In this document: positions 1 through 64,000 of the stretch, in pieces | Layout of the letters: every line of letters begins with the position of its first letter | How positions within the stretch are numbered: position 1 is the first letter of the stretch | From: an uncultured delta proteobacterium | Lineage (GTDB): Bacteria > Myxococcota > Myxococcia > Myxococcales > Myxococcaceae | Direction of reading: 5' to 3' | NCBI GenBank assembly: GCA_963771175.1 | Contig: CAVYSY010000028.1 | Coordinates: 64,001 to 128,000, forward strand | DNA: 64,000 nt | Made by a program: the position numbers and the translations under genes | The notes under the pieces: model-generated | What the model was told of the DNA's origin: nothing | Seen by the model: only the letters and a program-made list of their open reading frames with translations | Databases searched by the model: none

Positions 1-35
1 TTCGGGGCACGGCACGTCCGTGGCGAGGCCCTCCC

Positions 36-488
36 ATGTCGAGCGATGACGCATTCCCCTCCGACCCGCGGCAGCTCTTGGAGAGCATCAACCTCTTCAT
101 GAGCGAGTCCGTTCCGCACAACCACGCGCTGGGCTTGAGCGTGGTGGGGCTGGGGAAGGCGGAGGCCACCGTGCGACTGCCCTACTCGGACAGGCTGGTG
201 GGCAACCCCGAGACGGGCGTGCTGCATGGCGGCGCGGTGACGACGCTCATCGACGCCACGTGCGGCATCGCCGTCTTCATGAAGCTGGCGCGCATGGCGC
301 GCATCGCCACGTTGGACCTGCGCATCGACTACCTGCACCCGGCCACACCCGGGAGCGACCTGCTGGCCCGCGCCGAGTGCTACAAGCTCACGCGCACGGT
401 GGCCTTCGTGCGAGCGCTGGCGCACCACGGGGACCCGGACAATCCGGTGGCCTCGGCGCAGGGCACCTTCATCATCGTGGAGGAGTGA
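36..488 (+). CDS. PaaI family thioesterase (hotdog fold)
   Basis: VGNPETGVLHGGAVTTLID and ATLDLRIDYL motifs. Confidence 0.9.
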   Translation: MSSDDAFPSDPRQLLESINLFMSESVPHNHALGLSVVGLGKAEATVRLPYSDRLVGNPETGVLHGGAVTTLIDATCGIAVFMKLARMARIATLDLRIDYLHPATPGSDLLARAECYKLTRTVAFVRALAHHGDPDNPVASAQGTFIIVEE

Positions 489-491
489 GCC

Positions 492-950
492 ATGGAGAGC
501 ACGCCTCCGGGAACGCCGACCCGCATCGCCGAGCTCCTGCGCCACGTGCGCCAGACGGGCGACTACCGGCAGCTCACCGAGGTCATTCCCTACACGCGCT
601 TCCTGGGCATCGGGGTGGAGAACACCACCGGCGAGGTGCTGTGCCGGATGCGCTATACGCCCATGCTGATCGGCAACAGCGCCATCCCCGCGCTGCACGG
701 GGGCACCCTGGGCGCGCTGCTGGAGTCGGCCGCCATCTTCGAGCTGCTCCTGCGCACCCAGGTGGAGCGAGTGCCCAAAATCATCACCATCACGGTGGAC
801 TTCCTGCGCTCGGGGCGGCCGCAGGACACGCTGGCCAAGGCGACCATCACCCGGCTCGGGCGGCGCGTGGCCAACCTCCAGGTGCAGGCCTGGCAGGAGG
901 ACCGCGGCAAGCCCATCGCCAGCGCCAACGCCCTGTTCCTGCTGTCGTGA
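492..950 (+). CDS. PaaI family thioesterase (hotdog fold), second of a pair
   Basis: IGNSAIPALHGGTLGALLE, ITVDFLR; starts 3 bp after the upstream paralog. Confidence 0.9.
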   Translation: MESTPPGTPTRIAELLRHVRQTGDYRQLTEVIPYTRFLGIGVENTTGEVLCRMRYTPMLIGNSAIPALHGGTLGALLESAAIFELLLRTQVERVPKIITITVDFLRSGRPQDTLAKATITRLGRRVANLQVQAWQEDRGKPIASANALFLLS

Positions 951-978
951 GGGAGGGGCCGCCGGGCGCGTTTTTCCA

Positions 979-1101
979 AAACCTGTCCGACAGTCGGACA
1001 GGTTTGCGCGAAACGCGCCCGGGAGGTGGAGGCCCGTCGGGCGCGGTTCTCCGCAACCTGTACACTTAGTGGACAAGTTCGCGCGAAACGCGCCCGGGAG
1101 G
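979..1101. repeat. REP-like palindrome pair
   Basis: Perfect IR AAACCTGTCCGAC-A-GTCGGACAGGTTT (979-1005) and imperfect AACCTGTACACT-T-AGTGGACAAGTT (1055-1079), each followed by GCGCGAAACGCGCCCGGGAGG; recurs at 41.1-41.2 kb and 61.3 kb. Confidence 0.85.
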
Positions 1102-1261
1102 GCGTCCCGTCACCGGGTCTCCTGGGTTAGAGCTGCTGGCCTTCGTGCCGCACGGGCCGGTGCTGCTGCTCAGGCTGCTGCTCCACGAGCGCCCGGAGCG
1201 TCATCAGCCGGCGGACCTTTTGCTCCTTGTTCCCGCCGCGCGCGTCCGCGAAAGAAGCCCG

Positions 1262-1302
1262 CAAAAGCGAAGGGCGGGGCCCCCGTGAGGAGCACCCGCC
1301 CT
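1262..1302 (-). terminator. Probable intrinsic terminator of tandem gene copy 1
   Basis: Stem AGGGCGGG/CCCGCCCT followed on the minus strand by TCGCTTTTG, just past the stop at 1326. Confidence 0.6.
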
Positions 1303-1325
1303 GCTTCAACCACCCGCCGGACTGC

Positions 1326-1895
1326 TTAGCGGATGTTGCCGATGATGGACTTCTGCGTCTCACCGCGCATCTTGATGACGTTGCTGATCATCTGGACCAT
1401 CTCGGAGTAGTTCTGCAGCTCGTACTGGGCCTTGAGGCGGGCGGCGTCCTTCGGGTCCAGGCCCTCGAGCGACTTCTGCTGGGTGGCCGACAGGCCCTTG
1501 CCCGTCTGCGCCATGGAGATGGCGTTGTCCCAGATGCCGCCGCCGCTGGCCGCGGTGGTCACCGCGTTGTTGATGGCGCCCGCCTCGACAGGCGAACGGG
1601 TCGGGATGCTCGGGGCCGGAGCCGCACCACCGGTCGCACCGCCCACGGGAGCGGGGGTGGTGGGCAGGTTGGTGCTCACGCCACCCTGGGTCGCGGAGGG
1701 CGAGGGCAGGCCGAGCGCCTTGGCAACCTGCTCCAGCAGGCTCTTCTTGGCACCCTCGAAGCCGGACTTGAAGAACTCGCCGATGACGTTCTTCAGCGCG
1801 TCCTTGACGCCGTTGAGAACCGTGCCGCCGATGCCGCCGCTGCCGAGGATCTTGCCGAGGTCAATCTTGGGAAGCTGGAAGCCGCCGATCTTCAT
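1326..1895 (-). CDS. Hypothetical protein with a T3SS needle/filament-like C-terminal helix (copy 1)
   Basis: 189 aa ending DPKDAARLKAQYELQNYSEMVQMISNVIKMRGETQKSIIGNIR; GGAGAG RBS; strong GC3 bias; duplicated. Confidence 0.75.
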   Translation of the reverse strand: MKIGGFQLPKIDLGKILGSGGIGGTVLNGVKDALKNVIGEFFKSGFEGAKKSLLEQVAKALGLPSPSATQGGVSTNLPTTPAPVGGATGGAAPAPSIPTRSPVEAGAINNAVTTAASGGGIWDNAISMAQTGKGLSATQQKSLEGLDPKDAARLKAQYELQNYSEMVQMISNVIKMRGETQKSIIGNIR

Positions 1896-1946
1896 TTGGG
1901 TCTCTCCGGGTGGAGGGCAGCGCCAGCGCCGCCCTGCTTACAAACA

Positions 1947-1976
1947 GATTATCGCAAAGGCCGTCCGGGAGTTTCC
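1947..1976 (-). promoter_or_regulatory. sigma28/FliA-like promoter (copy 1)
   Basis: Minus strand GAAA-N15-TGCGATAA versus consensus TAAA-N15-GCCGATAA. Confidence 0.5.
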
Positions 1977-2051
1977 TGCTGATTTATTTCTCCCGATTTT
2001 TCTCCGAATCCCCCGGCTGAAGCGGTGCGGCAGGCGGGGAGGCCGAACCCG

Positions 2052-2092
2052 CAAAAGCGAAGGGCGGGGCCCCAGTGAGGAGCACCCGCCCT
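2052..2092 (-). terminator. Probable intrinsic terminator of tandem gene copy 2
   Basis: Same hairpin and short U-tract as 1262-1302. Confidence 0.6.
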
Positions 2093-2114
2093 GCTTCACC
2101 ACCCGCCGGACTGC

Positions 2115-2684
2115 TTAGCGGATGTTGCCGATGATGGACTTCTGCGTCTCACCGCGCATCTTGATGACGTTGCTGATCATCTGGACCATCTCGGAGTAGT
2201 TCTGCAGCTCGTACTGGGCCTTGAGGCGGGCGGCGTCCTTCGGGTCCAGGCCCTCGAGCGACTTCTGCTGGGTGGCCGACAGGCCCTTGCCCGTCTGCGC
2301 CATGGAGATGGCGTTGTCCCAGATGCCGCCGCCGCTGGCCGCGGTGGTCACCGCGTTGTTGATGGCGCCCGTCTCGACACCCGCGCGAGTCGGGATGCTC
2401 GGCGCGGGGGCCGCACCACCGGTCGCACCGCCCACCTGGGCGGGGGTGGAGGGCAGGTTGGTGCTCACGCCACCCTGGGTCGCGGAGGGCGAGGGCAGGC
2501 CGAGCGCCTTGGCAACCTGCTCCAGCAGGCTCTTCTTGGCACCCTCGAAGCCGGACTTGAAGAACTCGCCGACGACGTTCTTCAGCGCGTCCTTGACGCC
2601 GTTGAGAACCGTGCCGCCGATGCCGCCGCTGCCGAGGATCTTGCCGAGGTCAATCTTGGGAAGCTGGAAGCCGCCGATCTTCAT
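2115..2684 (-). CDS. Hypothetical protein with a T3SS needle/filament-like C-terminal helix (copy 2)
   Basis: 189 aa, near-identical to 1326-1895; true start ATG at 2684 inside the long shadow ORF. Confidence 0.75.
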   Translation of the reverse strand: MKIGGFQLPKIDLGKILGSGGIGGTVLNGVKDALKNVVGEFFKSGFEGAKKSLLEQVAKALGLPSPSATQGGVSTNLPSTPAQVGGATGGAAPAPSIPTRAGVETGAINNAVTTAASGGGIWDNAISMAQTGKGLSATQQKSLEGLDPKDAARLKAQYELQNYSEMVQMISNVIKMRGETQKSIIGNIR

Positions 2685-2725
2685 TTGGTCTCTCCGGGTG
2701 GAGGGCAGCGCCAGCGCCGCCCTGC

Positions 2726-2995
2726 TTACAAACGGATTATCGCAAAGGCCGTCCGGGAGTTTCCTGCCCGAATTCTTTTTCTTTTTCCGGCCCCTTCTAC
2801 CCGCCCGCGCTGGCGGAGGAGCGCGGGGAGGCGCAGGAAGACGGCCTCCTCGAGCCGCACCCGGGGCCAGGCCGCTCGGGCGGAGGCGAGCAGCTCCGCG
2901 AGCACCGGCTCCAGCGAGGGCAGCTCCGCGTAGCCCCGCGGCTCCGGCCGCGAATGGAGGGCGAGCAGGCGGGCGAGCAGAAGCTGTGAGGCCAT
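2726..2995 (-). pseudogene. Truncated N-terminal fragment resembling the Myxococcales ECF sigma-70 family
   Basis: LEPVLAELLASARAAWPRVRLEEAVFL resembles the N-terminus of that family; sigma regions 2 and 4 are absent. Confidence 0.4.
2735..2764 (-). promoter_or_regulatory. sigma28/FliA-like promoter (copy 2)
   Basis: Identical GAAA-N15-TGCGATAA element. Confidence 0.5.
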
Positions 2996-3203
2996 GGGAG
3001 CGGACCCTGGCGCGATTACAGCGTGGAACGGGACTTTCCTCCGTTCTTACAGGCTCCGGGAAGGCGGGGTGAGCCGGGAGCCCGTGGGCCCCCGAGCAGA
3101 GGGAGCCCGCGCTTCCCCCTCGGGGTCCCCGGCACAACCCATGCTTGCACCTCCCCGACGCCGCGGGGGCGAGGGCGGCTCTCGGGCGCGTGTCGGGGGT
3201 GGC

Positions 3204-3824
3204 ATGGGGGTGAGGGAGCTGAAGGAAAAGGCGCTGGACCTCTACGCGCGGAGGAAGTTCGCGGACTGCGCGCGCACCTACGCCAAGCTGCTCGAGCTGG
3301 AGCCCAGGGACCCGCACCTGTACGTGCGCCACGCCGAGGCCTGGCGGCGCGCGGGAGATCGGCGCAAGGCGATCTCCTCCTACCGGACGGCGGCGGAGCT
3401 GCTGCTGCAGCTCGGGTGCGAGGCGCGGGCCCGGGCGGCGTTGAAGGTGGCGCTGGAGTTGGATCCCCGGGACTCGGAGGTGGCGCACGCACTGGCCCGA
3501 CTGACGCCCACGTACCCCCAGGGCAGGCCGGCCTCGCGCATTCCCGAGGACAAGCGGGACATGGTGGAGCTGCACACGCGGGCGGCGAACGTCCCGGGGC
3601 AGCGCGCCCTGCCCCCGGCACCGGCCTCGCCCGCGGCGCCCCTGCCCTCTCCGGCGGAGGTGCGGCGGCTCTCGGCGAATACCCTCGCCCTGAGGGCCGC
3701 ACCGGGGACGCGCTGGGTGGTGGTGTCCTCGCGCACACCCCTGACGGCCTACGAGGTGGATGAGCTGGAGCGGGTGATGACGCGGGAGTTCACCCTGGAA
3801 GTGACGCTCACTCCCGAGTCTTGA
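3204..3824 (+). CDS. Tetratricopeptide repeat protein
   Basis: Helical repeats YAKLLELEPRD, AISSYRTAA, ALELDPRD. Confidence 0.75.
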   Translation: MGVRELKEKALDLYARRKFADCARTYAKLLELEPRDPHLYVRHAEAWRRAGDRRKAISSYRTAAELLLQLGCEARARAALKVALELDPRDSEVAHALARLTPTYPQGRPASRIPEDKRDMVELHTRAANVPGQRALPPAPASPAAPLPSPAEVRRLSANTLALRAAPGTRWVVVSSRTPLTAYEVDELERVMTREFTLEVTLTPES

Positions 3825-3885
3825 GGCAGGGCACGGGGAGGAGGCACCTCCCCACGAGGAGCCCCCCCCACCCCGGCCGCGCCCC

Positions 3886-4188
3886 TCAGAGGGCCGCGGA
3901 TTCCCGCTGTTCCCGCTCGGTCTCGCTGGAGGAGTCCCCCAGGGAGGCCAGGAAGGCGTCCACGCGGGAGGCGTTCTTCTCGGTGGGCTCAGGCGCCCGC
4001 ACCATGGCCTCGCAGTGCTCGCTCTTGCGCTTGGGATGGCAGTGGCGGACACCGTAGACATGGTGGCAGCCGCACGCATCCACGCGCTTCTTGCCGCAGA
4101 CGGCCGGGTTGAACACCGGCGCCGTCTTCACATCCACCGGCCCCGCGTGCAGGGTCGCCGCCACCACCAATGCTCCGAGAATCCCCAT
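3886..4188 (-). CDS. Small exported Cys/His-rich protein (YHYH-like)
   Basis: Signal-like N-terminus; DACGCHHVYGVRHCH motif. Confidence 0.6.
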   Translation of the reverse strand: MGILGALVVAATLHAGPVDVKTAPVFNPAVCGKKRVDACGCHHVYGVRHCHPKRKSEHCEAMVRAPEPTEKNASRVDAFLASLGDSSSETEREQRESAAL

Positions 4189-4386
4189 CTCCCAACCCCC
4201 CTTGAGTCTCCGGGGAAAGGAATGGGAATTCTTCAGTGAAGGGGCAACTGCGGGCGCTCGGGAGCGAACATCTCACGGGCACCGGCCGTTGACCGGTCGC
4301 AGGGCTGGCCGCTCGTTTTGTCCGTCAGCTCCCACAAGACGCTTCCGTCGCTACCGTCGGTTGAAGGACTCCGCGGGGAAATCGCC

Positions 4387-5739
4387 ATGAGCTGGACGCA
4401 AAGGTTGGAGAAGGTCGCGGAGGGGCATTTCGTCCTGCCGAAGACGAAGACGATGCGGGTGGATGCCCACCTGTTCCTCTCGGACAAGCTGCTGTGGGGC
4501 GAGGGCCCCGAGCTGCCCGGTCTCGAGGAGGCGGTGTTCGACCAGGTGGTGAACGCGGCGTCCTTCCCGGGGGTGACCCGGGTGGCGGTGACGCCGGACT
4601 GTCACGTGGGCTACGGCGTGCCCATCGGCACGGTGGTGGAGACGGAGGGAATCCTGCTCCCCACGGCGGCCGGCTACGACATCGGCTGCGGCATGGTGCA
4701 GCTCAAGACGACGCTCACCGCCGAGGACGTGGCCGACAAGGCGAAGCGCCGGCAGTGGATTGACGAGGTGACGAAGCGCATCGCCGTGGGCGTGGGGGCG
4801 TCGCGGGTGCAGAAGCAGCGGAGCATCAACGCGCGCACGTTCGCCGAGGTGGTGCGCCATGGGGCCAAGGCCCTGGGCCGCAACGCGTCCACCACCGAGC
4901 GCGACTTCATCCCGGTGGAGGACGACCGGGTGGACATCCCCGAGCGGGCCTACGACAAGAGGGACCAGTTGGGCAGCCTCGGGGGCGGCAACCACTTCAC
5001 CGAGATGCAGGTGGACGAGGAGGGCCGCGTGTGGGTGATGTTGCACACGGGCAGCCGGGGCTTCGGGTGGAACATCGCGAAGCACTACTTCGTCGAGGGC
5101 GCGGCGGCGCTGGGGCTGAGCAAGCGCAGCGAGGACTTCATCTGGCTGGACGCGGACAGCCGGCTGGGGCGCGAGTACTGGAACCTGCACAACATGGCGG
5201 CCAACTTCGCGGTGGCCAACCGGCTCCTCATCGGCGAGGCGGTGTGCGCGGCGCTCGAGGAGGTGTTCGGCGGGACGGCGGACATCTATTACGAGATTTC
5301 CCACAACCTCATCCAGAAGGAGGCGGGGAAGTTCGTGGCGCGCAAGGGGGCGACGCGGGCCTTCCCGGGCGGGCACCCGGCGCTGCGCCGGACGCAGTGG
5401 GAGAAGTCGGGGCACCCCATCCTGATTCCGGGCTCGATGGAGACGGGCAGTGCCATCCTCTTCGCGCAGGAGGGAGCGGAGGCCTCCATCTACTCGGTGA
5501 ACCACGGCGCGGGGCGGCGGCTGTCGCGCGGCGAGGCCCGGCGGGTGCTCAACCAGTCCGAGACGGACCAGCGCATGTCCGAGGCGGGCATCCTGCTCAA
5601 CACGCGCACGACGCCGCTGGACGAGTCGGGGCCCTGCTACAAGAACCTCGACGACGTGCTGGAGACGGTGGAGATGGCGGGTCTGGCCAAGGTGGCCCGG
5701 CGCCTCAAGCCCGTGGCCTGCATCAAGGGCGCGGACTGA
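4387..5739 (+). CDS. rtcB: RtcB family RNA ligase
   Basis: TPDCHVGYGVPIG, GYDIGCG, LGSLGGGNHF, HTGSRG, SHN, RKGAT, IPGSM, NHGAGR. Confidence 0.95.
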   Translation: MSWTQRLEKVAEGHFVLPKTKTMRVDAHLFLSDKLLWGEGPELPGLEEAVFDQVVNAASFPGVTRVAVTPDCHVGYGVPIGTVVETEGILLPTAAGYDIGCGMVQLKTTLTAEDVADKAKRRQWIDEVTKRIAVGVGASRVQKQRSINARTFAEVVRHGAKALGRNASTTERDFIPVEDDRVDIPERAYDKRDQLGSLGGGNHFTEMQVDEEGRVWVMLHTGSRGFGWNIAKHYFVEGAAALGLSKRSEDFIWLDADSRLGREYWNLHNMAANFAVANRLLIGEAVCAALEEVFGGTADIYYEISHNLIQKEAGKFVARKGATRAFPGGHPALRRTQWEKSGHPILIPGSMETGSAILFAQEGAEASIYSVNHGAGRRLSRGEARRVLNQSETDQRMSEAGILLNTRTTPLDESGPCYKNLDDVLETVEMAGLAKVARRLKPVACIKGAD

Positions 5740-5775
5740 CCTCCCCTCTCCTTAGGGAGCGGCGGCTCGCCCCCC

Positions 5776-5840
5776 CCTTATTTAAGCCCGCTTTCCTAAA
5801 GGCCGGCCTTATTTAAACAAGAGCGGCATTGCTTAAATAG
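5776..5840. promoter_or_regulatory. AT-rich repeated boxes upstream of the Fic gene
   Basis: CCTTATTTAA at 5776-5785 and 5807-5816; inverted TTAAATAG at 5833-5840. Confidence 0.5.
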
Positions 5841-5864
5841 CGCCCCGGTGTTTCGCTCCTCCTC

Positions 5865-7055
5865 ATGAGTTCGGAGCGATCGCAGCACCTGGAAGGTCGC
5901 CTCGGCCGTTACGTCGAAACCGTAGCGGCTGGCGAAACGGTTCGCGCATTTGTACCGCCTGCGCTTCCCCCCCAGCCGGAAATCGATGTCTTGAGTCTAC
6001 TGCCGCGTCTGAGCGCGGCCGAGCGTGCGCTCGGTCGGCTGGATGGTATTACCGTCCTGCTACCGAGCCAGGAACTCTTCCTCTACATGTACGTACGTAA
6101 GGAAGCAGTCCTCTCCTCTCAGATCGAGGGCACGCAGTCGACGTTGTCCGACCTGCTTCGCTTCGAGACCGAGGCGCAGGAAGGCCAACCCATCGACGAC
6201 ATCCGAGAGGTGTCCAACTACGTCGATGCCATGATGTATGGCCTTGACCGGCTTCGGGAATTGCCGCTCTCGCTGCGGCTCGTGCGAGAGATGCACACGC
6301 GGCTCCTGCGCAGCGGGCGTGGCGGCACGAAGAACCCGGGAGAGTTCCGCCGTTCGCAAAACTGGCTCGGCGGCACCCGGCCCGGCAACGCCATGTTCGT
6401 GCCGCCCCCAGTCAGCGAGCTGGACGCCTGTCTCGATAGCCTGGAGCGGTTCATGCACGAGAACACCTCGCGCCTGCCGGCCCTCATCAAGGCGGGGCTC
6501 CTTCACGTCCAGTTCGAGACGATCCATCCCTTCCTGGACGGCAACGGCCGCATCGGGCGTCTGCTCGTGACCCTCTACCTGTGCGTGGAGGACGTGCTGA
6601 AGAAACCCCTGCTCTATCTGAGCCTCTACCTGAAGACACATCGGGCCGACTACTACCGCTTGCTCCAGGAGGTGCGCGAGCGTGGCGCCTGGGAGGCCTG
6701 GCTCGAATTCTTTCTCAACGGTGTCGCGGAGACCGCCAATCAGGCCTTCGACGCCGCGACTCGGATCGTCGACCTGTTCAAGCGGGACAGAGAACGGATC
6801 ACCGCGCGAAGTGAGCGGGCTGGTTCGTCCCTGCGCGTACATGACCTACTGCAGCAAAACCCGTTCGCCACGGCGAACACGCTGGTCGCGAGCACGGGCC
6901 TCAGCGCGCCAACCGTCAACGCGGCTCTGGCCGACCTGGGGCGGCTCGGCATCGTCGACGAAGTCACCGGACGCCGCCGCGGTCGCGTCTTCGCCTACCG
7001 GGAGTATCTCGACATCCTGAGCGAAGGCACCGCGCCCCTGCCGACCGGCGAGTGA
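5865..7055 (+). CDS. Fic family protein (Fic_N + Fic + C-terminal wHTH)
   Basis: EAVLSSQIEGT inhibitory helix; HPFLDGNGRIGR catalytic motif. Confidence 0.93.
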   Translation: MSSERSQHLEGRLGRYVETVAAGETVRAFVPPALPPQPEIDVLSLLPRLSAAERALGRLDGITVLLPSQELFLYMYVRKEAVLSSQIEGTQSTLSDLLRFETEAQEGQPIDDIREVSNYVDAMMYGLDRLRELPLSLRLVREMHTRLLRSGRGGTKNPGEFRRSQNWLGGTRPGNAMFVPPPVSELDACLDSLERFMHENTSRLPALIKAGLLHVQFETIHPFLDGNGRIGRLLVTLYLCVEDVLKKPLLYLSLYLKTHRADYYRLLQEVRERGAWEAWLEFFLNGVAETANQAFDAATRIVDLFKRDRERITARSERAGSSLRVHDLLQQNPFATANTLVASTGLSAPTVNAALADLGRLGIVDEVTGRRRGRVFAYREYLDILSEGTAPLPTGE

Positions 7056-7217
7056 AGACCCAGGTGCTGAGCCGCAACGCGTCCACCCAGGAGCGCGACC
7101 TGAGGGACGGGGAGCGGACCTCCCGGGTTGACTCGGTGTAGGCCCCCTCTCTCCCTGGGGTGAGGGACTTCCCCACTCGTCTCACCCCGGGGGCGCGCGC
7201 TAGAGTGGGAAACCGAG

Positions 7218-8117
7218 ATGAATGCGCCGGCCACCGTCCCCTCCCCCACGCCCTCCCGTGAGGCCGAGCTCACACGTGCCGAGGCCGAGCTCGCCAGCCA
7301 AGAAGCCCGCCTCGCGGAACAGCTCAACCGGGAGGCCGCGGAGACCGAAACCCTCGTGCGCCGGGTGACGGAGCTGCGGCAGGAGGTGTCGCGGCTCCCC
7401 CCCGAACGCCAGGACGATGATGCCGTGCGCACCGCGAAAGACCGGCTCCTGTCGGCCGTGATGAACACGGACTCGACGGAGGACGCGCGGGAGCGGGCGC
7501 TGGCCGCGCGCCACGAGGCACTGGAGGCCCGTCTCCGGTCGAGCAAGGAGGCGCAGGCGGCGCTGAAGCTGCTGCAGCAGCTCAACACCCAGGCACGCCA
7601 GGAGCTGACCGAGGCCGAGTCGGGGCTGAAGCGCGCGGCGGAGGCGGCGGCGAAGGCCCAGCGCGAGCGCGAGACGGCGGCGAAGCGCGAGGCCACCCAG
7701 GCCCGTCAGGCGGCGCTCCAGGCCCGTCAGGTGGTGCTCTCCCAGGGCAACGTCACCCTCCCCGAGCCGAGCCCGCTGGGCGCACGGCTGTCGCGCGTCC
7801 GGATGCAGGCGATGATCGACCTGCGCAGCGACTCGAACTTCTTCACGGGCTTCTCCACGAACATCAGCGAGGGCGGCGTCTTCGTCGCGACGGTGCAGGC
7901 GGTGCCGCGCGGGACGACGGTGGACCTGGACTTCACCCTGCCCGGCGGCCGGCCAATGAAGGTGTCCGGGGTGGTGCGCTGGACGCGCGAGGTGAACGAC
8001 AAGACGCCCGAGCTGATGCCGGGGCTCGGCGTACAGTTCACCCAGCTGCCTCCGGAGGTGGCCTCGGCCATCTCGGACTTCGTGGCCACGCGCGAGCCGC
8101 TGTTCTTCCCGGACTGA
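7218..8117 (+). CDS. Coiled-coil + PilZ (TIGR02266-type) protein
   Basis: SDSNFFTGFSTNISEGGVFVAT, GVVRW, PGLGVQF, REPLFF. Confidence 0.88.
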   Translation: MNAPATVPSPTPSREAELTRAEAELASQEARLAEQLNREAAETETLVRRVTELRQEVSRLPPERQDDDAVRTAKDRLLSAVMNTDSTEDARERALAARHEALEARLRSSKEAQAALKLLQQLNTQARQELTEAESGLKRAAEAAAKAQRERETAAKREATQARQAALQARQVVLSQGNVTLPEPSPLGARLSRVRMQAMIDLRSDSNFFTGFSTNISEGGVFVATVQAVPRGTTVDLDFTLPGGRPMKVSGVVRWTREVNDKTPELMPGLGVQFTQLPPEVASAISDFVATREPLFFPD

Positions 8118-8147
8118 GCCTCGCTCAGCGGTGTCGGGTCCTGCCTC

Positions 8148-8677
8148 TCAGAGCGCCACGCCCACCTCGAGCAAGGTGAGCCCGTAGAGCAGGCCGAGCC
8201 CGGGCCGGTCGCTCCCCACACCCACGCCGAGCTCGAAGAGGGACACCTGCGCCTGCCCCAGGTTGAAGCGCGCGGGCGCGAGCGTCACCCCGAGCCCCAG
8301 TGATGGCACCGGGCTGATCGCGGGGTGCTCGGGGGTGACGAAGTCCAGCCGGTCGCCGAAGAGGCCGGTGAGGCTCACCAGCGCCGCCGGAGCCCACCAC
8401 CCCTGGCGCTGCACGCCCGCTCCCACCCGCACCGCCAGCGCCGCGCCCAGGCCCGTGAGCCCGCTCGCATCCGCCTGGAGCAGCCACCGCCCGTCCACCG
8501 TGTCCCGCAGGCCGAAGCCACCTCCCACTCCGCCGTGGGTGCGCGACTGCGAGAGGTACACCGTCACCCCCGAGCGGGCATACAGCGAGAGCTGGTGTCT
8601 CGGGGCACCGCGGCCTCCTCGGCCGGAGCCGGCGCGGCCGCCAGCGTGGAGAGCACCAGGAGCGTGGAAGCCATCAT
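8148..8677 (-). CDS. Exported, probable outer-membrane beta-barrel protein (one frameshift near 8595)
   Basis: Signal MMASTLLVLSTLAAAP overlaps the peptidase stop; alternating beta-strand pattern ending LLEVGVAL. Confidence 0.55.
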
Positions 8678-9681
8678 GGCAGCGGTCCCTCCGCCCAGAA
8701 GGCGAGGCCGGCGGCGGACAGCCGCGTGACGTCGGTGAGGAAGTCCGCATCCAACGTGGAGGGCACGTCTTTGTCGGTGTGGTAGTGGGGGTTGCGGAAG
8801 TTGGCGGTGTCGGTGAGGAAGAGGGAGCTCTGCCCGGCCATCCAGAAGGGGGCGTGGTCGCTGCGCATGAGGTTGCCGGTGGCGGGGCCAGTGCCATCCC
8901 CTGGCGTCAGCACGCCCCGCAGGGACACGCCGAGCCGGGAGCCCAGCGCGTACAGCTCCTCCAGCCGGACGTTTGACCGCTCGTTGGCGATGGCGGCGAT
9001 GAAGTCGCCCGTGTCGGGGATGGGGAAGCCGGGCAGGCCCAGTTGGGCGCCGGGGGTCGGGTCCTTGTAGCCGATGCAGTCGAAGACAATCGAGGTGACG
9101 ACCTTCTCCTCCGGGTGCGCACTCACGTAGCGCGTGCTGCCCACCAACCCGAACTCCTCCAGGTCGAAGCCCACGAAGCGCACGGTGCGCGCGAAGCGCT
9201 TGCCCGAGGCCAGCCGCGCCATCTCCAACATCGCCGCCACGCCCGAGCTGTTGTCATCCGCTCCCGCGTAGTAGGCGTCGTAGTGGGCGCCCACCACCAC
9301 CACCTCGTCGGGGCGCTCGGTGCCGCGCAGCTCGGCGATGACGTTGGAGGTGGGAAAGCGCGGGTCGTCCACGTCGTGCGTGGAGACGCTGTAGCCGAGC
9401 GACTCGAAGCGCCGGAGCACGAGCTGGCGGGCCTTCTCGCGGGTGAGGTTGCACACCGGCCGGCGCGCGTTGTCGAGCTCCGAGGGCGCGAAGAGGCCAC
9501 AGTCGAGCGGAGTGTCCTCGCGGTGCGCGGCGACGAGCACGTCCACGTCCGACATCAGGCGCTGCTGCTCCACGCCCGCGGCGAAGTCCCCGGCGCGGGA
9601 GAGGCCGGCCTCATCGGGAGCGGACCGCGAGGCGCAGGAGCTCACGGCGAGGAAGAGGAGTGTGGCGGACAGGGCTCTCAC
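8674..9681 (-). CDS. M28 family peptidase lipoprotein
   Basis: GAHYD, GADDNSSG, EEFGLVGS, RSDHAPF, YHT; lipobox AVSSC. Confidence 0.9.
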   Translation of the reverse strand: MRALSATLLFLAVSSCASRSAPDEAGLSRAGDFAAGVEQQRLMSDVDVLVAAHREDTPLDCGLFAPSELDNARRPVCNLTREKARQLVLRRFESLGYSVSTHDVDDPRFPTSNVIAELRGTERPDEVVVVGAHYDAYYAGADDNSSGVAAMLEMARLASGKRFARTVRFVGFDLEEFGLVGSTRYVSAHPEEKVVTSIVFDCIGYKDPTPGAQLGLPGFPIPDTGDFIAAIANERSNVRLEELYALGSRLGVSLRGVLTPGDGTGPATGNLMRSDHAPFWMAGQSSLFLTDTANFRNPHYHTDKDVPSTLDADFLTDVTRLSAAGLAFWAEGPLP

Positions 9682-10214
9682 AGCGTCATCCCCAGGTGCA
9701 GGAGGCCGAGCTGCAGGCGCAGGGTGGAGCCGGGCCGGTTGAGGGTGGTGCCCCACTGGAGCTCGAGGGCGCTCACGGTGAAGCGGCGGAAGGCGAAGCG
9801 CAGGGGCACGGCGTGCAGGGCGACGTAGGCGGGCCCGAGCTCCTCGGCCTGCCGGCGAAAGAGGTCCTCGGGGAAGCCGCCCGCCGGAGTGAGGATGATG
9901 GGCAGGCCGCTGAGGCCCAGCTCCGGGCCCACCGCGGGCCGCCACGCACCGGATTGCGTGGAGAGCAGGGCACGGGCGTAGAGCTCGACTGGCAGGTTGC
10001 CCCGACCCGAGGGGGCCCAGCGCACCCCGCCTCCGAGTCGCCAGGAGCCGAGCTCGCGCGCATAGGCGGCCTCGAGGGCCAGGCGGGGAGCGGAGATGTT
10101 GTAGGCGCCGCCGTTGGTGAGGGTGACGGCGGTGGCCCCGAGGGACACGTCGTGTCCGGCGGCGGCTACGACGCTCGGAAGGAGCGAGGCGGCGAGGAGC
10201 AACCAGGAGCGCAT
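9678..10214 (-). CDS. Exported, probable outer-membrane beta-barrel protein
   Basis: Signal peptide; beta-strand pattern; similar to 8148-8677. Confidence 0.6.
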   Translation of the reverse strand: MRSWLLLAASLLPSVVAAAGHDVSLGATAVTLTNGGAYNISAPRLALEAAYARELGSWRLGGGVRWAPSGRGNLPVELYARALLSTQSGAWRPAVGPELGLSGLPIILTPAGGFPEDLFRRQAEELGPAYVALHAVPLRFAFRRFTVSALELQWGTTLNRPGSTLRLQLGLLHLGMTL

Positions 10215-10388
10215 GGGCGGAGGACTCTAGCCCGTGCCCCGAGCAGGCGCGAGGCGGGCGCCCCCGTCGCAGCAGGCAGCCAGGCCCCGTCCGCGCCTCC
10301 ACGGCTGGCCCACCCTGGCGCCGCACCCCACCTTTCGCACGAACGAAGCCGCGGGCCCGGGGAGGCCCGAGCGGAAGGGAGCCTCGGG

Positions 10389-11288
10389 ATGCGCGTCCAT
10401 CATTTGAACTGCGTGACGATGTGCCCACCGGGTGGGCGGCTGATGGATGGTCGGCGCCGGCCGAGGGGAGTGCCAGCGGCGCTGGTGTGCCACACCCTGC
10501 TGCTGGAGACGGACCAAGAGCTGGTGCTGGTGGACACGGGCTTCGGCCTGGAGGACGTGCGCAACCCGAGGCCCCGGCTCAGCCCCTTCTTCCTGAAGAT
10601 GAACCGGCCACGGCTCAACGAGGAGATGACGGCGCTCCGCCAGATTGAACGCCTGGGCTTCAAGGCCGAGGACGTGCGGCACATCGTGCTGACGCACCTG
10701 GACTTCGATCATGCCGGGGGCCTGGACGACTTCCCGACGGCACGGGTGCACGTGATGGCGGCCGAGGCGGAGGCCGCGGTGGCGCAGACGACGTGGCTCG
10801 ACCGGCGGCGCTTCCGCCCCCAGCAGTGGAGCACGCAGCCGCACTGGGTGACGTACCCGATGCCCCGCGGGGGCTCGCGCTGGTTCGGCTTCGAGTGTGT
10901 GAGGGACCTGGAGGGCCTGCCGCCGGACATCCTGCTGGTGCCGCTGGTGGGGCACACGCAGGGACACTCGGGCGTGGCGGTGCAGCTCTCGGACGGGTGG
11001 CTGCTGCACGCCGGAGACGCGTACTTCTACCACGAGGAGATGAACCCGAACCGGCCGCGCTGCACGCCCGGGCTGTGGGCCTACCAGGAGCTGATGCAGA
11101 AGGACGGACGGCTGCGCAAGCTCAACCAGGAGCGGCTGCGCGAGCTGGTGCGCCGGCATGACCGGGACGTACGGGTCTTCTGCGCCCACGACGCGCGGGA
11201 GTTCGAGCGGCTGGAGGAGGACGCCCGCGCCCACGAGCCCCACGCGCTGCGCGGCCTGCCCTCGGTGGAGCAGGCTCCCCTCCTCTAA
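10389..11288 (+). CDS. MBL-fold metallo-hydrolase
   Basis: LVDTG, THLDFDHAGG, GHTQGH, AGDA, CAHD. Confidence 0.92.
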   Translation: MRVHHLNCVTMCPPGGRLMDGRRRPRGVPAALVCHTLLLETDQELVLVDTGFGLEDVRNPRPRLSPFFLKMNRPRLNEEMTALRQIERLGFKAEDVRHIVLTHLDFDHAGGLDDFPTARVHVMAAEAEAAVAQTTWLDRRRFRPQQWSTQPHWVTYPMPRGGSRWFGFECVRDLEGLPPDILLVPLVGHTQGHSGVAVQLSDGWLLHAGDAYFYHEEMNPNRPRCTPGLWAYQELMQKDGRLRKLNQERLRELVRRHDRDVRVFCAHDAREFERLEEDARAHEPHALRGLPSVEQAPLL

Positions 11289-13599
11289 TGGAACAAACCC
11301 GGAGCCTGCGCGGAGGCCTCCACTTCCCGACTCACCGGCACCATCGGCAGCTCGACGGTGAAGGTCGCCCCGTCGCCCGGGCGTGCTCTCCACGGGATGG
11401 TGCCCCCGTGCGCCTCCACGAGCTGCCGGACGATGTAGAGCCCCAGCCCGAAGCCCTCCTTCTTCCCCTGGGAGGACGAGGCCTTCTTGAAGCGCTCGAA
11501 GATGGAGCGCTGCTCCTCCAGGGGAATGCCCTGCCCGTGGTCGCGCACCACCAGCCGCGCCTGGCCGTCCGTGCGCTCCACCCGCACCTCGATGGGCTGG
11601 CCCTGGCCGTACTTGAAGGCGTTGGACAGCAGGTTCGTCAGCACCCGCTCCAGCCGCAGCCTGTCCCACCGCCCCACCACCCCCAGCTCCGCGTCCAGCA
11701 CCAGCCGGCTGCCCACCTCCGCCGCCTGGTCCGCGTGCCGCTCCACGCACCTCGCGCACCAGCTCCGCCAGGTCCACCTCCACCACCTCCAGCTCCAGCC
11801 TGCCCCGAGGACAGCCGCGACAGGTCCAACAGGTTGTGCAGCAGCCGCCCCAGCCGCTGCGTCTGCCGCAGCGCCGCGCCGAGCCCCTCGCGCAGCTTGT
11901 CCGCGTCCGCCGACGGCGTGCGCCGCAGCTTGCCCAGCGTGAGCTGCAGCGCGTTGAGCGGGTTGCCCAGGTCGTGCGCCGCCACGCCGATGAGCTCCAG
12001 CGCCGCCTGCGCCTCGCGCAGCAGCCGCGCGTTGTCCAGCGCGAGCGCCGCGCGCCCCGCCAGCTCCTCGATGAACACCCGGTCCGTCTCCGTGAAGCGG
12101 CGCTCCGCGCTCATGGAGAGCAGGACGAGCACCCCCAGCGACCGCTCGCCCACGCGCAGCGGCACCGACAGGTAGGAGCGAACGCCGCAGCGCGCCGCAT
12201 GAGCCGCCAGGTGCTCGGCGTCCTCCGCCGACTCGCGCCAGCAGCTCCGGCCTCACCTCGGTGACCAGCTCCGTGCTGGCCCGTGCGCAGCACGCTCGCG
12301 GGCGTTGCGCTTGCCACGTCCGCTCCGGGGCTGGCTGTAGCGGAGGATGCCTCCCAGAGGAGCGCTCGCTCTCCGGGGAGACGTGCGCCACCGCGCGCGG
12401 CCGCAGCTCGCCCGCGGGCGACAGCAGGAAGAGGATGCACCCGTCGGCCAGCTCCGGCACCAGCAGCCGCGCCAGCTCCGCCACCGCTCAGGTCCGGGTC
12501 CAGCTGCTGAGTGGAAGAGCCGCCGGCCTCGGCGAAGAGGCGCTGGGTGCGCTCCAGGCGCGCCGGCGCTCGGTGATGTCGCGCGTCACCACCGCGTAGC
12601 CCTTGAGCCGGCCGTCCTCGTCGCGCAGCGCGGTGAGCAGGGTCTCGGCCCAGAAGCGCGTGCCGTCCTTGCGCACCCGCCAGCCCTCGGACTCGCAGCC
12701 GCCCGTCGCGCGCCGCCCGCTCCAGCTCCGCTCCGGGGCTGGCCCGCCGCCACCACCTCCGGCGGGTAGAGGATGCGCCCCCGGCGTGGCCCAGCATCTC
12801 CTCGGCGCGCCAGCCCTGGATGCGCTCGGCGCCGGGGTTCCAGCTCGCCACCCGGCCCTGCGGCGTCCAGCAGGTACGAGGGCGTAGTCCTGCACCCCCT
12901 CCACCAGCAGCCGGAAGCGCTCCTCGGTGGCCTGGACCTCGTGCTGCAGGGGGCGCAGCTAGCGCACGGGTGAGCACCCACGCCAGACCCCATCGCCACC
13001 AGCAGCCCCAGCATGGCCACGGCGAGGATGAGCCAGAACACCCGGTGGTCCGACCTCCTGGCGCGCTGGGCATCCGCCTCCAACGAGCGGTCGGTGTAGA
13101 GCGACAGCCAGTCCAGCGCCTCGTCGGCGCGCCGCCGGGACTCCCGCTCCATCCGCTCGACGTGCGCCTCCAGCTGCTGCCGCGGAGACGCCCTTCGCCC
13201 GTAGGCCTCCCTCAGCGCGCGGTGGCGTCCTCGTGCGCCTGCTCCGCCCGGGCCACCTCGTCCAGCAGGTCGGGCTCCACGAGGCCCTCCTCGTGCGACG
13301 CGCAGCCGCTCCAGCGTGCCCAGGAAGTCACTGCCGCGCCTGCACGCTCCTCCCGTCGAAGTAGGACTCCTCGCCGAGTCAGCTCATCGCCGCGCTCGCT
13401 GGACGACCTTGTCACTGCAGGCCCGGTGCAGCCGCTCCACCTCCAGCGGTGCAGGACGCGCTCGGCGGTGAGCCGCTCGTTGCTGGCGAGCACCGAGCGC
13501 AGGGCGACAGTGGTGATGGCGGCGATGGCCAGCGCCACCACCAGCGAGGCGGCGAGCCCCACCGCGATGCGCCTGGCGAACGTCCAGCGGACGCCGCAT
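11285..13599 (-). CDS. Membrane sensor histidine kinase (periplasmic sensor, PAS, GAF, HisKA, HATPase); multiply frameshifted
   Basis: Fragments across frames: VQDYA, SWNPGAERI, RVRKDGTRFW, LALDNARL, AHDLGNPL, NLLSNAFKY, GFGLGLYI. Confidence 0.85.
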
Positions 13600-13847
13600 C
13601 AACCACTCCCTCCGCCGCGCTGGCAGCCGGCCCACGGCAAGGTGGCGCCCCCCCGCGCCTGTCGGAATCGGTGCTCTCGGGCAATACGATGTCGGCAACC
13701 GTGTCGCCCTGTACGTCCTGGGGAACAAGCCGCTCCGTTCACCGACCAACCGCCCGGCCCCGGAGCACTTCCACGCGTCCGGGGGAAGCGCCCCGAGGTT
13801 TCCCCTCGGGCGGGCGACAGCGGCGGTGGGCGGGTGAAGGACGGGGA

Positions 13848-16083
13848 ATGGGGCCGGGAAGTCGGTCGGGGTGGGCCGCGGGTGTCTGCTCGCCCTGCTG
13901 GTGGCGCGTGCGGGGCGACGGAGCCGGAGGCCCCGGACACCCTCGGGCGCGGCGCGTGCCAGCCGCTGACGTGCGCCTCGCTCGGCCTGGACTGCGGCGT
14001 GACCATCGACGGCTGCGGGGGCATCGCTGCGCTGCGGCACCTGCGCCGAGGGCGAGGTGTGCGGGGTGACAGGGGTGCCCAACGTGTGCGGCCCGCCGCT
14101 CGTGCCCGCCAGCCACCTGCGGCGCGCTGGGGCGAACTGCGGCACGGTACCGGACGGGTGCGGCGGCACGCTCGAGTGCGGCACCTGCGAGGCGCCGGAG
14201 ACGTGCGGCGGCGGCGGCGAGCCCCACGTCTGCGGCCGGGCCGCCCTGCACGCCCACCACCTGCGCGGCGCTGGGGAAGGACGTGCGGCACGGTACCAGA
14301 CGGGTGCGGCGGCACGCTGGAGTGCGGCACCTGCTCCGAGGGCGAGACGTGCGGCGGCGGCGGCGCCCCCAACGTCTGCGGCCGCGGCCTCGTGCCTGCC
14401 CACCACCTGCGCGGCGCTAGGCGAAGAACTGCGGCACCCGTCTCCAACGGCTGCGGCGGCACGCTCGAGTGCGGCGCGTGCCCGGCGGGCACGAGCGTGC
14501 GGCGGCGGCGGCGTGCCCAACGTCTGCGGCGCGCCGCCGTGTACCCCCGCCACGTGTCGGCGCTCGGGGAAGGACTGCGGCCTCGTACCGGACGGCTGCG
14601 GCGGGCGTGCTCGACGTGCGGCACCTGCCCCGAGGGGGAGACGTGCGGCGGCGGCGCCCCCCAACGTGTGCGGCCGCGGCCTCGTGCCTGCCCACCACCT
14701 GCGCGGCCCTGGGGAAGGACTGCGGCACCCTCGCCGGATGGGTGCGGCGGGACGCTCGACGTGCGGCGCGTGCCCCGAGGGCCGAGACGTGCGGCGGCGG
14801 CGGCGTGCCCAACGTGTGCGGCACCGCGCGCTGCCTGCCGGCCACGTGTGACGCGCTGGGCAAGGGCTGCGGCCCGTGCCGGACGGGTGCGGCGGGATGC
14901 TGGACTGCGGCACGTGCCCCGAGGGCCAGACGTGCGGCGGAGGCGGCGTCGCCCAACGTCTGCGGCGAGCCCGGCGTGCCGGCCGTACACCTGCGGCCTG
15001 CTGGGGAAGAACTGCGGCACGGTGCCGGACGGGTGCGGCGGAACGCTGTACTGCGGCACGTGCGCCGCGCCGGCGAGACGTGCGGGGCGAGCGGCGTCGC
15101 CCAACGTCTGCGCCACCGCGCGACCTCGGTGTGCGTGGACAGGGACCTGGGCAGCGCGCTGCCGGTGACGGTGAAGGGCACCACGGCCGTACGCCAACGA
15201 TGACCACCAGGCCTCGTGCGGGGGCGGCCGGCGCGCCGGACCGGGGCTTCCTCTGGACGGCGCCGAGGAGCGGCACCTTCACCTTCGACACGGCGCGCTC
15301 GGCGCTGCGACTCGCTGCTGTGCCGTGCGGCGCGACGGGTGCGGCGGCGCGGAGCTGGCGTGCGCCACGGACGGCATCAGCTACGGCGGCGGGCGCGCGG
15401 GTGACGGCGCTCGCTGGAGGCAGGGCCAGCGGGTGCTGGTGGTGGTGGACTCGCCGACGAGCGGGCGCTTCAGCGCGGGCCACTTCGAGCTGCACATCGA
15501 CGAGCTGCGCGCGAGCGAGGCGGGCGCGTGCTTCGACGGCAGCGGACAACGACGGGGACCGCTGGGTGGACTGCGCGGACACGGACTGCCAGGCCGAGCC
15601 GGGCTGCGACGGGAGCGGGTGCGCGCACCACGGACCTGGGCAGCGCGCTACCGGTCACCTTCCTCGGGGACACGGTGCAGTCCGGGGACGGCTTCCAGGG
15701 CACGTGCGGGGCGCAGGCTGCAGCAGGACCGGGCGCACCTGTGGACGGCGCCCGTGAGCGGCACCTACGTCTTCGACACGGCGGGGAGCGGCTACGGCAA
15801 CGCGCTGTACGTGCTGACGCGGCTGCCGGGGGCACGGAGCTGGCGTGCGCGGCGAACGAGACCGCGGGGAAGACGCGGCGCGCCGGTGGTGAAGCTGTCG
15901 CTGGAGCAGGGGCAGACGGTGCTGGTGGTGGTGGACGGAATGGCCAGCACCGTCGCGGGCACGCCCATCCGCTACACGCTGCACATCCGCGAGTACGGGC
16001 CCCGGGAGACGGGCCGCTGCGCGAACGGCGCGGACAACGACGCGGACGGCCGGGCGGACGACGCGGACTCGGACTGCCGGTGA
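13848..16083 (+). CDS. Cys-rich repeat surface lipoprotein with C-terminal PPC-like modules; multiply frameshifted
   Basis: About 8 repeats of CGTVPDGCGGTLECGTC..GETCGGGG.PNVCG, then WTAP.SGT.. FDT modules and DNDGD/DNDAD loops. Confidence 0.8.
13955..15115 (+). repeat. Coding tandem repeat, ~145 bp x ~8
   Basis: TGCGGCACCTG-like anchors at roughly 145-bp intervals. Confidence 0.8.
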
Positions 16084-16135
16084 GGGCCTCGCCCTCCTTT
16101 TGGACAACAAGGAGGTTGGCCAACAGGCTTGTTGG

Positions 16136-16705
16136 CTACACCTCCTCGAAATACGTCCCGGTGGCGCCGATGCGCTCCAGTGCGTGCTTGATCTCCTGGG
16201 AGACGATGAGAGCGACCGTCCATCCCCAGGTGCGGAATACCTTGGCGTCTCCTACTTTCGAGGGATCGATCCGCATCCCGTAGACATCCCGGTACTGCCC
16301 GACCTTCTCGGGTCGTCCATCCTCCGGGGTCCAGATCTCCACCTCCTTGCATGCCGCATCATCGATGCACCGGAGGGTCTTGGTCGCGACGAGGATGCAG
16401 AACTGCTCCGGCTGACCTTCGACCTCCACGGGGAAGAGCTGCACGTCCTCGGGAGCAAGCTCCGCGAACACGGTGGCCACCCGGACGTGGACCAGGGGAA
16501 TGGCGAGACCCGCGAGAGAGAAATCAAGCGGCTTGCCAGGACGGTCAATGGCGATCTTCAGGCGTCCCGGGTTGGGAAGACGCCTTCCGTCCGTGAACAT
16601 CCACGGGTCGTCCACTTCCCGGCCACTCGGATCCGCAGGGTTGTGGAGATACCAGCGACCCGGCACATAAACGTCATCGGAAAGGTCAAAGTACCGCTTT
16701 GGCAT
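16136..16705 (-). CDS. Imm11/DUF1629-type immunity protein
   Basis: PLDFS, DVQLFPVEVEG, CID, IDPSKVGDAKVFR, ALIVS; directly downstream of the AHH toxin. Confidence 0.85.
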   Translation of the reverse strand: MPKRYFDLSDDVYVPGRWYLHNPADPSGREVDDPWMFTDGRRLPNPGRLKIAIDRPGKPLDFSLAGLAIPLVHVRVATVFAELAPEDVQLFPVEVEGQPEQFCILVATKTLRCIDDAACKEVEIWTPEDGRPEKVGQYRDVYGMRIDPSKVGDAKVFRTWGWTVALIVSQEIKHALERIGATGTYFEEV

Positions 16706-16720
16706 GTGAGGACCCTGACG

Positions 16721-18073
16721 TCACTGGCTCCGAGTCACCAACCTGTTCAGTTCGGTGCCTTCCGTCGAGACTTGACGCGCCAACCTTCGGAGCTCCGCCG
16801 TCAATGCCTCTCGGCAATGCTGGACACTGCGGCACGTTCTCGTTGCTTCCATCAGTCGCCTGAAGATCCTCGCATGGTACTCCCGCGGATGTGGCCCCCT
16901 GTGGCCCTGGACACGAACGATGTTGGCCGGGTCGTTCAGTGACATACCTGCCTTGTCGAAGATCTTCTGGAACTGAGGCGACCAGGGGCCGCCATTGTCC
17001 GTGGAATCCCACCACTTGTCCGTGGCGATGTGGTGGTCGTGTCCCCGCGCATCCACCGGGCCGGCAGCACCAGCACCCATCCCCCGCGCCGCCATGGCAA
17101 CCGCGCCAGGAGCAAGCGACAGGGTGATGGCCTCGCCCGTCACGGCAACCGCCTCCACCTGGCCCACGGCCGAGAGCTGGATGCCTGCCTGTGCCCCGGC
17201 CTGCATGGACGCCTGCGCCGAGCCGGGCAACGTCGGCACCGTCGACGCGAAACCCGCCGCCGTGTTCCCGATGGCCGCTGTGGCGAGCAAGGCGAAGGCG
17301 CGCGCCGCGTTCCGTCCCATCACCTTGCCGTACCGCTCTCCTGCGCCGCGGAGCTCGTCGAACGTGGTGGCCTGGTCCGCCTCCTCCACCAGCCGTTTGA
17401 AGCCCGTTATCAGCCCCCAGAAAGTATCCACGCCCAGGTAGACAATGAGGGTCGCGGTCATCACCGCCGCGAGGCCCTTCGAGACCGGCTCCGGTAGCGA
17501 CATGAGGATGAAATACGTGGTGCCCGTCCACAACGCCGCCGCCAGCATGGCGTGCGGGTCGGCCATGTCCTTGAAGGCCTCGAGCATTTCCTCGAGCACC
17601 GCGCCCTGGGCCAGCGCCATGGCCAGCGCGTAACGGCCATCCCCGTTCACCGTGGGGCACTCCACCAGCAAGCGCAGGCAGTCGCCCTTCCTCCCAGTGC
17701 GCTCGCACCAGCGCAGGTAGGCGTGGGTCAACTCCACGTCCGCTTGCAGCTGCTCCGACCCCCGCGGAGTACCCTCCACAGGGGTCACCCCATGGGTCAG
17801 GGGGTTGAACAGATACGATCCGCTGCGCGCTTCCACCTCCAGCAGCCGCCGGGCGGCCTGCTGCGGGTTGGCGGAGGGCCGTACGCTCCGGGACAACTCG
17901 GAGACCGCCTCCTGGAACTCGTCTTCCTCCAGCTCGACCGGCTCGAATGCGCCGATGCGTGGAGTGAGAACAATGGGCGCCCCCTGGCCCGTGTCCAGGC
18001 GCACCACGCGAGCCGTGGTGCAGCCGGTCGTGAGCCACAGCAGCACCAGCGGCATCGCCCAACACGATTTCAT
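16721..18073 (-). CDS. SitA5-like lipoprotein polymorphic toxin with AHH nuclease C-terminus
   Basis: Lipobox LTTGC; VVRLDTGQG; PEP..K segment; HHIATDK...HRGPHPREYH. Confidence 0.87.
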   Translation of the reverse strand: MKSCWAMPLVLLWLTTGCTTARVVRLDTGQGAPIVLTPRIGAFEPVELEEDEFQEAVSELSRSVRPSANPQQAARRLLEVEARSGSYLFNPLTHGVTPVEGTPRGSEQLQADVELTHAYLRWCERTGRKGDCLRLLVECPTVNGDGRYALAMALAQGAVLEEMLEAFKDMADPHAMLAAALWTGTTYFILMSLPEPVSKGLAAVMTATLIVYLGVDTFWGLITGFKRLVEEADQATTFDELRGAGERYGKVMGRNAARAFALLATAAIGNTAAGFASTVPTLPGSAQASMQAGAQAGIQLSAVGQVEAVAVTGEAITLSLAPGAVAMAARGMGAGAAGPVDARGHDHHIATDKWWDSTDNGGPWSPQFQKIFDKAGMSLNDPANIVRVQGHRGPHPREYHARIFRRLMEATRTCRSVQHCREALTAELRRLARQVSTEGTELNRLVTRSQ

Positions 18074-18114
18074 GGAGCACCCCTCTCCCGATGATGCAGC
18101 AAGCGCCTATCCGC

Positions 18115-19282
18115 TCACCCGTGCTCGCGGTCGAGCTTGTCCAGCACGGAGCGCGCCTGGGCGTCCTCCTGCTGGTGGGCCTGCACCTCGGCCACCTCCC
18201 GCCAGCGAATCCACCCCTGGCTCGCGGCGTGGCGGGCGGCCGTCGACCGTGTCGTCCACCATCAGCATCTGGCTGCCGTGCGGCGCGCACGTCCTCGGCG
18301 ATGAGGGCCAGCTCGCGCTCGCGCCCCGCGCGGTCCCACACGTTGCGGATGTAGACGCAGCGGATCCGGCCGGGGAACTCGCGCACGATGGTGCGGTAGT
18401 GCTCGGCGTCCTCCTGCCCGCTGTCGCCGATGAGAAGGAAGGGCAGCGGCGCGAGCGAGCCCATCACCTCGCGGATCTTGTCCAGCTTGTGCCCGTGCCC
18501 GCCGCCGGGCGCGAAGCCCGTCGCCGGCTCAGCCCCCAGTCGCGCAGCAGCAGCGGCCCCGCGGGAATCCGGTGCAGCCCGAGGAACTCGTCCAGGTGCT
18601 CGTAGAGGTTCCACGGGCTGGAGGAGACGTAGAAGATGGGGTTGCACGCCGAGCCGGTGCTCCCCTCGTGCAGCGCCTCGTAGAAGGCGTCCACGCCCTC
18701 GAAGGGCAGGCGCGTGCGGTGCTCGGTGAGGAAGAGCGTCCAGGCGCGCTTGAGGAAGTTGGTGACGTTGGTGACGATGACGGTGTCGTCGATGTCGCTG
18801 ATGACGCCGTACTCCGAGCCGCGGCCCCGGCCACCAGCACGGGCGCCCGCGCGCGCTCCACTGCCCTCGGGGGCCGGCGACGGCAGCTCCAGCTCCACGT
18901 CGTGCCAGCCGGGCCGCGCGCCCGGCGGGCGGCTCCACCCACAGGTCCAGGAAGCCCTCCTCGTCGGTGATGCCCCTCCCAGCGGTGCTCGCCCCAGCGA
19001 CGCCTTCACGCGGCGCCGGGAACCTCCACGTCGTGTAGCGCTTCCACGAGGCGATGGCGCTGCCCAGCAGCGTGTGGCGCTGCCGGGCGGGCGCACGTGC
19101 CGGTCCTCCAGCACGCGCGCCTTGACGACGGGCGCGCCGGGGCGTCCGTAGCCGCGGTAGGGCAGGATGCGTGGCGGGCGGGCCAGCCCCAGCTTGCGCC
19201 GGAGCCTCCAGCCCCACGACTCGACGTGGTGCTCGACGTAGAAGGCGAGCCGGATCAGGGCATTCGGCGGCTTCCGGGACAT
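18115..19282 (-). CDS. App1/DUF2183 family phosphatidate phosphatase-like protein; frameshifted
   Basis: ISDIDDTV, YVSSSPWNLY, GPLLLRDWG, LIGDSGQED. Confidence 0.87.
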
Positions 19283-19400
19283 GAGGGCGGGCATCTCCGA
19301 GGCCCACACTCGCCCCGTCCGCGCCTCCCGTCAACGGAGACGCGCGGGCCCCTCTCGCTCCGTGAACACCCCGAGCCCCCGCTGTCGGGCCTCCGCCGCC

Positions 19401-20031
19401 TCAGGAGGGCTCGCGCGCGAACAGCACGAGCGGGTGGAGGAGCAGCGCGAAGGCCTCGCGCACCGTCCAGTAGAAGCGGTCGAGGGCGCGCATGTTGCGC
19501 TCGGTGAGGAAGGCGGGGCTGGTGGCCACCTCGAAGCCGTGGAGCCGGAAGTACTGGCGGGCGCGCAGCAGGTGGTACGGGTCGGAGACCACCACCACGC
19601 TGCCGCGCGCCGAGCGAGCGCAGCAGGTCCGCGGAGAAGCGCGCGTTCTGCTCGGTGGAGTGGCTCTGCTCCTCCAGGAGACAGGCCTCCTCGGGGACGC
19701 CGAGCCGCACCGCGAGCTCCTTCATGACGCGGGCCTCGGAGGGCGGGTTCACCCCCACGCCGCCGGAGAAGAGGAGCCGGGGGGCGAGGCCCTGGTGGTA
19801 GAGTTCCACCGCCTTCTCGATGCGGGCGCGCAGCGCGGGAGAGGGAGAGCCCCCAGGCAGCACCCGGGCGCCGAGCACCACCACGACGTCCGAGCGGACG
19901 GCGCGCTCACGCTGGCCGAAGCGGTCGACCACGAAGGCCAGCCCGTAGACGCCGCAGGTGAGCACGCCGACGAGGGCGAACACCCAGCGCCGGAGGGGGC
20001 CGGGCCCCTTCCTGAGAGCAAGCGGAGGCAT
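19401..20031 (-). CDS. YdcF/DUF218 family protein; one frameshift
   Basis: VVLGA, LFSGG, SEA, EEQSHSTEQNA, VSDPYHLLRA, RE. Confidence 0.88.
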
Positions 20032-20054
20032 GGAGCGCAGGGTACGCCATCGGC

Positions 20055-20615
20055 TCAGCGGGAGGGGAGCCGGCGGAAGGACTCCGGGTAGTCGAGCACG
20101 AGCCCGCTGGAGTCGACGCACAGCTCGGCGCGGTAGCCGGACTCGAGGCTCTCGAAGAGGTAGAGCTCGGGGCCGAGGCAGATGTAGCGCTGGCGAGCGC
20201 GGCGGACGGTGAGATCGGGCACGGAGAGGAAGACGACCAGCACGTCATCGGACGAGTCGGGCGCGAGCCCCAGCCGGCGGATGGGGAGGGTGTTGGTGAA
20301 GGGGGTGACGGAGATGTCCACGTCGATGCAGCCGTCGAGCTCCGGCAGGGGCCGACCCTTGTCGTCACTCCACAGGCCCGCGCCGTCGGAGTGAAGGGAG
20401 AGGCGCGAGTCACTGCCGAGGAGGGCGAGCTCCACCTCGCGGACGCGGCAGGCGGAGTCGGCGCGCAAGTAGTAGCGAAGGGAGAAGGGGCGCCCCTGGT
20501 CCGAGACACCCTCGACGGAGCTGTGCGCGGTGAGACCCTTGGGGGCCTCACGCAGCACCAGGTGCTCGTGACCCGGGCCGGACCAGGGGGCCCAGGCGAC
20601 GTGTTGCTCGTTCAT
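20055..20615 (-). CDS. Putative glycolipid-binding domain (DUF1089) protein
   Basis: LDGCIDVDISVTPFTNTLPIRRLGL, QRY, GLVLDYP. Confidence 0.88.
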   Translation of the reverse strand: MNEQHVAWAPWSGPGHEHLVLREAPKGLTAHSSVEGVSDQGRPFSLRYYLRADSACRVREVELALLGSDSRLSLHSDGAGLWSDDKGRPLPELDGCIDVDISVTPFTNTLPIRRLGLAPDSSDDVLVVFLSVPDLTVRRARQRYICLGPELYLFESLESGYRAELCVDSSGLVLDYPESFRRLPSR

Positions 20616-20637
20616 TCTCGGGCGCAGCATACGGGAG
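20540..20637. repeat. Direct repeat, copy A (5' end and leader of the DUF1089 gene)
   Basis: Matches 22702-22798 with two substitutions and one indel. Confidence 0.92.
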
Positions 20638-20648
20638 ACTGGCTCATT

Positions 20649-21703
20649 TCAGTCGAGGAAGCGTCTCCACCAGCGCCGGGCCTCATCCTCGGTGAAGCGA
20701 AGCGAGGTGTACCGGGGCGGCTCAACGGCCCCCAGGCTCCACGGCAGGAACAGCGGCTCGAGCCAGGGCTCCAGCACCTGGGCGAGCTCGCGGTACGCGG
20801 GAAGGGTCTTCCCGGTGGCCAGGTCTCCGGCTTCCGGCCGCTCTCCCAGGGACACGACGACGCGATTCCCGGCGAGCTCCACCAGCGTCGTCTCGGAGGT
20901 GTGCAGGCGGGAACGAAGGGCCGCGGCGCCGCCGAGCCGGGTGAGAACGGAGGGGCCGAGGAAGTTGAGCCAGTGGACTCCATCCACCCGAAGGCCCATG
21001 GATTGCGCGGGGCCCCAGACAGTTCGGAGGTCGATGCCAGGGTAGCGCAGGGCCTCGGCGCGCAAGGCGTCGTTCGAGCGCCGGAAGAGCCCGGGATAGG
21101 GGTGAAGGGCCAGGCCGGCATGCCCGGAGGCGAAGAGAAGCCCGGAGGTCATGTCGAGGACCAGCTCCCGCACGCGTGCGGGCCCGTGCTCCTCGACATA
21201 CTCCATGGGAAGTGTCGCCGTGAGCAGGCTCACGAACCCGTCTTCGGGGGCAGGCCGCCACGGAATGCGAGCCCGGTACTCGAGCTCATAGCCATTTCGA
21301 CTGGCGAGGCCTCCGGTGAAGAGCAGGCCCCTCTCGAAGCCTCGCTTCTCGATCTGCACCTGCTCTCTGTCGTTGAAGTCATCCGGGAAGGACCAGGGCT
21401 TCGTGTCCTCCAAGAGCCGGCGAACCCAAATCCATCCTCCTCGGTCAGGCGCGAGCCTTCGCTGTAATCGATGTGAACGAAATTGATCGTCCTGGGCCCT
21501 TCGCCAACGGCACGCATGTAGCTGTCGATGGCATGACTCACTCCGACGGAGAGCTCGGGGTGGTCGTGCGGCAGGTAGAAGGCAAGGCGGAACACCTCGC
21601 GCGCAAGCAACTCTCGCCGCGGGTACGGCACGTCGCCGTCAGGAGGCTTCCAACCCCAGGGATTGGGGCCACGCAGGCGAAGACGTGGGTAGCAACCCGT
21701 CAC
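20649..21703 (-). CDS. DUF3396 (TsiV-like) immunity protein; one frameshift
   Basis: LPMEY, SGHAG, RYPGID, GVHWLNFLG, PEAGD, LPAYRELA, ARRWWRRFLD. Confidence 0.85.
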
Positions 21704-22629
21704 GGATTACCCCCAAACGGCTTGAGCCCAACCGGTGTCAGGAGGACCACCCGGCAACTCTTGGAGAGTTTCTGGTAGACCTCCAATTGCTCCTGCACCC
21801 CAGGAGACCTCATCGGATCGAGTTTGTGTCTTTCATAGCAAGGGAACTTGAATTCGTAGACACACTGCATGTCGGTGGCGTTCCGGGTGGCATGCACGTA
21901 CGACGTCAGGCTGAGAGACCCAGGACTTGTTATTCGTGAGGAGGGCGCCATTGACATCAGCGTCTCCCTTGTAGCGCGGCTCAATGGAGAAGTTGCCGCG
22001 AAGCTCCTCCGGGAGGCGAGCCTTGATGCAGGCGAAGGCGGCGGCGTGCTTCAAGCCCCAAGCTCCTGGGCGAGGGTGATGCGGCCTCCCACCCTCATCG
22101 ACCCCACGTGCCGGTCACACTCAGTGTCGTTCGGGAACTTTCCATTCTTGAATTTGAAGCCGCCCTCGCGCTGCTGGTAGGTCTCGTTGACGTCGGCGTG
22201 GGCCTGCGCCACACACTCCCGAAGAGTGGCTTCGACGAGATCCAACTCCGCGCCAGTGAGGAGCCGCTGAACGGTGAGGAGGCCCTGGGCGGCCTCCAGG
22301 GTCTGGACGACGCCCTCGACGAGCCCGGAGCCAGTCCGAGAGACCGCTGGCGCGAGAAGCTCCCCCGTGCTCGGGTTGACCGGGGCGGCACACGTCACGC
22401 CACACGACTGGTTGAATCGAGAGCGCTCCCCGTTGAGCTGCCCTCCCCAGGCGGACTGAGGCCCTAAGCGAGCCGAGCGGCCGGAGAGCACCGTGCCGAG
22501 GTTGTCGCGCGGTGCGTGCGGGGTGGTGGAGCAGGAGAGGCAGAGGAGCGCGGCGGTCGAGATGGCGAGGAGGAACCGCGAGGGCGACGGAGCCCGAATC
22601 GAGCGTGAGCCAGTTTGAAGAGAGGACAC
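21700..22629 (-). CDS. Lipoprotein toxin with PD-(D/E)xK (VRR-NUC/TseV-like) C-terminus; frameshifted
   Basis: Lipobox CLSC; G..KH, EPRY, PDVV.H, VYEFKFPC, EQ...Y; stop overlaps the DUF3396 start. Confidence 0.72.
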
Positions 22630-22701
22630 CGCACATTCTCCAGGTCATGTCACAAGTGTCACAAGGCATCCACTCCACAGCGAAGCGCAGGGAGCGGCGC
22701 G

Positions 22702-22798
22702 TGGGGGCCTCACGCAGCACCAGGTGCTCGTGACCCGGGCCGGACAGGGGGCCCAGGCGACGTGTTGCCCGTTCATTCTCGGGCGCAGCATCCGGGAG
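22702..22798. repeat. Direct repeat, copy B (truncated DUF1089 5' end)
   Basis: Encodes MNGQHVAWAP.. then diverges. Confidence 0.92.
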
Positions 22799-22967
22799 CC
22801 CCGGCCCAGGGCAACCTGCACGCGCAGGCTCATGTGCCCACCGGGTTGCTCGCCGCGTCTGGAGTGGTCATAAGGTGCCCGGGAGTGAACCAACCGCTAA
22901 CGTAGCGCTGGACGAGGTGACCGGATGAGTGGTGTGCTGGCCGCGCGTCACTCCTTTGAACCTCCGA

Positions 22968-24173
22968 ATGAGAACGATCAGAACGAAGACCGCGATCAAG
23001 GTGCTGGCACAGTCGGACATTTCGCTTTTCAAGGCCCATCAGAGACTCTCCAACCAGAGGGCGCTCACTCTCAATAGTGAGGTCTTCATCGAGCGGTTCT
23101 ACCCGGGGCTCCGGGGCTCCTATGAGCCCGTGCTCTTTCCCTTGACGATCATCGGACCCGGGGCAAGGGGAGCTCACCAACTGACGCGCATGGCCATGCG
23201 CTCACCGGGAGCAAGGGACTGGCACATCAAGGGCGAGCCCATCCATGACCCGGCCGAAGAGCCGGGTCGCTACGACCAGATCGCGAAAAACGACTTCGCC
23301 CTCATGGCCTTCGGAGGCACCGAGCAACCGCAAGCCGTGACGATCATCCTCGTCTCGGCCGCCGAGGACGCCGAACTGCACGCCGCCATCGCAGCCCGCT
23401 TCGAGTTGCCCACACAGCACACCATGATAGAGGTCTCGGAGATAGCCATTGAGCATCTACGGGCCACCACCCTCGATGCCTATCCCGACAACGAGCACCC
23501 GCTCGACCTGCTCATCTCGGGCGATACGGTTGAAGATGTGCTTTTCGCCACCGGAACTCCCCGCCCTACCAACGCGCGGCCCCTCCGTCATCCGGTAGCG
23601 GTATCCCCCGAGAACCTTCTCCAACAACTTCTCGCTGCCCTGGAGACCACTCGAAGAGGCGAAGAGCTCTTCGGGGTCTGGCTCACCGCCACTGGCCACG
23701 AAGAAGACGACTTCAAGTGGGTTTCACAGACCCATGCGCGCTCAGCGTACGACTACGAGGTGTACGCAGCCAGGTGGCTCAACCCCGCAGTGCATGCCTA
23801 TGTCGAGGTGAAGACGACGTGCGGGCCCTTCAAGCGGCCAATACACATGAGTCTCACCGAACTGCGATTCGCGGCGGAGACGGAGAACTATCGTATCGCG
23901 CGCCTGTACAAGCTCGATGATGAGACGCCGAAACTCCGAATCCTCACCGGCGTCCAGGCCGTTGCCGTGCGGCTCATTGAGAAGCTCGGCGCTCTTCCAG
24001 ATGGAGTTGCAGCCGACAGCCTGCAAATCGATCCGGGTGTGTTCGAGGTCGAGCTGGAGACGAACCTCCCATCGCCAAAATCCCTTGGATCAGACGAGAC
24101 TCTCCTCGTCCCTGGGAGCCGCTCCGTCGAGTTCGCGTCGGATCTCGGGAGGAAGGGGCCGGTCCAATTCTAG
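22968..24173 (+). CDS. Putative endonuclease: B3/EcoRII-N-like N-terminus + DUF3883 (PD-(D/E)xK) C-terminus
   Basis: AIKVLAQSD at the N-terminus; GEE..WVS..AYDY..YVEVKTT..HMSLTE; lower GC. Confidence 0.7.
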   Translation: MRTIRTKTAIKVLAQSDISLFKAHQRLSNQRALTLNSEVFIERFYPGLRGSYEPVLFPLTIIGPGARGAHQLTRMAMRSPGARDWHIKGEPIHDPAEEPGRYDQIAKNDFALMAFGGTEQPQAVTIILVSAAEDAELHAAIAARFELPTQHTMIEVSEIAIEHLRATTLDAYPDNEHPLDLLISGDTVEDVLFATGTPRPTNARPLRHPVAVSPENLLQQLLAALETTRRGEELFGVWLTATGHEEDDFKWVSQTHARSAYDYEVYAARWLNPAVHAYVEVKTTCGPFKRPIHMSLTELRFAAETENYRIARLYKLDDETPKLRILTGVQAVAVRLIEKLGALPDGVAADSLQIDPGVFEVELETNLPSPKSLGSDETLLVPGSRSVEFASDLGRKGPVQF

Positions 24174-26861
24174 AGCGACGGTCATGGGAGCATCCCCATC
24201 GGCGCCAACGACCTTGACCTCACCCAGGTAGAGAGCGGGCTCGTGCGAGCGTCCCTGGACGAACAGGTGCAGCGTCGAGCCGCGCTCTTCATGTTCGAGC
24301 ACCCTCCGACCGACCTCGTTCGTCCGCGTCATCTTGTTCTGGCTGGTCCACGAGAAGCGCTGCTCCGAGATGAACCGATTGCGATAGCGATGCGTCTCCT
24401 TCGCCGTGCTCGTATCGAGCTTGGTAATGATGACGCCATGCTGCTCGAACCAGAGAATGCCCGCGTTGTGGCGCGCGGGGTCGTACTGCCTCCCAAAGTA
24501 ACGGACGATTTCCGGCCGGGTGTATTGCGCGTAGCGCGACAGATCCGCCGGCGTGCGGAGTACGCCGCCATGGCGCTCCTGGTGGTCCTTGTTCACGGTG
24601 TACAGCAGGCGGCCCTCCACCTGTGGCAGCAATTCCGGGCCGAGCGCCGCGATGATGGACCTCGCCAGCTGAGTCCCGGTGAGCACCTCCGACGGTACTT
24701 TCTTGCGAAGCGTCTCCCAGGTCCGAGACGTGTCGTCGAGCGGCGCGTGCTCGGCTTGCCATTGTGGGTACTTGCGGAAGAACTCCTCGTAACCGGACTG
24801 TGGGTCGTCAGGACGCGCGGCCAGTCCCCAGAGAATCGCGTAAGGGCCAACGCGTTGGGCCTGCCAGTCGGTCTCGGCTGCCGCGAGGAGGAGCTGGGCG
24901 GGATGCTCCTCCGGGAGCCCCTTCGCCCATGCGGGGAGATCCCCGTGGGCCTGCTGGCACTCCAGCCATGAGCCGTAAGCCGCGCGGAAGTCACTGAGCT
25001 CCGGCAACTCCTCCCGGTGCCAAAGGTCGACGGGAAGCGGTGGCCGACCCAGCTCGCCACGGAGCGTGAGGTAGGCTTCAGCACAGCGCTCCCGTCGGGT
25101 CGTATGCCGGCGAATCTTGGCGAGGAGCTCTCGTGTGCGTTTCTGGAGGACGACCTCGCAAGCCCGCGGCGGCTTCAGGGTGAATCCCTCGACGACGTCG
25201 AGGCGCGCCCCCGTCCCCTTCGGGTCATGCAGCGCCTTCAACGTGACCCACGCACTCCGGTGATGGCCCACGAAGTCGAGGACCGTCAGGACCTCCGTTC
25301 CCGGAAAGAGGCGCAGCCCTCGCCCGAGCTGCTGGAGGAACAGCGAGGCCGAGTCCGTCGGCCTCAGGAAGAGGAGCGAGTTGATGGCCGGGATGTCGAC
25401 ACCCTCGTTCAGGACGTCGGCGACGAACAGCCACTCGAGTGGATCCCTTACGTCCGCCAGCCGGGCGTAGATGCGTTCGCGCTCCTGGATCGACAGATTC
25501 CCCGAGACGGCCACGGCGTCTTGATGCCGTCGCTTGAAGGCCTCGGCCATGAACTCCGCATGACGGATGCTGGCACAGAAGCCAACGGTCGCACGCTTCG
25601 GCCCATCGAAGCCGCGCATCAGTGCCTGTTCGAGCACCAACTCGGCGCGCGCATCGATTGAAAGCTCCCGCTCCAGGACGTCGATGGGAATCTTCCCGTT
25701 ACGCCAGGGAATCCGCGCGAAGTCGACCGTCTCGTCCGCGATGCCGAAGTAATGGAACGGAAGGAGCCAGCCACGATCGACCGCCTCGGGCAGACGCATC
25801 TCGTAGGCGATGTTCCAGTTGCACCACTCGAGCACGTCATGCCCATCCTGGCGCTCGGGGGTTGCCGTCATCCCGAGGAGGAATGCGTCCTCGACGAGCG
25901 CGCGGAGCGGCTGGTAGCCCGGAGCTTCCGCGTGGTGGAACTCATCGATGATGACGTAGTCCCAGCGACGGCTGAGCAGCGAGTCGTTACCGCGAAGGCT
26001 CTGGATGGTCGCGAAGATGATCTCCGCGTCCACGTCCTCCTGACCCCCACCGACGAGCCCGAGGCGACGGTCGCGGAGCACGCGGCCAAAAGCCCTGCGG
26101 GCCTGCGTCAGGTGTTCGAGACGATGCGAGACATACAGGACACGTCGCGCCCGACTCGCGGCGACATCGAATGCAGCCAGGAACGTCTTCCCCAGGCCGG
26201 TGGCGGCGATCACCGCGGCACGACGCTCCCCGCGTGCACGGAGCTCGGCCAGCTTCCGCAAGGCCTCGCGCTGCGCCGAATTGGGCTCGGGTGCCGGCTC
26301 CAACTGATCGGCGGCCACCAGGAAGGGCCTGGGCGCGCTCTCGGGTCGTCGGCGCAGGCGGTAGCCGTGAATCAGCTCGCGTGAGAGGGGCCGCACATCC
26401 GAGCGACTCCAGAGCGCCTCGAATTGCCGCTGGGTCTGCTCGATGCGAGCCCGCTCCAGGGAACGGATGTTCCACTCCAGGTTGGTGGCGAGCCCACCCT
26501 TGGTGAGGTTGGAGGAGCCCGCCCAGCATTCCGCGCCAGTGCTCCCGCGAAACCACCAGAACTTCGCGTGGAAGCCGGTCGGGCCTTCCTGGACCCGGCA
26601 TTCAACGCCTTTCATTCCCAGGAGCGCCTCCAGCGCCTCGGGCTGCGTCACGTCCTGGTAGGTGGACGTGAGAATCCTCACGCGGCCTCTCCTGGCGACC
26701 AGCTCTTGGAGGGGATCGACGAGGAGTTGCAACCCGCTGCACCGGGTGAAGGAGACGGCGAGCAGTGCCTCTTCCGCCCCCGCGAGGCCCCCGCGCACGG
26801 CATCGAGCATGCGGGGCTCGCCGGGGAGGTTCAGGATGGAGTGCTCTGGGTCCGCAAGCAT
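24090..26861 (-). CDS. PLD nuclease-SF2 helicase-DUF3427 protein (SauUSI-like)
   Basis: FHAK and GSSNLT...NLEWN; ATGLGKT, DEFHH, TATPER, NEGVDIP, QQLGRGLR; YRNRF...FSWTSQN. Confidence 0.88.
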   Translation of the reverse strand: MLADPEHSILNLPGEPRMLDAVRGGLAGAEEALLAVSFTRCSGLQLLVDPLQELVARRGRVRILTSTYQDVTQPEALEALLGMKGVECRVQEGPTGFHAKFWWFRGSTGAECWAGSSNLTKGGLATNLEWNIRSLERARIEQTQRQFEALWSRSDVRPLSRELIHGYRLRRRPESAPRPFLVAADQLEPAPEPNSAQREALRKLAELRARGERRAAVIAATGLGKTFLAAFDVAASRARRVLYVSHRLEHLTQARRAFGRVLRDRRLGLVGGGQEDVDAEIIFATIQSLRGNDSLLSRRWDYVIIDEFHHAEAPGYQPLRALVEDAFLLGMTATPERQDGHDVLEWCNWNIAYEMRLPEAVDRGWLLPFHYFGIADETVDFARIPWRNGKIPIDVLERELSIDARAELVLEQALMRGFDGPKRATVGFCASIRHAEFMAEAFKRRHQDAVAVSGNLSIQERERIYARLADVRDPLEWLFVADVLNEGVDIPAINSLLFLRPTDSASLFLQQLGRGLRLFPGTEVLTVLDFVGHHRSAWVTLKALHDPKGTGARLDVVEGFTLKPPRACEVVLQKRTRELLAKIRRHTTRRERCAEAYLTLRGELGRPPLPVDLWHREELPELSDFRAAYGSWLECQQAHGDLPAWAKGLPEEHPAQLLLAAAETDWQAQRVGPYAILWGLAARPDDPQSGYEEFFRKYPQWQAEHAPLDDTSRTWETLRKKVPSEVLTGTQLARSIIAALGPELLPQVEGRLLYTVNKDHQERHGGVLRTPADLSRYAQYTRPEIVRYFGRQYDPARHNAGILWFEQHGVIITKLDTSTAKETHRYRNRFISEQRFSWTSQNKMTRTNEVGRRVLEHEERGSTLHLFVQGRSHEPALYLGEVKVVGADGDAPMTVALELDRPLPPEIRRELDGAAPRDEESLV

Positions 26862-27023
26862 TACGACCAGGTTAGCTTGCTCCGCCGAGATTCACTCAAG
26901 CCGATCTCCCAGTACTCCTACCAGGCAGAAGCCTCCCCAGGTGCTTGACGGGCGCACTCGCGCCTCCGTGTAGTTCCGGAACCATGGTTTCCGGCCCATG
27001 CGGCTCGCCGGGGGAGGAATGGC

Positions 27024-28714
27024 ATGTCCCGTCGTCCTGGTCCGTACTCGGAGCGCGCGCGGCGGCGTCCCTGGTTGGGCGCCTGGGCTCTCCTCGTGCT
27101 CTTCCTGTTCTCCGCGTGCGCCACGGGCGTGCCTCGCGGCGGCATGATGGCGGGCTACCGCTATCAGGGCGCTCGTGCCCCCACCGGCCCCCCGAGAGCG
27201 AGTGGCCGTCACGGCGGAGCCCGGCCTGGAAGGGGCCACCGTGTACGAGCTGGGCTTCCTGGAGCCCGAGCGCGGTGGCCACCCGGCCGGTGCCCATCCC
27301 TCCGGCCGAGTTCCAGCGGGCCGTGCAGCGGCTCTACCGGGAGGTGCGGCTCGGGGGGAAGACGCCCCGGGAGGCCGCCCGCGAGTTGCTGAGCCTCCTG
27401 CCGCGGCCACCAGGAGAAGAGGAGACGGTGGCGAGCAGGGGGGATTGGCGGATGGAGCTGTACTGGGGCCGGGCCTCCACCCTGGTGCCGGAGAAGCAGG
27501 ACGGCCCGGTGGCCCTCACGCCCGAGGCGGAGGAGACCCTGAGGGCGAAGTACCTCGGGTGGTGTGAGGGGCAGGGCGGCGGCGACTGCCTGGGCCTGTT
27601 GGACGACGGGCCCTACCTTCGCATGGACGACCGGCGGACACTGGCCCTGGCCCTGGCCTTCGGCAACGTGCTCGACGAGACGCGCCAAGCCCTGGCGCGC
27701 GAGCTGCTGGACGTGCGGGCGCTCGTCTCCATGGTCGTCTGGACGGTGGCCCTCTACTGCATGATGTGGCTGGTGCCCGAGCCGACGACCAAGGCCGTGG
27801 CCGCCGGCCTGACCCTCATCCTGGTGGGCTACCTGGGCCTCGAGACGGTGTACGGGCTGATGGACGGGTGGGCCCGCATGGACAACGCGGCCCATGAGGC
27901 CACCACCTTCGAGGAGCTGCGCGCGGCGGGCGAGGCCTTCGGCAAGGTGCTGGGCGAGGACTCGGCGCGGGCGATGATTCTGGCGGTGGCCACGCTCGCG
28001 GGCACACGCTGGGGCAGGTGGCCGCGCGGGTGAAGTCGCTTCCGGGCTACAGCCATGGCGGGGGCGCAGTGGGAGGCGCAGGGCGGGGCGGCACTGCTGG
28101 CGCCCGAAGTGGCGGCGGAGACGGCGCTGGTACAGGAGACGGCGCTGGCCCGGGCGGTGGCGGCGGCGGAGACGGTGGCCACCTCTCCGCAGGGCCCCCT
28201 GGCCGTGGTGATGTTCAAGAAGGGTCCGGGCGGTGGGGCGGGACAGGCTCCGGGAGGCCGCTCCGCCACCACCGTGCTGCGGCACCGGGGCGGCAACCAG
28301 CAGGTGGCGCTCAGCGACGGCCAGCGCTGGCACTTGTCGCGCGGCAAGTCGGTGGCGGACATCCCCGCCGAGGACGAGGTGGGGGACATGCTCCAGGAGG
28401 CCGTCACCCGTGCCGCGAAGGAATGGGGGCCGAACAAGCTTACCCGGACAAGGAGAAAGCCGCCATCAAAGAGGCCTGAAGCAAGGGCGAATACTGGCTG
28501 GCGCGGCTGTTGGAGCGCGAGGCCCGGGGGCGCTTCGTCCACGCCAGGGTCGAAGAGACAGTTCGAGGGGCGCCTCGAGTTCAACCACCAGGGGGTCGAC
28601 GTGATTGACCTCAAGACGGGCCGCAAGTACGAGATTCTCTCCGGAACGGAGTCGAATCTGGCACGGCACGGCCGCCGCATGGCGGGCGAGTTCTTCCGGA
28701 TGCTCACCTTCTGA
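27024..28714 (+). CDS. SitA5-like lipoprotein polymorphic toxin with uncharacterised C-terminal domain; frameshifted
   Basis: Lipobox FSAC; shares YL.WC..GDCL.LL, PEP..K and ATTF.ELR.AGE with 16721-18073. Confidence 0.8.
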
Positions 28715-28725
28715 AAGGGGCGGCC

Positions 28726-29360
28726 ATGGAGTGGCTCGGAGAACGTCATCTTCGAGGACAAGGAGATTGCAAACGAACGGCTGGAGCTGACGGACAAGAG
28801 CTCGCTCTACTTCCTCGGCCCCAACCTGACGCTGCGCAACTGCACCCTCGTCCTGAAGGTGTCCGCCAGACACCTGCACATCCTCGGAGCCCGCCTCATC
28901 GACTGTACCGTCGAGGTGAAGCAGGAACTGAAGAACCACCAGGACTGGATAAGAACCTCCCTCAAGGGCTGTCGGTTCAAGGGGCGGCTGTCGGGGTGCG
29001 ATTTCGGCCACTGGCCCGACTACGCGAGTGGCGAGGAATGGAAGCAGGGATCCATTGAGGACTGCGACTTCACGGAGGCGCGGCTGGATGGCTGCCGCTT
29101 CATGGGCTGTGACCCCCGCCCCCTGACGCTTTCCCAGGTGGCCCTGCTTCACCATCCTGGACCCAATCCAGAGAGCCCCCGAGCTACGCAGCGTCAAGTG
29201 GCCGGGCCTTTTCGGTGACGTCGTTATCGACAGGCTGCACAAGCAGCCACCGGGAACCAGCGCCCTGTCACTATTCGCCCCGGCCGAGGCGAAGCGGTTC
29301 GAAACCACCGAGGAAGAACTCCGGGCCGTCATCGAGAAGTTCGACTGCATCGTCTACTGA
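28726..29360 (+). CDS. Probable immunity protein (pentapeptide/beta-helix-like); frameshifted
   Basis: 11 bp after the toxin; LTLRNCTL, LKGCRFKG.LSGCDFG, IEDCDFTEARLDGCRF. Confidence 0.65.
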
Positions 29361-29395
29361 TGCAGACACTGACGGCCTCGGCTCGGCGCCCCGGT

Positions 29396-31255
29396 TCAAT
29401 CCGGGAAGCGGCGCCCGGGGGCCTGCACGTACACCGTCACGTAGGCGGCGCTCATGACGGCGGCGTCCCGGCCGCGATACACCACCTTGGACTCATCAAT
29501 TCCGGGCCCATCGGGCGGATCGGCCTCGAACGTCTTCTCTCCGAACTTCGTCATGTCGCGCCAACTGATGAGCGCCGCACAGAGGGGCGTTGGCACGCGG
29601 CCTCGCTCCGGGTAGAGCGCATCGAGGTAGATCCGGTCGAACTGGATGTAGACCCGATCCTCGAACACCTTCAGCTCACCCGCCACCCAGTGGATCTTCC
29701 CATCCGGCAGGTCCATCGAGCCCACCACGGGCCCGCTCCGGACGTTGATGTCGCCTACGCTTCCCTCGGCGCTGACGGGGATGCCCTCCACCTCGACCCG
29801 GGTGATGGGCCCCTTGTCGAACCCCAGCCGTGCGGCCGTCGCGAGAGCCTCGGGAGGGCAGCGCTCCAGGAAGCCGCCGACGTCGGGGCGCACGGGCGCG
29901 CTCGCGCAGCCCACGAGCTGGGATGAGGCGGCACAACACAGCGCGAGGAGTCCTCGCAGGGCTTTCGGTGTGGAGGAGAGCAAGGGGTGACGTCCTTTCT
30001 CGGAAGGCGCCAGCGAGGCCGGCGCGGTGGAAGCCGTGCCGAGGCACTCCACCTCCAGGGCGGACGCGCACACGGTGCGGGCGAGTCCCCACCCTAGCCC
30101 GAGCAGCACCAGCACGAGGACGAGCCCGGCGAGCGCCCTCCTCCACCCCTCGCGACGCCGCACCGCGCCCCTCTCCCCCTCGCCAGAGCCGGCCATTTCG
30201 GAGGCGGCCCGCGCCTCCTGTCCTGGCGGTGGAGGCGAAGGCTCCTCGGCGGGGGGCTCCCGGGGTGGCTCGGACTGTGGCCGGACCTCCTCCACCGGTG
30301 CGACGTCTTTCCCCCGCGCCGTGGGAAAGGCATACGGCGCCGTCCAGCCCTCCGTGCCCCCTTCCCGCTCCAGCATCCGCATCAACTCCTCGTGGACTGC
30401 CCGGGCGCTCGCGGGCCGCTGCCCCGGCTCCTTCGCCAGCAAGCGCATCACCAGCTCGTTCAGCCCCGCTGGTACGCGCGGGTCCAACTGGACGGGCTCC
30501 ACCGGCGGGAGGAACTCGATGGCGAGCAGCAGCTTCTCCGGGGGCAGGCGGGGGTTGAAGGGATGGCAGTCCGTGAGCGCCTCGTAGAGCAGGGCGCCGA
30601 ATGCGTAGAGGTCCACCGAGGGATGGGCGGGGAGGAGCACTCCCTTCTCCCAATCCCCGGCGCGCAGGAAGGCCGCGACCTCGGGGGCCATGTTGTGGAA
30701 CGTCATCGGGGGCAGCGCCTCGGTCAGCGTGTAGGCCCCAGGCAGGGACACCGAGCCGAAGTCGATGAGGAAGGGTTTGTCATCCCCCTCCCTCACCAGG
30801 ACGTTGTCTGCCTTGAGGTCACGGTGGCACACGCCCCGCTCGTGCAGCTCCGCCAGCACCAGCGCCAGCTCGCCCAGCATGCCCACCTGCCGACGCAACG
30901 GCGCGTGCGTCTTCCAGCGCCACGGGTTGAAGGTGGAGCCGGGGACGTACTCCGTGACGAAGAAGAAGTAGCCGCCCTCCAGGTCCGGCCAGCGGCCCAG
31001 CTCGCGGACGGCCAGCAGGTTGGGGTGGTGGAAGTGTCCCAGCGAGACCGCCTCCCGGAAGGTCCGCTCATCCACGCGGGCCTCGTCCCCGCCATCGCCT
31101 CGGGGTCGCGCCGCCATCTTCATGGTGTAGGGCCGCCCCTCGTGCTCCACCTGCAGGACGGTCGCGAAGCCCCCCGTGCCCAGGCGGCGCACCACCCGGT
31201 AGTGCCGCACGGTGTCTCCTGGCTGGAGCAGATCCGGGTGGAAGGACTTCGTCAT
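29396..31255 (-). CDS. Membrane Ser/Thr protein kinase
   Basis: LGTGGFATV, HRDLKADN, DFG, APE, DLYAFG; TM segment and extracytoplasmic C-terminus. Confidence 0.92.
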   Translation of the reverse strand: MTKSFHPDLLQPGDTVRHYRVVRRLGTGGFATVLQVEHEGRPYTMKMAARPRGDGGDEARVDERTFREAVSLGHFHHPNLLAVRELGRWPDLEGGYFFFVTEYVPGSTFNPWRWKTHAPLRRQVGMLGELALVLAELHERGVCHRDLKADNVLVREGDDKPFLIDFGSVSLPGAYTLTEALPPMTFHNMAPEVAAFLRAGDWEKGVLLPAHPSVDLYAFGALLYEALTDCHPFNPRLPPEKLLLAIEFLPPVEPVQLDPRVPAGLNELVMRLLAKEPGQRPASARAVHEELMRMLEREGGTEGWTAPYAFPTARGKDVAPVEEVRPQSEPPREPPAEEPSPPPPGQEARAASEMAGSGEGERGAVRRREGWRRALAGLVLVLVLLGLGWGLARTVCASALEVECLGTASTAPASLAPSEKGRHPLLSSTPKALRGLLALCCAASSQLVGCASAPVRPDVGGFLERCPPEALATAARLGFDKGPITRVEVEGIPVSAEGSVGDINVRSGPVVGSMDLPDGKIHWVAGELKVFEDRVYIQFDRIYLDALYPERGRVPTPLCAALISWRDMTKFGEKTFEADPPDGPGIDESKVVYRGRDAAVMSAAYVTVYVQAPGRRFPD

Positions 31256-32088
31256 GGGAGCAGCCTCGAGTCCTCGAAATGAAAGCTGCGGGGACCGTCC
31301 TCCTCCAGCGTCAAGGCCAGACACCCGGCTCCTTCCGGTACCCACGTGGAAAAGGTGTGGCGTTGCCAGTGCGGCCCGAGCGCGGCGGTGGTGATGCGCA
31401 CGGGAGCCGGGGTTTCCGCGCCCGCCCGAGTTCCCCCGCACCGGGTCTCCAGCCGGACCCGGGAGAGCCGCCAGGGTCGGGAGGTGCGCTGGCGGGTACC
31501 GATGTCCACGGTCACGAAGAGGCGCCGCTCCACCCGCAGCACGGAGTCGACCCGGGCCTGGATGTCGTCGGACTTCTTGAAGGCCCAGCTCTCCCCCGGC
31601 GTGACGAGCTCCATCCTCGGGCGGGTCCCAGGCTCGGGGCTCGCGAGGAGCAGCGGCGTCCCCTCGCTCGCCGTGGCGAGGGACACGCTCACCTGCGCGT
31701 CCACCTCGTCCCGCCGGGTGACGAGCGCCAGCGTCAGGGTGAGGGGCTCGCCCGCCTCCGTCCGCCCCGTCACCGGCAGCAGGAGGCGCTCGCCCTCCGC
31801 CAGGTCGTGCACCAGGACGACCACCAGGGAGTGGAGGCCCATGGGAGCCACCCCGACCCGCTCCCCCAGCTCGGGCGTCAGCAGCGCACGCGGCTCGAGC
31901 AGGCCCTCGAAGTCCACCAGCGTGGAGAAGCGCGCGGCCACGTACAGCACGGGCAGCGCCGCGCCCGGCTGTCCCGCGACGAGCACGGTCCCCTGCCTCG
32001 GCTCCCGTCCGGTGGCCCCCGCCTGGGAGGTGGCCAGCAGGGAGACGAGGAGGACCCAGAGCGGAACCGGCCAGGGACGAGCGTGCAC
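31252..32088 (-). CDS. DUF2381 family exported protein
   Basis: Signal peptide; LYVA...STLVDF, L.EGERL.L.V, EVDAQV; stop overlaps the kinase start. Confidence 0.78.
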   Translation of the reverse strand: MHARPWPVPLWVLLVSLLATSQAGATGREPRQGTVLVAGQPGAALPVLYVAARFSTLVDFEGLLEPRALLTPELGERVGVAPMGLHSLVVVLVHDLAEGERLLLPVTGRTEAGEPLTLTLALVTRRDEVDAQVSVSLATASEGTPLLLASPEPGTRPRMELVTPGESWAFKKSDDIQARVDSVLRVERRLFVTVDIGTRQRTSRPWRLSRVRLETRCGGTRAGAETPAPVRITTAALGPHWQRHTFSTWVPEGAGCLALTLEEDGPRSFHFEDSRLLP

Positions 32089-32355
32089 ACTGCCTCCGTG
32101 AGGAGGGCGGCAGGGTAGAGGAGCCCGCGCACCCGGGCAAGGACTGCTCGACCTTCCCGGTCATCCCGCGACAGGTGACTCCCGGAATCGCGTCTGGAGC
32201 TTCCAAGCCGGCCCAGGCGGATTACTGCGGCATCAGCCAACCCCTTGCATCTCCTTTCTGGTTCCCAATCCATTGGATTGACGAGGGTGCCTGTCTCTCC
32301 GTTTGATTCGAGAACCGCGGTTTCCAGCCCGCGCGATCCGCTGGGGAGGCACCGC

Positions 32356-34552
32356 ATGTCCACCCATCTCTCGCTCCGTGGACACGGGCGGCACCTCGGT
32401 TGGGTCCTCCTGACCCTGGCCGCGCTCGTGCTCCTCGGCGGCTGCGCCACGGGCTCCCCGCGCGGGAGTCTGACGAGCGGCTTCGGCCCGCACTCGCGCT
32501 CCGCCCCGTTGCGCTCCAGCACCGGGCCTCGGCAGTCGGCCGATACTCCGAGGGAGGCGGCGGGAAGCGCCGGCGGTTTCCCCGAGCAGCGAGCGGAGGG
32601 CTCCCCGGTGGCCCCGCTCACCTGCGGAGGGGTGGCCGTACCCCCGGGCTGGCCCGACCTGTCCTCCAGCGACACCGAGGCGCTGCTGGCCCCCTTCCTC
32701 TCGTGCTCCTCGCCCGCGGAATTCATCGCGCTGCAGGAGCGGGTGGACATGCCCCGGCTGGTGGAGAAGCTGGAGGACTCGCGCGCCGTGCGCCTGAGCG
32801 CCCTGGGGCCCGTGCGCGCGGACGCCGCCGCCCTCCTCCACCGCAAGCGCGCCTCCTTCCTCGCCACCGCCACCGAGCGGTATGGCCTCCCCCATGCCGA
32901 GGTGCTCGCCCTCTTCCTCCTGCACTCGGCCCATGACGACGAAGTGCGGGAGGTGCTGCGACTGCTGGCCGGGGACAAGCAACTGGCGCAGACGCTGGGA
33001 CTCATGCCGGCCGTGCGCGCGGAGTTGGAAGCGCGGGGCTTGCCTCTCTCGGACTGGCCGGACCGGGTCGAGCAGGCCGGAGACGTACTGCGGGGCCTGG
33101 GCCGCGCCGCCCGGGACGCCCTGTCCACCAGCCAGCAAAGCGATGGGGCGCGGTACATGGAATTGACGGCCCTCTGGGGGCGGTTGCCGCCCGCCTACCA
33201 GCGGGCCCATCACGAGGTGGAGCGAGCCCTCATGCGAGCGGCACTTCTCCCCGGGCAGCGTGGTGCTGGGCAGCTTCGACTCGATGACGTTCGGCGTGCC
33301 GCTGGGCTTCTACTCCCTGGTGGCCAGCACGGGCCATGGGGCGTACTCGCTGTCCCAGGGGCAGTACGAGCAGGCCACGCGCGAGCTGGCGCCCGCGGCG
33401 CTGCTGGTGGCCCTGTACGCAGGAGGCAAGGGCGTGCGCGCCCTCTCCGTGGCCCGGGGGGTGGAAGGACTCCGAGGGCTCCCGCCTCCAGCGCTGCGCC
33501 TGAAGGCCCTCCAGGAGACGGCGCGGCTGTTGGAAGCGCGGCTGGGCGTGGACGGCCTGCGGGAGCTGGCCCGGGACATCCGCGCCAGCCGGGAGGCGGG
33601 CCATTTCGTGGCCGTGGGGGGAGTGGACGCCGCCCTGGCCCTGCGCGAGGCCCGGGGGGATGTGGCCAGGGCCCAGGCGTGGTTGTCCCAGGCCAGGCCC
33701 GAGCGCGTCGGGCGCCCCGGCGACGCCCCACCTCGAAGAGCGCCCGTGCCGGGAAGTCCCCCGGTGGCCTGTCCTCGCTGGTGGACGAGCAGGCGGGCCT
33801 CACCCCGGAGGTGGTGGAGGCCAAGCTGGCGCGGGTGGAGCTCGACTCCACGGGCCCTCGCCTGTCCCGGGACGTGGCGCGTGCTGGAGAAGCAGCGTCC
33901 CTCCCTCGACGCCCCGCCGCCCGGAGCCCAGGGCAACCCGCGCTGGAGCGAGTACGTCGCCTACTACGAGCAGCGCCTCGCGGAGCGTAAAGCAGGGCAA
34001 GGCAGTCGAGGGGCCTCTGCGGTGGGAGGCCTATGAGCGGATGCGGGGGTGGTTCGCCCGGGGGCTGGCCTTCGAGCGCACCATGGTGGAGTTGCTGCGC
34101 GCCGACGCGGCCCTGCCCCGGGCGCAGCGTCGCTTCCTCGGGGACTTCGACCAGCCCGCGCGTCGAGACCTACGTGGGCGTGAGGAAACCCGAGGCCGGC
34201 CTGCGCTTCGCGGACGTGCTCGTCATCGAGCAGCGGCCACCTCGCCGGACGGCCTCCTCGCGTGGAGACGTTCAGCTTCAAGAGCCGCGACCTCTCGCGG
34301 CTGGAGAAGGAGGCCCTGACGGCGCAGATGAAGGCGGACGCGAGGGAAGCCCTGGGGTATTACGGCGAGACGCTGGACATCCGTCGGCCCTCCCTCCAGT
34401 CCCTTCTCCACGAGGGCAGCAAGATGCCGGTACAGAGGGTCCGCCTCATCTACGAGGGCGGCGACCTCAAGCCCACGAAGGTAAAGGACATGAAGGCAGT
34501 CGTGGGAGAAACCGAAGAAGAGGTTCCGGGAGTGGAGGTGTTGTTCCAATGA
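32356..34552 (+). CDS. Large lipoprotein polymorphic toxin with PD-(D/E)xK-like C-terminus; frameshifted
   Basis: Lipobox LGGC; RGLAFE, RFADVLVIE, ETFSFKSRD; stop overlaps the next gene. Confidence 0.7.
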
Positions 34553-35893
34553 AGGTGCTGGAGCTTCACGATTGAAGGAGGAGGACTGCCTCCGGCTGGA
34601 TCTCGAAGGTGCCTTCGACCAGCAGGCGGCACTGGAGAGCGAGCTGGAGCCCTTCCTCCAGGCGCTCGAGGAGTACGCGGGCGAGTGGATGCCGGACGTC
34701 GTCAACGGCAAGCGGCGACGCAAATACTCCCGCCCTGCCTTCTGGAAGGCCCTGGAGGAGCGGCGCAGCGAAAGAAGCACGAGACATCGGGCTCTATCGC
34801 ACGAAGTGGCCCGCGTTGGACATGTCGCTCTCTCTCTGGTTCCCGCCGCTTCCTCCCAAGCTGGACATCACGCTCAAGGTGCAAGCCGCTCTCCTTCTTC
34901 GCGGAGGCGGAGCGCTGCCGCAAGTTCGTGGAGATGGTGCGCGCCTGGGCCTCTCGCTACCCGGTCTCTCATGCCTCGGCCCACAGCGCTGATGACGCGG
35001 AGTTGGCGGGCTCCCCCGACTTCGGCCGCGATGATGCAGACCTCCATCGCAGAGACGGGTTCGACAAAATCTACGAGGTGTTCTGGCTCAACGTCTTCGG
35101 CCCGAAGCTGGTGGAAACGGTCGGCCGCGAGCGCATGCTGTCCACGCCGGCCTGGCGGGTGGAGGAGTTGCCCAACGGCTCCGTCCTCCTGGTGACGTGG
35201 CCCACCGCCGCGGACTTCGCCAGCGACGAGGCACGAGTCGCCCAGGCCCGCGCCCACGTCCACCTCCGGCCGGACCTGGACTTCGACACCGTGCTGCGCA
35301 CCCTGCGCGAGCGCAGCGCCATGCTCGCCCCCGTGGAGCCCCGCTTCCACCCGGACGTGGCGCCGCTCCTCTCGCGTGTGGTGGACCGCGTCGCCAGTCA
35401 CGAGCGCCAGCGCAGGATCGCCGAATTCAACGCCTGGCAGCCGCCCGAGCCCGAGGAGTGGCTCCCCGCCGACGCCGCCCTACCTCCGGACGTGGAGGAC
35501 CCGGAGCGTGCTCGCGAGCATTACGCCACCCTCGCCGAGCACCTCGTGGCCCTGCTGCACACCGAGGTGCCCTCCGTCTTCGAGGCGACGCCCGAGTCGC
35601 TCACGGACGCCGACTTCTACTTCTGGCGCGAGGACTTCCCGAAGACGCGCCTGCGGGAAGCCATCGACGCGCACGCGGTGCCCGCCATCGGCGCGTACCT
35701 GGGCGAGGTGCTGGTGCGCAACCTCGGCGGCCGGTGGATCCCGCGCCAGAAGCTCGAGGAGGCCCAGGTGCTCGTGGGCAATCGCGTCTGGTTGCCCTTT
35801 GTCCGGGCCCACCGCTACATGCGCTCCCGCCAGTCGCTGCTGGATTTCTCCCTCACCCGGCTCTACCGCGTCGCCGAGCGGCACCGCTCCTGA
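34549..35893 (+). CDS. Probable two-domain immunity protein; frameshifted
   Basis: ATGA-coupled to the toxin; WLNVFGPKLV..VEELPNGSVLL (Imm52/DUF3396-like) and IGAYLGEVLV...GGRW (DUF3806-like). Confidence 0.65.
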
Positions 35894-35988
35894 CCTCCTC
35901 CCCCTGCCCCTTCGAGCGATCGGACAGGAGCCAGCCGAGTAGCCACGAGTGGCCGGACATGACCGGCGAGGTCATCTTCTGGCTACCT

Positions 35989-37754
35989 ATGGCTGACGTC
36001 CACCCATCCCCTCCGGAGAAGTTGCCCCTCAAGGTGTTCCGCGAGGCCGTCGAGGCTCGCCTGGAGGCCTGTTCCCCCGACGAACTGCGCGCCCTCCTCC
36101 GCGCCCTCGCCGGCCGGGTGCGCCCTTCCGAGCGGCTCGCCTTCCTCCACTCCCTCCGCGCTTCCTCGGACTCCGGCGCGAGCGACCCGTTCCGCCAGGA
36201 CGCGCTCCTCGACGACATCTCCGAGCTGTCCCACGCCCTCCCCGAGAAGGCCAGGGACTGGGAGGAGGAGTGGCCCGACGAAGAGGACACCCTCGGCCCC
36301 TACGCGGAGCTCGTCGAGCCCCTCACCGGCCTCTTCGAGCGCGCCCAGGAGGCCTCCGAGCGCGGCCAGTACCGGCTCGCCCGCGAGGCCTACAGCGACC
36401 TCTTCGCGCTCCTCCACTACGAGGACGACCGGGGCCGCGGCCTCCACGCCGAGCACCTCCCGGCCGTGGACCTGCCCGAGGCCCGCGCGCGCTACCTCCG
36501 CGCCGTCTACGTCACCACCCCGCCCCAGCGGCGCGCCCCGTCCTCCTCGAGGAGATGCGTCTCATGCGCGCGCTCCTCCCCCACGCTCCCCGGCCCCTCA
36601 TGCAGGAGTGGCTCGACATCACCTCCGAGCCCCTCCCCGATCGCGAGGCCTTCCTGCGCGACTGGGTCTCCCTCCTCCGCCAGCAGCGAGACCCGGACGC
36701 CGAGGCCTGGCTGCGCGAGGCCATCCGCCTCTCCGAGGGCACGCGCGGCCTGCGCGCGCTCGCCTTCTCCGAGCCCACCCGCCACCCTCGCGCCTTCCTC
36801 GACCTGCTCGCCGCGCTGGAGCGCGAGGGCCCGCCCCAGGAGGTCCTCTCCACCGCCCGCGAGGCCCTCGCGGTGCTGCCCGCCGGCCTGCCCCTGCGCG
36901 CCGCCCTCGCCGACTTCCTCGCCTCGGCGGCCGAGCGGCTCGGGCAGCCCGACCTCGTCCGGGATGCGCGCTGGGAGGCCTTCGTCGCCCGTCCCACCCT
37001 CTCGCGCCTGTTGGATTCGCGGGACTCGCGCCCCTCCGAGCCCGAGCGCGCCCCCGTGCTGCTCCAGGCCGCCCGGCACCTCGAGGACGTCCTCCAGCGA
37101 CCCCGCAAGCCCTCGGGCTCGATGGTGGCCCTCCCCGACACCGCGGAGGAGCTGGAGACTCCCGCCCGCGTCGACCGGCGGCTGCTCGCCCACGCCCGGC
37201 TGCTCGCGCACGACTGGGAGGCCGCCCACGCGCTCGCCGCCACCGAGAGCCCGCTCGGGTGGACGTACGGGGACAACCCCCAGGGCACCGTCGTGCCCCT
37301 CTTCCTCGCCCTCCTCTCGGGCCAGCCGCTCGGCGAATTGCCCCGGAACGTGGCCCGGCTCTGGCAGTGGGGGCTCGAGACCGGCACCCAGGCCGGGGAC
37401 TGGTACGCGGGCGGTGTGCGCCAGGACGTGGCCCTCCAGGAGCGCCTGTCGCGCGCGTATGCCGAGGCCCTCCCCGCCTTCTCCCTGGAGCCCTCGGAGG
37501 AGCAACGGATGCTGGAGTGGTGCCTGGAGGTGGCCCGCAAGCGCGCCAGCACCCTCGTGAGCCGGCAGCGCCGGCGCAGCTACGACAAGGCCGCCGTGCT
37601 GCTCGCCGCCTGTGCCGAGGTGCTGTGGCTGCGCGGCGAGGAGGGGCGCGGCAACGTGCTGCTCGCCGGCTTCCGTGAGAGCTTCCGCCGCTACCGCGCC
37701 TTCCAGGCCGAGCTCGACCAGGCGGTGGGCTCGCCCACTGCCCGACACCCGTGA
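35989..37754 (+). CDS. Conserved helical hypothetical protein; one frameshift near 36535
   Basis: Strong GC3 bias in two abutting frames; C-terminal RRSYDKAA..LAA. Confidence 0.65.
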
Positions 37755-37826
37755 CAGGGCCCCCCTGTGGGCCCGGAATCACTCCGGAGTACGTTGGCCG
37801 ACCCTCTTCACTGAGAGTCCGAGCCC

Positions 37827-39117
37827 ATGCACACCCGGTCCTCGCCGTTCCTCGCCTCGCTCCTGCTCGTGGGAGCCCTCGCTTCCGGCTGCGATTTAAT
37901 CGACAAGCCGTCCCCCCGCCAACAAGGTGCCCGTCCTCGCGGGCGCCGTCGCCACCCCGGCCGAGGTCTCCTCCGGCAACGCCGTGGCCCTGACGCTGGA
38001 CGTCGCGGATCCGGATGGGGACGCGCTCACCTACGCCTGGACGCAGAGCCCCGCCTCGCCCGCGGGCACCTTCAGTGACGCCTCGGCGGCCAACCCCACC
38101 TGGACGGCCCCGGAGGTGACGGGGGAGACGTCCTTCCAGCTCAACGTCGCGGTGGCGGACGAGCGCGGCGGGAGCGCCCGGGGCTCGACGGTGGTGAAGG
38201 TCCTTCCTCCCAGCAACAACGCCGCCCCGGTGCTGAGCGAGGGGCCCACGGCCTCCGCCACCACCACCGATGAGCAACTGGCCGTCACCCTCTCCGTCGC
38301 CGCGACGGACTCGGACGGCGACACGCTCACCTACGCCTGGAGCCAGGAGTCTCCCGCCTCGCCCACCGGCTCCTTCAGCGACGCCGCCTCGACCCATCCC
38401 ACCTGGACGGCCCCGGACGTGGGCGCCACCGGGGCGTACACGCTGCGCGTCACCGTCTCGGACGGCAAGGGCGGCAGCGTCCAGGGCTTCGTCGACATCA
38501 CCGTGCGGAAGATCAACCAGGCGCCCCTCGTGCCCGACACCATCACCGCGCCCGCCTCGCTCAAGGCCGGGGACCTGGCCTCCTTCCAGCTCGCGGCGAG
38601 TGACCCGGACGGCGACACGCTCACCTATACCTGGGAGCAGACGGCTCCGGCCTCGCAGGGCACCTGGTTCTCCGGCCAGGATGCCGCGCTCGCGAAGTGG
38701 TACTCGCCCGTGCTCGCCACCGAGACGTCCTTCACCTTCTCCGTCACCGTCACCGACGGGGAGAGTCCCGCGGTGACTCGCACCGTCACCGTGCCCGTGG
38801 GCGTGCCCGCCTACTCCGACGTCCAGGCCATCTGGGATGCCGCGTGCATCAGCTGCCACAACAACCCCCGGGGGGGCCTCGACCTCCGGGCGAGCACCAG
38901 CTACGCCAGCCTGACCACTCGCGCCACCCAGAATGGCGCGTGCAGCACGTTCAAGATGGTGGAGCCGGGCAACCCGGACGCCTCGGCGCTGGTGAAGAAG
39001 ATAGAGGGCAACTGCGGCACCCTCATGCCCCAGGACAACGCCGCCTACTTCGCGACCCAGAACCCGAACCTCCTGGTGCGCGTGCGCTCGTGGATTCAGG
39101 CGGGCGCCAACCCGTGA
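37827..39117 (+). CDS. Lipoprotein with three PKD/Ig-like domains and a C-terminal c-type cytochrome; one frameshift near 37915
   Basis: Lipobox LASGC; three D.DGD.LTY.W.Q repeats; CISCH...GGLDL...VEPGNP...MP. Confidence 0.8.
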
Positions 39118-39262
39118 GCCCGCGGCGCGCCCTGTCCTCGCGCGCACACTGACGAGCAGTGGACCCAAGCACCGCACTCCCGTGCGCTGTCCTTCGCTGG
39201 CGCAACGGAGCATGACGGCCCCCGGCACGAGGAATGGACCCGCGTGCCAGGGGGAATCCGAC

Positions 39263-40096
39263 ATGGCCGAGACGCGCGGCAGGACTGGGGCTCGCATCCG
39301 TTACGACGACGTGGGACAGGGCGAGCCCGCGTTGCTCTTCATCCCGGGCTGGTGCACCAGCCGCCAGGTGTTCCGCAAGCTCGTCCCCCCGTGCAGCGCC
39401 ATGCACCGGGCGCTCGTCGTGGACCTGCCCGGGCACGGGGACTCGGAGCTGCCCGGCCCCGACTTCGACACCGCCACCCTCGTGGAGCACCTGCGCGCCG
39501 TCATCGACGCCAGTGGCGCGCGCCGGGTGGTGCCGGTGGCCCTCTCCCACGCGGGCTGGTGCGCCATCGAGCTGCGGCGCCAGCTCGGCTCCCGCGTGCC
39601 GGGACTGGTGCTGTTGGACTGGCTCGTGGTGGAGGCCCCGCCTCCCTTCCTCCAGGCAGTGCGCGCCCTCCAGTCTCCCAACTGGAAGCAGGCCCGCGAC
39701 GGGCTCTTCTCCCTGTGGCTCCAGGGCGTGGACTCGCAGGACGTCATCCGCTTCGTCCACGAGGACATGGGCTCCTTCGACCAGGACATGTGGCGCCGCG
39801 CCGGCCGGGAGATCGAAAAGGCCTACGCCCACCACGGCAACCCGCTCCAGGCGCTCGCCAACCTCTCGCCCCCCGTCCCCACCCTCCACCTCTACGCCCA
39901 GCCGGAGGAGCCCGCCTGGCTGGCCGCCCAGCGCTCGTTCGCCTCCTCGTCCCCCTGGTTCCAGGTGCAGAAGCTCCCCACGCACAGCCACTTCCCCACC
40001 CTGGAGGTCCCCGAGGAGATGGCTGTCCGCATCGGCCGGTTCGTCTCTTCCAGCCTGGGCACCCGTCCTGAGGGGTTGGGCTCCCACCCCACTTGA
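39263..40096 (+). CDS. Alpha/beta-hydrolase-fold protein related to Hod/Qdo/AqdC 2,4-dioxygenases
   Basis: PGWC, PVALSHAGW, LDW, LFSLWL, AGREIEKAY..HGNP, HLYAQP, PWF, SHFP. Confidence 0.78.
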   Translation: MAETRGRTGARIRYDDVGQGEPALLFIPGWCTSRQVFRKLVPPCSAMHRALVVDLPGHGDSELPGPDFDTATLVEHLRAVIDASGARRVVPVALSHAGWCAIELRRQLGSRVPGLVLLDWLVVEAPPPFLQAVRALQSPNWKQARDGLFSLWLQGVDSQDVIRFVHEDMGSFDQDMWRRAGREIEKAYAHHGNPLQALANLSPPVPTLHLYAQPEEPAWLAAQRSFASSSPWFQVQKLPTHSHFPTLEVPEEMAVRIGRFVSSSLGTRPEGLGSHPT

Positions 40097-40113
40097 TTCC
40101 AACCCCCTCCCAC

Positions 40114-40139
40114 GGTTAGTTAGTTATCAGTAGCTAACC
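40114..40139. promoter_or_regulatory. Putative TetR operator
   Basis: Imperfect IR GTTAGTTA-TCAG-TAGCTAAC in an AT-rich patch just upstream of tetR. Confidence 0.5.
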
Positions 40140-40156
40140 AATTCCGTGGTGGAGTC

Positions 40157-40831
40157 ATGGCGCGTCCCCGACAGGTCCTGGACGAGGAGATTCTCGAAGT
40201 CGCGCGAGCGTGCTTCATCGAGCACGGTGCCTCGGTGAGCACCGAGGCGATCGCCGCGCGGCTGGGAGTGTCCGGACCGGCGCTGCTCAAGCGCTTCGGA
40301 AGCAAGCGGGAGCTGCTCAAGGCGGCGTTCTCGGTGGGAACGACCCCACCGTGGGCCCAGCAGTGGCTGCAGAAGGTGGAAGCGGGTCCGGACGAGCGCG
40401 AAATCCCCGTGCAGATCCTCGAGCTGAGCCTGGCCATCGACGGCTTCTTCCGGAAGATGGTGCCGGCCTTCGCGGTGTTGCGCGAGGCGGGGCTCACCCC
40501 CGAGGAGTTGCGAGGTTCGGGAAAGGACTCCCCGCCCGTCCGCTCGCACAAGATGATGGCGGGCTGGTTCCGCCGGGCCCAGGAGCAGGGCCGCCTGCGC
40601 GCGGGGGACTGTGATGTGATGGCCAGCCTGTTCCTGTCGGGCCTCCAGCACCGCTATTTCCTGGCCCACGTCTCGGGCCTTCACATCCCGACGGAGGAGG
40701 AAGATCCCTGGCTGGAGCGCATGGTGAACATCTTCTGGCACGGGGTGGCACCGGAGTCCGGGGAAGACAAGCCCGCCTCCGAGAAGACTCGCGCCTCCAG
40801 GGGCAAGAGCGATGGGAAGCGAGAAGGCTGA
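40157..40831 (+). CDS. TetR/AcrR family regulator
   Basis: MARPR..ILEVA..F..HG..STEAIAARLGVS...RFGSKREL. Confidence 0.9.
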   Translation: MARPRQVLDEEILEVARACFIEHGASVSTEAIAARLGVSGPALLKRFGSKRELLKAAFSVGTTPPWAQQWLQKVEAGPDEREIPVQILELSLAIDGFFRKMVPAFAVLREAGLTPEELRGSGKDSPPVRSHKMMAGWFRRAQEQGRLRAGDCDVMASLFLSGLQHRYFLAHVSGLHIPTEEEDPWLERMVNIFWHGVAPESGEDKPASEKTRASRGKSDGKREG

Positions 40832-40834
40832 GCC

Positions 40835-41050
40835 GAAGGAGAACGGCCCGCGCATCCGCGGGGCAGGGGCGCACGAGCTTCATCGACACGCGCGACATCG
40901 CGGCCGTGGGCGCCCGGACGCTGCTGGAGGACGGGCACGAGGGCAAGGAGTACGACCTCACCGGCTCCGAGGCGCTCACCTACGCCGAGGTGGCCACGCT
41001 CTTCACCGAGGTGCTCATCCGGCCCATCCGCTACCTCGTGACGAGCACGG
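40835..41050 (+). pseudogene. Internal fragment of an NmrA-like SDR oxidoreductase
   Basis: TSFIDTRDIAAVGARTLLEDGHEGKEYDLTGSEALTYAEVA..RPIRY with no Rossmann N-terminus. Confidence 0.7.
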
Positions 41051-41105
41051 CCGGGCAGTCGGCGACTCGCGAAGGACAGGGGACCCTCCGGGCTCGATGT
41101 TGAGC

Positions 41106-41226
41106 AACCTGTCCACTTAGTGGACAAGTTCGCGAGAAGTGCGCCCGGAAGGCCGGTGGTTCTCGGAGGACAGGACACCCCTCCGGGCCTGGTCTGGAGA
41201 AACCTGTCCGACAGTCGGACAGGTTT
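41106..41226. repeat. REP-like palindrome pair
   Basis: AACCTGTCCACTTAGTGGACAAGTT (41106-41130) and AAACCTGTCCGACAGTCGGACAGGTTT (41200-41226). Confidence 0.85.
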
Positions 41227-41344
41227 TTAGAAAGCAGGGCCGGGAGGTCGGCTTCCCCTCGGGGCTTGCCGTCTCCCGGCCCGCTCAGGCTAGAGATTGA
41301 ACGAGCAGCTCGCGTCGCAGCGCACGCAGCTCGAGCTGCCCTGG

Positions 41345-41805
41345 GGGCACCGTCTCCGTGACGGTGTTGCCGTCGTCGCAGACCTCGCCACTGCGGACGA
41401 GGCTGTCACCGCATCAGGGCCCCGTGAGGTTGAGGGTGGCCGTGCACGTCGCGTTGCAGCTCACGCAGCTCATGGTGCCATAGGGGCACGCGGTCTCCGT
41501 GACGGTGTTGCCGTCGTCACAGACCTCGCCGCTGCTGACGAGGCCGTCGCCGCAGAAGGAGCCCGTGAGGTTGAGGGTGGCCGTGCACGTCGCGTTGCAG
41601 CTCACGCAGCTCATGGTGCCATAGGGGCACGAGGTCTCCGTGACGGTGTTGCCGTCGTCGCAGACCTCGCCGCTGCTGACGAGGCCGTCACCGCAGAAGG
41701 AGCCCGTGAGGTTGAGGGGGGCCGTACACGTCGCGTTGCAGCTCACGCAGCTCATGGTGCCATAGGGGCACGAGGTCTCCGTGACGGTGTTGCCGTCGTC
41801 ACAGG
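41345..41805 (-). repeat. 141-bp coding tandem repeat (47 aa), ~3.3 copies
   Basis: CCCGTGAGGTTGAGG anchors at 41421, 41562 and 41703. Confidence 0.9.
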
Positions 41806-43666
41806 CCTCGCCGGCCGACGGGTTGATGAAACCGTCCCCGCAGAGGGCCGCCGTGCAGTCCGTGTCGCAGGAGGCCGAGCTCCCGGCCGTATCGCACTGC
41901 TCCCCCACCGCAGGATTGAGGAAGCCATCGCCACAAGCGCTCACCGTGCAGTCCGCGTCGCAGGTTGCGGTGCTGCCCCCGGTATCACACTGCTCACCCC
42001 GCGGGGTGTTGACGTAGTGGTCGCCGCAGAAGGCGATGGTGCAGTCGGCGTCGCAGCCAGCCGAGTCCACGCCACCGGTGTTGTCACACTGCTCCCCGGC
42101 ACTGGCGTTCACGAGGCCATCGCCACAGACCCTCACCGTGCAGTCCGAGTCACAGGCCGAAGACTCGCCCGCGGTGTCGCACTGCTCGATGCTCGGCGAC
42201 TGCCCGTCCACGTACCCATCACCGCAGGAGGCCAACACGCACATCGCGAGGCAGTTGTCCTCGTTGCTGCCGTTGCCATCGTCACAGGTCTCACCCTCGT
42301 CGAGGGTGCCATCGCCGCAGACGGCCGTGGGGCAGCTCGGAATTCCGGTGAAGGAGAAGGAGGTCGCCGCCGAGAGGCCGAGCGCATTGGACACCGTGGC
42401 CGTAATCGTGGGCGAGACGCCCGCGGGCACGCAGGCGGGAGCCGTCCACAGCACCTCGCTGGTGGTGGCCGTATCCGCCGGAGTGGAGAGGGTGCCGGTG
42501 CTGGCCGTCCAGGAGAAGGAGAGCGCGCTGTCCTGCGGATCCACCGCCTTCATGCCCAGGGTGACGCTGCCACCGGCTCCGACGGACGAGGCGGACCGCC
42601 AGGCCTCCATGATGTTCGGGGGGAACTTCGCCGTCGGCTTCGAGCCCACGCAGATGGACAGGGTGCCCGTCGACTGTCCTCCCCGTCCGTCCTTCGCCGT
42701 GACGGTGAGCGCACAATTGGGGCAGGTCTCACCGGCGGGCAGGGTGCTGGGGGTGAAGGTGGCGGTGGCACTCGTGGCATCGGCCCACGTGCCCGCGCAG
42801 GAGGCGCTCCACTGGTACTGGAGCACGTCTCCATCACTGTCCGAGGCGGTGGCCACCACCGTGGTGCTCTCCCCCACCTCCACCGCGGTGGGCGTGGCGT
42901 TCACGCCGCTCACCTGGGGCCAGGTGTTGATGCGCACCTCGACCTCGGCGCTCCCGGCGTTCGCCACGGTGAGGGTGAAGCTGACGGTGGCCGAGGAGCC
43001 GTGCGGATCCGTCACCGTGAAGGTCAGCGTGACGGGGCCCGGCACCGCCGGGGCCGTCCAGGTGGTGGAGAGACTCGAGGCCGCCGAGAAGCTGCCCGCC
43101 GAGGCCGTCCAGGCGTAGGCCAGCGTGTCGGCCGCGTTGACGTCCTGGGCCGAGGCCTTCAGGGACACGCTGCCGCCCGGAGCCACCGTGCCGGGCGTCA
43201 CCGTCAACGAGGTGATGGAGGGCGCCGCGTTCTCGAAGGGCGTCGGCGGAGTCACCTGCTGCAGGAGGATGGATACCACCGTCGTCACTCCGGCGAGGAT
43301 GGTGACGTCGGTGGCCTGCCCCGCGTAGAGCCGGGTGCCCGAGGCGTCGAGGGCCTCGGCGGAGAAGGTGCGCAGGGTGCCCGCGGGAATCCCCTCGAGG
43401 GTTCCGCTCCAGGAGCTTCCCGTCAGCGTCAGGGACGCGGTGCGCGGGGACATGTCCGCCGCGGTGACGGTGACTCGCACCTCGGAGATGTCAGCCGAGG
43501 AGACGGACTGAGGCAGGGAGCCCAGCACCTGGACGGAACCAACGGTTCCTGCTTCCGGTGCGCAAGCAGCGAGGGTCAAGAAGAGCAACCCGATGAAGCC
43601 AATGCATCTCCTGAGGGAGATTCGAGACACGCGGGACTCCTGAGGCATGGACGGAAAGACGTGCAT
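41414..43666 (-). CDS. Ig-like domain lipoprotein with Myxococcus Cys-rich (DUF4215) repeats; 3' end probably continues to ~41290 via frameshift
   Basis: Lipobox LAAC; many CGDG....EQCD repeats; repeat pattern continues past the stop at 41414. Confidence 0.88.
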   Translation of the reverse strand: MHVFPSMPQESRVSRISLRRCIGFIGLLFLTLAACAPEAGTVGSVQVLGSLPQSVSSADISEVRVTVTAADMSPRTASLTLTGSSWSGTLEGIPAGTLRTFSAEALDASGTRLYAGQATDVTILAGVTTVVSILLQQVTPPTPFENAAPSITSLTVTPGTVAPGGSVSLKASAQDVNAADTLAYAWTASAGSFSAASSLSTTWTAPAVPGPVTLTFTVTDPHGSSATVSFTLTVANAGSAEVEVRINTWPQVSGVNATPTAVEVGESTTVVATASDSDGDVLQYQWSASCAGTWADATSATATFTPSTLPAGETCPNCALTVTAKDGRGGQSTGTLSICVGSKPTAKFPPNIMEAWRSASSVGAGGSVTLGMKAVDPQDSALSFSWTASTGTLSTPADTATTSEVLWTAPACVPAGVSPTITATVSNALGLSAATSFSFTGIPSCPTAVCGDGTLDEGETCDDGNGSNEDNCLAMCVLASCGDGYVDGQSPSIEQCDTAGESSACDSDCTVRVCGDGLVNASAGEQCDNTGGVDSAGCDADCTIAFCGDHYVNTPRGEQCDTGGSTATCDADCTVSACGDGFLNPAVGEQCDTAGSSASCDTDCTAALCGDGFINPSAGEACDDGNTVTETSCPYGTMSCVSCNATCTAPLNLTGSFCGDGLVSSGEVCDDGNTVTETSCPYGTMSCVSCNATCTATLNLTGSFCGDGLVSSGEVCDDGNTVTETACPYGTMSCVSCNATCTATLNLTGP

Positions 43667-43719
43667 CTTCCCCGGAGTCCCCGAGCGGCTTCAATCCCCG
43701 CTACTCCATCCAGGGTCCC

Positions 43720-44136
43720 TCAGAGACCGATGCTCCGGGTGTAGCAGTAACCGAGCACGAACGCGCCCGACTCGTAGACGTAGCCACCGCACTGCTCGAT
43801 GACGGTGTAGCCCTCGATGTAGTAGTAGCCCTCCGGCTGATACGCCCAGAGATGCGTCTGGTCCACCTGGTGCGGGGCGTAGGCGGCCCAGGGGGACACC
43901 GCGTTGAAGTTCTGCACGGCGATTTCGCGCGCCACCTGCTGTGACAGGCCTGGAAGGGTGCCGTTGAGGACGGGAGTGGAGAGTCCCGCCTCGGCCGTAC
44001 CCATCGGACCCGTGGACTCCCCCATGGCACTCTCATCGGCACCACAGCCCGTCCACAACAGCATGGCGCACAGCGCTCCCGCGAGTCTCGTCACGTAATA
44101 CCTCTCCGTTGTGTGCCAGGCCGTATCGCAGGACAT
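43720..44136 (-). CDS. Small hypothetical lipoprotein
   Basis: Lipobox WTGC; Tyr-rich C-terminus; start uncertain. Confidence 0.55.
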
Positions 44137-44250
44137 GCTCCGCGGTGCAGGAGCCCAGCACGAGTTGTCCGCACGCGCCGGACTCTACAAGCGCTCGCAC
44201 CCAAGAGGAGAGGAGTATGTGGTTACACCTACGCGGGACGGGAGGGGGCT

Positions 44251-46165
44251 TCAATCCCGGTGGCCCAACGCCTTGTCCAGGTTGAAGGCCGCGCTGATGA
44301 GGGACAGGTGCGTGAGGGCCTGCGGGAAGTTGCCCAGCGCCTCGCCCGAGGGCCCCGTCTGCTCGGCGAACAGCCCCACGTGGTTGGCGTAGCCCAGCAT
44401 CCGCTCGAAGGTGAGGCGCGCCTCGTCCAGCAGGTCCGGCCGCGTCACGCTCGCCCGCGTCATCGCCTCCACCAGCCAGAAGGTGCACAGGTTGAAGGTG
44501 CCCTCGCGCCCCGAGACTCCGTCCTCCGTCGCCTCCACGTCGTAGCGGAACACCAGCCCGTCCGACGTGAGCCCGCCCTGCGCTGGCGGCTTGCGCAGCA
44601 CGTCCAGCATCGAGAGCATCCGCGGGTCCACCGGGGACAGGAAGAACACCAGCGGCATCAGCAGGTTCGCCGCGTCCAGCGACATCGTCTCGTAGGACTG
44701 GATGAAGGCGCCCCGCTTCGAGCACCAGCCCCGCTGCATGATCTCCTCGAAGATGGCGTCGCGCGTCTGCAGCCAGCCGGACCCGGTCCGCCGGGAAGCT
44801 GCGCTTGTCCGCCAGCCGGATGGCCCGGTCCACCGCCACCCAGCACATCATCTTCGAGTACACGAAGTGCTGCTGCCCGGCCCGCACCTCCCAGAGGCTC
44901 TCGTCCTTGTCGCGCCAGTGCTCGCACACCCAGTCCACCAGTCGCCGCAGGTGCCGCCAGAAGTCGTACGCAGATGGGCGCGCCGTGCTTGTTGTACAGG
45001 TACACCGAGTCCATCAGCTCGCCGTAGATGTCGAGCTGGAGCTGGTGCGCCGCGCCGTTGCCCACGCGCACCGGCTTCGAGCCCAGGCTCCCCTCCAGGT
45101 GCCAGAGCTCCTCCTCCTTCGGCACCTCGCCGCCGTTCAGCGAGAACATGAGGGGGAGCGGCTCGCCCAGGCGGCAGCTCCGCGATGCGCTTCTCCAGCC
45201 AGCGCATGAACGCGCCCGCCTCCTGCTTGAAGCCGATGCGCATCAGCGCGTACACCGTGAAGGCCGCGTCGCGAATCCACACGTAGCGGTAGTCCCAGTT
45301 GCGCCGGCCGCCGGGGAACTCGGGCAGGCTGCAGGTGGGCGCCGCGACGATGGCCCCCGAGGGCTCGAACGTCATCAGCTTCAGCACCAGCGCCGAGCGA
45401 TGCACCGTCTCGCGCCACCGCCCCGTGTAGCTGCAGCCCGCGAGCCAGTGCCGCCAGTAGTCCACCGTGGAGCGGAACAGCGCCTCGGAGGCCTCGTGCC
45501 CCATCACCGTTTCGTGGCACGAGCTCCGGGGCGCCCTCGCGCAGGCTGAACACCGCCGACTGGCCCTCGCTCAACGTGAAGCGCGAGGTGACGCGCTGCC
45601 CGTCCGTCTCCAGCCTCGCCGAGGTGCTCAGCGTCAGGTTCAGCGTCGCCGAGAGGAAGCTCGCCCCGCCGTGGAGCAACCGCACCGTGTGCGGGTCCCT
45701 CGCGTAGTTGAAGGCGGGCAGGCACTCCAGGCGGAAGGCCATCTCCCCGCGCACCGCCCGGATGCGTCGCACCACCTCGCGCACCCGGTGCCCCTTGCCC
45801 AGGGGCATGAAGTCCACCAGCTCGCCCACGCCCTCCGGGGAGTAGAAGCGCGTCACCAGCACGTTGGAGTCCGGCCAGTAGAACTGCTTGTGCACCACCC
45901 GCTGGCCGTCCAGCTCCGGGGAGATGCGGAAGTGGCCTCCCTTCTCCGGGTCCAACAGGGCCGCGAAGACGCTCGGGCTGTCGAAGTGCGGGAAGCACCA
46001 CCAGTCCAGCGTCCCGTCCGTGGCCACCAGCGCCACCGTGCGCAGGTCACCGATGACGCCATGGTCCTCGATGGCCGGCGGCCGCGACGTCTTGTCCCCG
46101 TTCATGTGCTCCCTCCCGCTGACGAGCCCTGGCGATTTCCCATCCGCCGGTTCAGGGCTTGTCAT
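44251..46165 (-). CDS. Glycoside hydrolase family 15 (trehalase/glucoamylase-like); frameshifted
   Basis: [54 protein letters not shown]. Confidence 0.92.
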
Positions 46166-46253
46166 GGGCTCGACGCGCGCGACCCGCCAGCCTGGAGGGA
46201 CCGACGCGAGGGGAGAGCGCCCGGATGTCAGCACGCGGAGCTTCCGGCCCTCC

Positions 46254-46952
46254 CTATAAGACCTCGCACTGGTCCACGCTCGACTGGAAGCGCGAGTAGG
46301 AATCGCTCTTCGCCCCGGGGTTCCGGGCCAGCTTCTTCTCGCGAACGTGCCGCGCGATCGTCGGCGAGTCGGACTCCTGGTAGTGCGGGAAGCTCTTGCG
46401 CTTCTCGGGCTTGAGGTCCTTGGGAATGACCCTCCTGCGAAGCTCCTCTTTCGCGTCCTTGATCAGCCCTACCCGCTTGCCGAGATGATCATCGGGGGCG
46501 CGCCAGCTCTTCGGCCTGACGGCCTGGACCGCCTCGGGCCACATGAACCACCAGGCCTCCAGTTCCCACGCGGGCACGACCGCGTGAGCCGGGCAGCCCG
46601 CCTTGGCCAAAGCGGTCTCGATCTTCGTGCACGCCGCCTCGTGCTTCGGCTCGACGTCGTCGCAGTCCTCGTGGGCGAAGACGCACACGATGTCATGCGT
46701 GGCGCGATCGATGTCCACGGCATCGGCGATCCTCCGCGCACGATCCGGGACGTCCTCGGGCCGCGCGTTCTTGATGAGGACCAGGGGCTGCCGGCGGTGC
46801 TGGACCTTGCCAACGAGGTCCGGCCGGAGCGCCTCGATGAGCTCACGGATGGACTTCGTATCGTTCTCGTCCTCACCAAAGACCAGGATGAGGGGAGGAC
46901 GTTTGTCAGCCTTCCGCTTCCCGTCCTGACGCTTCCCCTTCTTGCCGCTCAC
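46254..46952 (-). CDS. TOPRIM-like protein (DUF4276/RloB-like)
   Basis: LVFGEDEND, AHEDCDD, ELEAWW, SDSY..F; GTGA-coupled to the ATPase. Confidence 0.65.
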   Translation of the reverse strand: MSGKKGKRQDGKRKADKRPPLILVFGEDENDTKSIRELIEALRPDLVGKVQHRRQPLVLIKNARPEDVPDRARRIADAVDIDRATHDIVCVFAHEDCDDVEPKHEAACTKIETALAKAGCPAHAVVPAWELEAWWFMWPEAVQAVRPKSWRAPDDHLGKRVGLIKDAKEELRRRVIPKDLKPEKRKSFPHYQESDSPTIARHVREKKLARNPGAKSDSYSRFQSSVDQCEVL

Positions 46953-48192
46953 CGGGGAACGCCTCCGAGCGAGCCGGTGAACCACAGTTCCCCGAGCCCC
47001 ATCCGGCCCTTGGCCCGCTCCTCCATCGCCCGGACCTCCTCGGGGTCGGCCGCGGGGATGCGGGACTCCCCGGTCTTGGGGTCTCGCTCGCAGACGATGA
47101 GTTCGTCGCGCCCGCAGCCGGTTGACCAGCGAGGGCGAGTGGGTGGCGATGAGGAACTGCGTGCGCTCCGAGGCCCAGCGCAGACGCTCGACCAATCGGT
47201 CGAAGACGTACGGGTGGAAGCCGTGGTCGATCTCCTCCACGCAGGTGAGCAGGGGAGGGTTCGGGTCGTAGAGCATGGCCAGCAGCGCCAGTGCACGAAT
47301 GGTGCCGAAGGAGGCCTCGGCCAGTGTGGTGCGTCCCTTCAAGCCAGACTCCTCCAGCTCGATGGTGACCGCCTCCGCGGCTCCGCCCACCTTTCGCAGG
47401 TGGATGCGCTTGAGACCCGGGACGATGGCACGAGCGTCCTCCTGCAATCGCTCGAAGGTCTCCTCGTCCTCGCTCAGGTAGTGAAGAAAGGCCGCGAGAT
47501 TGCTGGCATCCGGCTGAAGCGTGGGACTGCTCGAGACAGCGGACGGCTGCCTTGCGGCACGGGTATCCACATCGAAGACCCGGAAGGTGGAGAAGAGTTC
47601 GGCCATCTTCCGTACCGCGTCGCCGCCCTGCTCGGCGGAGAGCCGTGGCAGGGTGGAGAGCCCCAGCGAATCACTGCGAAGGGCGAAACCGCGCGTCGTC
47701 TTCTTCTCGCCGCGCGTCTCGACCAACTCCGCTTTCTTGCCGCTGATGGTGATGCGCCGCCCACGGCCCTTGGAGGGCTTGAAGGTGAAGTCCTCGCCTC
47801 GGGACAGATACTCCTGGAGCACCTTCGTCTGAGGATTCTGACGAACCCCTCCCAGGTGGAATCATGCGCCCCACTCGCAACGGCGCGAAGCTGAGCCCGT
47901 ACTCGTCCGGCGCCCCCTTGTGGGCATAGGAGGTGACGTGGGCCTTGACGTGGATGTGGATGGGACCGCTTGTCTTGCCCCGGAAATACACCCGCTCGAA
48001 GCCCTGGCGGCGCTCCAGCGCCGGCCCGAGATCCTCCCGCGCCGAGTCCCCCAGGAACTGGATGACGTCCAGCAGGTTGGACTTGCCGCTCCCGTTGGGG
48101 CCCACCAGCACGTTGAGCGGACCGAGCCGCACCGTGACGTCCCGGAGGCTCTTGTAGTTCTTCACCGAGAGTTCGAGCAGCGGAGTCGGCAT
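46949..48192 (-). CDS. ABC-type AAA_21 family ATPase; frameshifted
   Basis: VKNYKSL, GPNGSGKSN, ASFGT, EEIDHGFHP, IATHSP, LGELWFTG. Confidence 0.88.
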
Positions 48193-48298
48193 GGGGCCGG
48201 AATCTTGAGCACGGGGCCCCGAGTCCCACAAGCAACCGTCACGGGCGGAGGGCTCGATGCCCCTCCACCCCTTCGTACGCCTCGTCTCGTCCTCCGGA

Positions 48299-48928
48299 CT
48301 ACTCGCGCATCGCGCGCACCAGGGCCCGCGCCGGCGAGCCCCACTCCGCCTTCACCTTCAGCGGCAGGCACACCAGCTCGTGCACCCCCACCTTTATCTC
48401 GCCGAGGTCCAGGCCCTCGATGATCCACACCCCGGCCTCGCGCAGCTTCTGGTGGACCTCCAGCGTCTCGGAGTGGAAGCCGCCGCGCGACACGTAGTCC
48501 ACCCCCACGCACGCCACCTTGCGCTCCACCAGGAGCTGCGCCGCCGCGTCCGACAGCCGCACGAAGGACTCGTCGTTCGGCTGCTTCCACCACTCGCGCT
48601 GCGAGTTGCGCGTGCGCAGCAGCAGTCGCTCTCCCGGCCGGGGCTCGTAGTCCGCCAGCGAGTCCGCCCGGATGCAGTCCACGTCATCCAGGTGCAGCAC
48701 CCGCGCCCGCCCCACCGTGGCCGACAGCGGCGCCCGCTCCATGTCCTCCAGGTCCAGCTCGAGGCTCGGCGGCGCCGTCACGTACGTGCCCATCCAGGCC
48801 GCCCGCTTCAGCCACTCGGCCTGGGCCGCCGCGCCCTCTGGGAGCTCCGGCCCCGGTTCCGTCCCGTCCCCCTCCTCCGAGGGCTCCACTCCGAACGGCA
48901 CCGAGATGTCCAGCCAGACTCCCTCCAT
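48299..48928 (-). CDS. Cyclase (KynB-like) family protein with degenerate metal motif
   Basis: DIS.P, LLLRT.NS, VGVDY, H..L..GVWIIEGLDL, LPLK..GSPARA; the HxGTHxDAP position reads WMGTYVTAP. Confidence 0.8.
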   Translation of the reverse strand: MEGVWLDISVPFGVEPSEEGDGTEPGPELPEGAAAQAEWLKRAAWMGTYVTAPPSLELDLEDMERAPLSATVGRARVLHLDDVDCIRADSLADYEPRPGERLLLRTRNSQREWWKQPNDESFVRLSDAAAQLLVERKVACVGVDYVSRGGFHSETLEVHQKLREAGVWIIEGLDLGEIKVGVHELVCLPLKVKAEWGSPARALVRAMRE

Positions 48929-49052
48929 GTGCTCCTCCTCAGTCCAGACGCGGGTGGCCCTGGGGCGTCAGGAGTCCCCAGCCTAGCCCTCTCCGGGGGA
49001 CCCCCGCGAGTTCGCGCGTGCCCCGCTCGCTCGGCTGGTCTATGACGGGGCC

Positions 49053-49613
49053 GTGAGCGACCCAGTGCCCTCCGTCACCCCCTCGCGCTCGCTGTTCATC
49101 GGCGCCATCGGCGTCCTGCTGCTGTCCATCCCGTTCTTCGTCTTCGGGCTGGCCTTCCTCGATACCAAGGCCCGCATCGTGCTCCAGTGCGAGCGCGGTG
49201 GTCCCTGCACCGTCACCCGCGCCGGTTGGCTCACCGAGCAGGTCGTCGGCATCTACACGCTGGCCGAAATCCAGGGCGCCCGCGTCGAGCGCGGTCGCAG
49301 CCCCCGGGGTGAGCAGCAGAGCATCTACCGCCCCGTGCTCGTCACCACGCGGGGAGAGGTTCCCCTCGCGCACGACTGGATGGGCGAGGAGAAGCAGGCC
49401 AGCCGCCCCGTCGCCGCCATCAACCGCTTCCGCCAGAACCCCGAGAGCCCCGGCTTCACCCTGTGGCACGACGACCGGCCGCGCGCCGGGCGCATGGGGC
49501 TCATCTTCACCATCGCCGCCGGGGTCGTGCTCCTGTTCGGGCTGTTCCTGCTGTGGCGGGCCGTGAAGCGTCGCCGCGAGGAGCGGGCCCAGGGGACGGC
49601 TCCGGGGGCGTAG
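49053..49613 (+). CDS. Two-TM membrane protein
   Basis: Hydrophobic ends around a C...C periplasmic segment; GC3 bias. Confidence 0.65.
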   Translation: MSDPVPSVTPSRSLFIGAIGVLLLSIPFFVFGLAFLDTKARIVLQCERGGPCTVTRAGWLTEQVVGIYTLAEIQGARVERGRSPRGEQQSIYRPVLVTTRGEVPLAHDWMGEEKQASRPVAAINRFRQNPESPGFTLWHDDRPRAGRMGLIFTIAAGVVLLFGLFLLWRAVKRRREERAQGTAPGA

Positions 49614-49618
49614 GGGCG

Positions 49619-50133
49619 TCAGGGCTCTCCGGAGACCCCGGGGAAGCGCCTCGCCCCACCGTGGAAGTGCTCGTCCAGGAAGGCCTCGGTGCGCTCCCTC
49701 TAAGCGCGCGAGTCTCCGGGGTAGGGCCCGCCATCCTCGGACAGGTCCGCGAAGCGCGCGCGCTCCAACACCGGGGACGGACGTACATCCGTGTCGGCCG
49801 GGAGGTTCGCCTCCAAGGCAGACAGCAGGGCATGCGCCCGGTCCACACCACCGCGAGCCCCTCGCCGAGGGAGAGCCTGCCTCCGGCCAGTTCATTGAAC
49901 AGGCGGCAACTGTAGGCGCGGCAGCCCAGGGGACGCTCGGCGTAGAGCGTGCACCGGCGGTCCTTCAAGGCCGAGCAGCCCAGCCGGAGCGCGGGCGAGC
50001 CGCCCACGAGCTCCACCACGTCCAGCCCGTTGCGCCGAGCGGGAGCGATCTCCTCGGGCCGGAGAGGCACGTGGCTGAAGAGGTTGCCGTCACAGCACAG
50101 GCCGCAGCGCTGGCAGAGGGTGGACAGGGACAC
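49619..50133 (-). CDS. YkgJ family CxxCxxCC protein; one frameshift
   Basis: CQRCGLCCDG, C..L...CTLYAERP..CRAYSC. Confidence 0.8.
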
Positions 50134-50420
50134 GACATGGCTCCAGGCGTCGCGGTCCGCTCGGGGCGCGGCCGGGCCCTGTTCGAGGGGTGCACCCGCG
50201 AGGCTACTCCAGGTGGTGGGAGGCCTGGAGGGACGGAGCGAGCCTTCAAGCCCCTGCCCTCTTGGGCACCCTCTTTCCCGGCGCCTGATGTGACCAGCCC
50301 CGCGCACCTGGAAACCGCGTGGTCATGACCCATCACACCCGGGGTGAAGGGGACTCCCTCCTTATGAGGGGCGCGAAACCACCATCCAGGCAAGGCGCTC
50401 CGGAAAGTGAGGATGCCACC

Positions 50421-50822
50421 GTGAGCAAGATACTCCTGGTCGATGACGAAACCGAACTGCGTGAGCTCTACACCGATGTGCTGGAGGTCATGGGCTATGA
50501 AGTACTCCAGGCGCACGATGGCCTCGAGGCGCTGGAGATGGCCCACCAGCTTCAGCCGGACTTGATCGTGACGGACTGGATGATGCCTCGCCTGGATGGG
50601 GTCGAGCTCTGTGAGTGTCTCCTCCGAGACCCCCAGCTCCACCGCATCCCCATCATCCTGCACAGCACCCGGCGGGCTCCCCGGATCCCCGGGGTCCACA
50701 CCGTCCTCTCCAAGATCTGCCCGCTGGAGGAGTTCGAGGAGGCGGTAGCCCAGGCGCTCGATGACTCCGCTGGACACATGGAGCTGGAGACCCCTCTGCA
50801 GGTGGCCGCGGGAGCCTGGTAG
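50421..50822 (+). CDS. Single-domain response regulator
   Basis: ILLVDDE, PDLIVTDWMMP.LDG, SK. Confidence 0.9.
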   Translation: MSKILLVDDETELRELYTDVLEVMGYEVLQAHDGLEALEMAHQLQPDLIVTDWMMPRLDGVELCECLLRDPQLHRIPIILHSTRRAPRIPGVHTVLSKICPLEEFEEAVAQALDDSAGHMELETPLQVAAGAW

Positions 50823-50849
50823 GGGACGGTTCACCCTCTAAACGCCGGC

Positions 50850-51791
50850 CTATGGGTAGCGCACGGGGGCGGGATCCTCGGGCAGCGGGATGAACTCCGT
50901 CTCCTCCGGCACGGGCGCGAAGCGCCCGGCCTGCCAGTCCGCCTTGGCCTGCTCGATGCCGCTCCTGCGAGCTCGAGACGAAGTTCCAGAAGATGTGGCG
51001 CGGCCCGTCCATCGGCTCGCCGCCCAGCAGCATCAGCCGCGCCGGCGCCGTGCGCCCGAGCGCGATCGTCCTGCCCGGCGCGGAAGCACCAGCAGCTCGC
51101 CCGGGCTCGAAGCGATCGCCGTCGCAATCTCCACCGCGCCCTCGACGACGATAGAGCGCGCGCTCCTCGTGCTCGGCCGGGCAGCGCGAGGCGCGCGCCG
51201 GCCTCCAGCGCCGCGTCCGCGTAGAACATCTCCGAGAACGTCTGCACGGGCGAGCGCGCGCCGTAGAGCGCGCCCGCGATCAGCCGCAGGCGCTCGCCCT
51301 CGCCCTCGAGCGACCGGCAGCGCGTCGGCCGCGATGGTGGACGAAGGCGGGCGCGCGTCTCCTCGTGCGCTGCGCGGCAGCGCCACCCACGTCTGGATGC
51401 CGAAGAGCCGCCCGCCCGCCGGCGCGCACCTCGGGCGCGCGTGCGCTCGGAGTGGACGATGCCGCGCCCCGCGGTCATCCAGTTGACCTCGCCGGGCCGG
51501 ATCGGCTGCACGTGCCGAGGCTGTCGCGGTGGAGGATCTCGCCGTCGAAGAGATAGGTGACGGTGGCGAGCCCGATGTGCGGATGCGGCCGCACGTCGAG
51601 CCCGTGGCCCGAGCGCGAAGCACCGCGGGCCCCATCTGGTCGAAGAAGATGAAGGGCCCGACCATGCGCCGCTGGGCCGAGGGCAGCGCCCGCCGCACCT
51701 CGAAGCCGTCGCCGAGATCCCGGGTGCGGGTGACGATGAGGGTTTCCAGCGCGGGGTGCTGCTTCGTTTCACTCATGTCATCCCAGCTCAT
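50850..51791 (-). CDS. Pirin family protein; multiply frameshifted
   Basis: [43 protein letters not shown]. Confidence 0.88.
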
Positions 51792-51905
51792 GGGTTGCTC
51801 CTTGCTCCTCAGGTGACAACCATCATGTGGAGGTGACCCGTTGCGCGCCAGACGCCAACGACGGGACACACCGTTCCACCCATGGGATGGAGGAGACGAA
51901 CGCCC

Positions 51906-52793
51906 TCATTCCACGGAAGGGGCGGGCCAGTGCTCACGCAGGAAGTCCACGAAGGCCATCACCTTGGGAGAGTGGTGCCGGGTGCTCGGGTAGACCGCGT
52001 TCACCGGGGCGCCGGCCGAGCTCCAGTCCGGCAGGAGGCGGTGCAGGAGGCCGACAGCGAGGTCCGCGGCGGAGTGGATGTTGGGGAGGAGCGCGATCCC
52101 GGAGCCCGCCAGCGTCACCGCGCGCAGCATGTCGGGCTCGTTCACGACGAGCCGCGGTCGGATGGAGACTTCGACCGACCTGCTCCCGGAGTGCAGGGTC
52201 CAGACGTTCCCCTCGCGTCCCGCGCCAAAGAGGAGGCAGTCGTGTTTCTCGAGGTCCCGGGGTGACCTGGGCGCTCCCCGAGCCTGGAGGTAGCTCGGGG
52301 CCGCCACGACGAAGCGCTCGATGCTCCCGAGCTTGCGGGCGATGAGCGACGAGTCGGCCAGCCGTCCAGCGCGCACGGCCAGGTCGAATCCCTCCTCCAC
52401 CAGATCGACCGTCCGATCCGTGCACACCAGCTCGAGTTGAACCTCGGGGTAGCGCTTCAGGAACTCGGCGACGAGCGGCCCGAGGAAGCTGAAGGTGAGC
52501 GGTGTCGTCACGCGGAGCAGCCCGTGAGGCGCGGCCTGCATGCGGGTGACGGCCAGCTCGGCCTCCTCGGCCTCGGCCACGATGCGAGCACAGTGCTCGT
52601 AGTAGGCCCGCCCCACTTCCGTGAGGCGCAGCTTGCGCGTCGTGCGCTGCAGGAGCTGCGCGCCGATGCGCTCCTCGAGCTCGGACACCTTCCGGCTGAC
52701 GGTGGACTTGGGCATTCGGAGCCCGCGAGCCGCCGCGGTGAAGCTGCCGGCCTGGACCACCTTGGCGAAGACGAGGAGTTCGTTGAGGTCCAT
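51906..52793 (-). CDS. LysR family regulator
   Basis: GSFTAAA...KSTVSRKVSELE...LLQRTTR; DLVEEGFDLAVR. Confidence 0.93.
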   Translation of the reverse strand: MDLNELLVFAKVVQAGSFTAAARGLRMPKSTVSRKVSELEERIGAQLLQRTTRKLRLTEVGRAYYEHCARIVAEAEEAELAVTRMQAAPHGLLRVTTPLTFSFLGPLVAEFLKRYPEVQLELVCTDRTVDLVEEGFDLAVRAGRLADSSLIARKLGSIERFVVAAPSYLQARGAPRSPRDLEKHDCLLFGAGREGNVWTLHSGSRSVEVSIRPRLVVNEPDMLRAVTLAGSGIALLPNIHSAADLAVGLLHRLLPDWSSAGAPVNAVYPSTRHHSPKVMAFVDFLREHWPAPSVE

Positions 52794-52920
52794 GAGGTTC
52801 CCGGCCCGGGAGTCGTTCCATGGGTGGAACAGTCCTTCCAGTCCGCCCCATCTAATCAAGACCACCGTCCGCCGCTACCTTGAGCACATCAGTCACTCAC
52901 TCACGACAAGGAAAACACAC

Positions 52921-53472
52921 ATGGCCAACGCGACCTGGAACATCGACCTGACCCACTCTGGCGTGCACTTCTCCGTCCGGCACATGGTCATCGCCAAGGT
53001 GCGGGGGAACTTCCGGAAGTTCACCGGGACGGTGTCGCTGGACGAGCAGGATCCCTCCACCTCGTCGGTCACCGCCAGCATCGAGGCGGCGAGCATCGAC
53101 ACCGGTGTCCAGCAGCGCGATGACCACCTGCGCTCGCCGGACTTCTTCGACGCGGCGAAGTTCCCCACCATCTCCTTCCAGAGCACGAAGGTGGAGAAGA
53201 CCTCGGGCAATGGCCTGCGGGTGACCGGGAATCTGACCATCCGTGACATCACCCGCGAGGTGGTGCTGGAGACCGAGCAGCTCGGCATCGGGAAGGACCC
53301 GTGGGGCAACACCAAGGCCGCCTTCGAGGCGAAGACCTCGATTGACCGCCGGGACTTCGGCCTGACGTGGAACCAGGCGCTGGAGGCCGGTGGTGTCCTC
53401 GTCGGCGAGAAGATCGAGATCGCCCTGGAGATCCAGGCGGTCAAGGCGCAGGCCACCGAGAAGGCGGCCTGA
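52921..53472 (+). CDS. YceI family protein
   Basis: HS.V.FSVRHM, SIDTG..RDDHLRS.DFF, DPWGN, R.DFGL.WN. Confidence 0.93.
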   Translation: MANATWNIDLTHSGVHFSVRHMVIAKVRGNFRKFTGTVSLDEQDPSTSSVTASIEAASIDTGVQQRDDHLRSPDFFDAAKFPTISFQSTKVEKTSGNGLRVTGNLTIRDITREVVLETEQLGIGKDPWGNTKAAFEAKTSIDRRDFGLTWNQALEAGGVLVGEKIEIALEIQAVKAQATEKAA

Positions 53473-53495
53473 GTCATCGCCTATAGTGCCCGCGT

Positions 53496-53894
53496 ATGGT
53501 CTGGCTCCGTGCCGTGTCCGTCTGGCTGCTGCTCATTGGCGCCGAAGTCATCAACGGCACGGTGCGGGTGCTCGTCCTGGAGCCGAGGCTCGGAGACTTC
53601 CGAGCGCGGCAACTCGGCGTGTTCACCGGGTCGGCGCTGATCCTGACCCTCACCTATACCTGCATTCCGTGGATCCGAGCGCGCTCGTCGCGGCAACTCC
53701 TCGCCATCGGAGCGCTCTGGGTCTCACTCACGCTGCCCTTTGAGATCGGGTTGGGACGGCTCTCCGGGAACTCGTGGCAGCGGATCGGCTCGGACTTCGA
53801 CCTCTCGCATGGCGGGCTGCTTCCACTCGGGCTGCTCGTCATGCTCTGCGCCCCACTGATTGCCACCCGGATTCGCCGCCCGCCTACGGAGTGA
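53496..53894 (+). CDS. Small multi-pass membrane protein
   Basis: Four hydrophobic segments; NG..R and FE..LG motifs. Confidence 0.65.
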   Translation: MVWLRAVSVWLLLIGAEVINGTVRVLVLEPRLGDFRARQLGVFTGSALILTLTYTCIPWIRARSSRQLLAIGALWVSLTLPFEIGLGRLSGNSWQRIGSDFDLSHGGLLPLGLLVMLCAPLIATRIRRPPTE

Positions 53895-54000
53895 ATGCGG
53901 AGCGGATGCGCAACTCGGGGCATTTCCGCTGGAGCCAGGCGACTCCCTGCGCAGTCACCTGGGTGTCCCTCAGGTCCACTTCATGGAGCTTCAGGCGGAC
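53884..54000 (-). pseudogene. Possible LRR protein C-terminal remnant
   Basis: LHEVDLRDTQVTAQGVAWLQRKCPELRI resembles an LRR capping repeat. Confidence 0.4.
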
Positions 54001-54002
54001 TA

Positions 54003-55147
54003 AGTAGGTGACCAAAAGTCCCCGACATAATAACGCGGAGGGCCTACGCTGAGCCGATGCGCAAGGCACTGGCCCCCGCCCAACGGGGGCTGACCAGGTA
54101 TGACCGCGCTCGACTCCGGCGAGCGCTTCGGCACGCCGAGGATGTACGCGTGTTCCAGCGTGCGCAAGCGCTGCTGCTGGTAGCTGAGGGCCACACGTTG
54201 ACCCAGGCGGCGCACGTCACGGGGTTGAGCCGACCGACGGTGTACTTCTGGCTCAAGCGCTACGTGCAACAGCGGCGCATCGAAGCACTGCGCGACGGAC
54301 CTCGCCGCGGACGGCCGCCGGCCGCCGACTGCATCAGTCCGGAGCAGATACTCCTCGAACTCAGCAGCCCACCCTCGGACTGGGGCTATAGCACCCACAT
54401 CTGGACGGTGGCGCTGCTGGCCGGGCACCTGGAGCGGCGCTACGGCTGTCCCATCAATCCTCGCACCCTGCGCCGCCGCATGAAGGCCATGGGCCTGCGC
54501 TGGAAGCGTCCGCGCTACGTCTTCTCGGAGAAGGCGCCCCACCTGCCCCAAAAAAAGGAGCGCTTGTCCGTAGGCTGAGACGGCTGCCCGAAGGCGCGGT
54601 GTTCCTCTTTGAGGACGAGACCTTCCTGCGTCAGTTTCCGCCGCTACGCGCGGCGTGGGCTCCCCGAAGGCAGCAGGCCCGAGTGCCCATCACCGGGCAG
54701 AACGCGAAGCGTGTACTCTTCGGTGCTCTCAATCCGCTCACCGGCCACCGTGTCGTTCTCCAGCGCCCCTCTCTGCGTCAGGAGGACTTCCAGGCCTTCC
54801 TCCGGCTGTTGCGAGCGCACTACCCTGGGCGCCCCCTCTTCCTGCTGCTGGACAAGGCCGGCTGTCACACCGCCGTGCGCTCCCTGCAGCTCGCCGCGCA
54901 CCTGGACATCCACCTGCTGTGGTTGCCCAAGCAGTGGTCGGAGCTCAACGCCATGGACCACCTGTGGCGCGGCCTCAAGCAGCACGTCGCCGCCAACCGC
55001 CAATACCCCACCGTTGACGCACAGGCCCAGGACGCCGAAGACTGGGTGCTGGGCCTGTCGCCTCGGCAGGCTCTGCGCAAGGCAGGAGTCCTCTCCCGCC
55101 GTTTCTGGCTCCGTTCCTTTTTGTAAAGGAACTTTTGGCTACCTACT
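54003..55147 (+). mobile_element. IS630 family insertion sequence
   Basis: Imperfect TIRs (TA)AGTAGGTGACCAAAAGTCCC / GGAACTTTTGGCTACCTACT(TA); duplicated TA in a CTAG target. Confidence 0.93.
54057..55126 (+). CDS. IS630 transposase (HTH orfA + DDE orfB joined by -1 frameshift)
   Basis: GRPP, WT, EDET, LLLD.A..H, ELNAMD.LW..LK; A-AAA-AAG at 54551-54557. Confidence 0.9.
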
Positions 55148-55991
55148 TAGAAGAGGTCGCCGAGGGTCTCCAGCGCGCCGACGACGAGATTCGACGCCCA
55201 CATCGATGAGGTCGACGCTCTCCACGGCCACCTCCACGACATCCACGGCCATCTCCGCGACCTCCAGGGCCGTCTCCACGGACTCCGCGACCGTCTCCCC
55301 CGTCTCCGCCATGCGGTTGCGCTCCACCCCTTCACTCGTCAGGGGCAGCACCACGGCGGTCGTACGGAGCGTCGGGCCTCCGGTGGAAGCCCTCCATCCG
55401 CAGGTTGTCCATCAGGAGCCGGGCCGCCACCTCGGGCGCGACGTCGTGACGCGAGCCCGTCGCCTGTTCCGCGTCCCGCACCGTCTCCTCCACGCAGTGT
55501 GGATCCAGGATGGAGACGGGCGCGTGGCAGCGCGCGCAGTCGGATTGGGTCGCCAGCTCGATGGGCGCCGCGCAGTCGGAGCACTGGAGCGTGTCCACGT
55601 GCTTGCGCAGCTCGGTCAGCTCCTTGCGGTTGAGGCTCCGGACGATGCCCTTCTCGCGCAGGAACTGGAAGAAGGTGATGAAGTGGCCGTGATTCTCGGG
55701 ACAGCGCGCGTACTGGAAGCTGTTGTTGTGGGCCATGTCGTGCGTCAGCGCCAGTGGCGAGTCGCAGCGCGGGCACCTGCGCGAGCGGCTCGGGCGCTGG
55801 CGGTACTCGTTCCGCCGGCCGTGCAGCTTCCGGAAGAGCTGCAGGGTGCCGAGCGAGGAGAGCCGCCGGCTCTCGTTCTTGTCGAACCACAGGCCGTGGC
55901 AGCCCTGGCACACGTCCAGCACCACGCGCTTGCCGCTCAGTCCCTCGAAGGACTGCTCGACCATCTGCTCCTTGCACTCCGGACAGTTCAT
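55147..55991 (-). CDS. zf-TFIIB-like multi-zinc-ribbon protein; one frameshift
   Basis: CPEC, DVCQGCHGLWFD..E, CPRC, CSDC, CARC; acidic tail. Confidence 0.8.
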
Positions 55992-56539
55992 CGCACCTCC
56001 AGCGCGCGCCGCATGACGTGGAACACGCTCTGCTTGTTGCCGAACTCCGCGATGACCTGCTTCACGGTCTCGAAGCCGCTGCGCGTCCAGAAGCGCCGCC
56101 CGGCCTCGTTGTGCTCGGAGGCCGCCAGGCGCAGGTACGCGGCACCCTGCCCTCGCAGCCAGTGCTCCAGCGCGGCGAGCAGCTTCGGGCCCAGCCCGTG
56201 GTTGCGGTACTTCGGGTCGAGCACCAGCAGCCCGAGGTACCACTCGCGCGGCTCCGGGAAGTCGCGGATGACGTCGATGCCGCCCACCAGCCGGCCCGAG
56301 CGATTGAAGACACCCATGCCGAACTTGTCGGCGAGCGTCTTGCCCGGAGGCAGGTCCGTCAGCAGCTCGCGAATCATCTGCTCGGGGTCGGGCGGCGAGC
56401 CGTAGTGCAGCTCGAGGTGCTCCAGGCAGCGCTCACCCAGGTTCCGGAGGAGGGGCGTGTCCTCCTCGGAGACCCGCCGCACCCGGTACTCCTCGACCTC
56501 GAACAGGGCCTCTCCTCGAAGGGACGTCATCCACCGCAT
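55988..56539 (-). CDS. GNAT family acetyltransferase
   Basis: LGLLVLDPKYRNHGLG, N..G.RFW...GF. Confidence 0.88.
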   Translation of the reverse strand: MRWMTSLRGEALFEVEEYRVRRVSEEDTPLLRNLGERCLEHLELHYGSPPDPEQMIRELLTDLPPGKTLADKFGMGVFNRSGRLVGGIDVIRDFPEPREWYLGLLVLDPKYRNHGLGPKLLAALEHWLRGQGAAYLRLAASEHNEAGRRFWTRSGFETVKQVIAEFGNKQSVFHVMRRALEVR

Positions 56540-56562
56540 GCGGGGCGCACCCTAGCAGGAGT

Positions 56563-57750
56563 TCAGCCCACCCGAGCCCGGGGCCGGCGCACCTTCACCG
56601 CGCCGAGCGCCTTGGCATGGCGCGTCAGGGCCTCGTCGAGCGCCGCGTCGTCGAGCTTCACGCCCTTCTCCCTCCACAACTTCTCCACTCGGAGGACGCC
56701 GTCCTCCACGCGCGCCTCCAGCCGCCCCACCAGTTGGCCCCGGTGCAGCAGCGGGCACACGTACCAGCCCCAGCGACGCTGGGCCTCGGGCTTGTAGACC
56801 TCCCACACGTACTCGAAGCCGAAGGCGTGCTTCACCAGCTCTCGGTCCCAGAGGAGCGGCTCCAGCGGGCCGAGGATGCGCAGGCGCTCATCCGGCGCCG
56901 TGATGGGTCGGGAGCGGAAGCCCGCGGGGACGAGGTAGCGCCGGGGCGAGCCGGGCAGGGCCACCTCCTCCAGCAGGCCCTCGCGGACGAGCGAGTCCGG
57001 GAGGGGAGAGGTGCGGACCGGGGACAGCGAGGACCAGTGCGCCCCGCTCGCGCGTGAAAGGAGGCCGGCGGCTTCCACACGCTCGGTGAGGGCCCAGCGC
57101 GCGAAGCCCTCGTCACCGGTGTAGCCCACGGGCGAGCGCGCCACGGTGGGGAGGGCACGGTGCGGCATGTCGTAGCGCTTGCCCCCGGGGCCTCGGCCGC
57201 ACACCACGACCTGGCAGCGCGTCCACAGCACCTCGAGCGCCATCGAGGTGGCCTTCCCCGTGCCTTTCCACCCGCTCCAGTCGAGGGGTTTCACCGCGCC
57301 GTGGTCCGTCAGCTCCGCGGCGGTGATGGGGCCGCGGGCCTCGACTTCCTCCAGCACGGCACCGAGCACCTTCTCGGGCAGACGCTCCAGGCGGGTGGCG
57401 AGGCGCCACCACGGCGTCTCGAGCGAGCGCTCGCGGTAGTGCGGGAAGGCGCTGGCGGGGAGGATGCAGCGCTCCTTGGCCCAGTGCTCGAAGGCGTGGC
57501 CCGGGTAGAGGTGGCGGTACACATCGCCCTTGGAGATGCCATCCACGCGCGCGAGCGCCACCAGGTCCGCGTTGGTGCCGATGACGTCGAGCGGGTCCAA
57601 CTGGATGTGGCGCAGGTGGCGGAGCAGGGCACGCACGCCCTCGGCGCCGGGTGGGTAGGTGGGCGCGGCGAGCCCCAGGTGGCTGACGAGCCAGGCCCGT
57701 GCTTCGTCCACGGGCAGTGTCGCGGGAGGGGGAGTGGTGGGCTTGGGCAT
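56563..57750 (-). CDS. YcaQ/AlkZ-like (HTH_42) DNA crosslink glycosylase
   Basis: IQLDPLDV, FEHWA, L.P.EPLLWDR, FGFEY.WEVYKP...RRWGWY. Confidence 0.85.
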   Translation of the reverse strand: MPKPTTPPPATLPVDEARAWLVSHLGLAAPTYPPGAEGVRALLRHLRHIQLDPLDVIGTNADLVALARVDGISKGDVYRHLYPGHAFEHWAKERCILPASAFPHYRERSLETPWWRLATRLERLPEKVLGAVLEEVEARGPITAAELTDHGAVKPLDWSGWKGTGKATSMALEVLWTRCQVVVCGRGPGGKRYDMPHRALPTVARSPVGYTGDEGFARWALTERVEAAGLLSRASGAHWSSLSPVRTSPLPDSLVREGLLEEVALPGSPRRYLVPAGFRSRPITAPDERLRILGPLEPLLWDRELVKHAFGFEYVWEVYKPEAQRRWGWYVCPLLHRGQLVGRLEARVEDGVLRVEKLWREKGVKLDDAALDEALTRHAKALGAVKVRRPRARVG

Positions 57751-57821
57751 GAGCGCTGCGGACTATCAGGAGCTGGATATAAGCAATGAGCGACGTCCTA
57801 CTGCTACCGTGATGTCTGGGA

Positions 57822-58715
57822 TTACGGGCCGGAGCGGCGCAGCGATTCCACGATGAAGGTCTTCAGCGCCCGCGCCGCCGCCGTGAGGTACTCCTCGCCG
57901 CGGTGCACCAGCGCCACCTGACGTCTCGGGCCTCCCTTCTCCACCTCCACCACGTCGAAGCCTCGCGCCGCGTGGTCTCTCGCCATCAGTCCCGGCAGCA
58001 GCGCCACTCCCAGGCCCCGCTCCACCATCCTCCTCAGCCCCTCCGCGCTGTCCATCTCCACCGCTATCCGGGGCTTCACCCCGATCGCCTCGCACGCCGC
58101 CTCCAGCGCGTTCGTGCCCGACATACCCGGAATCACCACCAGCGGCTCCTTCACCACCTCCGTCAGCGCCACCGGCCTCTTCAGCTTCGTCAGCCGGTGC
58201 CCCCTCGGCACCGCCAGCACCAGCTCCTCCTCCCACAGCCTCTGCGCCACCAGGTCCACCCGTCTCATCGGCAGGTTCACGATGCACAGGTCCAGCTCGC
58301 CGCTCGCCACCCGGCTCTCCAGTGTGTCGTGCGTCCCCTCGCTCAGCCTCGGTAGCACCTCGGGGTAGCGGTCCTTGAACGCCCGCACCAGCTCCGGCAG
58401 CAGGTACGTCCCCACCGAGGGCAGCGTCCCCAGTGACACCGCGCCCCTCGGCGTCGTCGTGAGCTCACCCAGCTCCGCTGTCCCCGCCGCCAGTGCGTCC
58501 AGCGCCCGCCTCGCGTGGGGCAGGAAGCGCTCCCCCGCGTCCGTCAGCACCGCCCCGCCCGGCGCCCGGACGAGCAGGCGCACCCCCAGCTCCGTCTCCA
58601 ACGCCTGGAGCTGCCTCGACAGCCCCGGTTGTGACACCCCCAGCCGCCTGGCCGCCACCGTGAGGCGCCCCTCCTGTGCCACCTGGATGAAGGCCCTGAG
58701 CTGCTCCGTGTTCAT
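57822..58715 (-). CDS. LysR family regulator
   Basis: QLRAF..VA, AA..LGVSQPGLSRQ, LTDAGE. Confidence 0.92.
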   Translation of the reverse strand: MNTEQLRAFIQVAQEGRLTVAARRLGVSQPGLSRQLQALETELGVRLLVRAPGGAVLTDAGERFLPHARRALDALAAGTAELGELTTTPRGAVSLGTLPSVGTYLLPELVRAFKDRYPEVLPRLSEGTHDTLESRVASGELDLCIVNLPMRRVDLVAQRLWEEELVLAVPRGHRLTKLKRPVALTEVVKEPLVVIPGMSGTNALEAACEAIGVKPRIAVEMDSAEGLRRMVERGLGVALLPGLMARDHAARGFDVVEVEKGGPRRQVALVHRGEEYLTAAARALKTFIVESLRRSGP

Positions 58716-58785
58716 GCGTTCTCCGCATGCACTGTATGCGAGGGATGCGGCTTTCGCATGTCCCTCCCGGGGCTACTCCTGGAGC

Positions 58786-60156
58786 ATGGACGGGAGTGTT
58801 TCAGAGCTTCAGGTGGCCGCTCGCCCCGGTCTGGCCCGCCGCATGGCCACCTCCGCGGTGCTGCTCGGCCTCGTGGTCTCCGCCTTCGAGACCACCGTGG
58901 TCACCAGCGCCATGCCCACCCTCACCCGCGAGCTCGGCCGGCAGGACCTCTACTCCTGGGTCTTCTCCTCCTACCTCTTCGCCTCCACCCTCGGCGTGCT
59001 CGTCTTCGGCAAGCTCGCCGACCACTTCGGCCGCAAGCCCGTCTTCTCCGCCGGCATGGGCCTCTTCCTCCTCGGCTCCGTCCTCTGTGGCGCCGCCGGG
59101 TCCGTCCCCGCCCTCATCGCCTTCCGCGTCATCCAGGGGCTCGGCGCCGGTGCGCTCCAGCCCACCACCATGACCATCAGCGCCGACCTCTACACGCTCC
59201 GCGAGCGCGCCGCCGTCCAGGGCGTCTTCACCGGGGCCTGGGGTGCCGCCACCGTCGTCGGCCCCCTCATCGGCGGCTGGCTCGTCATGCACGCCTCCTG
59301 GCGCTGGGCCTTCCTCGTCAACATCCCCGTCGGCCTGTTCGCGCTCGTCCTGCTCCACGTCTCCTACCGCGACCCCGCCCGCCGCCCCGGCCGCGTGGAC
59401 ATCTGGGGGCCCGCCCTCACCGGGGCCTCCTTCGGCCTGCTCCTCTTCGCCCTCGAGCGCGGGGGCGCCGGTGGGTTGCGCCTTCCCTTCGCCCTCGCCG
59501 CCTCCGTGGGCCTCGTCGCCGTCGTCCGGCAGCAGCGCTCCTCGCCCTCGCCCCTCATGCCCCTGGAGCTCCTGCGCGACCGCACCGTCCTGTGTGGCGT
59601 CTTCGGCGGCCTCATGAGCGGCGGCCTCCTCTACTCCACCACCGCCTTCGTCCCCCTGTGGATGACCGAGCGCGGCGGCTACAGCCCCTTCATGGCCGGG
59701 CTCGCCCTGGTGCCGTTGCTCGCAGGCTGGGCCTGTGGCTCCACCTTCGGCGTGCGCGTCTTCGTCCGCGGCGGCCTCCGCGCCAGCGCCGGAGGGGGCT
59801 TCGCCCTCGCCCTGCTCGGTGCCTCGCTGTTCGCCCTCGGGGTTGCCCGGGGCTGGGGCATCCCCGCCACCTTCGCCAGCCTCGGGCTGCTGGGGCTGGG
59901 GCTCGGGCCGGCCGCCTCCACCTCGCTGATCGGCCCCCAGACGCGCGCTCCCTGGCACCACCGGGGCATGGTGACGAGCGCCATCTACGCCACCCGCATG
60001 CTCGGCGGCTCCTTCACCATCGCCGCGATAGACCTCGTGCCCGGGAGCTTCGCCCTCCGCTTCGCTCTTGTCGCCGCCATCGCCGGGGTGGCCGCCGGGG
60101 TGCTCGCCAGCCTGGCCCCGGGCCGGATCGTCACCGAGGACTCCGAGTCCCCCTGA
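58786..60156 (+). CDS. MFS transporter (DHA2-like)
   Basis: GKLADHFGRK, RVIQGLGAG, GPLIGG, WRWAFLVNIPVG. Confidence 0.9.
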   Translation: MDGSVSELQVAARPGLARRMATSAVLLGLVVSAFETTVVTSAMPTLTRELGRQDLYSWVFSSYLFASTLGVLVFGKLADHFGRKPVFSAGMGLFLLGSVLCGAAGSVPALIAFRVIQGLGAGALQPTTMTISADLYTLRERAAVQGVFTGAWGAATVVGPLIGGWLVMHASWRWAFLVNIPVGLFALVLLHVSYRDPARRPGRVDIWGPALTGASFGLLLFALERGGAGGLRLPFALAASVGLVAVVRQQRSSPSPLMPLELLRDRTVLCGVFGGLMSGGLLYSTTAFVPLWMTERGGYSPFMAGLALVPLLAGWACGSTFGVRVFVRGGLRASAGGGFALALLGASLFALGVARGWGIPATFASLGLLGLGLGPAASTSLIGPQTRAPWHHRGMVTSAIYATRMLGGSFTIAAIDLVPGSFALRFALVAAIAGVAAGVLASLAPGRIVTEDSESP

Positions 60157-60260
60157 GCCGGGCTTCCCGGGCCTCGCCCGCCTCCCCTCCTCTCGTGCAC
60201 CCCTGGCTCCCTGGTGGGTTTGTTCGCTCCCGGGCGCCAGAGGCGCCATGATGCGCCCCC

Positions 60261-61241
60261 ATGGGAAGTACGAGGCATCCATGGACGCCCCTCGGGGCCC
60301 CCCTGGCGTTCCTGCTGGGGACGCTGCTCACGGGCTCCTCCGTGCGCGCCCAGGACGCGGGCACTCCGGACACCGTCCCTGTCACGCAGGATGCGGGCAC
60401 CGCCGACAGCTCCGCAGTTGCCGCGGACCCGGGCGCCCAGGAGCCGGCCCAGGTCCAGGCTCCGGTCCCCGAAATCACGAACTGCGGTGACAAACAGGTC
60501 GGCACCGGCGAGGGCATGCTCCGGCCGCTCGGGCAGGGGTTCTACGCCGATGGCACCCGCGTGCGGCGCGGCTGCACCCTCATCCTCCAGCGCCCGGTGA
60601 AGAACCGCCCGCCGGTGCCCTTCGTCCCGGACTCCTTCCGGCCGCTCGGGTGCGGTTTCTTCCGCTACGCCACCAGCATCTACTGGGACCGGCCGCTCTC
60701 CGCCGAGGACTCCGCGAAAGAGCCCAACGGGCAGCCCGCGGACGTGCTCACGCGCCTGGACCTCGCCGACGCGCAGACCTTCGAGGTGGATGCGGACTGC
60801 CGGCCCCGGGACGCGCGCTTCTTCTACCTCAACCACACCCGCCGCCCCGAGCTCCCCGCCTTCGTCGCCGTCCCGCGCGGTGATGGGCAGGGCTACGAGG
60901 AGCTCGGCTGCGGCTTCGTCCGCTACGAGGGCCGCGTCTTCTTCGGGGCCCGCGTCGTCGAGGGGGTACATGCGCCCTCCTTCACCACCGTGATGGGCCG
61001 CCTGCCCTACCTGGAGTGCGGCACGGCCATGTACGGGAAGGACCGTGCCAAGGTGTGGTGGCAGCACCTGATGGTGCGCGGCGCGAAGGTGAAGACGTTC
61101 CGCATCCCCCAGGCCGACAACCCCGACTTCCGCGTGGCCTGCAACGGCCGCCGCTCGTTCCAGCAGGGCGTCGTGGAGAAGAAGCCGAACGCGCTCTGCC
61201 GGCCCGCGAAGAAGGCGGTCAAGGCCAAGAAGCGGAAGTAG
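60261..61241 (+). CDS. Exported protein with DKNYY-like repeats
   Basis: Signal peptide; PDSFRPL, ADAQTFEV, YGKD..KVWW, A...TF. Confidence 0.6.
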   Translation: MGSTRHPWTPLGAPLAFLLGTLLTGSSVRAQDAGTPDTVPVTQDAGTADSSAVAADPGAQEPAQVQAPVPEITNCGDKQVGTGEGMLRPLGQGFYADGTRVRRGCTLILQRPVKNRPPVPFVPDSFRPLGCGFFRYATSIYWDRPLSAEDSAKEPNGQPADVLTRLDLADAQTFEVDADCRPRDARFFYLNHTRRPELPAFVAVPRGDGQGYEELGCGFVRYEGRVFFGARVVEGVHAPSFTTVMGRLPYLECGTAMYGKDRAKVWWQHLMVRGAKVKTFRIPQADNPDFRVACNGRRSFQQGVVEKKPNALCRPAKKAVKAKKRK

Positions 61242-61339
61242 GCGGGCCCGGGCTGCACGACGGGAGGGTGCTCTCCAGTCCATCGCCTCTCCCTCGAAGG
61301 TGGCTGCGCGAAGGGAGGGGGTGTCGGGCGCGCGGCGCG

Positions 61340-61368
61340 AAAACCTGTCCGACTGTCGGACAGGTTTT
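61340..61368. repeat. REP-like palindrome
   Basis: AAAACCTGTCCGAC-T-GTCGGACAGGTTTT between convergent genes. Confidence 0.85.
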
Positions 61369-61398
61369 TCAAAAGTGCGCCCGGAGGGGGCTCCTCCC

Positions 61399-61812
61399 CT
61401 AGTTGTTGTTGGGGAGCGTGAGCTGCACGTACTCGGTGATGACGTGGCACTTGTCCGGCGTCTCGGTCACGGTGACCTGCTGCTGCACGGTGCGCTGACC
61501 ATCGGCGCTCGTGGCCGTGATGACGAACATGCCTGGTTGCTCGCGCCCCATGAACCACCGCTCGCAGCCTTCGGCTCCATTCGAGGGGCTGAAGCACTCG
61601 GCCTGCTGCACGGGGCCTCCGTCCCGGGTGTAGGTGACGCGGGAGTCCCGCAGCAGGTTGCCCTGCGTATCCACCACCGTTACCCCCACCGAGGCGCGCA
61701 GCTCCAGGGTGCAGTAGGAGCCGATCTCTACTCTCTCTTCGCTCTCAGGCTGACCACAGGCGGGGAGCACGACGGAGACGGCGAGCAGCAGGGCGGCACG
61801 GCGGAAGCGCAT
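61399..61812 (-). CDS. Small lipoprotein (beta-sandwich, carboxypeptidase-regulatory-like)
   Basis: Lipobox LPAC; V.VVD..G, EQPG. Confidence 0.65.
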   Translation of the reverse strand: MRFRRAALLLAVSVVLPACGQPESEERVEIGSYCTLELRASVGVTVVDTQGNLLRDSRVTYTRDGGPVQQAECFSPSNGAEGCERWFMGREQPGMFVITATSADGQRTVQQQVTVTETPDKCHVITEYVQLTLPNNN

Positions 61813-62026
61813 GGGCAGTCCTCGGGTGGTGCGGGAGCGCCCCTGTATCTTATGAGATGCCACGCCCTCCGCGCGCCGCCTCGCTCTCCTGGAGCGCTGA
61901 TGCGGGGGACGCCTCGTCTGATGGCTGACGCTTGCCGGCTCGCCCGGGAGCCCGCCCGGATGCTCCTCCGTCGAGCGCTGGACGCGGGCGCACGTTTCCT
62001 CTGGCTGGGGCCTCTTCGCCCTTAAG

Positions 62027-63631
62027 ATGCGCGCCCTCATGCGCTCCCGCTCCCTTTTGCTCTCCGTGCTCGCGCTCTCCGCCCTCGGTGGTTGCGCGAC
62101 CGCTCGCGGCCCCGTCATGGCCGAGTCCGAGTCCGCCTCCCGCCCCCAGCCCTCCTCGGAGGGCTCCGTCAGCAGCGCGGCTTCCACTCCCGCCGCCCCC
62201 GTGGCTCCTGCCGAGCCCGTCGCTCCCGTCGCTCCCGTTGCTCCGGCTGCCGCTGCCGCTGCCGCACCGGCCGAGCCCGCGGCTCCGGCCGAGCCCGCCG
62301 CTCCCGCCGCGAAGGCCGAGGACCCTCAGGCGGCGGATGCGCTCTACGCCCGGGGCGTCGAGGCCCTCAAGGTGAAGGACGCCAACGCCGCCATCGCCTC
62401 CTTCTCCGAGTGCACCCGCGCCGCTCCCTCCCGCATCGACTGCCACTGGGAGCTCGGCTGGGCGTACTCGCTCGTCAACCGCTGGTCCGATGCCCTCACC
62501 GAGTGGTCCACGGTGCAGACGCTCGATCCCAACCACCCGGACCTCGAGGACGCCCTCACCCAGGCCCGCGGTCAGTCCGCCCTCCAGCGGAAGCTCGCCA
62601 CCGCCGACTCGAAGCCCACTCCCCGCTCCGCTCCTCCCAAGAGCGCCCGCGTGCGCATCCGCGCCGTGGGTGACGTGATGCTCGGCTCCTCCTTCCCCGA
62701 GGGCCTCCTTCCCCCGGATGATGGGGTCTCCAGCCTCGCTACCGTCGCCCCCCTGCTGCGCGACGCGGACCTCACCTTCGTCAACCTCGAGGGCCCCCTC
62801 TGCGACAACGGCGAGACCAAGAAGTGCCGCAAGGGTGGCAACTGCTACGCCTTCCGCTCGCCCACCCATTACGGCAACTACCTGAAGGACGCCGGCGTGG
62901 ACCTCGCCTCCACCGCCAACAACCACTCCGGTGACTTCGGCGAGCTGTGCCGCCGCGAGACCGAGGCCACCCTCGACAAGCTCGGCATCGCCTGGAGCGG
63001 CCCTCCGGGCTCCGTCGCCACCGTCGAGCGCAATGGCCTGCGCATCGGCATGGTCGCCTTCCACACCTCGGCCGCCTGCAACTACCTCAACGACACCGCC
63101 AGCGCCGCCGCGCTCGTGCGCTCGGCGAAGCAGAACCACGACCTCGTCCTCGTCTCCTTCCACGGCGGCGCCGAGGGCTCCAAGGCCCTCAACATCCCCC
63201 AGGGCTCCGAGCTGTTCTTCGGCGAGAACCGCGGCAACCTGCGCGTCTTCACCCACGCCGTCATCGACGCGGGTGCCGACCTGGTGCTCGGCCACGGCCC
63301 CCACGTCGTGCGCGCCATGGAGTTCTACAAGGACCGCCTCATCGTCTACTCCATGGGCAACTTCGCCACCTACGGCACCTTCAACCTCAAGGGCCCGCAG
63401 GGGCTCGGTCTGGTGGTGGACGTGGAGCTCGACTCGCAGGGCCGCTTCCGCTCCGGCCGCATCCTCCCCACCCGCCAGGAGGGCCGTGGCATCCCCCAGC
63501 CGGACTCCTCCGGTGCGGTGATTCCGCTCGTGAGCCGCCTCACCAGCGAGGACTTCCCCGAGACGGGCGCGCAGATTGGCGCCGACGGCACCCTCTCGCC
63601 GCGCAAGCCCATCGCCACCGACGCCGAGTAG
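62027..63631 (+). CDS. CapA (PGA_cap) family metallophosphoesterase lipoprotein with TPR
   Basis: Lipobox LGGC; VGDVMLG, NLEG, ANNH..DFG, SFHGGAEG, GHGPHV, YSMGNF. Confidence 0.9.
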   Translation: MRALMRSRSLLLSVLALSALGGCATARGPVMAESESASRPQPSSEGSVSSAASTPAAPVAPAEPVAPVAPVAPAAAAAAAPAEPAAPAEPAAPAAKAEDPQAADALYARGVEALKVKDANAAIASFSECTRAAPSRIDCHWELGWAYSLVNRWSDALTEWSTVQTLDPNHPDLEDALTQARGQSALQRKLATADSKPTPRSAPPKSARVRIRAVGDVMLGSSFPEGLLPPDDGVSSLATVAPLLRDADLTFVNLEGPLCDNGETKKCRKGGNCYAFRSPTHYGNYLKDAGVDLASTANNHSGDFGELCRRETEATLDKLGIAWSGPPGSVATVERNGLRIGMVAFHTSAACNYLNDTASAAALVRSAKQNHDLVLVSFHGGAEGSKALNIPQGSELFFGENRGNLRVFTHAVIDAGADLVLGHGPHVVRAMEFYKDRLIVYSMGNFATYGTFNLKGPQGLGLVVDVELDSQGRFRSGRILPTRQEGRGIPQPDSSGAVIPLVSRLTSEDFPETGAQIGADGTLSPRKPIATDAE

Positions 63632-63868
63632 TCCTTCTCCCCTGCACGTCTGGCTCTCCCCGAGCGCCCGTGGGCCCATGCCCCGGGCGCTCGTCATTTT
63701 CCGGGAGATGTCAGGCGTCACGCTCGCGGGCCGTCTTCCTGAGACGCGCCGTGTGGGATTGGCTTGCTTTGCATGCAAAGGACTTCGTCGGCATTGAAGG
63801 CTTGCCGAGACGTGTGGGCAGGTGCCCACCGAGCGCGTGTCACCGGGCTGCGTTACAAGGGATGCGCC

Positions 63869-64000
63869 GTGCCTGCCCTTCGACTGACTCGCTTTTCCTC
63901 GCTCCGTGCTTTCGGGCATCGAGACTTCGTCCACGTCTGGTCTGGCGCCCTCGTCTCCAACATCGGCACCTGGATGGAGACGCTCGCCCTCGGCGTCTTC
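63869..64000 (+). CDS. MFS transporter, 5' partial
   Basis: LRAFGHRDF..VWSGALVSNIGTWME runs off the window end. Confidence 0.7.
   Translation, partial: MPALRLTRFSSLRAFGHRDFVHVWSGALVSNIGTWMETLALGVF

Follow-up and report, generated by a model that had tools for sequence, protein, structure and literature searches.

The two tandem genes studied here appear, as judged from their sequences, to code for uncommonly long proteins related to the type III needle subunit SctF, and they come from a group of bacteria in which the type III machine was described as needle-less. The reading we favor, and consider probable by a modest measure as a whole chain, is that they are tandem paralogues of an elongated SctF-like family of the Archangium lineage, and that their products are substrates of the myxobacterial non-flagellar T3SS (type III secretion system) which polymerize via their C-terminal region. 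Within this chain, we are confident that the family is homologous to SctF and associated with a T3SS, and we are evenly divided on whether it would polymerize as a needle or filament.

Copy A (P0001) was located at 1326..1895 and copy B (P0002) at 2115..2684 of the window (the whole 64-kb stretch of DNA analyzed), both on the minus strand, and each open reading frame translated into a protein of 189 aa. These positions and lengths agree with the original prediction, and the C-terminal sequence quoted there was found letter for letter in both proteins. Alignment showed that a tandem duplication covers copy A and copy B, with a unit of ~790 bp and 95% column identity that includes flanking sequence of each CDS, about 85 nt on the upstream side and about 70 nt on the downstream side. 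The two CDSs differed at 14 of 570 nt, with 13 of these differences within codons 79-105 and none in codons 1-37 or 106-189. Six amino acids were changed between the copies (I38V, T79S, P83Q, S101A, P102G, and A105T), five of them at residues 79-105. The GC3 of both genes was 0.93-0.94 in a window of 70% GC, which is typical of real genes.

We divided P0001 into a conserved N-terminal domain (residues 1-66), a Gly/Ala/Pro/Thr-rich variable middle (67-125), and an SctF-like C-terminal helical region (about 126-189). Composition by region showed that Gly, Ala, Pro, Thr, and Ser make up 71% of residues 67-125, in keeping with the Gly/Ala/Pro/Thr-rich middle described earlier. No hydrophobic signal-like or membrane segment was found in P0001 or P0002, as the best 19-residue Kyte-Doolittle mean was only 0.83; as far as hydropathy goes, this agrees with the absence of a signal peptide that had been proposed. 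Between subfamilies, identity was 71% in the N-terminal domain, 16% in the middle, and 21% in the C-terminal region, and the motif L-G-L-P-x-P was invariant in the family alignment.

We then compared both proteins with curated family models. The results showed that PF09392 was the only Pfam family matched by P0001 or P0002 at E ≤ 10, covering residues 140-188 of P0001 (E 1.3e-5, 25.7 bits) and matching P0002 at E 1.5e-5 (25.6 bits), against a cut-off of 29.4 bits that neither reached. The best NCBIfam match was TIGR02105, the SctF model (E 4.7e-4; 20.5 and 20.6 bits, cut-off 41.7), so that both proteins missed curated SctF membership by score in both models. The E-values of 1e-5 and 5e-4 are significant, yet the scores lie under the cut-offs, indicating homology to SctF and not curated membership. 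That every curated-model score is sub-threshold, that the middle third is of low complexity, and that a Foldseek search came back empty (see below) would also fit a chance or compositional resemblance between an amphipathic helix and SctF in an unrelated low-complexity protein. We regard this as highly improbable, because the PF09392 match falls in the non-repetitive C-terminal region, outside the low-complexity middle, and because independent lines of evidence, given below, converge. In the family, 13 of 24 members matched PF09392 at E ≤ 0.01, and no other family was matched in these.

A single-sequence PDB search with a window protein gave a best E of only 0.2. The family profile A2 matched a 43-residue chain of 7y6c (E 8e-4), an entry named for a needle co-chaperone, and the matched chain is presumably a needle fragment; A2 also aligned to nearly the entire PrgI, but at a non-significant E of 0.5-1.4. 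When A2 was searched against 1.84 billion representatives, 235 matches were obtained at E ≤ 0.001, and more than half of the best 150 of these were longer than 150 aa. PF09392 was matched at E ≤ 0.001 by 39 of the 148 relatives scanned, with 6 at or above the cut-off, and it was the only family to recur, the other nine being matched by one protein each, which argues against a chance resemblance. With profile A4 (150 sequences), a wider set including needle-size relatives recruited by A2, needle proteins were the top 12 of 15 PDB matches at E ≤ 1, and the alignments to them ran flush to the last residue, which again argues against chance. The A4 E-values (6e-8 for 7y6c_F, 1e-4 to 3.5e-4 for PrgI, and 0.004-0.014 for MxiH) are transitive, because A4 contains the needle-size sequences that A2 recruited. 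In hhalign, A2 matched a set of 21 needle-size relatives at 99.5% (E 2.8e-23) over residues 131-189 of P0001, and this set itself matches PrgI and MxiH. A protein-language-model search returned Myxococcota clusters of ~200 aa, with PF09392 present in 10-17% of their members. Profile comparison of the C-terminus with SctF was therefore positive, and the SctF-like C-terminal pattern of the original prediction goes beyond chance: the last ~60 residues are homologous to SctF by PF09392, TIGR02105, the PDB profiles, and hhalign. The suggested likeness to EspA was not borne out, as PF09392 was the sole Pfam match and the EspA family model gave none for P0001 or P0002 at E ≤ 10. Flagellar families were likewise not matched by either protein in Pfam or NCBIfam.

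AF2 monomer models reached a mean pLDDT of 43.4 with the 24-sequence alignment and 58.8 with 150 sequences, and we used only the helices of these low-confidence models. Helices were predicted at 121-143 and 148-188, the latter a long C-terminal helix with a pLDDT of about 77 and shorter helices before it, and the middle region was predicted to be disordered. When the better model was searched against PDB with Foldseek, nothing matched at E ≤ 0.001 (the best E was 7.4); this null result is uninformative because the confidence of the model is low.

To place the genes among their relatives, we carried out a contig search, which recovered 7 related loci in 3 Archangium MAGs. Three of these loci, one from each MAG (L004, L005, and L007), had the family gene within a non-flagellar T3SS cluster, and in the other 4 a T3SS neighbor was absent. 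A cluster member is thus present in all 3 Archangium MAGs with the family, which supports tying the family to a T3SS and argues further against a chance resemblance. The gene order in L005 and L007 was sctN, yscO-like, sctQ, fliO-like, sctR, sctS, sctT, sctU, LcrH-like, family gene, LcrH-like, and sctV. In L004, a short contig on which the T3SS genes shown are sctV, an sctD-like gene, and one LcrH-like gene, the order was family gene, LcrH-like gene, a 153-aa ORF, sctV, and the sctD-like gene. SctV, SctN, and SctQ of the clusters scored above the NCBIfam cut-offs, and the sctD-like gene is of FHA type. Of the flanking chaperones, one passed the LcrH/SycD model TIGR02552 (112.5 vs 104.8 bits) and the others matched it at E 1e-21 to 1e-30; they also matched SctY, more weakly. 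No needle chaperone of the SctE/SctG type was found among the genes flanking the cluster copies, and no secretin was found in the fetched stretch of the Archangium T3SS clusters.

Word-indexed searches, which can miss distant relatives, named no member from M. xanthus, the species whose predation T3SS the original prediction had invoked. The named relatives in two of these searches were from Archangium only (4 of 24 and 5 of 37 matches), and a third search gave one named relative among 3, a 'Myxococcaceae bacterium' MAG. Look-ups of 9 relatives from the list of 235 matches yielded one organism name, 'Myxococcales bacterium'. The RtcB encoded in the window places it among Archangium-like soil predators and not with M. 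xanthus.

The genes had been called orphans, encoded away from the apparatus in a window otherwise free of T3SS genes. None of the 61 further ORFs in the 64-kb window gave a match to any Pfam family of the T3SS at E ≤ 0.001, so the description holds at this locus; it fails for the family, 3 of whose 7 related loci lie in T3SS clusters. The neighbors in the window encode thioesterases, a TPR protein, RtcB, Fic, and PilZ. Together with the 4 of 7 related loci that also lack T3SS neighbors, this setting would suit window copies unconnected with type III secretion, in which an SctF-derived fold does another job (e.g., as a cytoplasmic or periplasmic scaffold) and the cluster relatives alone serve the T3SS. 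We consider this improbable, because the window proteins have their architecture as a whole in common with the cluster copies, because the last 46 residues of the L004 copy, which alone survive at the contig edge, are 100% identical to theirs, and because codons 1-37 and 106-189 have stayed the same in both tandem genes. A shared upstream element, described below, also argues against it. The TPR protein is a divergently encoded neighbor of 206 aa with about 2 TPR motifs (3204..3824, plus strand; the start as annotated matches the stored protein). It occupies the same position in L003, a related MAG locus, where it is 93% identical, and this synteny stands. A role as T3SS chaperone was rejected and is not supported, the protein scoring 19 bits to LcrH/SycD (cut-off 104.8) and matching the cluster TPRs at E of about 1e-3.

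Upstream of each copy, we identified a conserved element on the minus strand, at 1896..1990 for copy A and 2685..2780 for copy B. The copy A element comprises GGAAAC-N16-CGATAATC (1947-1976), a 20-nt palindrome (1915-1934), and then GGAGAG before the ATG; in copy B, the corresponding pattern spans 2735-2764 and the palindrome 2703-2722. This element of ~100 nt showed 74% mean column identity over 8 family loci, the T3SS-cluster copies L005 and L007 included, and it is the shared feature that speaks against window copies unconnected with type III secretion. The GGAAAC-N16-CGATAATC pattern occurred 2 times in the window (copies A and B only) vs 0 expected, and no sigma-70 consensus promoter was found within 1100-3300. 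By comparison with the ECF consensus, GGAAAC-N16-CGATAA may be an ECF-like promoter. The palindrome was rejected as an RNA structure, with compensatory changes in 0 of 8 pairs and shuffles doing equally well, and Rfam gave no match within 1000-4400. A terminator-like GC-rich hairpin with a T-run was found on the minus strand downstream of copy A (1258..1300, site 1271-1258), inside the duplicated unit, and the same hairpin downstream of copy B on the minus strand (2047..2090, site 2073-2061), so that the two copies look like separate transcription units. The common upstream element suggests that the dispersed and cluster copies may be expressed together.

Accepting an association with the T3SS, the proteins could still be substrates that form no needle or filament, such as an adaptor, a tip, an inner-rod (SctI-like) protein, a translocator-type cargo of LcrH-like chaperones, or a regulator that is secreted and docks on the export gate by its SctF-like helix. 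The cluster copies adjoin genes for chaperones of the LcrH/SycD class (class II, translocator), a class that precedes translocator genes in textbook operons, and the invariant L-G-L-P-x-P resembles the class II chaperone-binding motif, P/V-x-L-x-x-P. The most conserved part of the family is the N-terminal domain and not the SctF-like region, and two distant relatives combine a needle-like C-terminus with weak translocator matches (HrpK1, E 1.7e-4; SseC, E 1.1e-4). An inner rod protein is also on record for this lineage, since SctI is listed for the M. xanthus T3SS* in the review passages available and an inner rod protein is listed in the 'short' Myxo locus in the accessible part of Abby and Rocha 2012. 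Against these points, no SctI, tip, or translocator family was matched by P0001 or P0002 in Pfam or NCBIfam, even at E ≤ 10, and a hydrophobic segment of the translocator kind is absent. Among the 15 PDB matches of A4 at E ≤ 1, needle proteins take the top 12 places and no entry bears the name of an inner rod protein. We therefore judge a non-polymerizing substrate to be unlikely, although it is an alternative to be taken seriously.

Under the favored reading, in which the proteins are polymerizing T3SS substrates, the conserved promoter/5'UTR element would start transcription of each copy and, being the same element as that of the T3SS-cluster copy, would bring about co-expression. The N-terminal ~66 residues may serve as an export signal and, through L-G-L-P-x-P, as a docking segment for the cluster-encoded LcrH/SycD-like TPR chaperones, and export would proceed through the SctRSTUV/SctN apparatus. 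The C-terminal region would assemble, SctF-like, to give a helical rod, needle, or filament, with the Gly/Ala/Pro/Thr-rich middle, which differs between paralogues, facing outside as in flagellin or EspA. As the system would have no secretin of its own, the polymer could lie in the periplasm or cross by way of a partner machine. We further propose, tentatively and with less than even confidence, that the Cystobacterineae's 'needle-less' T3SS*, at least in Archangium, exports and polymerizes an elongated SctF-derived subunit, and that co-regulated dispersed paralogues with variable middles provide interchangeable filament surfaces. If this is true, the dispersed paralogues would parallel, in a T3SS, the swappable tips that have been reported for the Kil pilus, and SctF would have been remodeled, not lost, in the earliest-branching non-flagellar T3SS lineage.

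The myxobacterial T3SS* has been called 'needle-less', with no needle homologue, in the text available from Abby and Rocha 2012 and from papers of 2023-2025, in line with the statement of the original prediction that the M. xanthus T3SS was described without a needle gene. As far as the accessible text of Abby and Rocha 2012 goes, an evolutionary scenario was built on this absence, with SctF lost in the 'Myxo' group, and in the available part of a 2025 study Kil-pilus tips were proposed as a stand-in for the missing needle. Our results add a concrete candidate to this debate: within the Archangium T3SS cluster, an SctF-like gene occupies a fixed slot, and alongside it there are dispersed paralogues that have a common upstream element and are possibly co-regulated. 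The family profile can be used for re-searching M. xanthus and other predators. The findings also indicate that needle-type domains can bear large N-terminal extensions and that curated models fitted to needles of ~70 aa under-call extended proteins of this kind.

Compared with SctF (PrgI, MxiH, YscF; PF09392, TIGR02105), the C-terminal ~60 residues of the window proteins align with the needle hairpin to the last residue, with a motif of the II-x-N-x-R type at the end, and family members are likewise encoded inside T3SS clusters (3 of 7 related loci). The window proteins depart from SctF in their length (189 aa, over double the 71-72 positions of the SctF models), in having a further conserved domain at the N-terminus and a middle rich in Gly/Ala/Pro/Thr, in scoring under the curated cut-offs, and in being multi-copy and dispersed in the genome. 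The cluster copies also differ in being flanked by LcrH/SycD-like genes, with no SctE/SctG-type needle chaperone found beside them, and the T3SS of the host lineage is described, in the portions of the literature available, as lacking a secretin. Set beside class II chaperone substrates, the picture is mixed: the cluster copies adjoin an LcrH/SycD-type gene and L-G-L-P-x-P resembles the binding motif, and the window proteins lack the hydrophobic segment and the translocator family match.

EspA of E. coli and Bsp22 of Bordetella are injectisome filament/tip-filament proteins of ~190-205 aa, and thus of similar length to the window proteins; the idea of a secreted subunit that polymerizes via its C-terminal helix and extends the needle is also shared. 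This likeness is one of architecture only, with no EspA sequence match in Pfam at E ≤ 10. Flagellin and hook-type axial proteins have conserved termini, a hypervariable middle, several paralogous subunit genes per genome, and type III export. The family resembles them in its conserved N-terminal domain and variable middle (71% vs 16% identity) and in its several paralogues, whereas it matches no flagellar family, the window protein is much smaller than flagellin, and predictions give it a disordered middle and not a folded domain. Finally, the Archangium clusters resemble the myxobacterial T3SS* (M. xanthus mxan_2434-2464; 'Myxo' NF-T3SS), as described in the published text available, in having sctN, sctQ, sctR, sctS, sctT, sctU, and sctV, an FHA-type sctD-like gene, several LcrH-like genes, and no secretin in the fetched stretch. 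They differ from it as follows: the available text of those papers reports no needle homologue, whereas in Archangium an SctF-like gene sits in the cluster.

The two tandem 189-aa ORFs, P0001 (copy A, 1326-1895) and P0002 (copy B, 2115-2684), lie on the minus strand and form a head-to-tail duplication with a unit of ~790 bp, which extends ~85 nt upstream of each CDS and ~70 nt beyond its end. Of the 570 nt per CDS, 14 differ between the copies, 13 of these within codons 79-105, and six amino-acid changes separate the proteins; codons 1-37 and 106-189 are identical. Their GC3 was 0.93-0.94, and the GC content of the whole window was 70%. A T-run follows a GC-rich hairpin 3' of both genes, so that each copy resembles a separate transcription unit. 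The C-terminal sequence quoted in the original prediction was exact in both proteins, the predicted Gly/Ala/Pro/Thr-rich middle was borne out (71% G/A/P/T/S at residues 67-125), and, in agreement with the claimed absence of a signal peptide, no hydrophobic signal-like segment was found in either protein.

The needle family T3SS_needle_F (PF09392) was the sole Pfam family at E <= 10 for P0001, matching residues 140-188 with E 1.3e-5 and 25.7 bits, below the cut-off of 29.4 bits; the NCBIfam SctF model TIGR02105, whose cut-off is 41.7 bits, gave E 4.7e-4 and 20.5 bits. We aligned 24 relatives recovered by search (A2), of which 13 matched PF09392 at E <= 0.01 and nothing else. Against the PDB, the A2 profile matched a 43-residue chain of 7y6c (E 8e-4), whose entry title names a needle co-chaperone; because this chain aligns with needle C-termini, it is probably a needle fragment. 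The same profile aligned almost full-length with the needle protein PrgI, but at a non-significant E of 0.5-1.4. An exhaustive HMMER search of 1.84 billion representatives with A2 returned 235 proteins at E <= 0.001; among the 148 matches scanned, 39 contained PF09392 at E <= 0.001 (six reaching or exceeding the cut-off), and nine further families occurred in one protein apiece. A 150-sequence profile built from the wider set of A2 matches (A4) had needle proteins as the top 12 of its 15 PDB matches, with E-values of 6e-8 for 7y6c_F, 1e-4 to 3.5e-4 for PrgI and 0.004-0.014 for MxiH, values that are transitive because A2 recruited the set. All these needle alignments were flush with the C-terminus, and no entry named as an inner rod protein was among the 15 matches. 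The profile of 21 needle-size relatives of 70-83 aa (A7) itself matched PrgI and MxiH, and hhalign aligned it with residues 131-189 of the family at a probability of 99.5%, again transitively, since A2 had recruited this set too. These results upheld the claimed SctF-like C-terminus and indicated that the C-terminal region of the family is homologous to SctF. For some members the protein database already lists PF09392 as an automatic label, so the needle domain had been machine-detected; beyond such labels, we found no printed description of it.

The family proteins consist of three parts: an N-terminal domain (residues 1-66), a middle that varies in length and sequence (residues 67-125) and the SctF-like C-terminal region (residues 126-189), with 71%, 16% and 21% identity, respectively, between the two main subfamilies. 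The differences between P0001 and P0002 repeat this pattern of conserved ends and variable middle. Residues 1-66 of P0001 matched no Pfam or NCBIfam family. This domain contains L61-G-L63-P-x-P66, invariant in the A2 alignment, which we take to be similar to a class II chaperone-binding motif. Two low-confidence AF2 models (pLDDT 43 and 59; C-terminal helix ~77) placed helices at 23-60, 103-143 (broken) and 148-188 and a disordered middle, and Foldseek with a low-confidence model gave no match in the PDB. The A. violaceum genome encodes an 83-aa needle-size relative without the N-terminal domain (JRI60_17225, P0041) and, at a separate locus, a full-length 188-aa member (JRI60_16010, P0017), and short and long forms therefore coexist.

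A scan of genome contigs located seven loci, all within three Archangium sp. MAGs, and 74 ORFs around them were scanned. Two loci, L005 and L007, place the family gene within a non-flagellar T3SS cluster with the order sctN, yscO-like, (fliK-like), sctQ, fliO-like, sctR, sctS, sctT, sctU, a 93-aa FlhB-C-like gene, an unassigned 158-aa ORF, the family gene flanked on either side by an LcrH/SycD-like TPR gene, and sctV. Beyond sctV, L007 has an FHA-type sctD-like gene on the other strand, and the L005 contig stops just past sctV. In L007, SctV (822.7 bits, cut-off 692), SctN (637.5, cut-off 605) and SctQ (152.8, cut-off 100.8) passed their NCBIfam cut-offs, as did the upstream TPR gene for the LcrH/SycD model (112.5, cut-off 104.8); the remaining flanking TPR genes gave E 1e-21 to 1e-30, under the cut-off. 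The L004 contig begins within a family gene, whose remaining 46 residues show 100% identity with positions 144-189 of P0001 and P0002, and continues with an LcrH-like gene, a 153-aa ORF, sctV and an sctD-like gene. L001, L002, L003 and L006 had no T3SS neighbour within the fetched flanks. Each MAG thus holds one cluster copy and dispersed copies. Within Archangium T3SS clusters, family members occupy a constant position beside class II-type chaperone genes. The stand-alone 92-93-aa gene directly behind full-length sctU (L005:8572-8850, L007:8575-8850) matches only the post-cleavage C-terminal part of FlhB/SctU.

The family proteins would be exported by the T3SS, with the N-terminal domain binding a chaperone, the C-terminal region driving polymerisation and the variable middle exposed on the surface. 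The main rival reading is a T3SS substrate that forms no filament and would act, for instance, as an adaptor, a tip or rod component or a translocator-like cargo; we retain it because the chaperones flanking the cluster copies are translocator-class and the N-terminal domain is the best-conserved part of the family.

The window and L003 share synteny (RtcB, small Cys-rich protein, TPR protein, family gene); the L003 TPR protein is 93% identical to that of the window, and the L003 family gene is cut by the contig end. The Cys/His-rich protein between the TPR gene and RtcB (3886-4188, minus; L003:8606-8899) has 98-100 aa, a hydrophobic N-terminus, 78% identity between the two loci and no family match. 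The window RtcB clusters at 90% identity with its counterparts from Archangium gephyra, A. lipolyticum and Archangium sp. An organism name was attached to 4 of 24 relatives in one search and to 5 of 37 in another, in every case Archangium, and one further relative came from a MAG labelled Myxococcaceae bacterium; no relative was named as M. xanthus, in searches capable of missing distant members.

The ~100 nt 5' of the start codon (1896-1990 and 2685-2780, minus) showed 74% mean column identity across eight loci and were better conserved than the coding sequence across the family, even at a protein identity of only ~30-40%. This element comprises GGAAAC-N16-CGATAATC, TTTGTAAGC and a 20-nt palindrome. 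The motif occurred in the window only ahead of the P0001 and P0002 genes (chance expectation 0) and was exact in four of the seven loci (L003:9920-9949, L005:9883-9912, L006:504-533, L007:9890-9919), both complete cluster copies included. The element lacks a sigma-70 consensus, its palindrome shows no compensatory changes, and its region had no Rfam match; its spacing is, we presume, reminiscent of ECF-type promoters. The family comprises multiple dispersed paralogues with a common upstream element, which suggests joint regulation of the dispersed copies and those in the clusters; a T3SS regulon might use this element as its dedicated promoter or operator.

Elsewhere in the window there are modules in the style of polymorphic toxins: a 450-aa protein with a terminal AHH nuclease domain adjoins an Imm11 immunity-family gene (16139-18073), and a TsiV-family gene (type VI immunity for VRR-NUC) lies a few kb away (20652-21413). 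A 923-aa protein (24093-26861, minus) joins a PLD-like nuclease domain to a ResIII/DEAD helicase core and DUF3427, an architecture that looks defence-like. A trehalase/GH15-type gene (44254-46165, minus) is apparently split into a TREH_N part (45140-46165) and a piece that covers just the C-terminal portion of Glyco_hydro_15 (44254-44739), which could reflect a frameshift, a pseudogene or an ORF-calling artefact. An HTH (HTH_29/HTH_28) ORF beside a partial DDE_3 endonuclease ORF (54150-55123) looks like IS630-type transposase remnants.

The available passages of Abby and Rocha 2012 (PMC3459982) describe 'Myxo' T3SSs without secretin and without SctF, state that SctF, if present, 'should have been found', and infer its loss. 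Consistent with the needle-less view cited in the original prediction, excerpts of 2023-2025 papers (PMC10433427, PMC10849154, PMC12075869, PMC12428579, PMC11509652) treat the M. xanthus T3SS* (mxan_2434-2464) as needle-less, one of them placing several LcrH homologues and SctI in its cluster. A full-text literature search for Myxococcus with SctF returned only Abby and Rocha 2012, and no report of a myxobacterial needle-like protein was found at title/abstract level. P0001 and P0002 derive from SctF and are predicted to work in a similar mode. Score and size both place them outside the curated SctF family, and we regard them as a new, elongated SctF variant.
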